Source: an uncultured cyanobacterium
GTDB taxonomy: Bacteria; Cyanobacteriota; Cyanobacteriia; CAKZMO01
Direction of reading: 5' to 3'
Length of the DNA: 64,000 nt
NCBI GenBank assembly: GCA_963719515.1
Contig: CAVRCJ010000017.1
Span: 1 to 64,000, forward strand
Position numbers and translations under genes: made by a program. Shown in pieces: positions 1 through 64,000 of the stretch (the first letter of the stretch is position 1; every line of letters begins with the position of its first letter). The notes below the pieces were generated by a model that worked only from the letters and a program-made list of their open reading frames with translations, was not told where the DNA came from and made no database searches.

Positions 1-39
1 AGCCGCTGGACGCAACTTGTACTGATAAGTGACTTTCAT
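1..39 (-). CDS. tnpB: IS200/IS605 TnpB (RNA-guided endonuclease), N-terminus only; runs off the left edge of the window
   Basis: Minus strand from ATG at 39 reads MKVTYQYKLRPAA, resembling the HTH_OrfB_IS605 start (xxYxYRLxP). It is divergent from an RHH gene and an IS605-type end. Only 13 codons are visible. Confidence 0.7.
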   Translation of the reverse strand, partial: MKVTYQYKLRPAA

Positions 40-72
40 GCAATAATGATAGCATATTGACATCAGAACGAC

Positions 73-255
73 ATGCAGCAAATAACTATTAGAGCCGCTG
101 ACAGAGAAAAGCAGCATCTTGACAAGTATTGTGAGATGACCGAAAGAACTATCAACGATGTCCTTAGGGAGTACATCCGAAGTTTGGCCGTCTCCGGGGC
201 ATTGAGCCCCATCGACGACCGCGACTCTCATCCCGACGCTCACCCTGACGGGTAG
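73..255 (+). CDS. CopG/ribbon-helix-helix DNA-binding protein inside the IS605-type element
   Basis: MQQITIRAADREKQHLDKYCEMTERTINDVLREYIRSL fits the RHH pattern (beta strand followed by two helices). The C-terminal tail reads into the element end. Confidence 0.7.
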   Translation: MQQITIRAADREKQHLDKYCEMTERTINDVLREYIRSLAVSGALSPIDDRDSHPDAHPDG

Positions 256-279
256 AGCGCGGGGCTTCCTGTCTAGTAG

Positions 280-1056
280 CTAAAACAGATCCTTCATACC
301 CCGCAGTTTTCCAAACACCCGCGCGGGCTCCTGCAGACCGACGCGCTTCTGTAGGGCCGGCTGGTCCCAGCGCAAAAACGGGTTGGTCTGCTTTTCGACG
401 CCGATGGTGGTGGGAACCGTCGCCTTTCCGGCCTGACGCTCTGCCCTGACCTGGTCCAGACGCTGCGCCAGCGCTCCGTTGTCCCTATCTACCGTCAGCG
501 CAAACTTCAGATTGTTGAGGGTGTATTCGTGGGCGCACCACACCTGCGTCTCTTCGGGTAGCGATCGCAGCTTTGAGAGGGAGGACACCATTTGGGCAGG
601 CGTGCCCTCGAACAGCCGCCCACAGCCGCCCGCGAACAGGGTGTCGCCGCAAAACAGGTGCCCCGTATCGCCCTCACCCAAACCCGGCTCAAAGTAGTAG
701 GCAATATGGGCTTTGGTGTGGCCGGGCACAAAGTAAACCTGGGCCGAGCGATCGCCGAACGTCACGCGATCGCCCTCCTCCAGATACACCTGCTGCCCCG
801 GAATTCGTCCGCGATCGCGATCGCCCCCAAACACGACGGCGTTGGGAAAGGCTTTTAGCAGCTGGGCGTTGCCGCCGACGTGGTCGCCGTGATGGTGAGT
901 GTTGAAGATAGCCACTAGCTGTGCGTCGAGTGACGTCAGCTTTCGGAGGACTGGAGCCGCTTCTGCCGGGTCAACAACGGCAGCAATGCCTTGCTCGGCG
1001 TCGTGAAGCAGAAAAATGTAGTTGTCGGACAGAACGGGAAGGCGATAGATATTCAC
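280..1056 (-). CDS. gloB: Hydroxyacylglutathione hydrolase (glyoxalase II)
   Basis: [30 protein letters not shown] and EKQTNPFLR motifs. Probable GTG start at 1056. Confidence 0.95.
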
Positions 1057-1272
1057 AAACTTCAAGTGGCGATAAACTGCAGGCCAAGCGGAGACCGGAT
1101 TTACGAAGTCTTTACCCAAAGCTTATCTGAGATTCGCTTAAGCCAGACTAAAGTTGCCGATAATAGTGACCAAACGGCGATTTTTAGCTTTAAGCTCCAG
1201 TCACCGAACGAATAGCGGTCTACGTGACTGCCATTGTAGTGACTACCGTTATATTTACTCCTATTTTTCGCT

Positions 1273-1476
1273 ATGGCATTCCTCCAGAGCGCAGCGCCCG
1301 ATCAAATTCAAGCCCGTTTAGCGCAGATCGAGTCTACGGGGAAAGTTAGTCGATATGAGTACTTCCAACTCATGTCGCGCCTGCTGGCAAATCAAGCGCT
1401 GACGTCCGAAGAGTCTGCTCGAATTAACCAGATCCTAGATGCCGTCAGGCTCAACCACATCCAGCTCGTGGACTAG
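1273..1476 (+). CDS. Small hypothetical protein
   Basis: 67-aa ATG ORF in an intergenic position. Its C-terminus (INQILDAVRLNHIQLVD) resembles small cyanobacterial hypotheticals. Confidence 0.6.
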   Translation: MAFLQSAAPDQIQARLAQIESTGKVSRYEYFQLMSRLLANQALTSEESARINQILDAVRLNHIQLVD

Positions 1477-1544
1477 CAGTCGATATCGCTTTGCTGTCGC
1501 CCAGTAAGGCGTATCGGCTAGCGTCAGCCTAGCCGCAATTATTC

Positions 1545-2573
1545 ATGACTCAATACAGGAGAAAACCTTTGCCTCAAACAGCGCCGACGATTCTCGTTAC
1601 CGGGGGAGCGGGTTATATTGGCTCCCACGCCGTCATGTCTCTCCAGCAAGCTGGATATTCCGTCATCATTCTAGACAACCTCATCTACGGCCACGAAGAC
1701 TTGGCCAAGACCGTCCTCAAAACGCCTTTAATCGTGGGTGACACCAACGATCGCGCCCTCTTAGACCGGCTGTTTTCCGAGCACGATATCGCGGCGGTGA
1801 TGCATTTCGCGGCCTACGCCTATGTAGGCGAGTCGGTAACGGACCCCGCGAAGTACTACCGCAACAACGTCACCGGGACCTTAACATTGCTAGAGGCCAT
1901 GGTGGCCGCCAACGTCAAAAAGTTTGTCTTCTCCTCCACCTGCGCCACCTACGGCGTGCCCAAGTCAATTCCGCTAGTGGAAGATCATCCCCAAGATCCC
2001 ATCAATCCCTACGGCATGACCAAGCTGATGGTAGAGCGCATCCTGGCCGACTTTGACCGGGCATACGACCTCTCTTCGGTGTGCTTTCGCTACTTCAACG
2101 CTGCCGGAGCCGACCCCGAAGGCCGCCTGGGTGAAGACCACAACCCCGAAACTCACCTGATTCCCCTCGTGCTGCAGACGGCCCTAGGGAAGCGTGAGGC
2201 CATCTCCATCTACGGCACAGATTATCCGACCCCCGACGGCAGCTGCGTTCGCGACTATATCCACGTCTGTGACCTAGCAGATGCCCACGTGCTGGGTGTT
2301 AAATACCTACTAGAGGGCAACGATAGCAATGTCTTCAACCTGGGTAACGGCAATGGATTCTCCGTACGTGAGGTGATCGAAGCCGCCCGCGAGGTGACGG
2401 GTGAGCCGATCAAAGCCATCGAGTGCGATCGCCGTCCCGGTGACCCCCCCAGCCTGGTGGGTAGCGCCGAGAAGGCCCACTCTGTGCTGAACTGGCAGCC
2501 CCGCTACGCAGACATCCGCGATATTATTGCCCACGCTTGGCAGTGGCACCAAAATCGCCACGGGCAAGCTTAG
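1545..2573 (+). CDS. galE: UDP-glucose 4-epimerase
   Basis: TGGAGYIGSH, YGMTK, RYFNAAGA, RDYIHVCDLA and RRPGD motifs. Confidence 0.95.
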   Translation: MTQYRRKPLPQTAPTILVTGGAGYIGSHAVMSLQQAGYSVIILDNLIYGHEDLAKTVLKTPLIVGDTNDRALLDRLFSEHDIAAVMHFAAYAYVGESVTDPAKYYRNNVTGTLTLLEAMVAANVKKFVFSSTCATYGVPKSIPLVEDHPQDPINPYGMTKLMVERILADFDRAYDLSSVCFRYFNAAGADPEGRLGEDHNPETHLIPLVLQTALGKREAISIYGTDYPTPDGSCVRDYIHVCDLADAHVLGVKYLLEGNDSNVFNLGNGNGFSVREVIEAAREVTGEPIKAIECDRRPGDPPSLVGSAEKAHSVLNWQPRYADIRDIIAHAWQWHQNRHGQA

Positions 2574-2764
2574 CGTGAGGTCAGCGGCCCCTTCAATAGA
2601 GCCTGAGGGGCTGCACTGGCTTTCGTGACTGGGCGCTGGGCCGGTTCCTCAGCGTGCCAGTTGGAATAGCCCCACACCATCAGCGCTGTCTCCCGTAAGA
2701 TATCTGATAGAGTCTTCGATAGGTTGTAATTCCCTATTGAAACTGCGCGTTTAACACAAGAACT

Positions 2765-3322
2765 ATGAATCTAAGAGCTCCCTCCCTCCAACCCACCGCC
2801 CGCCGCGCTCTAGCGGCGCTGGCGGCAGCAAGCTGTCTTCTCGGATCCTGGGCAACGGTGAGTTTTGCTCAAGGTCTACCTGGATTCACCATTTTTAGCG
2901 GTGTCGACCGTGAATATGAGCTTGGGTATCGACTCGATGGTGGGGGAGAAATTAACCGCTACGATCGCTATCACCTCCGCATTCCGGCAGATAAGCTGCA
3001 GACAGCGGGCGGCATGTTCGTTGTCACCTACCCCGACACCTATGAAGGAATTCTCGACCCTAGCGACATCGAGATCCGGGTCAGTGGAGATGCCGTTCCG
3101 CTAGAAGAGATTACCTGGAACGAGGAAGATCGCTTTGTAGAAATTATTCCCGTAGAAGCTATTCCCGCCCTCAGCCGCGTCGAGATTGTGTTCTCCAACG
3201 TCCGCAACCCTCGTCGCACCGGCACTCACTATTTCAACGCCCTGGTGCGCGCCCCCGGAGAAGTGATTCCGCCCCAGTACGTGGGCACCTGGATTCTTAG
3301 CTTCGGACGCCATACGGACTAA
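2765..3322 (+). CDS. DUF2808 family secreted protein
   Basis: Signal peptide, GLPGFTIFSG, NVRNP..GTHYF and YVGTW. Lies upstream of rpmH, the usual cyanobacterial position. Confidence 0.8.
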   Translation: MNLRAPSLQPTARRALAALAAASCLLGSWATVSFAQGLPGFTIFSGVDREYELGYRLDGGGEINRYDRYHLRIPADKLQTAGGMFVVTYPDTYEGILDPSDIEIRVSGDAVPLEEITWNEEDRFVEIIPVEAIPALSRVEIVFSNVRNPRRTGTHYFNALVRAPGEVIPPQYVGTWILSFGRHTD

Positions 3323-3449
3323 TCCCTCAAGGGACTTAGGTTAGCGCAGCGCGGGATCTCTCCGTATAGGCTCAGAACCTGCGCGGAGGCCGTCTGTGTC
3401 GTGGTAAGATAATGGACTGCTAATTCACTTTTATTTAGAGGAGTTTCCC

Positions 3450-3590
3450 ATGACAAAGCGTACGCTTGGTGGAACGAGCCGCAAGCGCAAGCGCGTTTCG
3501 GGATTTCGAGTGCGGATGCGTACCCACAACGGACGCCGCGTGATCACGTCGCGGCGAAAGAAAGGGCGGGCTCGTCTATCGGTTTCGTAG
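3450..3590 (+). CDS. rpmH: 50S ribosomal protein L34 (not in the ORF track, 46 aa)
   Basis: [46 protein letters not shown], with a GAGGAG RBS, upstream of rnpA. Confidence 0.97.
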
Positions 3591-3632
3591 TTGAGGTGCC
3601 GCGCTGCTCAGGCGCTATGAGTTTTAGACGCT

Positions 3633-4040
3633 GTGGCACTGCCATCGGTCCATCGGCTTAGGCAACGCCGAGAGTTCGACCGTTTATATCGCCAAGGAAA
3701 GCGCGTTACGGCGCACCATTTTGTGCTGCGATCGCTGCGTCAGCCCCACGAAGCGGTAAGTCTAGGGGAGGCTGCCCCCTCCCGGCAGCAGCCCAGTCGA
3801 ATTGGCGTTGCTGTCAGCACTAAGGTCAGCAAGCGCGCCGTTGTTCGCAACCGCATTCGGCGGCAGGTTCAGGCTGCGATACATCAGCTTTTACCTCAGA
3901 TGCCAGGCGGCTGGCTGATTCTTATCAGCGCTCGCTCGGCTGCTACAGAGTGCGATTATTGGCAGTTTCTGAGAGAATTGGAACAGTTATTGATGCGCGC
4001 TGAGGTAATCCATGGGCATTCGGGAAGAGGTGTACTTTGA
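3633..4040 (+). CDS. rnpA: Ribonuclease P protein component
   Basis: RIGVAVSTKVSKRAVVRNRIRR motif; follows rpmH. Confidence 0.95.
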   Translation: MALPSVHRLRQRREFDRLYRQGKRVTAHHFVLRSLRQPHEAVSLGEAAPSRQQPSRIGVAVSTKVSKRAVVRNRIRRQVQAAIHQLLPQMPGGWLILISARSAATECDYWQFLRELEQLLMRAEVIHGHSGRGVL

Positions 4041-4410
4041 GGGCGGTCCTCACGTAGGGGATCTGATTATCAATGGTTTGTTGGGGTTCACCATCATTTG
4101 TCTGCCCCTAACGGTGGGAGCCATCGTCAGAGCAGTCTGGCTCCGCTACCGCATTACAGACCGGCGGCTCTCCGTGACCGGCGGATGGATGGGTCGCGAT
4201 CGCTCGGATATTATCTACTCTGAGATTGCTCGCGTGGTGACCGTTCCCCGTGGATTGGGGGCCTGGGGAGACATGGTGGTTACCCTAAAAGACGGCAGTC
4301 GACTGGAGCTGCGGGCGGTGCCTAAATTCCGCGAAGTCTACGACTACATCAACGACAAGCTAAGTGAGCGCGCCAAGAACGCCAGCGGCGCAGCGGGTGA
4401 GCGGAGCTAG
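4012..4410 (+). CDS. Bacterial PH domain (YdbS/bPH_2-like) membrane protein
   Basis: MGIREEVYFEGGPHVGDL, a hydrophobic segment, then RYRITDRR. Sits between rnpA and yidC. Confidence 0.85.
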   Translation: MGIREEVYFEGGPHVGDLIINGLLGFTIICLPLTVGAIVRAVWLRYRITDRRLSVTGGWMGRDRSDIIYSEIARVVTVPRGLGAWGDMVVTLKDGSRLELRAVPKFREVYDYINDKLSERAKNASGAAGERS

Positions 4411-4642
4411 CGTCGGAGCCGCTGCACCTGTTCATTGGGGCATCTGCAGCTTCAACGGCAAGGCCGATAAGCTGCAGCGAGAATATTGAGAGGTCTGACT
4501 GAGAGGTCTGAAAAGTATACAGGGGACGGCAGCATAAAGACTCTGTCTACCTAGGACGCGCCTGAACAGGTTGGACATAGACTAGACTAAGGGCAGTTGG
4601 CCTCTTGTGCAGGTGAGCAATCGTAACTAATCAATAAAGCGC

Positions 4643-5884
4643 ATGGATTTTGGTATTGGATTTCTCTCGAACAACATCATGTTGCCGATCCTGGATTTTT
4701 TCTACGGGGTCGTGCCTAGCTATGGCTTAGCGATTGTTGCGCTAACGCTAGTAATTCGATTTGCGCTTTACCCGTTGAGTGCGGGTTCAATTCGCAACAT
4801 GCGCCGCATGAAGGTTGCTAACCCGGTGATGCAAAAGCGGGTCAAGGAGGTTCAGGGAAAACATAAGGACGATCCTGCCAAGCAACAAGAGGAAATGTCC
4901 AAAATCTACAAAGAGTTTGGCAATCCCCTAGCGGGCTGCTTTCCTGTGGTGCTGCAAATGCCCATCCTCTTTGCGCTGTTTGCGACTCTTAGAGGATCGC
5001 CGTTTGCCGACATCGATTACACAGTCAACCTAGAAATTTTGCCCCAGGCACAAATTGAGCAGGTTCAGCCTAGAGCCTACGTCTCGAAGCCCAAAAACAT
5101 TTACATTACCGACGGGGTCCACGTCCCGCTGGTGGCGGTGATTCCCGGTGGTACCCGCCTTGGAGTAGGCGAGAAGACTCGCGTAGGATTTCAGTCTGAG
5201 GACGGAACGCAGCTCAATCAGCTTGTTGCCCAGTACCCCGAGACTGACCTAGTGCCGGTCTGGCAAGTGACCTCGGGTCAAGAGCTCGTCAGCTTTGATG
5301 AGAACGGTAATCTAGAAGCTTTAGCGCCAGGAGAAGTTACGCTCCAGGGTGAGGTTCCTGGCCTAGCCGCGAACAAGGGATTTCTGTTTATCAAGGCGCT
5401 CGGACGAGTTGGGGTGACGGGCGAAAACGGCAGCATCAACTGGGATATCCTCGGGATGGTGCTGTTCTTTGGCATCAGCCTTTACGTCAATCAGCTGCTG
5501 TCGGGCAGCGGCGGTAGCTCCGGCAATCCTCAGCAGGACACGGTTAACAAAATCACGCCTGTGCTGTTTTCCGGGATGTTTCTGTTTTTCCCGCTGCCTG
5601 CCGGCGTGCTGATGTACATGGTAATTGCCAACATCTTCCAAACCGCTCAGACGTTCATCCTTTCGAAAGAGCCGCTCCCGGAGAACCTGCAAAAGATTGT
5701 GGATGCTGCGGCTAACGGCGACGACGACCGCGAAGCGCTTCCCTTTGAGCCGAGCAGCGCTAAGAAAGAGGAAAAAGATGCCGGTAAACCTGCCGCAAAA
5801 TCTGAGCGCCGCTCGAAGCGCAAGGCTAAGCAGGCCAAGCAAACCCAATCTAAGCCAAGCCAGTCTAAGGCGGCGAAAAAGTAG
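4643..5884 (+). CDS. yidC: Membrane protein insertase YidC
   Basis: [20 protein letters not shown] and [15 protein letters not shown] motifs. Confidence 0.96.
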
Positions 5885-5919
5885 ATCGACGAAACAGGGC
5901 GGAATAGGGGCCAAGTACC

Positions 5920-6429
5920 GTGACAGATGGGACAACTCGCCAAATTCATCGGGCTCAGCAGTGGCTTGAGCAGCTGCTCAACCTTGCGGGCGTGACCGCC
6001 CCCGTCGAGGCAGACCCGTCTCTAATCGAGAGCGAGGGCAGCTGTTGGCTGATCATCGACGGTGAGGCGCTCTCTGAAGCTCAAACGCAGCAGCTTCTAG
6101 GTAATCGGGGCCACGCCCTAGACGCGATTCAGTACCTTGCCAATACGACCCTCAACATGGAGGGCTCCCCCGATGAGCAATGTGCCTATACCATTGAACT
6201 CAACGGCTACCGAGCCCAGAGGCAAATTGAGCTAGAGGCGATCGCCCGTCAGGCAGCCCAGCAGGTTCGAGACAGTGGCGAGGCCTACGAAATTCCTTCC
6301 CTATCCTCAGCGGAGCGGCGGCAGGTACATACGCTGATGAAGGACTATGAGGATTTAGAAACCGAAAGTCAGGGACGTGAGCCCGATCGCCGCCTAGTTG
6401 TTAAGCGACGGGAGGTTCTAGAACCATGA
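5920..6429 (+). CDS. Jag/KhpB-like KH-R3H RNA-binding protein
   Basis: LGNRGHALDAIQYL and SSAERRQVH (R3H) motifs; follows yidC. Confidence 0.88.
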   Translation: MTDGTTRQIHRAQQWLEQLLNLAGVTAPVEADPSLIESEGSCWLIIDGEALSEAQTQQLLGNRGHALDAIQYLANTTLNMEGSPDEQCAYTIELNGYRAQRQIELEAIARQAAQQVRDSGEAYEIPSLSSAERRQVHTLMKDYEDLETESQGREPDRRLVVKRREVLEP

Positions 6430-6923
6430 CGCCTATTTACATCCCCAGCCTGCTGAAGGCCCCCAACAAGACCGAAGAGGTCAGCTTTCACGAACGGTTG
6501 CCCAACCTCAATACGCTGACCCCCGTTCAGGGAATTGTTCAGGTGACCCACGGCGGCAACTTTTTGCGGGTCCAGGGCAGCGCCGAGGCCATCGTCACCC
6601 TCACCTGCGATCGCTGTCTCAATCAATACAATCACCGCCTAGTGTCGAACACCTCCGAGATTATCTGGCTGGAAACTTCTAACACAGCCCAAGAGTTAGA
6701 ACCCGAGCGAGAGCTGTCGGTGGACGAGCTGGTGGAAACGCTGTCTCCTATGGGACAGTTTCACCCTGGCGATTGGATCTATGAACAGCTATGCCTTGCT
6801 ATCCCTCAGCGACAGCTGTGCGACAGCGGCTGCGGCGGTATCTCCTGGGAGTCCTCCACGCCAAATCCAACGGACAGTCGCTGGGCCTCTCTAGAAAAGT
6901 TTAGAGAGAACCTGCTGAACTAG
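6426..6923 (+). CDS. YceD/DUF177 family protein
   Basis: CDRCL, EQLCLAIP..LC...C and DSRWASL motifs. Confidence 0.9.
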   Translation: MTPIYIPSLLKAPNKTEEVSFHERLPNLNTLTPVQGIVQVTHGGNFLRVQGSAEAIVTLTCDRCLNQYNHRLVSNTSEIIWLETSNTAQELEPERELSVDELVETLSPMGQFHPGDWIYEQLCLAIPQRQLCDSGCGGISWESSTPNPTDSRWASLEKFRENLLN

Positions 6924-7041
6924 ATGCTGCTCCACCGCTATAGCCTCTCACAGATAAGCCAAAACTATTTTGGGAGCTGCAGCCTTCTTAAAGGGAAACT
7001 GCAGCTCCAAACCCAGACAGGGCTTTACAGCCCAATACGCC

Positions 7042-8535
7042 ATGAGTTTTAGCGACGACTTCGAGCTGCTGCTGCGGGCTCGCTATCCGGTCCTGTATCT
7101 TCCTACGCTAGAGGAAGAGCGCGTTGAATCCACTATCAGAGCCGTCGCCGACCGCACCAGTCGCGGCGTCTACACCTGGGATTTTGTAGACGGCTACCAG
7201 GGCAACCCCACAGATGAGGGGTTCGGCAGGCGTAATCCGCTGCAGGCCCTAGAGCTAGCAGAAAAGCTGCCTGCATCAGCTCCCGCTATTTTTGTGCTGC
7301 GGGACTTTCATCGGTTTCTCGACGACATATCGATTGCCCGCAAGCTGCGGAACTTAGCGCGGTTGCTTAGGTCTCAGCCCAAAAATGTGGTAATTCTAGC
7401 GCCGCAGATTCAAATTCCAGCAGAGCTGGCGGATCTGATTACGGTACTGGAATTTCCGCTGCCTACCCTACCGGATATTCGGCAGACCCTGTCACAGCTG
7501 CTCAGCGGCACTGATAGCGCCTTGAACGCCCAAGATGTAGAGGAGCTGGTACGCTCCTGTCAGGGCCTTTCCATGGAGCGCATTCGCCGCATTATTGCCC
7601 GCGCTGTGGCTACCCACGGGGAGCTACGTCCAGAGGATGTGGATCTAGTGCTGGAAGAAAAGCGCCAAACCATTCAGCAGACCCAAATTTTAGATTTCTA
7701 CCCTACCCAGGCCAGCATTTCCGACATCGGCGGCCTCGACAACCTCAAGGATTGGCTGCTGCGACGCGGCAGCGCTTTTTCTGAACGGGCGCGGCAATAC
7801 GGTCTCCCCTATCCCCGAGGGCTGCTGCTGCTGGGCATTCAGGGGACGGGAAAATCCCTTACCGCCAAGGCGATCGCCCATCACTGGCACCTGCCCCTGC
7901 TGCGCCTAGACGTGGGGCGGCTGTTTGCGGGCCTGGTCGGCGAATCCGAATCGCGAACGCGGCAGATGGTGCAGCTTTCGGAGGCCATGGCCCCCTGCAT
8001 TTTATGGATTGATGAGATTGATAAGGCGTTTGCGGGTGCCGACGGGCGGGGCGATTCGGGCACCACGGGGCGGGTGTTTAGCACCTTTATCACCTGGCTC
8101 TCTGAGAAAACCTCTCCGGTCTTCGTCGTCGCCACCGCCAACAACATCCAGGCGCTACCCCCCGAGATGCTGCGGCGTGGCCGGTTTGATGAAATCTTTT
8201 TTGTCGGCCTGCCCGTTCAAGACGAGCGCAAAGCGATCTTTAAAGTCCACCTCTCCCGCCTGCGTCTCCACAACCTCAAAAGCTACGATCTAGACCGTCT
8301 GGCTTACGAGACCCCTGATTTCTCCGGCGCTGAAATCGAGCAAATTATTGTCGAAGCCATGCACACGGCCTTTAGCCAGGAGCGAGACTTTACCACCGAA
8401 GATATTCTAGAAGCGGCCAGCCAAATTGTGCCCCTAGCCCGCACGGCCCAAGAGCAAATCCAGGCGATGCAGGACTGGGCGGCTTCAGGGCGAGCGCGAC
8501 TGGCGTCGCGAGTGTCATTTCCTCCTCGGCTATAG
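7042..8535 (+). CDS. ycf46: Ycf46-like AAA+ ATPase
   Basis: [28 protein letters not shown] and [14 protein letters not shown] at 7042. Confidence 0.9.
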
Positions 8536-8556
8536 TCCGCTGGGCGCATTCTTTAG

Positions 8557-8948
8557 CTACTAGACAGGAAGCCCCGCGCTCTACCCGTCAGGGTGAGCGT
8601 CGGGATGAGAGTCGCGCTAGCCGAAGTGCGCCCGCAAAATGATGCACAGCGGATAGTGCGCTCAGCGCTGAGGCTAGCAGTTGGTATGATAGAGATAGCA
8701 AGGTGATACACCCCGCAAAGAGTGTGACGGGCCCGTAGGCGAAAGCTGCAAGTCACCCGTTCCTCAGTTTGCAAATGTATCTGCGACACATAGTGCGTAT
8801 CCTCCCTCGCGGAGATGAAAATTCAAAACTCTGCCGTGGGGCATCAGGCGGAGTATAAACCTATCTCAGGATATGTCCCGGCAATAGCTGGGAGTCACTG
8901 AGGAAGCCCGCGCTGTACAGCTTGCTGTCAGCGTCGGGAGGATGTCAC
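8557..8948 (+). mobile_element. Non-autonomous IS200/IS605 mini-element (PATE/MITE-like), 392 bp, no transposase
   Basis: Left-end hairpin ~8573-8604, identical to the copy at the window start. Right-end hairpin CCCG-CGCTG-T-ACAG-CTTG-CTGT-CAGCG-T-CGGG (8907-8938) followed by AGGATGTCAC. Preceded by TTTAG (8552-8556), with no target duplication. Confidence 0.85.
8682..8690 (+). promoter_or_regulatory. Putative extended -10 promoter (TGgTATGAT) inside the mini-element
   Basis: TG-n-TATGAT immediately upstream of the structured region. Confidence 0.5.
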
Positions 8949-8968
8949 TAAGCTTGTTTGCAACAAGC
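8697..8968 (+). ncRNA. Candidate omegaRNA/reRNA-like structured RNA with flanking guide
   Basis: Several stems, including a GAAA tetraloop at 8741-8744, CTCTGCC/GGCGGAG, TCCCGGC/GCTGGGA, and long-range TTCCTCAGT (8760-8768) / ACTGAGGAA (8897-8905). Ends in the right-end hairpin. Confidence 0.55.
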
Positions 8969-9026
8969 GCACTGGCAACAGGCGTATTAGCTGCGGGCGC
9001 GTTTATCGGCCTCGGAGGACGAGATA

Positions 9027-9485
9027 GTGCTAAGAGTATTACAGGGACTGCTGGGGGCGTGTCTTGCGATCGCGGTTTTGTTCGGCTCGGGTGTGGTGGC
9101 TGCTCGCTACTTCATGACGCGTTTGACGGCCCTACCGCCCCGGCCCACTTTTGCCGAAGAGGCCCCACCAGAACCCGCTGCCCCGCCGCCGTCAGAACCC
9201 GCTGCGCCAGCGGAAGCAGTCGCCCCACCAGAACCCGCTGTCCCGCCAGAAACAGACCCCGCTGCGGATAACCCCAACGCCTTTCAGGCGCGAGTTGTAC
9301 AGCCTATTGGCCTTATCCTGCGAGAAGGGCCAGACGTCTCCACCACTCAGCTGGGCGGCGTCGAATACAACGAAGAGGTGACCGTTCTCAGCGAGAGCGA
9401 AGACGGCCAGTGGGTGCAGGTGCAGCTTTTGGGTAGCGAGGTGGTGGGTTGGGTGAAAGCGGGTAATACGGAACGGATTGAGTGA
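9027..9485 (+). CDS. Membrane-anchored SH3-domain protein
   Basis: N-terminal TM segment, Pro/Ala/Glu linker, GLILREGP..WVQV..GWVKAGN (SH3b). Confidence 0.85.
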   Translation: MLRVLQGLLGACLAIAVLFGSGVVAARYFMTRLTALPPRPTFAEEAPPEPAAPPPSEPAAPAEAVAPPEPAVPPETDPAADNPNAFQARVVQPIGLILREGPDVSTTQLGGVEYNEEVTVLSESEDGQWVQVQLLGSEVVGWVKAGNTERIE

Positions 9486-9629
9486 GCCGCAAATATTAAC
9501 TTAGTTTAAACGAACTAAAACTTTAGTTGCAAACTGCCTTCTGTTTTGGGGATGGCCTCGACGACCATGGTAGCGTGAGCACTATCCAGATTTTCATGTT
9601 TGTGCTCTCAGACAGGCCATAACAAACCC

Positions 9630-9800
9630 ATGTACAACAAAGATACTCAAAAAGACTGGTGGACAGCGGCGATAACGGCGGGGCTAGGGGCCGGTGTCGT
9701 GACGACCCTAGCGGTGAGCCAGGGACAGAATCCCCTGGCTGCACTGGCGGTTACGGCGGTGGCTACGGGTGCCGCTCTAGCAATTGACCACTATTTGTAG
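9630..9800 (+). CDS. Small hydrophobic hypothetical protein
   Basis: 56-aa ORF with two hydrophobic helices (GQNPLAALAVTAVAT), followed by a terminator. Confidence 0.7.
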   Translation: MYNKDTQKDWWTAAITAGLGAGVVTTLAVSQGQNPLAALAVTAVATGAALAIDHYL

Positions 9801-9840
9801 AGCCGTCGAGGCGGCTCAAGACTATCTATCTCGATGAATC

Positions 9841-9868
9841 AACAGTCCTACTCAAGGACTGTTTTTTT
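9841..9868 (+). terminator. Rho-independent terminator
   Basis: AACAGTCCT-ACTCA-AGGACTGTT followed by a T run. Confidence 0.8.
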
Positions 9869-10170
9869 ATTGACCTACAGACTTAATTGAAGATAAGGTC
9901 GCGGCTTAGAGTAGTACAGTACTCAGTGATAGCGACATCGCGCGTGACAGCGACACCTTGTCGATTGTATTGACTCAGAATAAGGCTCGCCAAACTGGAT
10001 AAGCGGCCCGAATGCCCGATTTATCCCGACCCTCCAAGACTGCTTCGGTAAAGTGTAGAGCCTCGTCATCTACGCTTGGAGCGATCCTCTGAGGCGATCT
10101 CTACTGCCCCCAACTCGCGTCCGCTTAGTTTATTGCTGTAGATTGCCCATCTGAAACCTGGTGCCGACCC

Positions 10171-11361
10171 ATGATCATCATTCGACCTCAGCCCAATCCC
10201 CCGCTGCAACGTACTTTAGTCGGCCTCATTATGACGGGCAGCATGCTTAGCGGAGTCTGTGCCGTTGGGCTTAGAGCCGCAGCGGCTCCTGCGATCGCCG
10301 CCCCTGTCAACGCCAGCGCCCCATCTGCTAGCCGAGGGCTTCTAGCTCAAGGAATTACGGTCATTGAGCGGGGCAGCACTGGGGAGCTGGTTTCTGAGCT
10401 GCAGCGTCGCCTCAGCCAGCTTGGATACTACGACGGTCCCGTCACCGGTTTCTTTGGAGAACTCACGGAGACCGCCGTCATCCGCTTTCAGCAAGACCAA
10501 GGTTTAGCAGGTGACGGCATCGTGGGAGACTCAACGGCAGATGCGCTGCGGGACTCAGGTTCTGCTTCCGATGACGGTCTGCTGCAGGACGGGGCCACGG
10601 GGCCACGGGTGACCCAGCTTCAAGAGCAGCTGACGACCCTTGGATTTTACGAGGGTCCGATCACCGGCTTTTTTGGAGAGTTGACTGAGGCCGCCGTTAT
10701 TCGCTTCCAAGCAGCTCGGGGTTTAACCGCCGACGGCATTGTAGGCGCTAGCACGGAAGCGGCGCTCAGCGAAACCGGAGAACAGTCTTCTAATGAGACA
10801 GAGCGAGTGCCAGACCCCACCGATGGGCTACTGGAGCGTGGCGAGGTCGGAGAAGCCGTGACTGACTTGCAGCGGCGCTTGACGGCGTTGGGCTACTACG
10901 ACGGACCCATTGATGGTCGCTATGGTCCCCGCACCGAAGCCGCCGTGTCTCGTTTTCAGACGGAGAATGCCCTAACCTCGGATGGCGTTGCCGGTCCTGC
11001 TACCATTGCCGCTGTCGATAGCGCCCCCCGATCGTCTGAGACGGCGCAAGCGTCAGCAGCGCAGCCCTCCGCAGCTCAAGAGGTCAGCGCGACACGGCCA
11101 GCCAGCCCCGCTCCAGCACAAACCGAGGTTGTGCCCATCCAGCCGGCAGGCCCCATTGTGCCCACCGAAACCGCCATCGTGCTGCCCGTTCGCGTCGAAC
11201 TTGCCCCTGGCGATATTCGTACGATTCAGGCTCGCCTGCAGGACCGAGGCTTCTACAACGGCCCTGTCGATGGGGTTCTAAACGACGCAACGCGACGGGC
11301 TATAGCGACAGCCCAGCAGGCTTATGAGGTGAGTCCTGGGGACTTGGTCTTTAGCGAGTAG
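10171..11361 (+). CDS. Multi-repeat peptidoglycan-binding domain protein
   Basis: Four PG_binding_1 repeats (LQRRLSQLGYY..GFFGELTETAVIRFQ..DGIVG). Confidence 0.9.
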   Translation: MIIIRPQPNPPLQRTLVGLIMTGSMLSGVCAVGLRAAAAPAIAAPVNASAPSASRGLLAQGITVIERGSTGELVSELQRRLSQLGYYDGPVTGFFGELTETAVIRFQQDQGLAGDGIVGDSTADALRDSGSASDDGLLQDGATGPRVTQLQEQLTTLGFYEGPITGFFGELTEAAVIRFQAARGLTADGIVGASTEAALSETGEQSSNETERVPDPTDGLLERGEVGEAVTDLQRRLTALGYYDGPIDGRYGPRTEAAVSRFQTENALTSDGVAGPATIAAVDSAPRSSETAQASAAQPSAAQEVSATRPASPAPAQTEVVPIQPAGPIVPTETAIVLPVRVELAPGDIRTIQARLQDRGFYNGPVDGVLNDATRRAIATAQQAYEVSPGDLVFSE

Positions 11362-11401
11362 GCTGCCGGTGTGTTTTGCTGGCGTGTTTTGCTGGTGTAT
11401 C

Positions 11402-12052
11402 TTACTGGCGTGTCTTTGCCTGCCGCCGCTTCACCATGACGCCGACCCAGCGCTTCCACTGGGCGAAGGCCTCGTCGCTGGGCGCTGTCTGCTGCCAGGC
11501 GGGGCGCGCCATTAGACGCATCCGCCACTGGTCTAAACCAGGGTAGTTCTCAAGGGGAAGGCCAAGGCGGTGCATCAGGGGGAGCGTCGCGCCCGCTACG
11601 ATGTCGGCTAGAGAGAGGGAATTTTCTCCAAAGTAGTCTTTTTGCCCTAGCTGGGCGGTAAGAAAAGTGAGGGCAGGGGCAAGCGGCTCAGCCCAGGATT
11701 CGGGCTGGGGGGCCACCGCGAGGTGCGGGATCCTAGTCACCAGCTCGTTGACCGTCACCATCTGCACCATGCGCATTTGAGCCAGCGCTTCAGGCGTCGG
11801 AGGAGTCAGTGAATGGTCTGGAGATTTGGCCTCTAAATAGTCCAGTATAGCCAGAGACTCGATCAGCGTCAGGTCGCCGTCCACGAGGACGGGGACGTGG
11901 TGGAATGGGTTGAGGGCGGAGAACTCGGGCTGGCGCTGCTCTCCTGCCTTGAGGTCAACCACGACCCGCTCAAAGTCTAGTCCTTTTTCTAGCAAAGCGA
12001 GCCAAACGCGACGGGCAATGGGGGATAGGGGATGGTAGTGAAAAGTCAACAT
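11402..12052 (-). CDS. Glutathione S-transferase family protein
   Basis: LNPFHHVPVL, IESLAILDYL and SLADI motifs. Confidence 0.92.
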   Translation of the reverse strand: MLTFHYHPLSPIARRVWLALLEKGLDFERVVVDLKAGEQRQPEFSALNPFHHVPVLVDGDLTLIESLAILDYLEAKSPDHSLTPPTPEALAQMRMVQMVTVNELVTRIPHLAVAPQPESWAEPLAPALTFLTAQLGQKDYFGENSLSLADIVAGATLPLMHRLGLPLENYPGLDQWRMRLMARPAWQQTAPSDEAFAQWKRWVGVMVKRRQAKTRQ

Positions 12053-12151
12053 AGTCGAAGGCTCCTAGCTAGGGCAACGTCAGCTGGCAGCAGGTGCGCA
12101 ACCCGATAGACGGGGCGGGCGGGGCCGGCGGGGCGGAAAACAACGCAGTCC

Positions 12152-12715
12152 TCAGCTAACCAATGCCATCGAATCAGCCACCAGCGGTGCCTGCGCCGTT
12201 GTTTGTAGATAATGCATATGCTGAAAGAGCTTCCAGCAGTAGTCTTCAGACAGTCCGCAGGTGGTGGCCCCCCGCATCACCACGGTGAAGTACCAATCGT
12301 TGGGGGCTAGCTCTTGGTCGTGCTTTTGCAGCACGGTGTAGGTCCGCACATTGCCAATGGGCTGCGTATTGCGCTCTACGGTCACCGTGGCGTGGCAGTA
12401 GCCCTCCTCCCGCTTGTCTAGCTCATCGCTTAACCGCCAGGGAAGCCGGTATAGCACCCCTTCTACAGCGCTGCTCGCGTCAGGCACAATATCCAGCACC
12501 CCGCAGTTGCGCCGTCGCGATCGCCGAAAAAACCCCAGCCGGTAGCCCCGCAGCGTCGCCGTTCCAATAACGTACGGGTGGGTATGCTCACCCAGCGATC
12601 GCTTCAGGTCAACAGGGCACATGCAGGAACCGTAGGCAAAATAGTGAAAGCCTAAGGGCTCTGGCGGCCCCGGACGCTGTGAACTGACGCTGTGGCGTCG
12701 GGGGTGTTCCGTCAT
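12152..12715 (-). CDS. Gamma-glutamylcyclotransferase family protein
   Basis: YFAYGSCM, VEGVLY and LDKREEGY motifs. Confidence 0.88.
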   Translation of the reverse strand: MTEHPRRHSVSSQRPGPPEPLGFHYFAYGSCMCPVDLKRSLGEHTHPYVIGTATLRGYRLGFFRRSRRRNCGVLDIVPDASSAVEGVLYRLPWRLSDELDKREEGYCHATVTVERNTQPIGNVRTYTVLQKHDQELAPNDWYFTVVMRGATTCGLSEDYCWKLFQHMHYLQTTAQAPLVADSMALVS

Positions 12716-12763
12716 TTAATCCTCCTTCGTCTCATCAAAGCATTGGGGGCGCAGGCAGCTCAG

Positions 12764-13489
12764 CTACAGCGCGGGTGTCGTCTCTTCCAGGGGGGCCGGC
12801 GGCATCGCCACCGTGCAGCTGCTGGTGTCGGGGGCCTGGGTCTCGACAATCGCGTTGACGTAACCTGCCGTGGTCAACAGCTGAGCGACCACGGTTTCAG
12901 CCCGCTGGTTAGCCTGCTGCAGTAGATTGTTCTCGCAGGCCGCCGCGACAATGCGGCTGAGCGTCTCTTGCTGAGCCAAGGTCTGCAGCTCTGGGGCGGC
13001 GTCTGGCCCTATCCCCAGAAATCCCCGATCGTAGTCAAATACTTTAGAGCGGCTGACGTCAATTTTGTGGTCTAGCACCCTGGGGGGCGGCAGCACAATC
13101 CGCAAGGTGTCCTCGTTGACGACAACGCTGGAGGAATCAATAGCGCTCAGGTCTACCCCGGCGCGGACTTCCCCGTAGGCAATGTAGAGCAGCGTCGTGC
13201 GCCCCACGACGAAGTTGCCCACAACGCGCTCGCGGCTGGTGGGCACCACGGCCTCCATGCTGTAAATTGCCGTCGTCAGCTCGCTCGCCCCGCGGATCTG
13301 GCTGACGACAATCGCCCGAGGGTCAATCTGGGGCTCAGAGTCCCGCACAAATAAAGACGTGAGCCGCTCACTAAAGCTTGACCCAGTGCGCCATAGTCCG
13401 GCCAGCACGAGCAAGGTGAGCAGCACACAGCCGCCCTGAACCATGAGAAATAGCCGATGCCACATCTGGTTGAAAGGTCGCTTTTCCAT
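12764..13489 (-). CDS. DUF4230 domain protein
   Basis: TM anchor, SELTT, GEVRAGVDLS and IVLPPPRVL motifs. Confidence 0.85.
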   Translation of the reverse strand: MEKRPFNQMWHRLFLMVQGGCVLLTLLVLAGLWRTGSSFSERLTSLFVRDSEPQIDPRAIVVSQIRGASELTTAIYSMEAVVPTSRERVVGNFVVGRTTLLYIAYGEVRAGVDLSAIDSSSVVVNEDTLRIVLPPPRVLDHKIDVSRSKVFDYDRGFLGIGPDAAPELQTLAQQETLSRIVAAACENNLLQQANQRAETVVAQLLTTAGYVNAIVETQAPDTSSCTVAMPPAPLEETTPAL

Positions 13490-13613
13490 TGCTTTGAGAC
13501 CTGGCCACTTCGGGGTAAGACGTCTCCAGTGTAGTCAATCATGGTGCTCATTAGCTCTAGGCGCTGTATCCTAGAAGTCTTGAGGGTTATTTCTTTTTTA
13601 AAGTGGGGTTCTC

Positions 13614-13958
13614 ATGCTGCTCAAATCAACCACACGGCACATTCGCATCTTCAGCGCCGAGATCAACGAGGACGCCCTAGTGCCCAGCACCGACAAGCTC
13701 ACGCTCGACGTCGATCCCGACAACGAACTGACGTGGAATGAGTCGGCTCTCCAATCGGTTTATCGTAAATTTGACGAACTCGTAGAGTCTTACGCTGGCG
13801 CGGACCTCACGGACTATAATCTACGGCGCATTGGCTCAGATCTAGAGCACTTTGTGCGATCGCTACTGCAAGTGGGCGAGGTGACCTACAATTTAGAAGC
13901 TCGCGTCCGCAACTACAGCCTGGGGCTCCCTAGAACAGACTCGGACATCACTGTGTGA
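13614..13958 (+). CDS. ndhM: NDH-1 subunit M
   Basis: [23 protein letters not shown] and [13 protein letters not shown] motifs. Confidence 0.95.
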
Positions 13959-14184
13959 GGCTGTTGGGCGTCTGGGCTATTGGATGTCTGGGCCGTTGTG
14001 CATCAGTTTGTAGGGCGTTCCCGTTTGTGGGGTGTTCCAGTCGGTGTCTCTCGCCAGAGTTATCACGCGCCGGGGCCGTTACCGCAAAGCTGCCCAGTAT
14101 TGAAGCTGTTTAGGGTGTCGTATCTGCAGTGCGATTTTACGGAGTTAGCCCAAGACGTTACGGGCTAGCCCACAACAGGTTTGC

Positions 14185-16704
14185 ATGCTCCAATGTCCCA
14201 ACTACGATTGTCAAGCGTCCAACGCTGAGAGCAGCCAATTCTGCCATCAGTGCCAAACGCCCCTGCCAAAGCGCTACTTGTGGGCCGTTGGGCTAGAGCC
14301 AGATCGCCTGCGCATGGACGAGCTGCTCGACGAGCGGTACCGGTACCGGGGCAGCCAAGTGCTGCTCGACCTTAAGCCCGCGGTGCCGCCGGCGATGCCG
14401 TCCGAAGTGCCGTTTGAGGCGCTGCCTTACCTCCACCTGGCGGACTACCGGCTCCATCTGCCCCAGGTCTATGGCTGGGTCGAAACTGCCGCTTCTCAAG
14501 CTCCGCTGCTGCTGCTCTCTGACGCCGCTATTTACCGGCCCAGCGTCTACACCTCCAACTACCCCACCGCCGACCAATCTTTTGGTTCTGGCCCCAAGAC
14601 CGGTGCAAATCAGGCAGAAGCCGCTGTCCAAAGCGGCAGTCCCATTCCCCTGCCTCAGCTTAAGAAAGTCTGGGCGGGGGCATCATCCTGGCAGCGGCTC
14701 AACTGGCTCTGGCAAATCGCTCAGCTTTGGCAGCCGCTGCAGCGCGAGCAGGTCGTCTCGTCGCTGCTGCATGACCATCTCCTGAGGATGGAGGGGGCTG
14801 TGGTCCGGCTGCTTGAGCTTCGCAGAGACAGCCTAGCGTCCCCCAGTGGCACCGCCTCACCCGCCCTACCGCAGCTCGGACAGCTTCTTCAGAACTGGAT
14901 TGAGCCGGGCGGGCCTGACAGCAGATTTTTTAGCGACCTTTGCCGCCACCTCATCGAGGGCAAAATCGATCAGCCCAGTCAGCTGGTTGGTCTACTTGAG
15001 GGGGCGATCGCCCAGCTTAGTCCGGCTCGTTCCCAGTCCATTCAATGGGTCTCCCAAACCGATCAAGGCCCGAGTCGGTCCCGCAATGAGGACGCCTGTT
15101 TCCCTCCTAGCGGAACCGCGCCGTCCTATTTCAGCTACGGCGTAGACGCCCGCAGTTCGAGGGCAGCTAATACGGAGAGCAAGCCGGATGACTTAGAAGA
15201 CAGCGCCGCCGACCAGCCCGTACTCATCGTCTGCGACGGCATTGGGGGGCACCAGGGGGGCGATGTGGCCTCTCAGCTCGCCATCCATTCGGTTTGCGAC
15301 CATCTTATTGAACAATCAGAGACCCACGCTCCTTTAGAGATCTTCCAGCAGCTGTCTGACGCCGTCTACGACGCCAACGACCTGATCAGCCATCGAAACG
15401 ACGATGAACAGCGCCGCAATCGCCAGCGTATGGGCACGACCCTGGTCATGGCCTTGGTGGACGATTACCAGTGCTATATCAGCCATGTTGGGGATAGCCG
15501 CGCTTACTGGATTACCCCCTGGGGCTGTCACCAAATCACCTTGGATGATGACGTGGCGTCTCGAGAAGTGCGGCTCGGGCAAACTATCTATCCCTATGCC
15601 CTCAGTCAGCCCAGCGCCGGTTCACTGGTGCAGGCGTTGGGAATGGCAGACTCTGCGTCGCTGCATCCCACAGTCCAGCGCCTCATCCTTGACGGGTCTG
15701 GGCTGCTCCTGCTGTGCTCTGACGGGCTGAGCGACAACGATTTGGTTGAGCTGTTTTGGCAATCAATCCTGCTGCCCGTTTTGGTGGGGGAGAAGGCGAT
15801 CGCCGATGCCAGCCAGGAGCTGGTCACCCTCGCTAACGCCCAGAACGGCTACGACAATGTCACCGTAGGGTTGATGCTGTGGCAGGTGACGCCCCCTGCC
15901 CCCTCGGCAGCTAAGGGGCTAAGCGTCAACGTTCCCCCAGCGCGACCAACGGCGGCGTCTACGCGGCTGCAGCTCAACGACAACACAGCTCCTTCTACCG
16001 CAGGTAACTTTGATCGCAAGAGGCTTTCCCCTGAAGACGACCCATCCGCCAAGTCCCCAGAGACCTCTAAACTCAGCTCAGTAACGCCTGTTAGCCTCAA
16101 AACAGATCTACGGCGTTCGGCAGGACTCGGCTCTTTGCTCGCTGGCATCGTCATCTTGCTGGGGCTGGCGGGGCTATTGGTCTATGCTCTAGTTCCCTCC
16201 ATCGGCAGCCGCTTCCGCCGCGTAGAGCCTTCTAGTCCTGATGATGTCGCCGATTCGCCGCAGCCTTTGCCCGATGACGTTAACTCGACTGAGGGCGTTC
16301 CCGATAGCGTGCCTTTAACGGTCGGCAGCGTTTTGCGCGCAGGGGGGGGCTCCCCCAACACATCGTCAATTCCAACCTACGTCGACCCGAGCGCGCTCAC
16401 TGAAACCGACAGCGCAGCGGCTGAACCGGCGGAAGCGATGGCAGAGGCTGTTCCCGTTGGCAACCTGGCGTCGGGGGCGGTTGTTGAGATCTTGGGTCGA
16501 TCTGAATTTGCCCAATCAACCCAGTGGGTCGAGCTTCGGGTTTGCGCGCTCCCGGCGGAGGCGGCGATCGCCACTCTCCCCACCGCCGAGACCCTTCTCC
16601 AGCCGGGTGAAGCGGCCTGGCTGCTGGAAACCTCTCTGACCTCGTTCGGGCTGCAGCCGGTGGCAGAAGACCGATCGAGCGTCTGCCCGGCCAGCGCAAA
16701 TTGA
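14185..16704 (+). CDS. PP2C-family Ser/Thr phosphatase with N-terminal zinc ribbon and TM segment
   Basis: CPNYDC..FCHQC, TDQGPSRSRNED, VCDGIGGHQGGDVAS, MGTT, HVGDSRAY, LCSDGL and DNVT motifs; TM segment in the C-terminal part. Confidence 0.92.
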   Translation: MLQCPNYDCQASNAESSQFCHQCQTPLPKRYLWAVGLEPDRLRMDELLDERYRYRGSQVLLDLKPAVPPAMPSEVPFEALPYLHLADYRLHLPQVYGWVETAASQAPLLLLSDAAIYRPSVYTSNYPTADQSFGSGPKTGANQAEAAVQSGSPIPLPQLKKVWAGASSWQRLNWLWQIAQLWQPLQREQVVSSLLHDHLLRMEGAVVRLLELRRDSLASPSGTASPALPQLGQLLQNWIEPGGPDSRFFSDLCRHLIEGKIDQPSQLVGLLEGAIAQLSPARSQSIQWVSQTDQGPSRSRNEDACFPPSGTAPSYFSYGVDARSSRAANTESKPDDLEDSAADQPVLIVCDGIGGHQGGDVASQLAIHSVCDHLIEQSETHAPLEIFQQLSDAVYDANDLISHRNDDEQRRNRQRMGTTLVMALVDDYQCYISHVGDSRAYWITPWGCHQITLDDDVASREVRLGQTIYPYALSQPSAGSLVQALGMADSASLHPTVQRLILDGSGLLLLCSDGLSDNDLVELFWQSILLPVLVGEKAIADASQELVTLANAQNGYDNVTVGLMLWQVTPPAPSAAKGLSVNVPPARPTAASTRLQLNDNTAPSTAGNFDRKRLSPEDDPSAKSPETSKLSSVTPVSLKTDLRRSAGLGSLLAGIVILLGLAGLLVYALVPSIGSRFRRVEPSSPDDVADSPQPLPDDVNSTEGVPDSVPLTVGSVLRAGGGSPNTSSIPTYVDPSALTETDSAAAEPAEAMAEAVPVGNLASGAVVEILGRSEFAQSTQWVELRVCALPAEAAIATLPTAETLLQPGEAAWLLETSLTSFGLQPVAEDRSSVCPASAN

Positions 16705-16753
16705 TGGCACCGAGCTACTTTACCCAAGTTTGCAAAGTTTTAGAAGGTGCGCT

Positions 16754-18626
16754 GTGTCTCTCAAGCTGTCTCAACGGGGGCTAGTTTTAGTTGAGCAAGC
16801 CATTGCTCAAGCAAATTTGAGAACTAATAGTAGCGAGTGGCTAGTCGAAGCAAGTCGACTTCTCGAGCCCAGCGGAACCTGGCGCGAGTCAGGCCCCTAC
16901 GCGTATGGATACAGCCCTCAAACTTGGGAGCGATTTCTCCAGAGAAAAGCCATTCGCGATCGCAGCTTCAATGTGTTTTGCCGGGTTCTTGGCCTCCCAT
17001 CAGAGGATGTTGCCGAGTCAAATACTCACCTACAGGAAGATTGGGGAGAGGCTCCGGATGTTCCCACGTTTCACGGGCGGGAGCGGGAGCTTCAGACTCT
17101 AGAGCAGTGGATACTCAAAGACCGCGTTCAGCTTGTCACTATCGTCGGGCTGGCTGGGGTGGGCAAAACCCGCTTGGTCAGAGGCGGTATTGGTAAGACA
17201 GACCTATCGCTACAGCTCGCCCATCAGGTTCAAAGCGAGTTTGACTGCCTCATCTGGCGACGCTTGATCAATGCCCCACCGCTAGAAACCCTCTTAACGG
17301 AGCTAATTGAGTTCGTCGCAGAAGACCGGGAAGCCCAGCTGGCTGAAACCGCTGATGGTTTAATCACCCAGCTCCTTCGCCACCTGCGGCAGCGGCGCTG
17401 CCTGTTAATTTTGGACAACGCCGAGTCGATTCTGCAGGGCGATTCGAGTGAAATTCCCGCAAAAGCTGCTGCTGGCGCATACCGAGCGGGCTACAGCGGC
17501 TACGAAGCCTTCTTTCGGCAGGTTGGGGAGACGAGGCATCAAAGCTGCCTGCTGTTGACCAGTCGGGTCAAACCTCAAAACGTTGAGGCAATGGAAGGGG
17601 TTTGGCCCGTGCGATCGCTAGAGCTTGGCGGCGTTGACACCGTAGCGGGACAGGCAATCGTTCACGATATTGGTCATACCTACGATACCCAGTTTCGTGG
17701 TTCTGAAGCTGATTGGAACATGCTCGTTTCTTTCTATGGCGGTAATCCCCTCGCTCTAGAAGCTGCTGCCAGGCAAATTCTGAGGCGCTTTGACGGCAGC
17801 ATTTCTCAATTTTTAGAGCAGAACATAAAGGTTTTTGGTAAGATTCGCGATCTGCTAAGCTGGCATTTTGAACGGCTCTCAGAACCTGAAAAAGAGATCA
17901 TGTATTGGCTGGCTATCAATCGAGGGCCTGTTTCTGTTTCAGAGCTGAGCAACGATGTCTTGTCATCATTATCTAAAAAGCATGTTCCAGAGACGCTGGA
18001 CGCTCTAGAACGTCACTTTCCCCTAGAGCAAGACGATAGCTACTTCACGCTACCGCCCGCTTTAATGGAATACACCACCGAGCGTTTAATTGAGACGGTC
18101 TGCCGCGAACTGCAGACGGAGGAACTGCAGCTTTTCAATAGCCACGCTCTCATTAAAGCGTCCGCGAACAAAGACGTTAGAAACAATCAAATCAAGGCAA
18201 TTCTTCAGCCAATTATTGAGAAAATCTCTTTAGTTTCAGGCTCAATCAACCCTTTGTCTTTGAAACGCCAGCTTCACGCAAACCTATCGAAAGCGCCCTG
18301 GCTATGCTGCGGGTAACCTACTCAATCTGATGCGCTACGGCGAATTTGACCTCGATGGTCAAGATTTTTCCCAACTGCACATTTGGCAAGCCCATCTTCA
18401 GGGCGTTAGTTTGCATCAGGTTGATTTTACCGCCTGTGAATTCGCTCGTACTACTTTGACCACAGACAATACCATTCGGCTTTGGCAGGTAGACACAGAA
18501 GAGGCTCTAGAGACGCTTCGGTCAGATCGCCCTTACGGAGGAATGAACATCACTGCTGCCAAAGGCTCGACCTTGGCCCAAGAAGAGGCGCTGATTGCTT
18601 TAGGGGCCAAGCAAGACAGTCAATAA
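16754..18626 (+). pseudogene. Decayed NB-ARC (STAND)-pentapeptide-WD40 gene: frameshifted, WD40 array deleted
   Basis: EDWGEAPDV.FHGR, GxxGVGKT, LLILDNAE, LLLTSR and GNPLAL motifs. The conserved PGYAAGNLLNL resumes in another frame at 18297, in frame with ORF 18330-18626, which holds only the last half-WD40 and the RPYGGMNIT tail. Confidence 0.8.
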
Positions 18627-18776
18627 GATCTGCCCAACTTTTGACGATCAGCGAAAAGCGCTGTGGAAAAGGCTCAACGGATATTTTTGCTCCCCGTGCT
18701 AGGCCACTGCTGGGGGCAGAAGACCAGATAGACTAGAAAGAATGCGCTTATTCTATATCGTGGGTACGTTGACTGC

Positions 18777-20426
18777 ATGTCTGTTCCGTCTTCTGAGGCC
18801 AATATTCCCTGCTTGAATTTGGCGGTCGATCGCCTCAGCGGAACTGAGGCCCGTCGCTATGTCACCTGGGTGATCAGAGCACCTTACACCAGCGGTTACG
18901 TGCTTCACGATCGCGATTGGCAAGCAGAGCTGTCGCAGGCCTGGGCCGTTTGGCAAATGATGTTCTCTCAAGATTCTGTTCTATCTGCGCCGGAAGCCGG
19001 AGCAGCGTCCACCCTGGCGCTCGATACCTCGTCTGAGCCCTCGATGAACTACAGCAGCCGGCTGATGCAGCACATGGGAATTCGGCTCTGGCAGTGGCTG
19101 TTTGACGGCGTCATTGGCCGCAGCTTGGATAAAAGCCAAGGGGTTGCCCTCGGGCAAAAGCGACCGCTGCGGCTGCGGCTAGAAGTGCGCGATGCCGATC
19201 TTATTCGGCTGCCCTGGGAGATTATGCAGGCTGACGCCGGTCAGCGGGCTATTTCATTGGGATCCACCGTTTTCTTCAGCCGCACCATCAGCGAGGTCGA
19301 ATCGCTGCCCCGACTTCGGCAGGATGCAGGCCTGCGAATTTTGATGGTGGTGGGACAGCCCGAGCTAGAGACGGGTCACAACGTACCGCCCCTCACTGCG
19401 CCCTCCGTGGCCGCCCTCAACCCAGAGCAGGATATTGAGGAACTGACGCAGGCCCTGCAGGCGGCAGCCGAATCCGGGCTCACCGCTGGGACTTCAGGGG
19501 CGCTCTCCGGCAGCCGGGTGACTGCGCTTGTTCAGCCAACCTCTGCCGACCTTATAGAACACCTCAACGCCTCGTCCTACAACCTGTTCGTCTATGCCGG
19601 ACATGGTGCGCCTGGTCCCGACGGCGGGCGGCTGTTTCTCAGCCCTGGTACTGAGATAAACGGTATCGAGCTGGCGCAGGTGCTAACGCGCCGCCAGGTC
19701 AAATTGGCGGTGTTTAACGCCTGCTGGGGGGCTCGTTCTGACCGCGATGCAGAGGGCAAGGCTATTCCACGCAGCAGTCTAGCAGAAGTATTGATCTGTC
19801 AGGGCGTGCCCGCCGTTCTGGGAATGCGCGACGCGATTGCAGACTCCGAAGCCTTTAGCTTTATTCGAGCTCTGACGGCGGCCCTGCTGAAGCGCGGCTC
19901 GGTCGACGCTGCTGTGGCTGAGGCAAGACAACAGCTGCTGACGCTCTACAAATTTAACCGCCCCACCTGGACTTTGCCCGTCCTCTACATGCACCCAGAA
20001 TTTAATGGTCAGATTCTTTCTTTCCAAGAGGAGGGCACCGAAATTCCAGAAGCGCCTCCGACCTGGATCAACCAGACGACGCCAACGGCCGCGCTCCGTA
20101 CGGTGGATGCGCTCCCCGGCGATCGCTGGCCTATTCAAAGTGGCATCATGCGGGTTGGGAAAGAGCGAAACAACGACCTTATTCTTCGCGGACCCGGCGT
20201 TTCTCGGAAGCACGCCGAGATCTTTTACCGGGGCGCTCTGGCAAGTCCAGTTCAGCAACCGGCATACTACCTCAGGGATTTTTCCCGGTTCGGCACGTTC
20301 ATTCGCCAGACCGACGGGTGGCGCCGCATCCACAACGAAGAAGTGCCGCTCACGCCCCATATCCAAATTAAGTTTGGCAGTCCGCAGAACCCGTCCCTTG
20401 AATTTATTGTCGAAGATGAGCGCTAG
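18777..20426 (+). CDS. CHAT (caspase/HetF-like) protease domain + C-terminal FHA domain protein
   Basis: LPWE, YAGHG, VFNACWG and AVLGMRDAI motifs; C-terminal VGK..NDL....VSRKHA..DFSRFGT (FHA). Confidence 0.88.
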   Translation: MSVPSSEANIPCLNLAVDRLSGTEARRYVTWVIRAPYTSGYVLHDRDWQAELSQAWAVWQMMFSQDSVLSAPEAGAASTLALDTSSEPSMNYSSRLMQHMGIRLWQWLFDGVIGRSLDKSQGVALGQKRPLRLRLEVRDADLIRLPWEIMQADAGQRAISLGSTVFFSRTISEVESLPRLRQDAGLRILMVVGQPELETGHNVPPLTAPSVAALNPEQDIEELTQALQAAAESGLTAGTSGALSGSRVTALVQPTSADLIEHLNASSYNLFVYAGHGAPGPDGGRLFLSPGTEINGIELAQVLTRRQVKLAVFNACWGARSDRDAEGKAIPRSSLAEVLICQGVPAVLGMRDAIADSEAFSFIRALTAALLKRGSVDAAVAEARQQLLTLYKFNRPTWTLPVLYMHPEFNGQILSFQEEGTEIPEAPPTWINQTTPTAALRTVDALPGDRWPIQSGIMRVGKERNNDLILRGPGVSRKHAEIFYRGALASPVQQPAYYLRDFSRFGTFIRQTDGWRRIHNEEVPLTPHIQIKFGSPQNPSLEFIVEDER

Positions 20427-20782
20427 CCGCTGAGGGACTTTGACCTGCCTGAGTTCAAAAGCACCTTGAGGACCATTAAAAAAACTGTCACTTCGCTTAC
20501 GGAATACTTCGCCAATACCCTGTAGCTCTCTATTGTCAGATGCTGAAACGAGTTCTCCCAACACCAGAAAACTTGCCGACTTCAGCGCTGGGCCAGATGA
20601 CCTGCGATCGCCCTATGCGGTACCCCTAAACCTATGGCTTAGGGCATCGTCGCCAACAGCAATTGTTGAGAGTCGCAACCGCGATCGCGGCCCCCTTTGA
20701 TTGGTCTGACCCTCCACCAGTCCGATGCCCCCCTATGTCCTATATAGAGCAATGCTAGCCGCAATTTACAGGAGCCAACGGT

Positions 20783-21385
20783 ATGTCCGATTTCACGCAG
20801 CCTTCACCCGAGAGTAACCAAGTCGACCTGGACTTTGTTCAGCAGATTCTTGCCGTCAGCGGTGAAGGATATTGCTGGGATCCTAGCCAGAATATCGGCG
20901 CTGATCTCGATGTCGATCCAAACCTGGGGGAGGAGGGCCTGCTGGACTCCGCAACAGCGCGGGAAACCCTCAACAACAAGCTATTTTTTGAAACCCTAGA
21001 AAACGCCTGGAACGAAGCAGATGCAGCCCTAGCGTTAGAGACTGAACTTGTACAGGCTTTAGGCAATCGCATGCCGCAGCCGCTGCTGCAGACACTCTTA
21101 GAAAAAGCTCAGCAGGCTGTCCACGCCGGACAGACTTTAGGAGACCAGCTGGTTCAATGCGTGCAGGGTCTGATTCCCCAGCTTGACGCAGACGATTTGC
21201 TTGTGATGGCGCGACCCTATGCCTTGGCCATGCGGAGCTCCGAAGCGTCTATGTCGTTAGAGACCCTACGCTCGTCAGTCCGCGTCGCCCAATGGACCGA
21301 GCTTTCCCCAATTGAACGCGCCCGCCTCAGCCTCGAGATATCCCACTACGTGCTGACTCAGCTCCCTCACCAAGCTACCTCTTAA
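20783..21385 (+). CDS. Conserved cyanobacterial hypothetical protein
   Basis: 200-aa ORF with AGGAG RBS; C-terminal LARPYALAMR-like and WTELSPIERARLSL segments. Confidence 0.75.
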   Translation: MSDFTQPSPESNQVDLDFVQQILAVSGEGYCWDPSQNIGADLDVDPNLGEEGLLDSATARETLNNKLFFETLENAWNEADAALALETELVQALGNRMPQPLLQTLLEKAQQAVHAGQTLGDQLVQCVQGLIPQLDADDLLVMARPYALAMRSSEASMSLETLRSSVRVAQWTELSPIERARLSLEISHYVLTQLPHQATS

Positions 21386-21416
21386 ACGTAGGCTCCGGCG
21401 ATATTTCTGGCGATCG

Positions 21417-22811
21417 CTAACGACGACGGGCAAAGCGCGTAGCAAAGTTTTGCGCCCGCGTGGGGGAAATGGCTCTCGCTTTGAGGATAGCTGCCGTCAA
21501 AAAGGCGTAGGACAGTGAGCCGATCAGGGCCAGCACCGCCGGGTTAACAAACCCCGTTGTATTCCACAGCGCATGCAGCAGCGCCGCTGACAGATAGCCT
21601 ACCAGCAGCGTTTGCCAGCGGTATTTAGGCTTGAGGACGCTGAGACCGATGAAGTAGCCTAGATAACCGCTATAGGCCATGTGACCTGAGACTGCCCCCA
21701 AGATGCGGGGAATCAAAATCTGTAGACCCAGTAGTCCAGCTTCGAGATCGATCTGACTGGAGGACTGCCGCCGCAGCTCGTCGGCGATTCCCGGTACGTA
21801 CTGGCCCAAGGTCTCTACCAGAGTAAACCCCACAGCTGAGGCCGTTCCCAGCAAAATTCCATCGAGCGGTTCGCATACCCCCAGCGATCGCCTGTTGCGG
21901 AATAAAAGCGGACCGATCCACGCCACGGCCAGCACCGGAAGCGCTTTCAGCAGCTCCTCCATCAGCCCAGCGCCAAAGAACATCTGCAGCAGCAGTTGCC
22001 CGATCTTGATGCTTTCGGGGTCCGATGGAATTTCGCCCGGCAGGATATCTCGAAACACGATGATGAACAGGTCGAGCACCGGGCTGAGCAACAGAAGCAC
22101 GGTGGCCAGCGCGACCCCCAAAAGCATCCACCAGGGCTTTTGCTTTCCGCACAGCTGATAGACGAAGTAATAGGCCAGCCCCGAAATATAGGCCGCCAAA
22201 ATTCCGTTGAACCAGCTCGGGTTGCCCACGGCGATAAACATGGACACCACGAAAAGTACGGTGACTACCCCTGGCCCTAGGTAAGCTTTTCGGGTGAGGT
22301 CGTGGCCGGTGGACACAATGGGAAACAGCTGACTCACCGTGAGGCGGCTTGAGGCCAAATGTCCTTCGCCGATGAGAGCGCTATCGTCGTCCACCTCAGG
22401 GTTGGTGCCGTAGTGGTGGGCGGGTACGGGAAGATGGGCTGCCAGATCTTCAGGGGAGAGCACCTCAAAGATGAACTGCGGCCCTTGGCGTCCTAGGCTG
22501 ACGCGATCGCCCTCTTGAAGAATATGGGGGGCCTCTAACCGCAGACCGTTAACGTAAGTACCATTTGAGCTATCGAGGTCTTCGACTTGCCAAGCCGCCT
22601 CAGGGTTTATACCAGCATCTCCATAGGCCGCAATTCGGGCGTGGTGGCGGGAAACGCCCGTATAAACGCGGGTATCTAAGACAATGTGACAGGCTGGATC
22701 CCGCCCAATTCTGACATCTCCAGCATAGGGGAGAGGGTAAAACTCAAGGCTGGCAATCCCTTCAGAGGAAACTTGCCGTAGAATTGCGGCGGGTGGGCGG
22801 GAGCTGTTCAT
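21417..22811 (-). CDS. FHA domain + PrsW family intramembrane metalloprotease
   Basis: IGRDP..VSRHHA..SSNGTYVNG (FHA); EELLK, GFTLVET, HMAYSG and LHALWN (PrsW). Confidence 0.9.
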   Translation of the reverse strand: MNSSRPPAAILRQVSSEGIASLEFYPLPYAGDVRIGRDPACHIVLDTRVYTGVSRHHARIAAYGDAGINPEAAWQVEDLDSSNGTYVNGLRLEAPHILQEGDRVSLGRQGPQFIFEVLSPEDLAAHLPVPAHHYGTNPEVDDDSALIGEGHLASSRLTVSQLFPIVSTGHDLTRKAYLGPGVVTVLFVVSMFIAVGNPSWFNGILAAYISGLAYYFVYQLCGKQKPWWMLLGVALATVLLLLSPVLDLFIIVFRDILPGEIPSDPESIKIGQLLLQMFFGAGLMEELLKALPVLAVAWIGPLLFRNRRSLGVCEPLDGILLGTASAVGFTLVETLGQYVPGIADELRRQSSSQIDLEAGLLGLQILIPRILGAVSGHMAYSGYLGYFIGLSVLKPKYRWQTLLVGYLSAALLHALWNTTGFVNPAVLALIGSLSYAFLTAAILKARAISPTRAQNFATRFARRR

Positions 22812-22969
22812 TACCCTATTGCAGAGCGAATTCTCTGTTGAGCGCAAGGCTGTACCATCGATACCATCGCGTCAACGCTGTTACATCAATGCTGTTACAA
22901 CAACACTATTGCAATAATGGCACAACCTTATCTACGTCAGCTAAGGGGAGTAGGTCCGCAGGCGATCGC

Positions 22970-23167
22970 CTACAGATTGGCGCGGGCATCCTGCACAGCC
23001 GCGTAGAAGAATAGTGCAGTAAGCGGAACGCTAAAAGCCAAGATGACGCTGGTCACCGTCCCACCGAGCTGGGGTACCCCAGAAGATAGCTCAAACACAG
23101 AACCCACCGCCGCGATCGCCGCAACGCAGGAACAGGCGAGAAAAAGCCCGCTTTTAGGAGTTAACAT
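22970..23167 (-). CDS. Small conserved membrane protein
   Basis: 65 aa, two TM helices, AAVGSVFELSSG; downstream of def. Confidence 0.75.
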   Translation of the reverse strand: MLTPKSGLFLACSCVAAIAAVGSVFELSSGVPQLGGTVTSVILAFSVPLTALFFYAAVQDARANL

Positions 23168-23289
23168 GGCACCTCGATGTCATAGAAGCTTCAAAATTCT
23201 ACACCAGCGACAGCGTCCCGGTGGGCGAGCCTCAGCGATCTGCCCAGGGGCGCTGCCGCTGCGGCAATCCAGTAAAAGTGAGATTTGGG

Positions 23290-23859
23290 CTAGGCGATCG
23301 CCTGGACAGCCTGGGGGGAGAAGCCGTGCTTGCTGAGCTCCTCGGCCAGCAGCAGCGCATTGTCTACGCGATCGACGAACATGACGCCGTTGAGGTGGTC
23401 CATCTCGTGCTGAATCACGCGAGACACCAGTCCGTCTACTTTTCGCCGCTGGGGCCGTCCGTTTTCGTCTTTGAACGAAACTTCGACGATTTTGGGCCGC
23501 GTCACGTCTAAAAACACGTTGGGGATGCTCAAGCAGCCCTCTTTGACGGCGCACAGCTCTTTGCCGGAACCCTTAATCACAGGGTTGATTAGCACTAGGG
23601 GCGGCGTGGCGGCGTCTTCCGGGTCAGGATCTACCACCAAGACCTGCTTATTGACGCCCACCTGGGGAGCCGCGAGCCCAATGCCGTCTTCGCTGTACAT
23701 GGTCTGCAGCATTTCTTTGACGAACTTGCGCATGTCGGCGTCGACTTTTGTCACGCGCTTAGCGGGCTGACGCAGGACGCGATCGCCAAGGTAATGGAGC
23801 TGGAGCGGCGGTTTGGCCAGCTTCTTCTTTTCAACAAGCACTTGGGTTTGAGGAGCCAT
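23290..23859 (-). CDS. def: Peptide deformylase
   Basis: GIGLAAPQVG, EGCLS and QHEMDHL motifs. Confidence 0.97.
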   Translation of the reverse strand: MAPQTQVLVEKKKLAKPPLQLHYLGDRVLRQPAKRVTKVDADMRKFVKEMLQTMYSEDGIGLAAPQVGVNKQVLVVDPDPEDAATPPLVLINPVIKGSGKELCAVKEGCLSIPNVFLDVTRPKIVEVSFKDENGRPQRRKVDGLVSRVIQHEMDHLNGVMFVDRVDNALLLAEELSKHGFSPQAVQAIA

Positions 23860-23973
23860 GGGAAATAAGACGGGAAACCTTGACGAGTTTGACAGCTATT
23901 ATCCCTATAATAGTCAATTATTTGGGGCTATTTGAGTTCCCTTGGGGACGACCGAATTGCGTGAACGCCAATT

Positions 23974-24876
23974 ATGCTGAGATTCGTTACAAAGCTAGAC
24001 TACCTGCTGCGGGAAACGCTGCTGGGGCTAAAGCGAGGCGGCTGGATGAACTGGGCGGCCGTGAGCACCGTGACGGTGCTGCTGTTTCTGTTTGGCCTCA
24101 GCCTCCAGGCCTCTTGGCAATTTGAGCGGCTGCTCAACCAGTTTGGCAGTCAGCTTGAGATTTCGGCTTACCTAGAGCCAACCGTCAACGGCCCGCAGGT
24201 TGAGCCTTCTATCACCGCCCTAGAAGACGTCGCAGCGGTGACGCTGGTGACAAGAGACGAGGCCTGGAAAACGCTGCTGGAGGCCATGGGGCTATCCGAC
24301 ATTGCGGGGGCGACTCAACAGCTGAGCGGTAACCCCCTGGTAGACGAACTGAAGGTGCGGGCCGCTAGCTCGGAAGCCGTTCCCGATCTGGCGGTCAGAG
24401 TCGCCGCTATTGAGGGCGTCGACGCGGTGCAGTACGTCGATGAAGCCGTGAGGCGCATTACTGAACTCAACGAAGGGCTGAGCGTCATTAGCATCGTGAT
24501 CGTTTCGCTGCTGATTCTCACGGCTATAGCCGTAATCACAACGACCATTCGCCTAATCGTCATGGCGCGGCGGCAAGAAATTGAGGTGATGCAGCTGGTG
24601 GGCGCAACGGCCACCTGGATTTATTTCCCGTTTATTTTGCAGGGGATTGCTTTTGGGTTCGTTGGGGCGCTGATGGCCTGGGGAGGGCTTCTGGGCGTCC
24701 AGCAGTCCATTCACCATCTCCTCACCCGGCAGCCGGATTTTATTCAGTACCTGGCTCAAGATACTGGCGTCAGCACAAGGCCGCTGATGCTGCCGCTAAT
24801 TTTGCTGGCGCTGGGCACTTCCGTCGGCCTGATGGGCAGCCTGTTTGCCGTTCGCCGCCATGCCGCTAGGCCGTAG
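23974..24876 (+). CDS. ftsX: Cell division permease FtsX
   Basis: TIRLIVMARRQEIEVMQLVGAT.WIYFPF motif and four TM segments. Confidence 0.9.
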   Translation: MLRFVTKLDYLLRETLLGLKRGGWMNWAAVSTVTVLLFLFGLSLQASWQFERLLNQFGSQLEISAYLEPTVNGPQVEPSITALEDVAAVTLVTRDEAWKTLLEAMGLSDIAGATQQLSGNPLVDELKVRAASSEAVPDLAVRVAAIEGVDAVQYVDEAVRRITELNEGLSVISIVIVSLLILTAIAVITTTIRLIVMARRQEIEVMQLVGATATWIYFPFILQGIAFGFVGALMAWGGLLGVQQSIHHLLTRQPDFIQYLAQDTGVSTRPLMLPLILLALGTSVGLMGSLFAVRRHAARP

Positions 24877-24899
24877 AGCCCAACCCCGGGTTGCAGCCG

Positions 24900-25481
24900 C
24901 TACAGCAGCAGGCAGTGACGCTGAATCGCCCGCTTCAGCAGCGGCTGGTATTCCTCGTCAGATACGATGTAAGACCCAAACCTTTCGAGGTGAGGGTTTG
25001 TCATTTGGGCGTCGAATAGCGTGAACTGCCGCGCGCGCAGCCGCTCCACCAGCTTCACCATCGCCACCTTTGAGCCTTCTGGAATGCGGTAGAACATCGA
25101 TTCCCCAATGAACGCGCCGCCAATAGCAATTCCCAAAATTCCGCCCGCGAGCTCTTCGCCCTGCCAAGCTTCGAAGCTGTAGGCCCACCCGGCTTGATTG
25201 AGCGCTAGATAGAGCTGCTGCAGCGTCGGCGATATCCAGGTCGTCTCGCGGTCGGCACACCCCTGAACGACTTGCTCAAACGCCTGGTTGATCGAAACCT
25301 GGAAGCGGTTTTGGTTGAGAGCCCGGCGCAGCGATCGCGGATAGCGAAAGCGATGGTCTAACGGGATCAGCGCTCGCTCTCGGCTGGCGTACCAGTTCAG
25401 CGACGTGCCGTCATCGTCGGCCATCAAAAAGTAGCCGTTGGCGTATTGATCGACGATGGCGGGAACGTTGAACGCGACCAT
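24900..25481 (-). CDS. aat: Leucyl/phenylalanyl-tRNA-protein transferase
   Basis: TWIS, FIGESMF, SKVA and DAQMTNPHL motifs. Confidence 0.93.
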
Positions 25482-25574
25482 GGGGTTGGGTTAGTTTACC
25501 TCTTTCAGCCTGTGGAGTAGAACAGCGGAATGTGTCACCATAGCGGTAACTCAATCGCTACTCATGGTTTGATT

Positions 25575-25901
25575 ATGACTGAGCCATATTCGCCAACGCT
25601 GCCCCCCGCTGCCCATCCTCAGCAAGAGGGGGAATGGTTGAAGGTTAATCTGCAGCACTGGCTCGACACAGAATTTGTTGCAGAGCCTATCAATCAAGCG
25701 ATCGCCCAGCGGGCAACGCAGGTGTTCGTGCGGCAGCGCATGGAGGGCGAAACGGATGTCGGGGCGCTGGTGCTAGCTATTGTGACCGAGATGCAGGCGT
25801 TTGACTTTTCTCGGAGCTTTTTTAGCGAGTTTGCTGTAGCCAACGCCGTCAGCGATCTGCTGCTAGATAGCTTAGGTATTGAACGGTGCTGTGGCCAATA
25901 G
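25575..25901 (+). CDS. Conserved hypothetical protein
   Basis: WLDTEF, FVRQRMEGE, FAVANAVSDLL and C-terminal CCGQ. Confidence 0.8.
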   Translation: MTEPYSPTLPPAAHPQQEGEWLKVNLQHWLDTEFVAEPINQAIAQRATQVFVRQRMEGETDVGALVLAIVTEMQAFDFSRSFFSEFAVANAVSDLLLDSLGIERCCGQ

Positions 25902-25936
25902 CATTCTACGCCTAAATTAAAACAGGCGGGCATACT

Positions 25937-25970
25937 AAAAAGGGCCTACCCTCGATGGTCGAGTAGGCCT
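25937..25970 (-). terminator. Terminator of rpsN
   Basis: Minus-strand GGCCTAC..GTAGGCC stem followed by a T run. Confidence 0.65.
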
Positions 25971-25992
25971 CAAAACTCAGGTCAGCGGGCTG

Positions 25993-26295
25993 CTACCAGC
26001 TCGACTTGACGACGCCGGGGAGCAGACCTTCATGGGCCATTTCCCGCAGAGCGTTGCGGCACAGACCAAAATCGCGATAAACACTGCGAGGACGACCCGT
26101 GAGCCAGCAGCGGTTGCGAAGGCGATTGGGGGCGCTGTTGCGGGGCAGCTGCTGGATCTGGCGGTGAACCATCAGCTTTTCCTGCTGTGAGGTGGCGTTG
26201 TCAAACTGCTCTTTCAGCTCTTGCCGCTTTTGAGCATATTTTTCAATTATTCGCTTGCGCTTCTTGTCGCGCTCAACCATGGCTTTTTTGGCCAT
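25993..26295 (-). CDS. rpsN: 30S ribosomal protein S14
   Basis: [26 protein letters not shown] and LPGVVKSSW motifs. Confidence 0.98.
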
Positions 26296-26449
26296 CGACT
26301 CGATACTCCTGGAATGGGACGTTGAAGATTTGGATAGTATTTTCCATTATAGCTAATTTCTCAAGGGGTTACTGCAAGCAAGCGAAATTGCCAATCAGCC
26401 AATCGAAATACGATAGGCTTGACTGCGTGCCCCCTTCAATACATAGGTT

Positions 26450-27085
26450 ATGTCTGACCCCACAGCCACCACCGATCGCCCCAACCTCGATTCAGATCAG
26501 TACCGCCGCAAAATGCAGCGCCGCAAAGAAGTTCAAGAGCAGCGCGTCGCCGAGCGCAGCCGTGAAAAGGGCCTAGTCATTGTCCATACCGGCAACGGCA
26601 AGGGCAAAACCACCGCCGCCCTGGGAATGGTCGTGCGATCGCTGGGGCATGGCTACCGGGTGGCGATTGTGCAGTTTATCAAAGGAGCCTGGGAGCCTGC
26701 GGAGAAAGCTGTCTTGAGCCAGTGGTCTGAGCAGCTTGAGTTTCACGCCTTGGGGGAAGGGTTCACCTGGGAGACCCAGGACCGCGATCGCGATATTGCT
26801 AAGGCGGAGGCGGCTTGGGAAAAGGCGCTGGCATTCATCACCAATCCCGAGTTCAAGCTCACCCTGCTGGACGAGGTCAATATTGCCCTGAAGCTAGGCT
26901 ATCTGTCGGTGGAGCAGGTCGTTGAGGGGCTCGCTCAAAAGCCGGAAGACTCCCACGTCATTTTGACGGGGCGGGGGGCACCCGCTGAGCTGATTGAGCA
27001 GGCAGACCTAGTGACAGAAATGACCCTGGTGAAGCATCCGTTTCGCGAGCAGGGGGTCAAGGCGCAGCCGGGGATCGAGTTCTGA
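26450..27085 (+). CDS. cobO: Cob(I)yrinic acid a,c-diamide adenosyltransferase
   Basis: TGNGKGKTTAALG, QFIKG, LDEVN, TGR and KHPF..G.EF motifs. Confidence 0.95.
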   Translation: MSDPTATTDRPNLDSDQYRRKMQRRKEVQEQRVAERSREKGLVIVHTGNGKGKTTAALGMVVRSLGHGYRVAIVQFIKGAWEPAEKAVLSQWSEQLEFHALGEGFTWETQDRDRDIAKAEAAWEKALAFITNPEFKLTLLDEVNIALKLGYLSVEQVVEGLAQKPEDSHVILTGRGAPAELIEQADLVTEMTLVKHPFREQGVKAQPGIEF

Positions 27086-27247
27086 GCGCCCGTGGCGTTT
27101 TTGCAGCAGGCTGACTGCTTGGCAGCCCCCTGGCGATCGCGACAGGCAGTGGGGCTCCATCAGTCTGTATTTTAAAGCACCATAATGGGCTTAAATAGAG
27201 CGCGGTTATACTGGACTGAACTTGAGGCCCATCATCCCCAGGACACC

Positions 27248-27757
27248 ATGACCGACTTTCCCCTCGCCGACAAGCTCCTCACCCAGTCTATGCTTGATGA
27301 GACGGCCCAGCAGGCCCTTGCGAGTCCTCGCCTGCGGAAAAACTGCAACTTTCACGAGCTGCACGAGCGGGTACAGCGCTTCGTTAACGTTATGCAGCCG
27401 GGCACCTACGTTCGCCCCCACTGCCACCACCGCGACTCGGAGACCAATGGGTTCGAGTTTTTTTTGGTGCTGCAGGGCAGCGTCGGCATTTTGGTCTTTG
27501 ACGATAGCGGGCAGGCCATCCGTCGTCATCGGGTAAGCGATCGCGGCCCGGTGCGCGCCATTGAGCTCCCTGAGGGAACCTATCATACTCTGGTGGCCCT
27601 AGCCCCCAATACCGCTATGCTAGAGATCAAAGAAGGCCCCTACTCCGCCCAGAGTGACAAGAACTTCATGGCCCGTTTCCCTGAGGAGGGGACGACTGAA
27701 GCAGAAGCCTGCGTAGAGGCATGGGAGTACTATTTCCAGAATTCCGTCCCCGCATAG
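27248..27757 (+). CDS. WbuC family cupin
   Basis: SPRLRKNCNFH, YVRPHCH, YHTL and EIKEGPY motifs. Confidence 0.88.
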   Translation: MTDFPLADKLLTQSMLDETAQQALASPRLRKNCNFHELHERVQRFVNVMQPGTYVRPHCHHRDSETNGFEFFLVLQGSVGILVFDDSGQAIRRHRVSDRGPVRAIELPEGTYHTLVALAPNTAMLEIKEGPYSAQSDKNFMARFPEEGTTEAEACVEAWEYYFQNSVPA

Positions 27758-27764
27758 CTGTCCC

Positions 27765-28616
27765 ATGAGTCCGACCGCCGTTCTACTGCTTTCCTGCCCA
27801 GACCAGCAGGGGCTCGTTGCCAAAATTGCCAACTTTATCTACGCCAACGGCGGCAATATTATCCATGCGGCTCAGCATACCGATATGGAAGCGGACCTGT
27901 TCCTAACGCGCATTGAGTGGGAGTTGGCGGGGTTTAACCTCCCCCGCGATATCATTGCCCCGGCCTTTGATGCGATCGCCCAGCCTCTGCAGGCCCGCTG
28001 GCACATTCGCTTTTCTGACGCGGTGCCTCGGGTGGCGATTTTAGTGACGAAGCAGGACCACTGTCTGCTGGATTTGCTGTGGCGACAGCAGGCCAAGGAG
28101 TTTTCGGCAGACATCCCGCTGATTATCAGCAACCACGAGCGGCTGCGCCCGGTGGCCGAGCAGTTTGGCATCGACTATCATCACGTTCCCGTTACGGCTG
28201 AAACTAAGGCGGGGGCGGAGGCGGCGCAGCTGGCGCTGCTAGACCAGTACCAGATCGACCTGGTGGTGCTGGCGAAGTACATGCAGGTGCTGAGCCCCGC
28301 CTTACTAGAGCAGTTTTCTCAGATCATCAATATTCACCATTCGTTTTTACCCGCTTTTGCTGGGGCTAACCCCTATAAGCGGGCTCACCAGCGCGGGGTG
28401 AAAATTATTGGCGCAACGGCCCACTACGCCACGGTGGACCTGGATGAGGGGCCGATTATTGAGCAGGATGTGGTGCGGGTAACTCACCGCGATGAGGTGC
28501 TAGACCTGGTGCGTAAGGGAAAGGATTTGGAGCGGGTGGTGCTGGCACGGGCGGTGAGAGCCCATTTGCAAAACCGGGTGCTGGTATATGGAAACCGGAC
28601 GGCGGTGTTTGTTTGA
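27765..28616 (+). CDS. purU: Formyltetrahydrofolate deformylase
   Basis: ACT domain; LAKYMQVLS, NIHHSFLPAF and LDEGPIIEQ motifs. Confidence 0.97.
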   Translation: MSPTAVLLLSCPDQQGLVAKIANFIYANGGNIIHAAQHTDMEADLFLTRIEWELAGFNLPRDIIAPAFDAIAQPLQARWHIRFSDAVPRVAILVTKQDHCLLDLLWRQQAKEFSADIPLIISNHERLRPVAEQFGIDYHHVPVTAETKAGAEAAQLALLDQYQIDLVVLAKYMQVLSPALLEQFSQIINIHHSFLPAFAGANPYKRAHQRGVKIIGATAHYATVDLDEGPIIEQDVVRVTHRDEVLDLVRKGKDLERVVLARAVRAHLQNRVLVYGNRTAVFV

Positions 28617-28635
28617 GCGTTTTGTTCAGCCCAAA

Positions 28636-28672
28636 GGTTGGAGTTGACGTTGGCGGGCGTCGACCCCAACCC
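28636..28672. terminator. Hairpin between convergent genes
   Basis: GGTTGGAGTTGACG / CGTCGACCCCAACC imperfect inverted repeat. Confidence 0.5.
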
Positions 28673-28695
28673 ATCAGTTTAGGCCCGGTACGCCG

Positions 28696-28977
28696 TTAGC
28701 TCACCACGTCTAGGGACCGCAGCCGCATGAGATAGAACAACACCTGTCCCTGGCTCTGGGTGATGTTGACGCCGTTGGGGCCAATCTCGATGGGGCCGGT
28801 CCACATGGCCTGCTCGACGTAGCGCTTCAAGTGCAGTCGGTAGATGGTTTCGCGGACGGCTTCGGGGGAGCCGATGATCACGTGGCGGACAACTTCGCCG
28901 CTGGGGCCGGGGTCGGGAGTGGTCAGCACGGTGGGTGCCGCCTCGGTTTGAGGCAGCTCGGGGTATAAGAATGTCAT
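28696..28977 (-). CDS. Small cyanobacterial hypothetical protein (RHxxIGSPxAV..TI..LH motif)
   Basis: 93 aa from ATG 28977. EVVRHVIIGSPEAVRETIYRLHLKRYVEQAMW resembles a multi-copy cyanobacterial small-protein family (from recall, unverified). Confidence 0.7.
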   Translation of the reverse strand: MTFLYPELPQTEAAPTVLTTPDPGPSGEVVRHVIIGSPEAVRETIYRLHLKRYVEQAMWTGPIEIGPNGVNITQSQGQVLFYLMRLRSLDVVS

Positions 28978-29113
28978 GGGTTTTCTCTCTTTTTTTAGGG
29001 TAAGAAAACCCAAAAACTCAGTCCATCCCTTGTCTTGGGCGTCTAGGATGGCTGGGAGCATTGCGGATACAATACTGCCAGCCCGAAGACAGCGGATTCC
29101 TGTCTAAGGGTCA

Positions 29114-29148
29114 GGGCACGATCGCTGCTGGTAACAGCGATCGTGCCC
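29114..29148. repeat. Perfect 14-bp inverted repeat
   Basis: GGGCACGATCGCTG-CTGGTAA-CAGCGATCGTGCCC. Confidence 0.9.
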
Positions 29149-29557
29149 GTCAGACCAAATTTTTGGGTGTGGTCAAGCTGTAATTTGTGGGTCACAGCTC
29201 ATAGGTGAAGAGTGTAGCGCCTTAGTACGCCAGAATCAAGATATTTTTTTCGGAGGGCGATCGCGATACTGGTGTAGACGGCTCATGAGCTGAGGCAGAA
29301 CAGCATCGGGATGAAGGCGTTGCCTCAGGACCTGTCGCTTTCACTGAAGTGTTTGCGAAGCATACCCGTAAGATAGACGCTATGCGATCGCCCCTAAAAT
29401 GAGGCAATAGTGATTACGCGGCGGACACTGGATGGCTTTACAGTGAATCTTGTAACCAAAGCTGAACAATCTCGCAAGCTTATCGGCGATTATATATGCT
29501 TTATCGTTAATTTTTCTTATTCTCGAAAGGATATTTTAAAATCCAAAGGAAGTAAAG

Positions 29558-30274
29558 ATGTCAGCGTATTACAACCTCGAAGCAATGCGCGAATACTGTA
29601 ATTGCGGCAATCTGCTGAACCATGAAGCTACGTTTCGCCATAAGAGCGGAGATCGCGAAATTGATATATATTATACCGAAGAAATTTTTGATTTTCTTAC
29701 TTGTCCTGCTTGCAATGAAGTGACTCTCGTATGCTATTCCGCGTCAATAAATTCCAATGAAGAATATGACTCAAAAGTAGATTTATATCGAGAGTTTCGT
29801 CGTACAGTTATCCATTCTCCAAACAAGCAGCTTCATCCTTCAGTTCCCAGATCAATAGTTGAAGTTATCTCTCAAGCTCAGGCAGTCTTGTACAAGTCGC
29901 CGCGCGCAAGCTTTATTCTCTCTAGGGCAGTGCTGGAAGAGATCTGTAATGAGTTCAATATCCCTACCGAAGCTTCGAATAAGGATGGAAAAATACGCTT
30001 TGTCGGTCTTGGCGAAAGGCTTACGCAACTTTTCAGGCAAGAAAAAATGCCCGAAGGTCTAACAGATATTATCAGAGGCATTAAAGAGCTTGGTAACAAG
30101 GGAGCGCATTCGAAGCACTTGTTTTTTGCAAAGCAAGCAAAGGCTGAAGATGCAAGTAACTTGTTAATACTTGTGAACTATGTTATTGAGCGGCTGTATA
30201 TTGACACACATCGAAAAAGAGAAGCAAAGCAAGTATTAGAAGACTTAAAGCTGAAGTTTTCTCCTTCAAGCTGA
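29558..30274 (+). CDS. DUF4145 domain protein with N-terminal Cys motifs
   Basis: CNCG..CPAC, SPRASFILSRAVLE and IKELGNKGAH (HEPN-like). Visibly AT-richer than its neighbours. Confidence 0.8.
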   Translation: MSAYYNLEAMREYCNCGNLLNHEATFRHKSGDREIDIYYTEEIFDFLTCPACNEVTLVCYSASINSNEEYDSKVDLYREFRRTVIHSPNKQLHPSVPRSIVEVISQAQAVLYKSPRASFILSRAVLEEICNEFNIPTEASNKDGKIRFVGLGERLTQLFRQEKMPEGLTDIIRGIKELGNKGAHSKHLFFAKQAKAEDASNLLILVNYVIERLYIDTHRKREAKQVLEDLKLKFSPSS

Positions 30275-30301
30275 TCGTAAACGTTCTTAGACAAAATAGT
30301 C

Positions 30302-30928
30302 ATGACGATCGCACCCAATCATCCCCTACAACAAACGCCCCTCAGCTTCGACGAATTCCTCATCCGCTATGGCGGCGACAACCGCTATGAACTGATCGAC
30401 GGAGAAGTATTTGACTTGGAACCGACAGGGCCACACGACGAAGTTGCTGCTTTCATCACACGCAAGCTCTGCGTTCAAATCGATACCAATGACCTCCCGT
30501 GGTTCGTCCTTCAGCGAGGTCTGCTGCGGCCCGCCAACACTACCATGACCGCCTTCCGCCCAGACGTCGCCGTAGTCGATCGCAGTGCCCTTGACGATGA
30601 ACCTCTGTGGCCTGAGCAGTCCATCCTCACCAAAGGCAGCTCCCTTAAATTTGTCGCCGAAGTCGTCAGCAGCAACTGGCAAAACGACTACGCTCGCAAA
30701 GTTGAAGACTACGCCGCTTTAGGCATACCCGAATACTGGATCGCAGACCACGCCGGACTGGGCGGCACGCGATACATCGGCAAACCCAAACAGCCCACTC
30801 TCTCCATCTGCACCCTTGTAGATGGAGAGTACGAGATTCAGCAGCGTCAAGGCAATCAGCCCATCCTCTCGCCCACCTTTCCAGAGCTGACGCTCACCGC
30901 TGAGCAGGTGCTACAAGCTGGCTGCTAG
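30302..30928 (+). CDS. Uma2 family endonuclease (DUF820)
   Basis: YELIDG, RPDVAV, FVAEVVS and YAALGIPEYWI motifs. Confidence 0.93.
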   Translation: MTIAPNHPLQQTPLSFDEFLIRYGGDNRYELIDGEVFDLEPTGPHDEVAAFITRKLCVQIDTNDLPWFVLQRGLLRPANTTMTAFRPDVAVVDRSALDDEPLWPEQSILTKGSSLKFVAEVVSSNWQNDYARKVEDYAALGIPEYWIADHAGLGGTRYIGKPKQPTLSICTLVDGEYEIQQRQGNQPILSPTFPELTLTAEQVLQAGC

Positions 30929-31296
30929 CAGTACCCCAAATCTTTAGCAATTCTCAGCATGACTATGCAGCAACGCCCGCGCGTAGATCCTATCCATTAC
31001 CCAAAGTGGCTATAAACACTACCTTACTCGGGGCTTGAGCTGCGATGGCTCACACAGTGCTTCAAGCAAAACCCACTAACGCAAAAGCAAAAGCTGCGAT
31101 CGCCCATCAGTTAGCGGCTAACCCTCAAAGCCTAGACAGTATCGCTAGAGTGAAACCAACAAACGTCCAAGCGCCTCACCTTACCGCTTATTGCTTAGGG
31201 CATATCACAAAAACAAAACGGCTTACCGCTCAAGTGCCACGGCCCTTTCCTCAGTCAGCCGCAATTCCTCCGCTAGAGGCGATCGCTTGCACATCC

Positions 31297-31335
31297 AAAA
31301 AAATAGGGACACAGCCTGCGCTGTGCCCCTAAAAA
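31297..31335. terminator. Terminator downstream of petA
   Basis: A run, then TAGGGACACAGC / GCTGTGCCCCTA stem; T run on the minus strand. Confidence 0.7.
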
Positions 31336-31361
31336 TATTATTGAAAAGAATAGGCCGAAAA

Positions 31362-32348
31362 TTAGAAGCTCATTTCCGCTTCTTGAACCTTCTCGATCTG
31401 CTTCTTCTTCAGCACCAAGAACGTTTGGCTGAGCATGATAGCGGCAACAAAAGCAATCAAGCCTTTGACGCGCGTTGGGCTCTGCAGCACGATCTCAGCG
31501 TCCACCTGTCCGAATCCACCGGAATTAGGATTCTCGGTGAGGCTAGCGCCAGTCGCGATCGCCTCGCCTTCAGCAATCATCAGCGCCGGACCAGGGGGAA
31601 TCGCATCCACAACCGACTTGCCGTCTTCGGTTTGAATCGTGACCTCGTAGCCACCGTCCTCAGACTTAGCCACGCTGGAGATGGTTCCGGCAGCGGAGGC
31701 TTTATAGACGGCGTTGTTGCTCTTTTCACCCGTGGGGTAAACCTGGCCTCGGCCTCGGTTACCGCCGACGTGAACGGAATACTTACCGAAGTGGACGCTC
31801 TTGTCTGCGCCAGGGTCGGGAGACAGCACCGGGAAGACAATTTCCTGGTATTGCTCACCGGGCAGCGGCCCCACCAAAAGGATATTGTCCTGGGTCTCGC
31901 TGTAGGGCTGGAACAGGTAGCCCGGCCCGACCTCTTCCTTCATCTCTTCAGGAATACGGTCCTCGGGAGCGAGCTTAAATCCTTCGGGGAGCATCAGCAC
32001 AGCGCCCACGTTCAGCGCCCCTTTGCTGCCGTCTGCCTGCACCTGCTGGGTGCTGAGGTCATAGGGAATGTTGACAACGGCCTTGAACACAGTGTTGGGG
32101 AGCACCGCCTGGGGCACCTCTACCTCAGTGGGCATAGCGCCGAGGTGGCAGTTTGCGCAGACGATGCGGCCAGTGGCTTCCCGAGGAGAGTCATAGTTTT
32201 GCTGAGCCCAGAAGGGATAGGCGGCAGCGGTCTGCGGGAAGGCGGCGTTGCCGATCAGCAGCGAGGCGGTCACAAGCACAAGTAAAGACGCCTTTAATGC
32301 GATCTGGCGAGCGCTGGAGAGAAATTGGGTCCAAAAGTTCGCGCGCAT
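31362..32348 (-). CDS. petA: Apocytochrome f
   Basis: [25 protein letters not shown] and LVLKKKQ motifs. ATG at 32348. Confidence 0.98.
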
Positions 32349-32484
32349 GGGTATGGCTAAATTAATCTGTGAATAGTAGAACTGGGGATGGGAGGGATGG
32401 AGTAGCGCCAGAGGCTTGCACCAGAGGCTTGCACTAAAGGCTCGTGCCAAAAGGCTTACGCCACATAGCGTCTCTAAAGCGCGG

Positions 32485-33027
32485 CTATGTCCACCAGGGG
32501 TTATCGCCAGTGCGGAAATCTGTTTCAGTCCAGGGGGAAAGGGCAATCTTGCCGTCTTCATTGACGTCGGCGTGGGCCAACGCGAGGGAAAGCGGCGCGG
32601 GACCCCGGACCACCTTACCCTGGGCGTTGTACTGGGAGCCGTGGCAGGGACAGATGAATCTGTTTTCGGCAGCGTTCCAGGGAACGACGCAGCCCAGGTG
32701 GGTACAGACTGCATTGAGGCCGTAGTCAGCGATCGCTTCGCTGCTTTCGACGACAACGTAGGTTGGGTCGCCCTTGAGCCCTTGAGTCAGAACGCGATCG
32801 CCTGAAGCGTGGCTAGCCAGAAATTCGCTGACGGTGATGTCACTACCCAGCGCATCTTTCGCTAAAACACCGCCCCCTGCTGCACCACTGGACGGTGGAA
32901 TAAAATATTTGACAACCGGATAGAGTGCGCCCAGCGCGGTGCCAGTGATGGTCCCGAAGGTGAGCAGGTTCATAAACTGACGACGACCCATATCAGGGAC
33001 GTCAGGTGTTCCAGAAGCTTGAGTCAT
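32485..33027 (-). CDS. petC: Cytochrome b6f Rieske Fe-S subunit
   Basis: [14 protein letters not shown] and CPCHGS motifs. Confidence 0.98.
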
Positions 33028-33348
33028 AACTTAAACAGTGAATCGGATTACAGCGAATCAAAAAGGAGCATTGAATTAGGCTAGTCGGACCCCGTCGAGG
33101 CTGAAGGGGCTCTAAAGATTGACAACCTGACGTTAACTTTGACAAGCTACCCCGAAAGCAGCGATAGACCGCGCAGTCAGAGCAACATCGCCCGTTAACA
33201 GTTTTTCTAAAAGTATTATTACACTCCAAAGAGTCCGGATCATAAACTTTAGACAAAACGATTGCACAGAGCTACACAGCCTTAAATAATGTTACGTTTT
33301 GAGGCGAAATATTAAGCTACTCTTACAAACTGCGTTGGGGATTAACCG

Positions 33349-33678
33349 ATGGCTGAGGGAATGACCGGAGACGATTTACATCAGCTGCTGATCTCAAAAT
33401 GGGGCCGGTCCTACGACGTCCAGCTCCGGCGGACTCAGGGAAAGCTCTTCCTGCAGATCATGTGGCGCTACCTGGAGCAGGCGTCTTTCCCTAGAAGCGA
33501 AGCGGAATACAGTCAGCATCTCGATGCGATCGCCAACTACATCAACGAGTGGGGTAGGGCCTCTCAGGTACAAACCTTTGTTGAGCAGACCAAAGAGCGT
33601 CCGCGCTTGGGCAAAGCCGTGAGCATTCCCCTTGACCTCGGTCCCCGCGCTTCCGAGTGGCTGCTCGACGATATTTGA
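33349..33678 (+). CDS. DUF3067 family protein
   Basis: KWGRSYDVQL, QIMWRYLEQASFP and RPRLGKAVSI motifs; divergent from petC. Confidence 0.9.
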   Translation: MAEGMTGDDLHQLLISKWGRSYDVQLRRTQGKLFLQIMWRYLEQASFPRSEAEYSQHLDAIANYINEWGRASQVQTFVEQTKERPRLGKAVSIPLDLGPRASEWLLDDI

Positions 33679-34006
33679 GCCAATATTTGGGCCAATATTT
33701 GGGCCAGCGTTTGAGCCGGCGTTTGAAAGGTGGTAAGAGCCTAACGCCCAAGCCTCTAGCCCAGCAAAAACTTTCCAACTTAGATAACGTTCGGCCCGAC
33801 ACATTCCAAAAGATTTAAGCGGGAGACTCCAGCTTTGACGGTAGAATAGGCCACGATGTCAGCGGTTTTACCGGCCTGTCTCAGCGATCGCGCCTTGGCA
33901 CCAGTTCTCAAGCATCGCAGAGGCGGAAACTGACCATCCAAACCAGCGCTGCGGTCTGTCTCCACTGCTCTCACTCCATTCCTGTACGGTTCATTCTATT
34001 TCAACC

Positions 34007-35587
34007 ATGTCTAAAGTTCTCGTCTCTGATCCTGTCGACCAAGCAGGTATCGATATCCTCTCTCAGGTGGCTCACGTCGACATCAAGACGAAACTCTCTG
34101 AAGATGAGCTGGTCCGCCTGATTCCCGACTATGACGCCCTGATGATTCGCTCGGGCACCCAGGTGACGGGCGACGTCATCCGCGCTGCCGAGAAGCTCAA
34201 AATCATCGGCCGCGCCGGGGTTGGCGTTGATAACGTCGACGTTGCAGCAGCCACCCGCCAGGGAATACTCGTGGTGAATTCCCCTGAGGGAAACACCGTT
34301 GCGGCGGCGGAGCACACCGTCGCCATGATGCTGGCCCTCTCTCGCCACATCTCCGACGCCAACCAGTCCATCAAATCTGGAAACTGGGACCGCAAATCTT
34401 TTACGGGCGTCGAGGTCTACAAAAAGACTCTGGGCATCGTTGGCCTCGGCAAAATTGGCTCCCACGTGGCCACCATCGCCCGCGCCATGGGAATGCGCCT
34501 ATTGGCCTACGACCCCTTCTTGTCCATGGAGCGTGCTGAGCAAATTGGCTGCCAGCTCGTCGAGCTAGATCTGCTGATTCGAGAAGCCGATTACATCACG
34601 CTGCATTTGCCTAAAACCCCCGAAACTCTGCATATGATCAATGCCGAGGCCTTCGCCAACATGAAGCCCACGGCCCGCATCGTCAACTGCGCTCGGGGCG
34701 GCATCATCGACGAAAATGATCTAGCAGAGGCGCTCGAAGCGGGGGAAATTGCCGGTGCGGCACTGGACGTGTACGAGAACGAGCCGCTGCAGGATTCGCC
34801 CCTCATTAAAGTGGGCAAGCAGCTCGTGCTGACGCCTCACCTGGGGGCCTCCACGGCAGAGGCTCAGGTAAACGTAGCCATCGACGTGGCCGAGCAAATT
34901 CGCGACGTTTTGCTGGGCTTACCCGCCCGCTCAGCCGTCAATATCCCCGGCCTGCGCCCCGACGTGCTAGAGAAGCTGCGGCCCTACCTGGAGCTAGCGG
35001 AGACCCTGGGTAATCTGGTGAGCCAGCTGAGCGGCGGGCGCATCGACTCGTTCAACGTGCGGCTGCAGGGGGAGCTTGCCACCAACGAAAGCCAGCCCGT
35101 GGTGATTGCGGCCCTCAAAGGGCTCTTGTCCCATGCCCTGCAGGAGCGCGTCAACTACGTCAACGCCAGCATTGAGGCCAAAGAGCGGGGCATCCGAGTC
35201 ACCGAGACGCGGGACGGCTCGGTGCGAGACTACGCCGGTTCACTCTACCTGTCTGCGACGGGGTCTTTGGGCTCTCACTCCGTGATGGGAGCGCTGCTCG
35301 GAGATAACGAAATTCGGATTACGAAGCTCGACGATTTTCCCATCAACGTGCCGCCCAACCGCCACATGTTGTTCACTCTGCACCGCGACATGCCGGGAAT
35401 CATCGGCAAGATTGGCTCGCTGCTGGGAAGCTTCAACGTCAATATTGCCAGTATGCAGGTGGGCCGGAAAATCGTTCGCGGAGACGCGGTGATGGTGCTC
35501 AGTATCGATGATCCGCTGCCGGAGGGTATTCTGACTGAAATCACCAAGGTTCCGGGAATTCGAGATGCCTATACCGTTACGCTGTAG
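34007..35587 (+). CDS. serA: D-3-phosphoglycerate dehydrogenase
   Basis: GRAGVGVDN, GLGKIG and TPHLGAST motifs; C-terminal ACT domain. Confidence 0.97.
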   Translation: MSKVLVSDPVDQAGIDILSQVAHVDIKTKLSEDELVRLIPDYDALMIRSGTQVTGDVIRAAEKLKIIGRAGVGVDNVDVAAATRQGILVVNSPEGNTVAAAEHTVAMMLALSRHISDANQSIKSGNWDRKSFTGVEVYKKTLGIVGLGKIGSHVATIARAMGMRLLAYDPFLSMERAEQIGCQLVELDLLIREADYITLHLPKTPETLHMINAEAFANMKPTARIVNCARGGIIDENDLAEALEAGEIAGAALDVYENEPLQDSPLIKVGKQLVLTPHLGASTAEAQVNVAIDVAEQIRDVLLGLPARSAVNIPGLRPDVLEKLRPYLELAETLGNLVSQLSGGRIDSFNVRLQGELATNESQPVVIAALKGLLSHALQERVNYVNASIEAKERGIRVTETRDGSVRDYAGSLYLSATGSLGSHSVMGALLGDNEIRITKLDDFPINVPPNRHMLFTLHRDMPGIIGKIGSLLGSFNVNIASMQVGRKIVRGDAVMVLSIDDPLPEGILTEITKVPGIRDAYTVTL

Positions 35588-35730
35588 GCCGTCGCGCTAT
35601 AGGCCGTTCGCTATAGGCGGTCACGCTGTCGGGTTGCGGCAGCGTAGAGATGGGCCAAACAGATAGGGCCAAACAGATGGAGCCGGTGGGCCAGGTTGGG
35701 GCGGGTGGAATTAACAAAGGGGCGATCGCG

Positions 35731-36627
35731 TTGACAAACAGCTGGTGGGAGATTCAGGTCCTGTGCGACCCGGCGGCGGAAGACCTGGTGTTTTGGCGGC
35801 TGCAGGAGTTTGGCTGTCGGGGAACGTCCAGCGAGATCAAAAACCACCGCTGCTGGCTGCGGGCCTATATGCCCCAGATACAGGCGGCGCTGCTTGACCT
35901 AGCGGCGCTGTCACTGCTCGCCCGGCAAGATGCCCTTTGCGCCCAGCTGCCGGTGCCTCAGCTCAGCTGGAGCCTCATTGATGAGGAAGACTGGTCAAGC
36001 ACCTGGAAGCAGTACTGGCAGCCCCAAGACATTGGCGATCGCCTCGTCATTGTCCCCGCCTGGATTGAACCTGACCCCAATTCAGACCGGCTGCCCCTAA
36101 GGCTTGACCCCGGTACCGCCTTTGGCACCGGCAACCACCCCACCACTCAGCTTTGCTTAGAGTCGCTGGAAATGCGGCTTCCGGACGCCGCCACTGCGCG
36201 GGGCGCTGTGCTGGCAGATATCGGCTGCGGGTCTGGAATTCTCTCCATCGGGGCCCTACTGCTGGGGGCTAAGCAGGTCTACAGCGTCGATATTGACCCT
36301 CTCGCAGTGAAAGCGACAGGGGAGAACGGCAGCCTCAATGGGCTTGATCCCAAGCAGCTGGTAGTCGAGTCGGGCAGCATTGAGACTTTAATGGAGAGGC
36401 TGCCCCACCCAGTGGACGGCATCGTCTGCAATATTTTGGCGGAAGTGATCGTGGATCTCGTGCCTAAGATGGGGGAAATTGCCAAGACCACGACCTGGGG
36501 AATTTTGAGCGGCATCCTGTTAGAGCAGGCCAAGCTAGTGGCCGACACCCTAGAAGAGCACGGCTGGATTGTAGCCACCCTGTGGCGTCGTCAGGATTGG
36601 TGCTGTATGAATATTCGCCGGGGATAG
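35731..36627 (+). CDS. prmA: Ribosomal protein L11 methyltransferase
   Basis: [24 protein letters not shown] and NILA motifs. Probable TTG start. Confidence 0.95.
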
Positions 36628-36741
36628 AACGCTACGGATAGCGTCAAAGAGATAGCCTTAGCAATACATTTGATCCTTGGAGAAGCCTGTATTTAGTGGC
36701 ATGATGAGAAGCATAACGCTACTCATGTGGTCTCCCGCGCC

Positions 36742-37536
36742 ATGGTCTATCCCATCTCGGCAGCTAAGCTCCAAACCTACTATCGGTGCCCCCGCGCCTA
36801 CTACTATCGCTACGAGCGCAGGCTTCCCAACGCCGCTTTCTTCGGCTCGGCAGCGCTCGGCACCTCCTTGCATCAAGCGTTGGCCAGCATCTATCGCGAC
36901 TGGCATTACCAGGAACCTATCCCCGAGTTTGGCTGGGTAGACCACTGCTGGGAGCAGCAGTCAACAGCCTTGAAGTCCTCTCAAAGAGACGAAGGTCGCC
37001 GCATTCTGCAGCGCTACTATGCTGAGTTTATGAATAACGGGTCGTCGCTGCGGAAGCCTCTAGCGGTTGAGGGGCGTATCCAGGGCGGTCTACGGGTCCA
37101 GAACCTAGAGTTCATTTTGTCAGGCCGCTACGACCGGCTTGATTACCTCGACGACGGCTTAGAGCTAATTGACTACAAGTCTGGAAAAGACTCCAGCATG
37201 CCCGACCCCGACGACGTAGACCTGCAGATTGGGCTCTACTATTTGGCTCTAGAGCAGCGCTACCGCCGCCAGCTCAAGCGGCTGAGCATTATCCACCTGC
37301 GCACGGGAGATAAGGTCAGCTTTAGCGCCACCCCCTTTCACCGCGAGCGGGTCAAGACCTTGGTAGGCGACATTGCCGTGCAGCTGCGTCATGACAGCAG
37401 CTGGCAGCCCTTTCCCGGTACCCAATGCGATCGCTGCGCCTACGCCCGCTACTGCCCCGCCGTTCACATCGACCCCGATCCCCTGCCTGAAGAGGCCAAA
37501 CCCAAGCCCCAGCTGCAGCTCGCCCTCAGCCTCTAG
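36742..37536 (+). CDS. PD-(D/E)XK nuclease (RecB/AddB/Cas4-like, 4-Cys)
   Basis: YYRCPR, GTSLH, GRYDRLD, LIDYKSG, QIGLY and CDRCAYARYC motifs. Confidence 0.88.
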   Translation: MVYPISAAKLQTYYRCPRAYYYRYERRLPNAAFFGSAALGTSLHQALASIYRDWHYQEPIPEFGWVDHCWEQQSTALKSSQRDEGRRILQRYYAEFMNNGSSLRKPLAVEGRIQGGLRVQNLEFILSGRYDRLDYLDDGLELIDYKSGKDSSMPDPDDVDLQIGLYYLALEQRYRRQLKRLSIIHLRTGDKVSFSATPFHRERVKTLVGDIAVQLRHDSSWQPFPGTQCDRCAYARYCPAVHIDPDPLPEEAKPKPQLQLALSL

Positions 37537-37633
37537 AGCTAGGCTAAAGGACCGGTCTACCAGCGCCAGCGATAGGGACGGCGGCCCCGCTATAGTGAAA
37601 GACTAGATACCCTATTACAAACCGCAACTGACC

Positions 37634-38197
37634 GTGGCACAGACCCCCACCTTTCAGCAGGCTACCCAGAATTTAGCAGACCGCCAGCGCGACGACCTCA
37701 CCCAGGGCCGCTGCGTTGTGGTTCAGAGCGGGGACGCTCACCGAGGCTACAGGCTGATCGATACCGCGCCAGATATAGTGTGGGCTGTGATCACCGACTA
37801 CGAGAACTTCCCGGCTTTTTTGCCGACGGTAGTAGAGACCCGCGTGGTGACTGACGAGGGTGACCGCAAGGTGGTGGAGCAGGTGGATGAGCGCAAAGTG
37901 CTGTTCGCTAAGGTGACCTCCCGAATTCAAACTGAGAATCTGGAGCTGCCGTCGCGCCAGGTCAAGTTCAAGCTCACGGAGGGGGACTTAAACCAGTTTG
38001 AAGGCTCTTGGCGGGTGATTGAGGCGTCTACTGAGTCGGACCAGCCGACGCTGCTGACGCAGGAAATCATCGCTGAGGCCGGAGCAGGCCCCTTGGAAGT
38101 GGCGTTTGAGCAGATTCTAAAGCGCAGTCTGGAAAAGAATTTAGAAGCGATCGCCCAAGAAGTGTACCGGCGGTGTCGCGCCTCGGAAGGGGTCTGA
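37634..38197 (+). CDS. SRPBCC/polyketide cyclase family protein
   Basis: VWAVITDYENFPAFLP and GDLNQFEGSW motifs. Confidence 0.88.
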   Translation: MAQTPTFQQATQNLADRQRDDLTQGRCVVVQSGDAHRGYRLIDTAPDIVWAVITDYENFPAFLPTVVETRVVTDEGDRKVVEQVDERKVLFAKVTSRIQTENLELPSRQVKFKLTEGDLNQFEGSWRVIEASTESDQPTLLTQEIIAEAGAGPLEVAFEQILKRSLEKNLEAIAQEVYRRCRASEGV

Positions 38198-38235
38198 AGG
38201 GTACAGCATGCTGCGCCCGTAACGAATCTTGGCCA

Positions 38236-40077
38236 TCAATCGGTAAAGCCCATGGCGTAATCGCTACTCTCAAAGAGCTGACAGTGAGAGCAAGACAGAT
38301 CTATCCCTTCGCCGCGGAGAAGCTGGGTTTTGAAGGCGTCAGAGAGCCCCACATAAACCAGGGTAATGTTTTTGCGTTTGGCCAAGCTCAAGAGCTTCTT
38401 GAACGCTAGCACGGCGGACGAATCCAGGCTCACGACTCGGCAAAAGTCTAAAACGAACGTCTTGGGGGTATCAGCGTCACAGGGTTCAAGGGTAGACTGA
38501 AGCGACTGGAATAGGCTCGCCGCGTTGCCAAAAAACAAAAAGCCCTGCAGAACGGCATGGGAGACGGACTGCCCTTCCGGGTCGTGCTTTTTCATTTGAG
38601 CGATCGCCTCTGCCGTATCGCTGAGGACCACCGATTCGGCGGAGAGCATCGTCTGAGCTTGACTACAGTGATACAGAAACTGCAGCACCGTTAGCCCGAG
38701 GCCTACCAAAATACCCGGCAAAAACCCCAGCGCCCCAATAGTAACTACGGTTGACAGCACGATGCAGTAGTCAACCAGCGGAAACTTAGACCAGCCTTGA
38801 ATCAGCCACTTCCAGAGCAGATCAATGCCTAGAAATAGCAGAAGGCTGCCCAAAATCGGCTTCGGGAAATAGGCCAAAAAAGAGGGGCCTAAAATCAGCA
38901 CTACCGTACAGGGCACCGCTTTAAATACCCCGGTCAGTCGGTTGGCGGCCCCCATCTTGTGCGCCAGCAGCGTGCTGGGCAGCGCCTGGTTTCCGGTCAT
39001 GGTGCTCCCCAGGCCCGCCGCCAAGTTGGCCAAGCCGACGGCCTGCAGCTCGCGGTTGAGGTCTAGCTCCCGGTCGAGGGCCAGCTCGAGGCCACTGTTG
39101 GTCAAGACTAAAGACAAAAAGCTGACGAAAATAAGCAGACCGAGGGTACCGCTGTGCTGAGCGATCGCCCCCCAGTGGACGCTTGCTAAGTCTGCTCCGG
39201 TGAGCGGTTGCCAGAGATTCCCCTCGGGGAAGGGTCCTAAAAGCCAGCCCTGCTCGTGGGCCGCGTCGAAAGACAGCCCGCAGGCCCAGGTGACGCCGAA
39301 AAAAACAGCCGTGGCCGCCAGCAGCAGACCGGGCAGCACCAAATAATGCTGAAACCGCTGGCTGACGCCAAACAGCACGAGCGCAATCAGCAGGCCAGAA
39401 AGCCAGTGGAAGCAGGGGTCGCGCTGGAAGAACCAGCTCAGGTGGGACAGGGTAATGCCCTCTCCCGTCATCACCTTGATAGCCCCCTGTACCAAAAGCC
39501 ACCCCGTTCCCGCCATAAATCCGCCGACGACCGGGTAGGGAATCACCTGGGCCGCTTCTCCCCACTTCAAAGCTCCCAGCACCCACAGCACAGCGCCCGT
39601 CAGCAGGGTTCCAAGGGCGATCGCCGCCACCACTGTGATGGCGATTGTTTGAGAATCAGCGGTATCCGCTAGGGTGGCGGCAAGGCCAGCGGCCAGCACG
39701 GCGAGCACGGCGGTGGGCGCAGCCAGCGGCGTAGCAATGATGCCGGGGAGAGAGCTGGTCAAAGCCACCACAGCGCTGATGATTGCGGAGCTGAAAACCG
39801 CAATGCCCACGCCAACGTGCAGATGGGCGGATAAACTTCCCGAGAAAATGATCGCTGCATAGGAGATAGCCCGAATAACGCCGATGATACCGGTGACTGT
39901 TCCAGCGGCTAGGCTAGGGACGAGCTTGGAGGGGTGCAGTTCACCGTTGAAGGGGGGCGATCGCCGCAGGGCGTTAGGTGGTGATGGGTCAGGTGGCGAT
40001 GGGTCGGGTGACGACGGGCTAGGCGAGGATAGGTCAGGCGGCGGTGCATCGGGCGGCAGCGGATCGAGAGATGTCAT
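38236..40077 (-). CDS. SulP family anion transporter with STAS domain (no cNMP domain)
   Basis: PYPVVGGFMAGTG, RELQAVGLAN, LQGFLFFG and LDFCRVVSLDSSA motifs. Confidence 0.9.
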   Translation of the reverse strand: MTSLDPLPPDAPPPDLSSPSPSSPDPSPPDPSPPNALRRSPPFNGELHPSKLVPSLAAGTVTGIIGVIRAISYAAIIFSGSLSAHLHVGVGIAVFSSAIISAVVALTSSLPGIIATPLAAPTAVLAVLAAGLAATLADTADSQTIAITVVAAIALGTLLTGAVLWVLGALKWGEAAQVIPYPVVGGFMAGTGWLLVQGAIKVMTGEGITLSHLSWFFQRDPCFHWLSGLLIALVLFGVSQRFQHYLVLPGLLLAATAVFFGVTWACGLSFDAAHEQGWLLGPFPEGNLWQPLTGADLASVHWGAIAQHSGTLGLLIFVSFLSLVLTNSGLELALDRELDLNRELQAVGLANLAAGLGSTMTGNQALPSTLLAHKMGAANRLTGVFKAVPCTVVLILGPSFLAYFPKPILGSLLLFLGIDLLWKWLIQGWSKFPLVDYCIVLSTVVTIGALGFLPGILVGLGLTVLQFLYHCSQAQTMLSAESVVLSDTAEAIAQMKKHDPEGQSVSHAVLQGFLFFGNAASLFQSLQSTLEPCDADTPKTFVLDFCRVVSLDSSAVLAFKKLLSLAKRKNITLVYVGLSDAFKTQLLRGEGIDLSCSHCQLFESSDYAMGFTD

Positions 40078-40136
40078 GGGGGCTTTCGGCGACGGGGGAA
40101 GCTAAGACAATACCGAGATCTGTAGCGGCCAAAGCG

Positions 40137-42608
40137 CTACTGCGTCACGCGCAGCTGCTCTTCGCGGCGAATTAGACTATCGCACAAGATGGTGACAATG
40201 TGGGCCTGTAGGGCCTGGGCAAGGTCGGGGTCATTCTCCTTCATGCGGCTGAAAGCGTCCCGCGTCAGGCAATGGAGTTGGCTAAGCTTGTCGGTAACCA
40301 CAGAGGTTGAGAGGGGAACCTTACCGAAAAACCGCATTTCCCCCAGCAGACTGCCGCCGCCGACCGTCTGTAGGCGCTTCGGGTGGTCACCGGTTTCTAG
40401 CAGCATGCTTACCTGCCCTGACTCGATAAAGTACAGATCAGACACCGCTTCCCCACGGCGAAAAATGTAGTGGCAAGGGGGGAGCAACTGCGGCTCTAGG
40501 TAAGGGATAAAGCGCTCGACCTGCTCCGGGATGAGAAACATAGCCGTCAGCTGCGCCGCTAGGTCACTAGCGGGGGGAGTCCCCGATGTCGCCGCCAGCT
40601 GCTGCTCCTCGCACCACTCCAGCGCCCGATCGATGTCGGGAAACACCTGGCAGTAGTCCAGCGCCCGGTCGAAGCCTTCCCCTCGCTGGAGCGTGACCTC
40701 AAACTCAGCGGTGAGGTTGGTGAGCGCGAGGGTGAACTGCTGCTTACGGGCCAGCCGCAAAATCTTGTTGAAGGTGAGGACGGCGGAGGAGTCTATCCCG
40801 GTGACCTGGCGAAAGTCGATGAGTAGATAGCGGAGGGGCTGAGATTGCTGGGCCGTTTGAGCCGCATTGGGATACACACCATCGGCATCGTTCTGACTCC
40901 AGTCAGTCTCACTAGACCCAGACTCGCTAAACTCGATCTCATCAGCCCCAAGCTCACTACCAGGTTCAGCCCTATCAGACTGCTCCGGCGAATCGCCCCC
41001 CAGAACGCGATCGCGGACCTTGCTCAGCAGGTAGTTGGCGGTGCCGAAAAACAAAAAGCCCTGTAGCTCTAGAACGTAGATTTGGTCGCCGCTGCGGGAA
41101 AGAATCTGGTCCTGCGCTGGAGGCCGGTCTAAGTTGCTGCGAATTTGAGCGCCTGAGGTGACCTGCCTGGCGACGTCGACCTGGCTATAGCGATACATAA
41201 AGCTAATGACGGTGAGCACAAACCCCACCGCAATTCCCTGCAAAAAACCAGCGGCGTCAATCACAACGACGGTGGCCCAAACCGAGAGGTAGTCGGCTAA
41301 GGGCAGTTTGAAGTAGGCGCTATATCCCCACCGCAGCAGCAGTGACAGCCCTAAGTAGAGCAGCAGGCACCCCAAAATTGCTTTGGGCAAATAGGCTAAA
41401 AAGGTCGACCCTAAGATTAAAACGGCGATCGCCGGCAGCGTCGCAACGAGCCCAGTCAGGCGGTGGGGGGCTCCCATGTCATGGACGAGCAGGGTGCTCG
41501 GCATCGCCTGACTCCCCACCATGCCGCCCCCCAGTCCAGACAGCAGATTGCCCAGTCCAACGGCCCTGAGTTCACGGCTCAAGTTGAGGTCTCGTTCAAC
41601 CACCACCTCGATACTGCTGTTGCTCAGCAGCAGGGAGAGCAGCGAGACAAAGACTACGGTGACGATGCTGCCGGTTTGATGGGCGATCGCCCGCCAATGG
41701 ACCCCAGAAAAGGTATCGAGGGTCAACGGATGCCATAGCCCTCCCTCGCCGTCGGGAAAGGGGCCCAGCAGCAGTCCGCTGGCGCGAGCCGCCTCTAAGG
41801 GAGTGCGCGTCACCCACAGCCCCAAGTAGAACAACCCCGTGCATCCCAGCAGGGCCACTGGCATCACCCAAGACTGCTTGAATAGCCGGGTAACCGTCAG
41901 CAACACCAGCGCAAACCCCAAGCCGGGAAGCCAAAGGGGCACCCTGTCAGCCTGAAATAGGGCGGATAGGGTCTCCAGGCTGAGCTGTTGACTGGTGGTC
42001 ACCTGCACAAACCCCTTCGTCAGCAGCCAGCCTGTCCCGGCCATGAACCCCCCGATGACGGGGTAGGGAACCACGCGAATCCGCTCTCCCTGGTTAGAAA
42101 CGCCCAAGGCCAGCAGCAGCAGTCCCGTGAGCAGGGAAGTGAGGGCGATCGCTACCGCCACGGTGGCCAGCAGCTCCGCCTCCGGAACAACACCGGACAG
42201 CTCTTGGGCGATGCTGCCCGCCATGAGCGCTAAAATTGCCGTTGGGGCCGCTAGGGGGGTCGCGATGATGCCGGGAAGAGTGCTGGTGAGAGCCACCAGA
42301 CCGCAAATTATGCAGGTGCTGTACAGCGCTACGCCCAATCCATTGGGCAAAAAAGCTTCTAGGGAGCCCGAGAAGATGAGGCTGGCATAGGAAATTGCGC
42401 GAATAGCACCGATGACGCCCGTAATTAGACCTGCAGGCACGCTAGAGAGCAGGGCGCTGGGCTGAAAATTAGCTCTGAGCTGCTGCAGTAAATGCGGCGA
42501 CGAGGAAGGCTGGGCGAGTTGGGTCATTTCGGCGGGAGACAAAAGTTTAGCTGAGTGCTGCAGGCTATGGCGAGTCAGAGCCGGACTGAGGGCCAGATTG
42601 GGCAGCAC
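40137..42608 (-). CDS. SulP family anion transporter with STAS and cNMP-binding domains
   Basis: Same SulP motifs plus C-terminal LYFIESGQV..LGEM (cNMP). Start uncertain (42608 or 42527). Confidence 0.9.
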   Translation of the reverse strand: MLPNLALSPALTRHSLQHSAKLLSPAEMTQLAQPSSSPHLLQQLRANFQPSALLSSVPAGLITGVIGAIRAISYASLIFSGSLEAFLPNGLGVALYSTCIICGLVALTSTLPGIIATPLAAPTAILALMAGSIAQELSGVVPEAELLATVAVAIALTSLLTGLLLLALGVSNQGERIRVVPYPVIGGFMAGTGWLLTKGFVQVTTSQQLSLETLSALFQADRVPLWLPGLGFALVLLTVTRLFKQSWVMPVALLGCTGLFYLGLWVTRTPLEAARASGLLLGPFPDGEGGLWHPLTLDTFSGVHWRAIAHQTGSIVTVVFVSLLSLLLSNSSIEVVVERDLNLSRELRAVGLGNLLSGLGGGMVGSQAMPSTLLVHDMGAPHRLTGLVATLPAIAVLILGSTFLAYLPKAILGCLLLYLGLSLLLRWGYSAYFKLPLADYLSVWATVVVIDAAGFLQGIAVGFVLTVISFMYRYSQVDVARQVTSGAQIRSNLDRPPAQDQILSRSGDQIYVLELQGFLFFGTANYLLSKVRDRVLGGDSPEQSDRAEPGSELGADEIEFSESGSSETDWSQNDADGVYPNAAQTAQQSQPLRYLLIDFRQVTGIDSSAVLTFNKILRLARKQQFTLALTNLTAEFEVTLQRGEGFDRALDYCQVFPDIDRALEWCEEQQLAATSGTPPASDLAAQLTAMFLIPEQVERFIPYLEPQLLPPCHYIFRRGEAVSDLYFIESGQVSMLLETGDHPKRLQTVGGGSLLGEMRFFGKVPLSTSVVTDKLSQLHCLTRDAFSRMKENDPDLAQALQAHIVTILCDSLIRREEQLRVTQ

Positions 42609-42790
42609 TCCTCACTAACCCATACCGGCGTCTCTCAAGGTGTATTGTCACCTACATTTTTGTGTCAGAACCCTGCAGTATGGTGAGGGCGGAGAAGGGG
42701 CCTAGCGCCCCCTGAATTGTCTCACATGAAAATTTGACCCAAGGGTGGTTTTCCGTGAGACTGTGGACTAGACGGTATGACCCAATCCCT

Positions 42791-43108
42791 ATGATTCAGC
42801 GGCGTCTTCGTAGTCTGCACAAGTTCATAGCCCCGATCGTGATGCTGCCCTTGGTGGTGACTGTTTTTACCGGGGTTACCTATCGCCTCTCAAAAGATTG
42901 GTTTGGCTGGACCCGCGACCAGGCCCACTGGCTGATGGTGATCCATGAAGGAGAGTATTTGGGCGAGCGGCTGAAGTCGGTTTACGTCCTGCTAAATGGG
43001 CTGGGGCTGCTATGGATGCTGGTGACGGGCGGGACAATGTGGTTTCAGTCGGTTCGACAGTCTCTAGGGCAGAGGAAACCGGTTCAGCAGGCGGAGTCGG
43101 ACGCGTGA
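42791..43108 (+). CDS. PepSY-associated TM domain protein
   Basis: RSLHKFIAP..TGV, IHEGEYLG and LNGLGL..LVTG motifs. Confidence 0.8.
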   Translation: MIQRRLRSLHKFIAPIVMLPLVVTVFTGVTYRLSKDWFGWTRDQAHWLMVIHEGEYLGERLKSVYVLLNGLGLLWMLVTGGTMWFQSVRQSLGQRKPVQQAESDA

Positions 43109-43220
43109 GTATCTTTCCTCGACAAATCCGCCGCCGTATCAGACCAGAAAATCCGATTCGCCGCGAAAGCGTGCGGGTTTGGGAAGACAGCGTAGGGGCC
43201 TCTAGGGCATCTTCCGAAGC

Positions 43221-44957
43221 TCAGTCATTGGGCGTATGCCGCGAAAAGACGTATACCCGCTGAGTCTGCAGGCGATCGCCCAGATCTGACGGCTGAATTA
43301 CCTTCTCAGCGGGTTCGGTCTGAGGCAGCTTAAAAATCTGCCGATCTAGCTTCACCTGCAGATTTGCCATAGGGTCGTGGCCTGGAGACACCATAAACTC
43401 CAGCCGCTCCACGTCAGGCCAAGCCACCACCTGATCCAAAATGGCGGTCATGGCCTGCACGTAAGGATGCTCGGAATCCTGATACCAATCGGCGGAGGCG
43501 ATCGCAGGCTGGTCCAAGCCTAAGTGAAAAATCAAGTCTGAGCGGTCAAACAGCGCCAGCGCCACCGACCGGGCCTCCTCCTGCAGCAGCAGATTTTGCG
43601 ACTGACACAGGTGCCGCAGCTTCTCCAGCCGCTCATAGCGCACCTCAACAGAGGGGCTGTCAGACCACTGCATCGCCACCGTCGCCAGGTAGGTTTGCAG
43701 CAGCAGATGCCCCAGCTTCTCCGCTTTGGTAGCCAGATAAGCGGCGTTGTAGGCGTTGGCCTCAATCAGCAGCGGCACCCGGTTCACCATCTCCAGACCG
43801 TAGCCCTTCAGTCCGGCAATCTTGCGGGGGTTGTTGGTGATCAAGCAAAACTTTCGAACGCCGATGTCGTTTAAAATCTGCGCCCCCATGCCGTAGTTGC
43901 GCTGGTCGGCAGGGAAGCCCAGGCGCTCGTTGGCAGCGACGGTGTCCAGGCCCTTGTCCTGCAGCGCATAGGCCTTCAGCTTATTGACTAGCCCAATGCC
44001 GCGTCCCTCCTGACGCAGGTAGACCACCACTCCGGCCCCGGCGCTGTCGATCATCTTCAGGGCCGCCTGCAGCTGACCCCGACAGTCGCAGCGCAGAGAG
44101 CCTAGCGCGTCCCCCGTCAGGCATTCAGAATGGACCCGCACCAGCACGGAGCGATCGCCAAAGGTGTCTGGGTCGCCCTTTACCAGGGCCACATGCTCAG
44201 AGCCATCCAGCTGGTTGCGGTAGGCGTAGACCTTGAAGTCGCCAAACAGACTGGGCAACTCAGCAATCGTTTCCCGCTGCACAAAGCGCTCGTGCTGCAG
44301 GCGATAGCTGATCAAGTCGGCAATGCTGATCAGCTTGAGGCCGCGCTGACGGGAGTAGTCGATCAGCTCCGGCAGGCGAGACATCGAGCCGTCGGGGTTT
44401 TGAATTTCGCAGATGACGCCAGCCGGATACAGCCCCGCCAGCCGCGCTAGGTCTACCCCCGCTTCAGTGTGGCCCGCCCGCCGCAGCACCCCGCCGTCCT
44501 GGGCGCGCAGGGGAAAAATGTGGCCGGGACGCCGCAAATCGCTGGACTGGGCCTTGGGGTTGATGGCAATCTGGATGGTGCGGGCGCGATCTTCCGCCGA
44601 AATGCCGGTCGTTACCCCCAGATGCACCGCCGCGTCAATGCTAACGGTGAAGGCGGTCTGCTCGCTGTCGTCGGTTTTATGGCTCACCATCAGCGGCAGG
44701 TCTAATTCGTCGAGGCGATCGCCCGTCATGGCGAGGCAGATCAGACCGCGAGCATCCACCGCCATAAAGTTGATCATGCTGGGGGTGGCAAACTGGGCCG
44801 CGCAGATCACATCTCCCTCATTTTCGCGGTTTTCGTCATCAACCACGACAATGGCGCGCCCCGACTTTAGCTCGACAAGGGCAGCTTCAACAGTATCAAA
44901 CTCAAAATCTAGGCCCGATCCGGGCGGGTATTGCGATTCCACAAGAGCGCTCAACAA
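43221..44957 (-). CDS. ribBA: Bifunctional DHBP synthase / GTP cyclohydrolase II
   Basis: DDENRENEGD, RAGHTE, RVHSECLTGD, CDC and QEGRGIG motifs. Confidence 0.97.
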   Translation of the reverse strand: MLSALVESQYPPGSGLDFEFDTVEAALVELKSGRAIVVVDDENRENEGDVICAAQFATPSMINFMAVDARGLICLAMTGDRLDELDLPLMVSHKTDDSEQTAFTVSIDAAVHLGVTTGISAEDRARTIQIAINPKAQSSDLRRPGHIFPLRAQDGGVLRRAGHTEAGVDLARLAGLYPAGVICEIQNPDGSMSRLPELIDYSRQRGLKLISIADLISYRLQHERFVQRETIAELPSLFGDFKVYAYRNQLDGSEHVALVKGDPDTFGDRSVLVRVHSECLTGDALGSLRCDCRGQLQAALKMIDSAGAGVVVYLRQEGRGIGLVNKLKAYALQDKGLDTVAANERLGFPADQRNYGMGAQILNDIGVRKFCLITNNPRKIAGLKGYGLEMVNRVPLLIEANAYNAAYLATKAEKLGHLLLQTYLATVAMQWSDSPSVEVRYERLEKLRHLCQSQNLLLQEEARSVALALFDRSDLIFHLGLDQPAIASADWYQDSEHPYVQAMTAILDQVVAWPDVERLEFMVSPGHDPMANLQVKLDRQIFKLPQTEPAEKVIQPSDLGDRLQTQRVYVFSRHTPND

Positions 44958-45151
44958 AGGTAGGGCATTGCGGGTAACCTTTAAGGCCAGCCGTACCTAA
45001 ATCTTATCGCTGATCTATTCGGACCGCTTTTCGGGCGAGATTCGCGCTACGTCGCGGTTATTCACGGCGCTCATACCGTAAACTTTGAACTACAATTCAA
45101 CTGCAGCATCAAGGACTGGGTAAAGACGGCGCAGTCAGGTGAAATAACGCT

Positions 45152-46207
45152 ATGGGAAATTCGAAAATACCGATCGGTATTGTAGGGGCATCGGGCTACG
45201 GTGGGGTTCAGCTTGTGCGGCTGCTGCTGGAGCACCCTCAAGTTGAGATTGCCTATCTAGGCGGCGACAGCAGTGCCGGTAAGCCGTTCGCCGACCTGTA
45301 TCCCCACCTAGGACATCAGGTGGTTCGAAACATTGAATCGATCGACTTAGACCAGATCGCTGAGCGATGCGAGGCGGTCTTTTTGTCGTTGCCCAACGGC
45401 CTCGCCTGCAAGATGGCTCCGCAGCTGCTGGAGCGGGGGTGCCGCGTCCTCGACCTCTCTGCCGACTACCGCTTTCAGGACTTAGAGACCTACACCGCTT
45501 GGTACGGCGGGGAGCGGGACGATAGGGTCACTGCCCAAGATGCGGTCTACGGTCTGCCGGAGCTGTACCGCGATCGCATTCGGTCAGCTTCTCTGGTGGG
45601 CTGCCCGGGCTGCTACCCGACAGCCAGCCTGATGGCGCTGGCGCCGCTGATGAAGCAGGGGCTTATTGAGCCGGGAAGCGCCATCATCGACGCTAAGTCT
45701 GGCACTTCAGGCGGCGGGCGCAGCGCCAAAACCCACCTGCTGCTCGCTGAGGCGGACAATTCTATCGCGGCCTACAGCGTCGCGCGACATCGGCACACCC
45801 CGGAAATTGAGCAGATTTGTAGCCAAATGGCGGGGCGTGAGGTCACCGTTCAGTTTACGCCCCACCTCGTGCCTATGGTGCGGGGCATTCTGGCGACGGT
45901 CTACGCCACGCTGCGCGACCCTGGCTTGGTGCGCGAAGATTTACTGACGATTTACAGCGCCTTTTACCGGAGCTCCGCCTGGGTTCGCATTTTGCCCAAT
46001 GGGATCTACCCACAGACCAAGTGGGCGCTGGGCACAAACCTCTGCTATATCGGCATTGAGGTGGACTCACGCACCGGACGCGTTATCGTTATGTCGGCGA
46101 TCGACAACCTGATGAAAGGTCAGGCTGCGCAAGCGGTCCAATGCCTCAACTTGATGATGGATTGGGACGAATCTCAGGGGCTTCCCAAGCTTGGATTCTA
46201 TCCGTAG
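45152..46207 (+). CDS. argC: N-acetyl-gamma-glutamyl-phosphate reductase
   Basis: GASGYGG, PGCYPT and IDNLMKG motifs. Confidence 0.97.
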
Positions 46208-46322
46208 GGCCAAATCAAAACGGCGCTGCTGCCGGACGTGAAGCCGCGACTTCAGCGCCAGGTCTTCAGCGCCAGGGCTTTGATTTCCCTAGCGCTGAAG
46301 ACTGGCTTAGGCTCTGGCCGAC

Positions 46323-47867
46323 CTAAGCGAAGTTTGCGCTATCCGTCACGTCAACGCCAATGACAATGGCCAGCTTTTGGTTGGTCTCCTCGACACGAAT
46401 AGTACTGTTGCCGCCGCGTACAGTCACCGATAGGTCATCGAAGCTCAAGCCACCGCCATCAATGATATCAGTGCCCTTTTGAAAGCCCTCAAACAGATCA
46501 ACTCCCCGGGCTACTTCCAAACAGTAGATGTCGGCGCCCCCGCCCCCGCGTAGAACGTCTCGTCCATTGCCGCCAGACATTAGGTCATCTCCTTTGTTGC
46601 CGCGCAGAATGTCGCTGCCGCCGCCGCCGAGGAGTTCGTCGTTACCTTTGTTGCCTGACAGTACGTCGCGCCCCGCGCCACCCAAGATAATATCGTTGCC
46701 GGAGCCACCGGTAATGACGTCCCGGGCCTGTCCTCCACTCAGGAAATCTGCGCCACCGTCGCCGTTCAGAAAGTCACGGGCCCTGCCGCCCAAGATGCGA
46801 TCGCTACCGGCCCCTCCGAATATTAGATCTCGGCCATCTCCGCCGTTAATTTCGTCATTACCCCTCAAGCCTTGAACAATATCTCCGCCGCCGCGGGCTA
46901 GGATAACGTCATCTTGAGCTGTCCCGGTGATTGTTTCAGAGGCGCCAGTGCCAGAGATGACGCTAACGAAATCCGGTAGGACATCCCCGTCGTCCTCGTT
47001 TCCGCCCGTGGTCGGAGGAGGCGCGACGGGAGGCGTCACGGAAGGCGTAGTCGGGGCAGGCGTCACGGGAGGCGTAGTCGGGATAGGCGTCACGGGAGGC
47101 GTAGTCGGGGTGACAGAAGGCTCAACATCGTTGTCCTGAATCACCAAGTTTGCCTGACTTACCGCGCCAACAAAGCCATTGCCGTTATCCGACGTCAGCG
47201 TCAGCAGAACAGTCTCATCAGATTCGACAACGCTGTCGTCGAGAAGGGGAATAGCCGCGCTAGCCGTCGATTCTCCATCAGCAAATGTGACGACGATTGG
47301 CGAAGCGGTGTAGTCGGCCCCTGCCGTAGCGGATGGCTCAGCTCCATCCGCCAAGTTCACCGTGACCGAAACTTCACCTTCTGTAGAGCCTTCCCGAATT
47401 AGATTGACCGTTGCCGGACCTTCTCCCTCATTGGCGCTAAAGGTCGCGCCGCCAAAAGAGACGGTGCCAATGCTCACTGGCGTGAACGTAAGCGCCCCGA
47501 CTCGGGCGTATTCCTCTAGATTGCGTGTGCCAGTCAGAACAATATCTTGATTTTCCAAGATAAAGACGCGAGTTGCCAGAGGACCATTCGGAACGGCGGT
47601 ATTGCCGGGTGCCGGATTGCTAAATTCTATTGAACCCCCTACGTTGAGAGAGATTCCAGCGACGCCATCGCTCTCATCGATATAGGAGGCACTAACATCG
47701 TACAGACCACTAGTGCCAGTGAAAGCAAATGTTGCTGTGCCTGTTGCGCCTGAACTAGTTCCATTAATTGGAATTTGAATGACTGGAAAGGCGAATCGAG
47801 AAGAATTTTCGTAAGTCGACAGCGTGACGGCAGGATTATTCGATAGCTCAACGGTCGTTGGTGGCAT
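46323..47867 (-). CDS. Secreted Calx-beta + RTX (hemolysin-type Ca-binding) protein
   Basis: Calx-beta (ATAGADY..VTFADGE..DDSVVESDET), PT-rich linker, and many GGxGxD nonapeptides. Confidence 0.88.
   Translation of the reverse strand: MPPTTVELSNNPAVTLSTYENSSRFAFPVIQIPINGTSSGATGTATFAFTGTSGLYDVSASYIDESDGVAGISLNVGGSIEFSNPAPGNTAVPNGPLATRVFILENQDIVLTGTRNLEEYARVGALTFTPVSIGTVSFGGATFSANEGEGPATVNLIREGSTEGEVSVTVNLADGAEPSATAGADYTASPIVVTFADGESTASAAIPLLDDSVVESDETVLLTLTSDNGNGFVGAVSQANLVIQDNDVEPSVTPTTPPVTPIPTTPPVTPAPTTPSVTPPVAPPPTTGGNEDDGDVLPDFVSVISGTGASETITGTAQDDVILARGGGDIVQGLRGNDEINGGDGRDLIFGGAGSDRILGGRARDFLNGDGGADFLSGGQARDVITGGSGNDIILGGAGRDVLSGNKGNDELLGGGGSDILRGNKGDDLMSGGNGRDVLRGGGGADIYCLEVARGVDLFEGFQKGTDIIDGGGLSFDDLSVTVRGGNSTIRVEETNQKLAIVIGVDVTDSANFA
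47022..47115. repeat. 27-bp coding tandem repeat (PTTPPVTPx linker)
   Basis: Repeated GGCGTCACGGGAGGCGTAGTCGGG units. Confidence 0.8.
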
Positions 47868-48373
47868 TTAGTATTGTCCTTAGGTGAAGTTCGTGGCCTT
47901 GTCAGCGCAAATATTTGAAAATTTTGATTGAAACGGAAGTTGCTCCTCAAGCCAAGATTGACCTGACCCAAAGCGAGAAAGGGGCGGCGAAGAAAAGCTC
48001 TCTGCTGGTCTAACAGCCGGGGAATTGAGCTGATTTGCCCAAGCAACGCCTTTCCAACAGCACACAAAATTCTCCAAATAAAGGCTCTATCCGCAGCCCA
48101 ACTGAGTGAAAAAAGATCAAGCTGATGGCCAGCGCAAAGCCACACATAAACTAACGGCAGCAATTAGGAGAAATCAGCAGCGTTTTTAGAGCTTTATTGT
48201 GTCTTGATAGTAAAGCGGCTTGTGTAAGAGGACGTTAAGTTAAAGCCTTCTCATATACCCTAAATGGGCAAACTAATGCATGTCCCAATTTGGCTTAGAA
48301 CGCAGCATTTCTAATTTTTTAGAGAGACAAAATTAAACTACGAGCGAGGCGAAAATTTAACGTCAAGCAATGA

Positions 48374-50011
48374 TCATGGGAGGTTGACCAACACTTTGAA
48401 TCGCTGCCAGTGAGCGATCGCCTCAGGCTGACTTGGAACCCCTCGCTGCAGCAAGGCTACGCCGTCCTCAAAAGCCACTAGCCCGTAGGCTCGCTGGGTT
48501 AATCGGTCAACGCGGGGCACCATCTGGCGCAGGCGGTTGGCATCATCTTCAAAAGCAGCGCCATACTGCTGCAGCTGCCAAAGATCGACGATCCCGTAGT
48601 CCACTGCGATCGCCTCTCCCACATCGTCTCTAAGCCGTATGGCCGGAAACCGCACAATTTCTCGGCGACTGGAGAGGTGGGGCACGATGTGGGTCGTGGC
48701 AGAAACGCTAGCGTCCTGAGGAATTTGAGACATCAGCTCTCGAATAGTCCCCACATGAGACCACTGACGGGCGGGGGAGATGTAAACCCGGGGCTGAAAG
48801 GAATCGGGCACCACAAACGACAGCGCCCGATTGGGATTGGATGTGGCCGTAAACAGTAGGGATAGGCCGATACAAAAGACCCAAAACCGCCCTTTCCAGC
48901 GCGCTTTCAACCCCTGTGGTCGCTCTGACCACCATAAAATTGCACCATAGAAAAATCCAGGGACCACCGTCAGAGCGTAGCGCAGGTTGATGGCCAGGGC
49001 GGTGCTATCGTCGCGAATAAATAGTTTCACTAGCGGAAACGCGCTGAGGGCCCAGGCCGACGGGGAAATGGCAGGGACAAACGCGAGGGGGAGCCACTGG
49101 GCCAGCAGGTATTTTAGCGTCCGGTCTACGGGGGTTACCAGGTCTGATAAAAGCTGGCCGGGGCGAGTCAGCAGACCTTTGATCACGTCTAGGGTTGTCG
49201 CCTCGTTGCTGTCAACGTAGGGGGCAAACTGCTCAATCATGAAGCGCCGCGAGATATCCTCCGAGAATAGCGGCATCACGACGTTGGTGAGCACCAGTAT
49301 ATAGCCCAAACTAACGACGCAGGTCGCCAGGCCCAAACCCGGGCGACGGCTTACCGCCAAATAGCAGCCAATGCTAAACAGAATGACCCCGGCATCCTCC
49401 CGAATCGCCAGCACTACGGCAGCAGCCATCCAGAAAACCCACCAGCGCCGCTGCTCTACCGCCAAAAACAGCGTAAAGGTAAACAGCGGTACCTGACATA
49501 AGTCGTGAAAATTGGCCAGGCTAGGACCGACTACTGCATTGGCAGCGTAGAAGCTGATGGTGATTAAGGTGGCGATCGCCACGCCTAGGCGCTCCCGAGC
49601 CAGCCGGTAAAGCAGCAGCCCCGCCGCCGTAAGCAGCGTAATTTGTAGGACAAGCAGCGTAGCGGGATATGGAAATAGAGCGTAGAGAGGGAGCCACAGC
49701 AGCAGGGCTGGGGTGAAATGCTGGCCGAGACGGTGGTAGCCAACAAAGGGAAGCTCGCCGTCGTGAACCACTGGAGTAGAGAGGGTAGAAGACAGGGAGC
49801 TTTGAAAGAGTCTGCCGTGGGCACTGTTCCAAAACACCTGGTTGAAGATGCCTTGGTCAAACGAGGCATAGGAGGGGTACATGCTGTAGTGGCGATGCAG
49901 CAGCAGCACAACCAGGGCGGCCCAAAACAGCAGCGCGGCAGCTATTGCCCCTTGACTGAGGCCGAAGCGCTCGCGCTGTGTCCATTTGAGACGTTGTTCT
50001 ATTCTCATCAT
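48374..50011 (-). CDS. DUF2079 family membrane protein (GT-C-like)
   Basis: FDQGIFNQ, HRLGQHFTP, NFH and REDA motifs; multiple TM segments. Confidence 0.85.
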   Translation of the reverse strand: MMRIEQRLKWTQRERFGLSQGAIAAALLFWAALVVLLLHRHYSMYPSYASFDQGIFNQVFWNSAHGRLFQSSLSSTLSTPVVHDGELPFVGYHRLGQHFTPALLLWLPLYALFPYPATLLVLQITLLTAAGLLLYRLARERLGVAIATLITISFYAANAVVGPSLANFHDLCQVPLFTFTLFLAVEQRRWWVFWMAAAVVLAIREDAGVILFSIGCYLAVSRRPGLGLATCVVSLGYILVLTNVVMPLFSEDISRRFMIEQFAPYVDSNEATTLDVIKGLLTRPGQLLSDLVTPVDRTLKYLLAQWLPLAFVPAISPSAWALSAFPLVKLFIRDDSTALAINLRYALTVVPGFFYGAILWWSERPQGLKARWKGRFWVFCIGLSLLFTATSNPNRALSFVVPDSFQPRVYISPARQWSHVGTIRELMSQIPQDASVSATTHIVPHLSSRREIVRFPAIRLRDDVGEAIAVDYGIVDLWQLQQYGAAFEDDANRLRQMVPRVDRLTQRAYGLVAFEDGVALLQRGVPSQPEAIAHWQRFKVLVNLP

Positions 50012-50036
50012 GCTGAGGATTGAGTTGGGGATATCC

Positions 50037-50915
50037 CTATGACGACGCGATATACCCACGCAGCAGCGCCGCCAGCTTCTTCTTGGTTTCCGCAGGCGCA
50101 CCCTCGAGCGGCGTCAAAATAGCGTCCTTCAGGGCGCAATGGGCGGCAGACTCGGGAGGGGCGGCCTGCAGCCGCTTGACGGTTTCTCGAATCACCGCCT
50201 GGGCATTGGCCGAATTTTTCATCAGGTTGCCAATCACTAGCTCTACCGTGACGCTGTCGTGGTCCGGGTGCCAGCAGTCGTAATCCGTCACCATCGCGAG
50301 CGTTGCGTAGGCAATCTCTGCCTCACGGGCCAGCTTGGCCTCGGGTAAGTTCGTCATTCCGACAACGGCTGCCCCCCAGCTACGGTAGAGGTTAGACTCT
50401 GCCTTGGTGGAGAAAGCGGGGCCTTCCATACAGACATAAGTGCCGCCGCTGTGCCGCTGGATACCCGGAAAGTTGAGGTGGTCGATGGCGTCGGCGATGA
50501 CCTCAGAGAGAGCAGAGCACACCGGTTCGGCAAAGGCAATATGGGCCACGATGCCCTCTCCAAAAAAGGTAGAGGCGCGGTTCTTGGTGCGATCGATAAA
50601 CTGATCCGGCAGCACCATGTCTAGAGGCTTGAACTGCTCTTGAAGCGAACCCACCGCCGACGCCGAAATCAGGTATTTGACGCCCAGCTGCTTCATCGCG
50701 TAGACGTTGGCCCGAAAAGGCAACTCCGACGGCAGCAGTCGATGTCCTCGACCGTGGCGCGCCAGAAAGGCCACCCGTGCTCCCTCCAACGTACCGATAA
50801 TGACGGCATCAGAGGGCGAGCCAAACGGGGTATCTATCTGGACCTCTTCCACGTCCTGCAGCGCGTCCATCTGATAGAGTCCGCTACCGCCAATAATGCC
50901 AATCGTGACGTCCAT
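50037..50915 (-). CDS. mtnP: S-methyl-5'-thioadenosine phosphorylase
   Basis: [27 protein letters not shown] and VTDYDCW motifs. Confidence 0.96.
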
Positions 50916-50996
50916 ACTGCTTCTTGCCCATGCCTGCTCAAGCATTCTACTGATCTGAAATTCTTAAAGCAACTGATGGGGGTTTCCGCTAGCGGC

Positions 50997-51833
50997 CTAC
51001 TCGGGGCGCAGCAGCCAAATGCCGCTGTAGGTCACGCCGGAGTCGTCGGGCTGGACCAGGAGAAAGTGGAGCCCCTGGCTAGTTTGCTGACGCTTTTGAA
51101 AGGTTTGTCCCGCTTGAGCCACAGCCTCATCCTCAAACGTCGCCAAAATCCAGCGATCGCTCAATCCCGCCTCCAAAATCAGGCCGTCGGGGGGCCCCGG
51201 ACTATAGCCAAGGCTCACCGGGGACTGCGCCTCTAGCCACTGGGCCAGGCGCATGGCCTGTCGCCCCCCGTCAATGATCACGCCGGGAATGAGGGTGTCT
51301 GAGGCTAGCTTTAGCGCGAGAGGGGAAAGCTCGGGCGGCATGTCGCGGATGGGGATGGGTTCCTCTACAACTGTCGTGAGCGCGGCGGCGGCGATCGCCC
51401 CAAACCGCCACTGTTCCCCCCACAGCGCTTCTGGAACAGGCAGCGGCGGGGGAGACTCAACCCAGGTCGGCTGATACGGCTCACGGGTGTATTCCGCCAT
51501 GGCAGCGTAGAGACCGACGCGATCTTTAAGGTGGGCCTTGAGCAGCGGGGTCCGCCGGGTCGCCACGACAGAGAGGGACAGAGACTGCGCCGCTGTGGTA
51601 ATCAGGCTAAGGCACTGGGGGCGAAAGACTTCCAGACGCTGGGGACGGCCATGCTGCTGCATCACCGCCCGCAGCTGAGCGGTTAGCCAGGCCGCTGTGG
51701 CGGCAGACTGCTGGCAAAACGAATGGGCAATAAACTCCTGCTCCGCGCAGCAAATCACCAGCTCCCATACCGGCTGACCCTCGTCCTGCAGCGGGCGGCG
51801 GTAGAAATCAGTTTGCCAAACGCTGGTGCTCAT
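50997..51833 (-). CDS. Tab2/Atab2 family RNA-binding protein
   Basis: WQTDFYRRP, LWGEQWRF and GLHFLLVQPDDSG motifs. Confidence 0.9.
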   Translation of the reverse strand: MSTSVWQTDFYRRPLQDEGQPVWELVICCAEQEFIAHSFCQQSAATAAWLTAQLRAVMQQHGRPQRLEVFRPQCLSLITTAAQSLSLSVVATRRTPLLKAHLKDRVGLYAAMAEYTREPYQPTWVESPPPLPVPEALWGEQWRFGAIAAAALTTVVEEPIPIRDMPPELSPLALKLASDTLIPGVIIDGGRQAMRLAQWLEAQSPVSLGYSPGPPDGLILEAGLSDRWILATFEDEAVAQAGQTFQKRQQTSQGLHFLLVQPDDSGVTYSGIWLLRPE

Positions 51834-52195
51834 CGCGCCCCACCTGCAGCCCCCAGCTGCGCTTTCAGTCGGGCTAGATCCTCCTGTAGCGAAAACACGT
51901 CCTGACGGGTTTCAATCACAAGGGTGGCGAGTTGGTCATAGTCTTGGCCAAGGCCAGGGCGCGGCGTGACGACGGCCTCGCGCTCCTCTGCGCCACCCAG
52001 TCGCTGAAGCCTGCCGATCTGGCTATCGAGCTGACTGATTTGAGACTGCAGCGATCGCGCCGCTGTCTCTAGGCGAGACAGGCGAAAGGATGCCTGCTGG
52101 TCGGTTTGACCTTGGGCCGGGTGGGGCCTCAGCGTTAGTAAGGCTAGCCCTATCAGCAGCGCGACGCCCCAGTAGCGCTTAGAGCTTGCTGCCAC
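51830..52195 (-). CDS. Hypothetical exported coiled-coil protein
   Basis: Signal-peptide-like N-terminus, SRLET..LQSQI and DQLATLVIE. Probable GTG start at 52195. Confidence 0.65.
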
Positions 52196-54068
52196 AGTCA
52201 GGGCAGAAGTTATTCTTCGAGTTGTTTTCCGCACCACAGCTTCCACAGACTGAATGTTCTAGCTCGCGGGCTAGCCGCTCCGGTAGCCCGAGCATCTGAG
52301 CGTTGCTCTTGCCCGGCGCCACCATGGGGTAGCAGTTCTCATCCCGCTTGACGCGCACGTCCATCAGCACCGGCCCGTCAAAAGCCAGCATTTCAGCGAT
52401 CGCCGCCGACAGCTCCGAGCGCTCTTCCACCACCATGCCCCGGACTCCGAAAGCCTCCGCCAGCTTAACGAAGTCCGGCATCCCCACCTCCATATTTGAG
52501 GAGGAGTAGCGCTCACCGTAAAACGACTGCTGCCACTGACGCACCATGCCCTGCCAAGCATTGTTGATGATTACGGTTTTAGCCGCGACACCGTACTGAG
52601 CCAGGGTGCCGAGCTCCTGCAGATTCATTTGAAAGCTGGCGTCGCCGCTGATGCAAATGACCTCTTCGTCGGGTAAAGCAACTTTGACCCCCAAGGCCGC
52701 TGGTAGACCATAGCCCATAGTCCCTAGCCCAGCGCTGGAGATCCAGCGGCGCGGTCCAGTCTTCAAAAACTGAGCCGACCACATCTGGTGCTGGCCCACA
52801 TCGGTGGTGTAATAGGCGTGGGGCGCTTGACGGCACAGCTCCGCAATCACCTCTTGAGGGGCAATGACGCCGGGGTAGCTAGGAGCTGTGATCGGGTAGT
52901 CGGCTTTCCAGGCCAGGATGCGATCGCGCCAGGGACTCGTCTGAGCGCTGTCCGCATCGTAGTTTTGGTCTGAGTCGCGGCGCAGCAGATCGCTCATCAC
53001 CCGCCGCACGTCTCCCACAATGGGGACCTCAGGGGCCCGGTTTTTGCCCACTTCTGCCGGGTCAATGTCAATATGAATCACCTTGGCGCGGGCGGCAAAC
53101 TCGTCTAGCTTGCCCGTCACCCGGTCGTCAAAGCGGGCGCCCACCGCAATCAGCAGGTCGCACTCGCTAACGGCGAAGTTAGCGTAAGCGGTACCGTGCA
53201 TGCCCAGCATCCCCACCGCCAGTTCGTGGTGCTCGTCAAAGGCCCCTTTACCCATCAGCGTCGTGGTGACAGGAATCTGGTAGCGCTCTGCGAGCTGCCT
53301 AATTTCCTCATGGGCCCCGGAAGTAATGGCGCCTCCCCCGACGTACAGCAGCGGACGTTGGGCGGCGCGGATAAGCTTCAGCGCCTGGGAAAGCTGGCGA
53401 GGGTTGCCCTTAAACGTAGGGCGATAGCCCGGCAGCTTAACCGAGCCTGGCTCCACGGGGACGTAGTCAAATTCTTCGAGGCCGACGTCTTTAGGAATAT
53501 CAATCAGCACCGGGCCGGGACGACCGGTTTGGGCAATGTAGAACGCCTCAGCGACAATGCGAGCCATGTCCTGCGGGTTACGCACGACGTAGGAATGCTT
53601 GACGATGGGTAGGGTGATCCCAAAAATATCGGTTTCTTGAAACGCATCGCTGCCGATTGCCGGACGTGGAACCTGACCGGTGACGACCACCATGGGAATG
53701 GAGTCCATCTGAGCCGTAGCGATGCCGGTCACTAGGTTAGTGGCCCCCGGCCCTGAGGTGGCGAAGCAGACGCCGACTCGCCCAGTTGCCCGGGAGTAGG
53801 CGTCAGCCGCGTGGGACGCGCCCTGCTCATGCCGCACCAGAATATGCTGTAGCCGGCCCGCTTCCTCTGCCTTGTACAGCGCGTCGTAAATGGGCAGAAT
53901 AGCGCCCCCCGGATAGCCAAAAATGTGGGTGACGCCGTGACAGCACAGGCTGTCTATTAAGGCGTGCGCGCCAGACGCCCGGGTTGATTCACTAGCGCGA
54001 TGGCTAGTGAGTGCTGGAGAGAGCGTCTGAGACTGTTCACTAGGGCGGCTGGGGAGGACGTCACGCAT
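52179..54068 (-). CDS. ilvB: Acetolactate synthase large subunit with C-terminal zinc ribbon
   Basis: [28 protein letters not shown] and GMVRQWQ motifs. Confidence 0.97.
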
Positions 54069-54279
54069 GGCGGTTGAAGAACCCTATGGGATGAGTGGTT
54101 GAGTCAGCGGTCAAGGGGTGGCCTATAGACTGTTCAAGATGAACGTATAGTCTAGTTTAGCTCTCATGCTAGCGCGCGATGGGCAGAAGACAGCTTGAGA
54201 ATATATGAAATGATCGATAGCGTAACCTATAGAGATGAAAGCGCTGGCGATTAGATCCGCTCACGTCCTACTTATTCTT

Positions 54280-54552
54280 ATGGAAGACACCCGTTTAATC
54301 TTGTACAGCAAACCCGGCTGTCACCTCTGTGAAGGATTAGAGGAAAAGCTGCTGAGCATTCGTTTACCGATTGCGCTAGACATTAGAGACATCACCACCC
54401 AGCCCCACTGGTGGACGCAATATCGCTACGAGATCCCGGTGCTTCATCTACAGATGGGTCAGCATATAACGGCGATTCCCCGCTTCTCGCCACGGGCTTC
54501 TGCTGAGCGAGTTGAGCAAATCTTGCGAAAATACATGGTAGAACAGGACTGA
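54280..54552 (+). CDS. Glutaredoxin-like (DUF836) protein
   Basis: LYSKPGCHLC and YEIPVL motifs. Confidence 0.88.
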   Translation: MEDTRLILYSKPGCHLCEGLEEKLLSIRLPIALDIRDITTQPHWWTQYRYEIPVLHLQMGQHITAIPRFSPRASAERVEQILRKYMVEQD

Positions 54553-54603
54553 ACTATCCACGCTGCCCTGGTGTAGCGCTCACTCTAGCGGTAGGGAAGC
54601 CCG

Positions 54604-56112
54604 ATGAAATTACGACAGCTTTTGGCAAGTCTGCCTACCCCCATGAATGCGCAGGCCGACGGCTCAATTCAAGCGGCCTTGGAGACTGCCGTCACGGGGC
54701 TATCGACAAATTCCCACACCTGCCGGCCAGGCGATCTGTTTATCGGGCTGCCAGGGACGAGGGTCGATGGCGGGGAGTTTTGGCCCAGTGCGATCGCCTC
54801 TGGTGCGGTAGCGGCGATCGTTTCCCCTGCGGCAGCCCAGTCAAGCCCGCCGCGCGAGGACGCCTGCGTTCTGATTTACGCCGATATTCTTGAAACCTGT
54901 GCCCAGGCCGCCGCCAGCTTCTACGGCAACCCTTCGGCGCAGCTTAGCCTGGTTGGGGTAACCGGGACCAACGGCAAAACCACTACCACCCACCTGATTG
55001 AGGAGATTTTGAGACAGGCCTACACCACCGCGCTGCTGGGTACCCTCTACACCCGCTGGCCAGGCCACCAGCAAACGGCCCTTCATACCACTCCCTTTTC
55101 CGTGGACCTGCAGCGACAGCTGGCGGCGGCGCTAGCAGCCGGCTCGACCCACGCGGTCATGGAGGTTAGCTCCCACGCCCTGGCCCAGAAGCGGGTGGCC
55201 GGGTGCCAGTTTGACGTGGCGGTGTTTACCAACCTCACCCAAGACCATCTGGACTACCACCGCAACATGGACGAGTATTTCATGGCCAAGGCGGAGCTGT
55301 TCACCCCCACCTATTTGCGCAGCAGGGCGATTATCAATCAAGACGATCCCTATGGCCAGCGCCTCGTTCACCAGACTGGCGCTTCTGTCTGGACATACAG
55401 CACCTTGACCCAAGAGGCCGACTTTTGGGCAGAGGATCTGAGCTACGGGGCAGATGGATTTAACGGCCAGCTCCACACCCCAGCGGGCAGCACCGCCTTT
55501 CGCGCCCCCCTAGTGGGTCAGTTCAACCTCTCCAACCTATTGGCGGCGATCGCCGTGGGGCTCCATTTAGGACTCTCTTTAGAAAGTATCGTAGCCACCT
55601 TGCCCCAGCTGACGGGGGTGCCGGGGCGCATGGAGCGGGTGCAGGCTTCTCCAGAGCAAGACATCACCGTAATCGTGGACTACGCCCACACCCCAGATGG
55701 CTTAGAGAATCTGCTGCGGGCGTCACGCCCATTTTCTCAAGGGCGGCTGATCTGCCTGTTTGGCTGCGGCGGCGATCGCGACCGAACCAAGCGGCCCCAG
55801 ATGGGGGCCATTGCTGCCGAGCTATCGGATTGGGCCATTGTCACCTCGGACAACCCCCGCACCGAGAACCCGGCGCAGATTTTAGAGGATATCGTGACGG
55901 GTATGGGAGACAAGGCGGCGCGATCGCCTACCGTAATTGGCGATCGCGCCGCTGCAATTCGGACAGCCATTGCAGAAGCTGAGCCCGGTGACACGGTGCT
56001 GCTGGCCGGAAAGGGCCATGAGGACTATCAAATTTTAGGGACCGAGAAAGTCCATTTCGACGACAGAGAGCAGGCCCGCTTGGCGCTGCAGAACCGTTTA
56101 GCGCAGCGCTAA
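54604..56112 (+). CDS. murE: UDP-MurNAc-tripeptide synthetase
   Basis: GVTGTNGKTT, MEVSSHAL, DYAHTPD, DNPR and AGKGHE motifs. Confidence 0.97.
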   Translation: MKLRQLLASLPTPMNAQADGSIQAALETAVTGLSTNSHTCRPGDLFIGLPGTRVDGGEFWPSAIASGAVAAIVSPAAAQSSPPREDACVLIYADILETCAQAAASFYGNPSAQLSLVGVTGTNGKTTTTHLIEEILRQAYTTALLGTLYTRWPGHQQTALHTTPFSVDLQRQLAAALAAGSTHAVMEVSSHALAQKRVAGCQFDVAVFTNLTQDHLDYHRNMDEYFMAKAELFTPTYLRSRAIINQDDPYGQRLVHQTGASVWTYSTLTQEADFWAEDLSYGADGFNGQLHTPAGSTAFRAPLVGQFNLSNLLAAIAVGLHLGLSLESIVATLPQLTGVPGRMERVQASPEQDITVIVDYAHTPDGLENLLRASRPFSQGRLICLFGCGGDRDRTKRPQMGAIAAELSDWAIVTSDNPRTENPAQILEDIVTGMGDKAARSPTVIGDRAAAIRTAIAEAEPGDTVLLAGKGHEDYQILGTEKVHFDDREQARLALQNRLAQR

Positions 56113-56251
56113 GGCTGGGCGCAGCAGGCGGAATCTACCCTCTATTCCGTCCACCCGCTCAGTGATTACACTAGACTTTTTCGAAAACTGTTCCAAAGGG
56201 GGTAATTTCAGGGTACTCAAGATAAAACCTCCATTTGAGCCGAGGCCCCTC

Positions 56252-57889
56252 ATGCTCTCGAGTACCTTGCAATTCGCTATGACATCGCTGTACGACACGC
56301 TTCAAGATGCCGGCTGTCTCTCCCAGGAGCTGTGGCTCAGTCCGGCTACGTTTAAGTCGAGCGTCGACGCGATCTTCAAGGTGCTAAGAGACCACCAAAT
56401 CTCAGCGACGGTGATTGCCAAGCTGCCGCGAGAAACCCTTTGGTATGAGTCGCTTGAGCAATATCGCCACAGCTCGCGGTGCCAGAACTCAATCTACTTG
56501 CTTAAGCCGCAAACTCGGCGAGGGGCATACAGCGAAGAGCCAGAAACCAGCGCGCGGGTTTCCGCCGACGTTGCTGAAGCAGACTTGTATACAGTAGCCC
56601 CGCTATCCCTGAGGCCGCCATCCCCCATTGCCAATGTATGGCTACCGGCTGCTAATCCACTGCGCCACGATTTCTTCGTGCTAGTGCTCTCTTCCGAGTT
56701 TCAGGCGCTACTGCTCGCCCATCGTCCCCCCAAGAGCAGGTTGGCGGCTGAGGGAGCGATCGCCCAAAATGAGCCTGCCTCAAATGCATCGGCCCAAAAT
56801 GCACCGGCCCAGAATGCACCGGCCCAAGGTGCACCTGCTCCAGAAGCGCTCACCCCGCAGACCAGCACGGAAGCGCTGCCTGCCGGATCAGTTGATAAAG
56901 CCACTCTGCGCGTTCTGCAGTCCTTTGAGCCGGACTGCCTCGCCGCCGGGCTCAACGTCATCACTAGCTGTGTTGAAGCGCTATATCCTCAGCCGCCGCG
57001 CGAGATAACGCCAATGCTAGAAGACTGGCTTTACCTGTCTGATCAGATTAGCCGCTGGAGCCCTAATATATCCCTATGGAACGCGCTCTGGACCCAGCAG
57101 CTCTCTCAGCAGGAGCGACTTTGGCAGACCAACACCACCCTGAAACCGCAGGCGGAGCTTGGGGAACAGCTCTATCACACTACTCAAAGACTCACCAAAG
57201 CCGTTGAGCTCAAAGACGACCTCTCCAAGCTTATCGGTCAAGAGCTGCGATCGCCCTTGTCCAGTATGAAAACAGCGCTGTCTATTCTCAGCAGTCAAAC
57301 TCTAAAACCAGCTCAGCGACAGCGATACATCGACATGCTGACTCGGGAATGCGATCGCCAAAATGCGTTGATTAGCGGCATATCGGAGCTGGCTCACCTT
57401 GAGGAGATGAGCTCTACCCCCATGGAGCCCCTGCAGCTCATCGATATTGTGCCGGGGGTTGTCAGCACCTATCAGCCCTTGGCCCAAGAGCAGGGCGTCA
57501 TGCTAGCCTACACGGTTCCCGACGATTTGCCGCCTGTGGCCTGTTTGGGATCCTGGCTCAAGCAGATCGTGATCAACTTGCTTGATAACGGAATCAAGTT
57601 TACGCCTCAAAAGGGTCAGGTCTGGGTGAAGGCATACCCCAAAGCCGATTATATTCAGCTGGAGGTTCAGGATACAGGCGCGGGAATTCCGCCGGCGGAC
57701 ATTGACAGGGTTTTCGAGCGCTTTTATCGGGCAAAACCTAAGGCAGAAGATGCCGCTGTAGGGGTTGGCCTAGGCCTTTCTATCGTGCAGCAGCTGGTGC
57801 TCAAATGCGGCGGCAGCATCTCCGTGGAAAGCGAGCTCGGACGGGGGGCAACCTTTTTCGTCTCGCTACCAATCTACAGGGAGGGCTAG
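56252..57889 (+). CDS. Sensor histidine kinase-like protein with DICT-like N-terminus
   Basis: HATPase N/G boxes (NLLDNGIKFT, DTGAGI, GLGLSIV). The H-box reads GQELRSPL (His absent). QNAPA repeats. Confidence 0.85.
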   Translation: MLSSTLQFAMTSLYDTLQDAGCLSQELWLSPATFKSSVDAIFKVLRDHQISATVIAKLPRETLWYESLEQYRHSSRCQNSIYLLKPQTRRGAYSEEPETSARVSADVAEADLYTVAPLSLRPPSPIANVWLPAANPLRHDFFVLVLSSEFQALLLAHRPPKSRLAAEGAIAQNEPASNASAQNAPAQNAPAQGAPAPEALTPQTSTEALPAGSVDKATLRVLQSFEPDCLAAGLNVITSCVEALYPQPPREITPMLEDWLYLSDQISRWSPNISLWNALWTQQLSQQERLWQTNTTLKPQAELGEQLYHTTQRLTKAVELKDDLSKLIGQELRSPLSSMKTALSILSSQTLKPAQRQRYIDMLTRECDRQNALISGISELAHLEEMSSTPMEPLQLIDIVPGVVSTYQPLAQEQGVMLAYTVPDDLPPVACLGSWLKQIVINLLDNGIKFTPQKGQVWVKAYPKADYIQLEVQDTGAGIPPADIDRVFERFYRAKPKAEDAAVGVGLGLSIVQQLVLKCGGSISVESELGRGATFFVSLPIYREG

Positions 57890-58192
57890 GATACCGTAAA
57901 TTTTTGCAGTCAGCGCAAAGATTGCCCGCAGCAGCATTTCAAAGCGTCTAAAGTGGCTCAAGGTCATGGTAGATATTTGGTATAAGAGCTATCATGGTGT
58001 GATGCTCGAGCATACTGCCTTTGGGTCGTCAACTCTGATACCCGTACCGAAAGTTGGAAGAAAATCCGACCGAGGAAAACGGAGACCACTCGATAGTCTT
58101 GCTGTACTGCCTTTGCAAAAGGCGGTTTAAGCAGTGGTTGTCAGCAGACATCTCGCAGCACGGGTCTCACTAACTGACTAGGAGAGGCGAGT

Positions 58193-58936
58193 ATGAAGCG
58201 GTTTCGACCCAGGTGGAGCAGGGCGCTGGCCTTCCCACTGTCCCAGGCGATATCCCACACCGTTGGCCGATTTGGTGGAAAAACTAAGCGACGTCTTCAG
58301 TCTCTAGAGGCGATTATTGCGGTCGTTGAGTCGGAGCGCGATCGCCTCCGGCAGGAGCTGCGGGAGTTGGTCCATTACACCGACGCCGAGATTCTCCAGC
58401 TCAACAAAGCCATTGAGGAACTTCAGCAAGAGCGAGATGAGCTACAGCTCAAGCTATGGAGCCTTGAGGAGGCCGAGGCCGCCAAGAGCGATAGCGCGCT
58501 GCCGGTAGAGACGGTATATCTCACCAGCACTGCTGATAACTCTGACGTGATCTCGGTAACCAGCGCAGCGCTTGAGCAGGTTGAAGAGATACAGGCCTCT
58601 GACCTTTCCTGGCTGCGTTTGGCCCTGGTGGGGGGACATTCAGCAACGCGGCGGGGCGTCATCCAAGAGCTCAAGGGACGCTATGGTCTCAAGCACTGCG
58701 TCGAGATCCCGCGCATGACGGAGTCCAACACCAACCGCAGCCGGGTTAAGGCAAAGATCGGCCAGTGTGACCTAGTCGTGATTATCACGGGCTACATGGG
58801 TCACCGGCTGAGCGAGATTGTCTATAGCCTCAAGGCCGCTGACGCGCTGGCGGGTGAGGTGCTGCAGCTCAGCTGCCGGGGCAAGAGCGGTGTGGTTCGC
58901 GAAATCATGAAGCACCTGGGTGAGGTTCAGGGCTAA
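58193..58936 (+). CDS. Coiled-coil + DUF2325 domain protein
   Basis: LALVGGH and CDLVVIITGYMGH motifs; N-terminal heptads. Confidence 0.8.
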   Translation: MKRFRPRWSRALAFPLSQAISHTVGRFGGKTKRRLQSLEAIIAVVESERDRLRQELRELVHYTDAEILQLNKAIEELQQERDELQLKLWSLEEAEAAKSDSALPVETVYLTSTADNSDVISVTSAALEQVEEIQASDLSWLRLALVGGHSATRRGVIQELKGRYGLKHCVEIPRMTESNTNRSRVKAKIGQCDLVVIITGYMGHRLSEIVYSLKAADALAGEVLQLSCRGKSGVVREIMKHLGEVQG

Positions 58937-58988
58937 GGCTTGGCACAGGGCTAGGCAGTGGGGCAAGACTCGATGAGTTGCGGCGGCG

Positions 58989-59666
58989 CTACGGCTCTCG
59001 CAGTACGTAGCCCACCCCACGCACCGTCTGAATCATTCGCTTTTCGCCTTCAGCCTCTAGCTTGAGCCGCAGGTAGCGAATGTAGACCTCGATGATATTA
59101 GAGTCGCCCATAAAGTCATACCCCCACACCTCTTCTAAAATGCGATCGCGGGTCATCACCTGCCGGGGATAGGACAGCAGGTACTCTAGCAGGTCAAATT
59201 CTTTAGCCGTAAGTTCAATCGCGCGATCGCCCCGGAACACCTCCCGCGTCTTGCGGTCAAGCTTCAAGTCTTCGAACTGCCGGACGTCGGCGTCATCCTC
59301 CTGGGTGCGGCGCAGATGGGCGCGCACGCGGGCCAGCAGCTCTTCAATGCTGAAAGGCTTGACGAGGTAATCGTCTGCCCCAGCGTCTAGCCCCGCCACG
59401 CGATCGCTGATGTCGTCCTTTGCCGTCAGCAAAATTACCGGCACCTTAGACCCGGTCGTCCGCAGCCTGCGGCAGACTTCCAGCCCCGTCATCCCCGGCA
59501 TTAGCCAATCGAGAATCACTAGGTCCGGGTTGATATCGCGAATCTTTGTCAGTCCCGTCAAACCGTCGTGGGCCACGCTGGTTTGATAGTCTTCGTAGCC
59601 TAGCTCCAGTTCAATAAACCGAGCTAGTTTCTCCTCATCTTCAACGACTACGATGTGGGGTTTCAT
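58989..59666 (-). CDS. OmpR-family response regulator
   Basis: VVEDE, DWLMP, GADDYLVKPF, EVYIRYLR.K and TVRGVGY motifs. Confidence 0.95.
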   Translation of the reverse strand: MKPHIVVVEDEEKLARFIELELGYEDYQTSVAHDGLTGLTKIRDINPDLVILDWLMPGMTGLEVCRRLRTTGSKVPVILLTAKDDISDRVAGLDAGADDYLVKPFSIEELLARVRAHLRRTQEDDADVRQFEDLKLDRKTREVFRGDRAIELTAKEFDLLEYLLSYPRQVMTRDRILEEVWGYDFMGDSNIIEVYIRYLRLKLEAEGEKRMIQTVRGVGYVLREP

Positions 59667-61227
59667 TGGCATGACCTACTAACGGTAGCGAAACAGTGAA
59701 CGTACTTCCCCTGCCGGGCTCAGACGCGACGCTGACCTGGCCTCCCATATCGTCAACTAAAGTCTTCACGAGGGAGAGGCCTAAGCCCGTGCCTCCGGTG
59801 GTGCGGTTTCGCGTCATGTCGACCCGGTAGCAGCGATCAAAAATTCGCGGCTGGTCCGCCAGAGGAATACCGATTCCGCGATCGCACACCTGGATAATAA
59901 CACTGTTACCTGAGCGTAATACGCGCAGGACGACGGTCTGCTCTGGGCCCGAATACCGCAGGGCATTGTCTATCAGCTTGACAAGCACTTGACGCAGCTT
60001 TTCAGGATCGACCCTTACTAAAACCTGGGAGCTAGAGTGGGGGGGCGGAGACGGGATAGAAGAGGGACCGCCCTGCATTGAGGCTGATTGGCCAGAACTA
60101 GGTTGGCTAGAGTTAGATTGCCCAAATTCAGTGGAGCCCAAGGTAGTCTGCCCAGGTACCTCAACCACAATCTCTCGCCGACTTGAGGCTTCGAGCTTTT
60201 GAGCGATCTCTTGCACTAGGGCGATTACGCAGACCTCGCTGGTGCAAGATTGAATGCTGCCGCTATCGGCGCGAGCTAGACTCAGCAGGTCTTCCAAGAT
60301 GGCAATGGAATGCTCAGTCTCGGTCACGGCAGTCGCCAGTGCCTCATGCTGCGGCGGTTTCAGATTATCGCTGCGGCGCTGCAGGCTTTGCAAATAGCCA
60401 TAGGTAATGGCTAGCGGCGTACGCAGCTCATGGGAGATATCGTGGGTAAACTGTCGCTGCTGCTGCAGGGCAGCGGCCAGTCGAGACAGCATCTCTTCGC
60501 AAGTTTTGACCAGCTCGCTGACTTCGGTAGGGGCTTTCTCCAGCCGCATGCCCACATGGCCTAGCTCTTCTAGCTTTAGGTGAGCCGTCATTTCGCTCAT
60601 CTGCCGCAGGGGCCGTAGCGATCGCTTGACGTAAAGCGAAACCGCTATCACCAGTCCTAGCAGGGTCAGACCTGTCGCCAGCGTGAGGCGTCGCACCAGC
60701 GCTCTAAGTCTTGCCTTATCTTCAGTGATGTCTAAAAAAACGTAGAGGTTGTAAGGTTGAAGCTGGTTCTGTAGGGGGCCGGTGCAGACGAGGTAGTCTT
60801 TGCTGTCTAGGGTGATAATCTGAGTCTCAATCGCGGCAGATGGCGCTGATGAAGCATCCATTTGAGTCATCAGGTGGTCGACAACGTTTTGGCTTTGCGC
60901 CAGTCGATCTGAACGGGTGATCAGCTCGTCGCCCAGCGCTACGACGACGGACATGTCAGAAAACGACCGTAAATCGCTTACTTTTTGAATGGCGTTGTTC
61001 ACCGGCATGGTGGCTCGGTATCGCTGAACGTCTTGGGGAATTTGCCGAACGACATCGGTAACCTGGCGAATGTGACGACCGACTAAGATCTGCCGGGTTT
61101 GCCAACTCATCCACATCGACATACAGCCGACGCTGAGAGTGGCCAATAGCGCAACGCCCAGGCTGAGACGAGCCTGCAAGGAAGATGGGGCAATCCATCG
61201 GATAAGACGCCGCGATCGCTGGAGCAT
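59641..61227 (-). CDS. Membrane sensor histidine kinase (HAMP-HisKA-HATPase)
   Basis: Two TM segments, SHELRTPL, DRGIGI and GGTGLGL motifs; overlaps the cognate regulator. Confidence 0.93.
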   Translation of the reverse strand: MLQRSRRLIRWIAPSSLQARLSLGVALLATLSVGCMSMWMSWQTRQILVGRHIRQVTDVVRQIPQDVQRYRATMPVNNAIQKVSDLRSFSDMSVVVALGDELITRSDRLAQSQNVVDHLMTQMDASSAPSAAIETQIITLDSKDYLVCTGPLQNQLQPYNLYVFLDITEDKARLRALVRRLTLATGLTLLGLVIAVSLYVKRSLRPLRQMSEMTAHLKLEELGHVGMRLEKAPTEVSELVKTCEEMLSRLAAALQQQRQFTHDISHELRTPLAITYGYLQSLQRRSDNLKPPQHEALATAVTETEHSIAILEDLLSLARADSGSIQSCTSEVCVIALVQEIAQKLEASSRREIVVEVPGQTTLGSTEFGQSNSSQPSSGQSASMQGGPSSIPSPPPHSSSQVLVRVDPEKLRQVLVKLIDNALRYSGPEQTVVLRVLRSGNSVIIQVCDRGIGIPLADQPRIFDRCYRVDMTRNRTTGGTGLGLSLVKTLVDDMGGQVSVASEPGRGSTFTVSLPLVGHANETPHRSR

Positions 61228-61798
61228 AAATCACCGGGTACCTGACAGGCCCACAAGGTCTGACTACCGTCAGCTTACAAAACTGGGCAGGCTATAGAAT
61301 GAGATCTTCCTGAACAATCAGTTAATTCTGAATAGATTTTAGACCTACGCTTAGCTTCTTGCCCGCCTCACCTCCGCTGTGGAGCAAGCGCACCACTACT
61401 CCTATCCCTCAACCATGACTGCCCTTTCGCCATACTGAGAATTGCTGGCACCATTGGCGGCGGCAAAACTGGAGTGGCGAGACCAGATATGATAGATACC
61501 GGCAACTGTTACGGACAGAGAAGCAATCCCCCTGTAGTAGATAAAGTTATCGCAAGAGAGACTCACGTTGACCTGCCATAACTTTAAACAGGGTGCGTGG
61601 CTGAAGCTAAAGCTTTTGGAGGGTATCGCTTCGGCGGGGTATTTCCCCACAACAGCGTTGTTTAATTTAGGCTGCTGGCTTAAATTTATTTCTGTCTAGA
61701 GAATCTAGAAAAAATCCGGACAAACTATAGATACGAATCTTGTAGGGTTAGGGTTGACGTAGGATACGGTGTCGTACATATACCAAGAGACGCGCTAG

Positions 61799-62551
61799 AT
61801 GGCCGAGGTATTCAAAATTGGAAGCCGCTCTGTTGAGGCTGCCGACGTTCTGCCGCTGATGGCAGGCTATCAGATGCTGCCTAAATTTATTCAGGAGCTG
61901 GTGATCGACGATGCGATCGCCGATATCGACTGCACGGCGGAGGAAGCGCAGCAGGCGCAGCAGGCTTTTTATACCCAAAACAAGCTATCTGACGAGGCTT
62001 CAAAGCAGTCTTGGCTGGCAGCCTACGGTATGAGTGGCGAGCAGCTAGACGCGCTGGCGCTGCGTGAGCTAAAAATTGAGCGGTTCAAGCAGCACACCTG
62101 GGGGGCCAAGCTGGAGTCTTACTTCCTTGAGCGGAAGGGCAAACTGGATAAAGTCATCTATTCGCTGATCCGCACGAAGGACGTTGGCATTGCTCAAGAA
62201 ATCTACTTTCGAATTCTAGAGGGCGAGCAGCCGCTCTCGGAGCTGGCGAGCAAATATTCTCAAGGGCCTGAGGCCCAGACAGATGGGCTCATCGGTCCCG
62301 TAGAGTTGAGCGTTCCTCACCCTACCCTTGCCAAAATGCTCTCCGTCAGCCAGCCCGGTCAGCTGTGTCCGCCTACCCGCGTCGGCGAGTGGGTGGTGAT
62401 CGTTCGGCTAGAGCGCTTTGTGCCGGCCCAGCTCGACGACCCTATGCGGCAAAGGCTTCTGAACGAGTGTTTTCAGACGTGGCTGCAGAAGGAAACGCGG
62501 CAGGCGCAGGCTTCGGGAACGGCGGAGGCGTCCCTATCGTCCCCAAGCTAG
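61799..62551 (+). CDS. PpiC-type peptidyl-prolyl isomerase-like protein
   Basis: YSLIR, AQEIYFRI, LASKYSQGPE..GLIGP motifs; precedes an HlyB-type transporter. Confidence 0.9.
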   Translation: MAEVFKIGSRSVEAADVLPLMAGYQMLPKFIQELVIDDAIADIDCTAEEAQQAQQAFYTQNKLSDEASKQSWLAAYGMSGEQLDALALRELKIERFKQHTWGAKLESYFLERKGKLDKVIYSLIRTKDVGIAQEIYFRILEGEQPLSELASKYSQGPEAQTDGLIGPVELSVPHPTLAKMLSVSQPGQLCPPTRVGEWVVIVRLERFVPAQLDDPMRQRLLNECFQTWLQKETRQAQASGTAEASLSSPS

Positions 62552-62693
62552 TCGTAACCCGGTAGTGCCCCCTCGGGGCCGCCAAGCCACAGCTGCATCT
62601 TCCTATTCCTATAATTTATTTGAGCTACCCTGACGCTGCGCTTCATTTCCTATACCCAAACTGCCTCTTTGCGATCGCCTTATTGATGTTGCT

Positions 62694-64000
62694 ATGACTT
62701 ATACCAAAAGCACTATCCAAGGGTTTCTGGAAAGTATTCCGCCCTTTAATCAGCTGCCCCAAAGCACCCTCAAGCGGCTGTCATCGCAGCTCAAGCTGCT
62801 GCGCTACCGGATGGGACAGGCCGTTTTGGTGCGGGATAAAATGCCCGCCAATATTGCCATTATTTACGAAGGGCAGGCCCGCCTGCTGGCCTATGACCCC
62901 CGCACCGAAAAGCCCCAAACTCTGCAGCTCCTACAGCCCGGAGCCGTACTAGGCTGGGTAGGGCTGGTGCGGGGCGTTCCCTGTGAGACGGCGATCGCCT
63001 CCGTTGAGACGATCTGCTTGACCATGCCGGCCCTAGATTTTTTGGCCGTTTTGGAAGGGGAGCCGATTCTTGCTCAAAACTTCCGTCAGCGCGTTTCGCT
63101 CCTAGAATCGTTTGACCTACTGGGGGCTGAAATTCATCGCCGCGCCATTGGCGAGGCCGACCTCAAGCACATTGCTGAACTGGGGGAAGCGGAAGCGATC
63201 GTGGAGAACATTCCTTCTGGGCAGTCCTCTCTCAGTGCCCTAGACCCCAACCGCATCTGGTTCGTCAGCGGCGGCGGGTCAATTGCCAACCACGCCGTGG
63301 GCACCCGGCTGGGTGTCGACCCCAACAATGAGTCCTCCATCACCGTCACGGGCTCCTATCCGGCCCGATTGGTGGGCTTCCCCGGCGCGGTTCTGCGGAC
63401 CCAAGCGCGGCTGTCTGGGTCTGGGGCCGATTCGGCGATCGCCCCCGTAGATGCTGACGCCGCAGACAGCGATTTTCCCTACGCCCCTGAGCGGCCAGAA
63501 GCCCTCGAAACCCCGGTTTTCAAAGAAGAGAGCAACCGCAAGAAGGGGCCAGGCGACTATCTCTTTGTCTCCGGTCGGGGCGATGTTGACGGCGCGATGG
63601 CCTGTTTTCAGATGCTGGCCCGGTACTTCAACTTGCCTTTTCGCCGAGATGTGGTGCGGCGAGTGCTCAAAGAGCAGGTAGAGCGCATGGGGGGGCTGTC
63701 TCTGGAGCTGTGCGGCGCGATCACCGAGATGATGGGGGTACAGGCCCAGCTGGTGACGGTTCCCGCGAGCGCCTTGGGGCGCTTAGAGGCTCCGGTGCTC
63801 ACCAAGTGGCAGGGCAGCCTGGTGTTGATGTATGACATCACCCCCCAGGAGGCGATCGTCGCGCTGCCGGAGACCGGGGTTCTACGCCGCCCTATCGAAG
63901 ACATTGCTAAGACCTGGGGAGAAGAGACCGAGGATGGCTCGCGCAAAGGGCAAGTGCTCTTGTTCCGGCTGACCAAGCAGTCTCCCCAAAAGCGCTTTGG
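62694..64000 (+). CDS. Type I secretion ABC transporter (cNMP-like + C39-like HlyB family), truncated by the window end
   Basis: From ATG 62694: MTYTKSTIQGFLESIPPFNQL..LRYRMGQ..IYEGQARLL, later ACFQMLARYFNLPFRRD and final PQKRF. Absent from the ORF track because there is no stop in the window. Confidence 0.85.
   Translation, partial: MTYTKSTIQGFLESIPPFNQLPQSTLKRLSSQLKLLRYRMGQAVLVRDKMPANIAIIYEGQARLLAYDPRTEKPQTLQLLQPGAVLGWVGLVRGVPCETAIASVETICLTMPALDFLAVLEGEPILAQNFRQRVSLLESFDLLGAEIHRRAIGEADLKHIAELGEAEAIVENIPSGQSSLSALDPNRIWFVSGGGSIANHAVGTRLGVDPNNESSITVTGSYPARLVGFPGAVLRTQARLSGSGADSAIAPVDADAADSDFPYAPERPEALETPVFKEESNRKKGPGDYLFVSGRGDVDGAMACFQMLARYFNLPFRRDVVRRVLKEQVERMGGLSLELCGAITEMMGVQAQLVTVPASALGRLEAPVLTKWQGSLVLMYDITPQEAIVALPETGVLRRPIEDIAKTWGEETEDGSRKGQVLLFRLTKQSPQKRF

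Follow-up and report, generated by a model that had tools for sequence, protein, structure and literature searches.

The window, which is the whole 64,000-nucleotide stretch of DNA analysed here (positions 1 to 64,000 of contig CAVRCJ010000017.1 from an uncultured cyanobacterium), contains a gene-less IS200/IS605 element of 392 bp with a TnpB-type omegaRNA scaffold at its right end, lying between ycf46 (an AAA ATPase gene, 6970-8535) and an SH3 gene (9027-9485). We consider it probable that this mini-element is non-autonomous, borrows both TnpB and TnpA in trans, makes its own RNA, and uses that RNA to direct cutting of its own empty sites. The features of the element and its surroundings are listed below.

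1..284, minus strand: left part of the cognate RHH and tnpB element, cut by the contig start
8552..8556, plus strand: TTTAG target motif with core TTAG; host DNA, TnpA insertion site and predicted TAM
8557-8948, plus strand: gene-less IS200/IS605 element (392 bp), 3' of TTTAG and ending in TCAC, with boundaries common to 53 copies
8557..8612, plus strand: left end, with the DNA guide tetranucleotide AAGC (8569-8572) and a subterminal hairpin (8573-8604, ssDNA fold)
8613..8681, plus strand: spacer with an imperfect hairpin (arms 8616-8629 and 8665-8678); the fastest-changing part, with 16 of 69 columns different in the related genome G004
8682..8690, plus strand: putative extended -10 promoter TGGTATGAT, with no -35; start predicted near 8697
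8697..8826, plus strand: 5' RNA domain (about 130 nt), a long irregular hairpin followed by two small hairpins
8705-8710 with 8776-8781 and 8715-8719 with 8768-8772, plus strand: hairpin of the 5' domain, with a CCCC bulge at 8711-8714
8827..8948, plus strand: TnpB omegaRNA scaffold (122 nt), 65.1 bits to the R1 model, with the frame of the TnpB C-terminal tail kept
8829-8835/8847-8853, plus strand: scaffold stem 1
8865-8869/8898-8902, plus strand: scaffold stem 2, after a lengthened linker
8876-8882/8887-8893, plus strand: scaffold stem 3
8840-8844 with 8942-8946, plus strand: putative scaffold pseudoknot
8903..8948, plus strand: right end, with the DNA guide GAAG (8903-8906), a hairpin (8907-8938, ssDNA fold) and the cleavage motif TCAC (8945-8948)
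8949..8968, plus strand: predicted guide in the host flank, placed from the shared boundary; 8952-8958 folds with 8962-8968

The original prediction placed a 392 bp element after TTTAG, with TCAC as its own right end, and expected multiple copies with different flanks. Both are borne out in the source genome (G000), where a whole-genome BLAST search identifies 53 full-length copies of 391-393 bp with 96.7-100% identity. The motif on the 5' side is TTTAG in 47 of the 53, GTTAG in three and CTTAG in three, every copy terminates in TCAC, and the right flanks are 53 different sequences; these shared limits and differing flanks fix the boundaries at 8557-8948. The mini-element evidently spread to its 53 sites recently. 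As claimed earlier, it has no credible open reading frame; there are short frames of 20-78 aa, and these are altered or broken among G000 and its relatives G002 and G004, so that a small-protein gene was rejected. G002, G003 and G004 have the ycf46 and SH3 neighbours with no element between them, but this interval is too diverged for the exact empty joint to be confirmed there (in G001 the two genes are on separate contigs). For seven copies the empty joint falls within a long open frame, and a paralogue aligns without gaps over the joint for two of these, so that insertion is precise and without target duplication; the paralogue alignment for a third copy in a split frame has gaps over the joint.

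We note that in 13 of the 53 copies the insertion point coincides exactly with a stop codon contained in the motif (seven at TAG on the same strand and six at TAA on the other), with a background of 111 among 1500 sampled TTTAG sites, and that the element end provides an in-frame TGA in opposite-strand insertions, such that the gene stays whole. The copy at G000:C3:185815-186206 interrupts an ABC-transporter-like frame (so labelled from a motif) that runs for 559 codons over the empty joint. Another, at G000:C6:428067-428458, sits inside the tnpB gene of a different and previously damaged tnpA-tnpB element, and a search for a sister target of its guide found none.

The ends of the mini-element are related to those of a local tnpB family. 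As originally described, both ends have subterminal hairpins, and over its first 65 nt, TTTAG included, the sequence does not differ from that of the element at window 284-220. Because that element is cut by the contig start, its tnpB gene is known from sister copies, which are 1483 bp long and code for a 60-aa RHH-like protein and a 398-aa TnpB (Pfam PF01385, PF07282 and PF12323); the family sharing this left end also has a version of about 1800 bp in which a Y1 tnpA takes the place of the RHH-like gene. The 60-aa gene (window 73-255) is divergently oriented to tnpB, and the left end and the tnpA frame both share its last codons; it has no Pfam match, and the RHH label is that of the original prediction. 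The comparison with the cognate tnpB 3' end proposed at the outset shows 87% identity over 85 nt between the right ends. Cognate-type left ends are preceded by TTTAG in 17 cases, GTTAG in three and CTTAG in one.

In IS608 the tetranucleotide at the foot of the left hairpin pairs with the target, and this rule predicts that the two change together. They do so across the families compared here (TTAG/AAGC, TTAA/AAGT and TGAG/CAGC), identifying TTAG as the core of the target. The near-terminal palindromes are akin to those of IS605-type elements, and terminal inverted repeats are absent. Judged by sequence, the mini-element is a PATE in every feature tested, having palindromes, a fixed motif, no target duplication, no transposase, copies with greater than 90% identity, and a TnpA presumed to act in trans. 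Excision and insertion would be catalysed by the cognate TnpA, as the shared ends suggest.

Matching TnpB and TnpA proteins were expected, and intact genes for both are in the same genome. There are 22 hits to the cognate tnpB, 14 of which are strictly full-length and intact, and the TnpB has the RuvC residues D205, E289 and D368; intact copies of tnpA are located at C10:313467 and C1:305097, and there is a third copy on C5. The mini-element therefore shares its genome with a compatible, intact TnpB having the same target motif. In the fragmented draft assemblies of G002 and G004, both of which carry the element, we found no TnpB with more than 40% identity to the cognate.

A structural model (R1) was made from an alignment of 19 distinct tnpB-bearing ends, taken from 28 loci in a right-end scan of GTDB genomes after removal of loci without an ORF, fragments at contig edges, duplicates and a single end that had an insertion. 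Although derived from tnpB ends only, it matches 8827-8948 with 65.1 bits over the whole model (positions 1-114), in support of the claim that a protein-free element contains an intact omegaRNA scaffold. In a scan of the genome the top scores are those of 21 tnpB ends (72.7-79.9 bits), followed by the 53 mini-element copies (57.1-65.1 bits). The pairings CTCTGCC/GGCGGAG and TCCCGGC/GCTGGGA, picked out previously, are real scaffold stems. Stems 1 and 3 differ in their letters from the cognate with the pairing kept, and both lie outside the DNA hairpin needed by TnpA. Two-sided changes are present in 12 of 28 named pairs among 33 ends, a number that none of 500 shuffles reaches and that kinship inflates; the pseudoknot has five possible pairs, with 95% of cells paired in 33 sequences, and changes that are one-sided only.

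In the predicted full transcript the four scaffold stems each have a probability of 0.75-1.0, and the fold of 8697-8968 is better than those of all 200 shuffles (z -3.59). The earlier description of about 250 nt of dense pairing is correct in this respect, but the omegaRNA scaffold itself is only about 120 nt. The 9-bp long-range helix proposed earlier (8760-8768/8897-8905) does not survive: the complement exists, but the mean pair probability is 0.04-0.06 and 5 of 200 shuffles give a helix of equal length, and it is disfavoured (4-6% of the ensemble) because it competes with the native stem 2. A different 8-bp helix (8799-8806/8936-8943) has a probability of 0.5-0.8 (51-81%) in the untrimmed RNA, where it could block the pseudoknot strand; it has a mismatch in G002. 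General pairing of the 5' domain with the scaffold was considered and rejected, as none of 14 other cassettes tested beats its own shuffles. Compared with the cognate ends, the scaffold is 15 bits lower in score and its linker is longer, at 18 nt as opposed to 12 nt, which might hinder TnpB loading.

Two other types of RNA element were considered and rejected. IStrons combine a group I intron with an IS605 element and are expected to have a terminal G; the mini-element ends in C and has no Rfam match at E<=1. A HEARO or IscB omegaRNA likewise has no Rfam match here, and the RNA fits TnpB ends instead. Rfam searches gave no match in window 1-12000, and across 13 loci returned only two tRNAs and one hit with E=0.47.

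An extended -10 had been proposed at 8682-8690, and the motif TGGTATGAT is indeed present, but a strict sigma-70 scan of the plus strand lists no promoter, there being no -35 match. The promoter call thus depends on the extended -10 together with its pattern of change in the relatives, the homologous sequences being TGCTATACT in G002 and TGGTATAAT in G004, with variation at the free positions alone. A TAnnnT box is seen by eye at a similar place in many other ORF-less cassettes. We also note a weak sigma-70-like site on the minus strand (window 8852-8879), whose transcript would run antisense over the 5' half of the cassette.

The 5' domain between the putative promoter and the scaffold is without a counterpart in the local tnpB elements compared. 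The interior (8625-8828) shows no similarity to any of four local tnpB families (19-97 of 100 shuffles score as high), the original view having been that it is unrelated to the RHH gene of the element at the window start, and we therefore reject a simple deletion derivative of a local tnpB element. The interior is present in three of 17 genomes of the order (G000, G002 and G004); in 401 class genomes there are four further hits of 24-39 nt (E about 0.006), treated as chance, and five metagenome hits to a 19-mer of the domain are all chance matches in unrelated DNA. Searches of viral contigs with two patterns gave no hits, and plasmids gave no match. The three homologues fold into a single long irregular hairpin in which every pair is kept, with a two-sided change at 8708/8778, a paired insertion and five changes on one side; with three rows only, this covariation is not significant (179 of 500 shuffles are as good). 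Relative to G004, the 5' domain has 16 of 135 columns different versus the 16 of 69 in the spacer (p=0.04), but there is no such contrast with G002.

A second ORF-less family, with six copies in G000 and members in G185, G189 and G260, shares with the mini-element a short 5' motif and the CCCC bulge, on either side of which are two helices with entirely different letters. A descriptor covering both families recovers 50 mini-element copies and the six second-family copies (82 anchors; reversed genome 0/12), although this comparison is partly circular, and a one-mismatch pattern of the 5' motif occurs in 57 of 401 phylum genomes and gives many hits in the controls as well, 29 of the loci being without an omega scaffold. 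A model of the second-family 5' domain (R2) places the mini-element domain correctly with E=3.4 only, and a search of 150 genomes found nothing outside G000; shared ancestry is thus not established, and homology of the two 5' domains is plausible, not proven. Our guess is that the 5' domain is most likely a leader for an RNA made without a tnpB mRNA, acting in 5'-end protection, in folding or as a processing substrate.

Related cassettes are present elsewhere. The mini-type stem-1 pattern, which gives no hits in the controls, is found in 11 of 401 class genomes, and at the 19 loci inspected there is no upstream tnpB beyond the retained tail. Most of these loci have a left end, a -10 box, a domain of 100-200 nt and a scaffold, and several have an internal deletion or no recognisable left end. 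The 5' domains are of at least four unrelated types, one of which has five two-sided pairs among seven sequences. Stem 2 lies 11 nt from the stem-1 loop in 18 of 18 tnpB ends and 12 nt from it in the cognate, as compared with 18 nt in 12 of 13 ORF-less cassettes and 19 nt in the remaining one. These 13 cassettes are from G000 and seven other genomes (two further cassettes have another scaffold type) and were chosen by their stem-1 pattern, which biases the first 8 bases of the spacing and leaves its total length unaffected.

The cassette right ends in G040 and G075 resemble the local tnpB right ends, and this together with the constant longer spacing is better explained by one shared lineage that has adapted to its local partners than by repeated new deletions. 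We raise tentatively, as a possibility that we do not favour, that this is an old and separate cyanobacterial lineage of guide-RNA transposons, with its own scaffold variant, an exchangeable 5' module and TnpB captured in trans, perhaps pre-empting the guide of the tnpB element itself and driving across chromosome copies. If so, they would parasitise an RNA-guided nuclease by means of RNA alone, and would offer a natural model for a TnpB guide that loads better in trans.

Several other elements were seen in the course of this comparison. G000 contains at least three more ORF-less IS605-type families, for example at L129 (C3:19000-19600), L130, L177, L131 and L178, of about 454 bp (18 copies) and about 422 bp (six copies) along with two single relatives of about 440 bp; all have a -10 box and a longer omega-like end, and their 5' domains differ. 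In contrast to the cassettes, a 408-bp TTTAA-family element (G000:C10:338620-339032) is a plain internal deletion product with tnpB coding sequence. In the loci L103 and L104, ORF-less cassettes of other genomes lie no more than about 100 bp from a tRNA gene (near 1700-1810), and a Nostoc record (L087, ~480-600) has within its omegaRNA scaffold a sequence like the 3' end of a group II intron.

A different view of the mini-element is that it is purely a DNA-level parasite in which the two ends alone matter, the rest (promoter, 5' domain, scaffold) being passengers left over from an old tnpB element. TnpA alone would account for its copy number, the scaffold retains the TnpB tail frame, and the 5' domain is not more stable than shuffled sequences (MFE z -0.49). 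In the register of stem 1 the domain also has 47 of 130 ungapped identities to tnpB, a number reached by 42 of 10000 shuffles; most of the identities fall in the 21 nt beside the scaffold, and a very old origin from tnpB coding sequence may account for them. However, neighbouring registers give 41-42 identities, and profile comparisons with 15 tnpB ends do not reach significance (131 and 153 of 1000 shuffles). Passengers are also hard to reconcile with two-sided changes that preserve stems 1 and 3, with a -10 that varies at its free positions only, and with a fixed longer spacing recurring in the 13 ORF-less cassettes, and we regard this explanation as unlikely.

It is distinctly unlikely that the 5' domain carries a second function, either as a cargo RNA with its own partner or through another TnpB-like protein, with the omega scaffold as carrier. 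Such a role would suit the finding that the position is occupied by at least four unrelated 5' domains among the cassette families, some with covariation, and the longer spacing that all measured cassettes share and no measured tnpB end has. No partner gene accompanies the cassettes, however, the domain has neither an Rfam match nor complementarity to cognate elements, and unrelated domains at one place would fit a generic 5' stabiliser too.

We return to the reading in which a gene-less element borrows TnpA and TnpB and has its empty sites cut. TnpA-type ends and precise insertion after TTAG with no target duplication are its starting point. Transcription driven by the extended -10 would then begin at about 8697, cross the right end and continue into host DNA. 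By analogy with published TnpB biochemistry, the cognate TnpB would bind the scaffold of about 120 nt at the 3' end, probably trim the 5' part, and take the first 12-16 bases of the flank as guide. The only target would be TTAG plus the flank, that is the empty site of the same copy; TnpB would cut chromosomes from which the element had been excised or into which it had never inserted, and recombination would copy it back. Cyanobacteria are often polyploid, and with multiple chromosome copies per cell new insertions would be fixed in the same way. TnpB is reported to trim the 5' side of its RNA and to tolerate 3' padding (PMC10278001), which makes a leader and the lack of a terminator compatible with its use; retention by cutting of the excised site (10.1101/2023.03.14.532601) and drive over multiple DNA copies, in that case plasmids (10.1101/2025.02.20.638934), have also been described.

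The original prediction held that each copy carries a different guide, giving a dispersed repertoire. The first part is correct, there being 53 different flanks, but the repertoire does not extend beyond each copy's own empty site: elsewhere in the genome, no TTAG-adjacent site matches any of the 53 guides with fewer than 3 mismatches in 16 nt, and guides aimed at other genomic sites were rejected on this basis. The guides are thus likely to keep and spread the element rather than to serve the host. For the guide at 8949-8968 no other TTAG-adjacent match is closer than 4 mismatches in 16; it forms a 7-bp hairpin (-5.9 kcal/mol), the second most stable of the 53 guides, and may work poorly as predicted by its fold. 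Very unlikely is a decoy or regulator, in which TnpB is sequestered by the 53 scaffolds or its complex is kept inactive by the 5' domain; the excess of scaffolds (53 to 21 cognate ends), the guides without targets, a 5' segment able to pair with the 3' end of the scaffold, and the cis inhibition by upstream RNA reported for AmaTnpB (PMC10278001) would agree with it, but long helices of this kind are not general among cassettes, occupied sites normally leave guides without targets, and a selfish element would gain little.

The core idea of a protein-free omegaRNA element is already published, as PATE-like elements and as stand-alone omegaRNAs, and what may be new here is the leader domain and the variant scaffold spacing. 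A folded 5' domain of about 130 nt and a stem-1-to-stem-2 spacing of 18-19 nt were not found in print, and a literature search spanning titles and the openings of abstracts, outside subscription papers and supplements, returned no leader domain or longer spacing in such elements. Should these features improve loading in trans or stability, they would show how a guide RNA came to be separated from the gene of its nuclease, as on the way to CRISPR-like systems, and could be of use in designing TnpB guides; should both be inert, the mini-element would be an ordinary, though abundant, PATE. With 53 young copies, intact cognate TnpB and TnpA, and a defined motif, it offers a clean test system.

Among known systems, PATEs were defined in Haloquadratum walsbyi, for example HqIRS71 (Dyall-Smith et al. 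2011, PMC3119063). As described there, these resemble the mini-element in having near-terminal palindromes, no terminal inverted repeats, no target duplication, copies more than 90% identical, and a retained C-terminal segment of tnpB; they are, however, deletion products of local IS605 elements, whereas here about 200 nt of the interior are unlike any of the local elements compared, and divergence from the cognate has left the structure of the retained end intact. PATEs often encode omegaRNAs used in trans (Meers et al., 10.1101/2023.03.14.532601), and the PATE-like elements of Geobacillus stearothermophilus in that report similarly have IS605-type ends, no protein genes, and an omegaRNA requiring TnpB and TnpA in trans. 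Its accessible text does not describe a promoter of their own, a 5' domain or altered spacing, and the mini-element differs further in that the gene-less form (53 copies) exceeds the tnpB family (21 right ends).

The stand-alone omegaRNAs of OMEGA systems are also similar, being mobilised without an effector and working in trans in effector-bearing genomes, with a role there called unknown (Altae-Tran et al. 2021, as summarised in PMC10691335); a leader domain is not described in the accessible parts of that paper. PMC13565253 and 10.1101/2023.11.20.567912 report, as separate points, a PATE with IStron ends, the activity of an omegaRNA in trans, and the Arc-like gene. Finally, the mini-element is like the ISDra2 omegaRNA (Nakagawa et al. 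2023, PMC10097598) in scaffold size (about 116-122 nt, with 116 nt in ISDra2) and in its four stems; in ISDra2 the stem-1 loop also forms a pseudoknot with the bases immediately preceding the guide, and the putative pseudoknot here has the same layout. The dispensable 5' region of the ISDra2 RNA, as reported, is tnpB coding sequence, whereas that of the mini-element is a non-coding folded domain with its own putative promoter.
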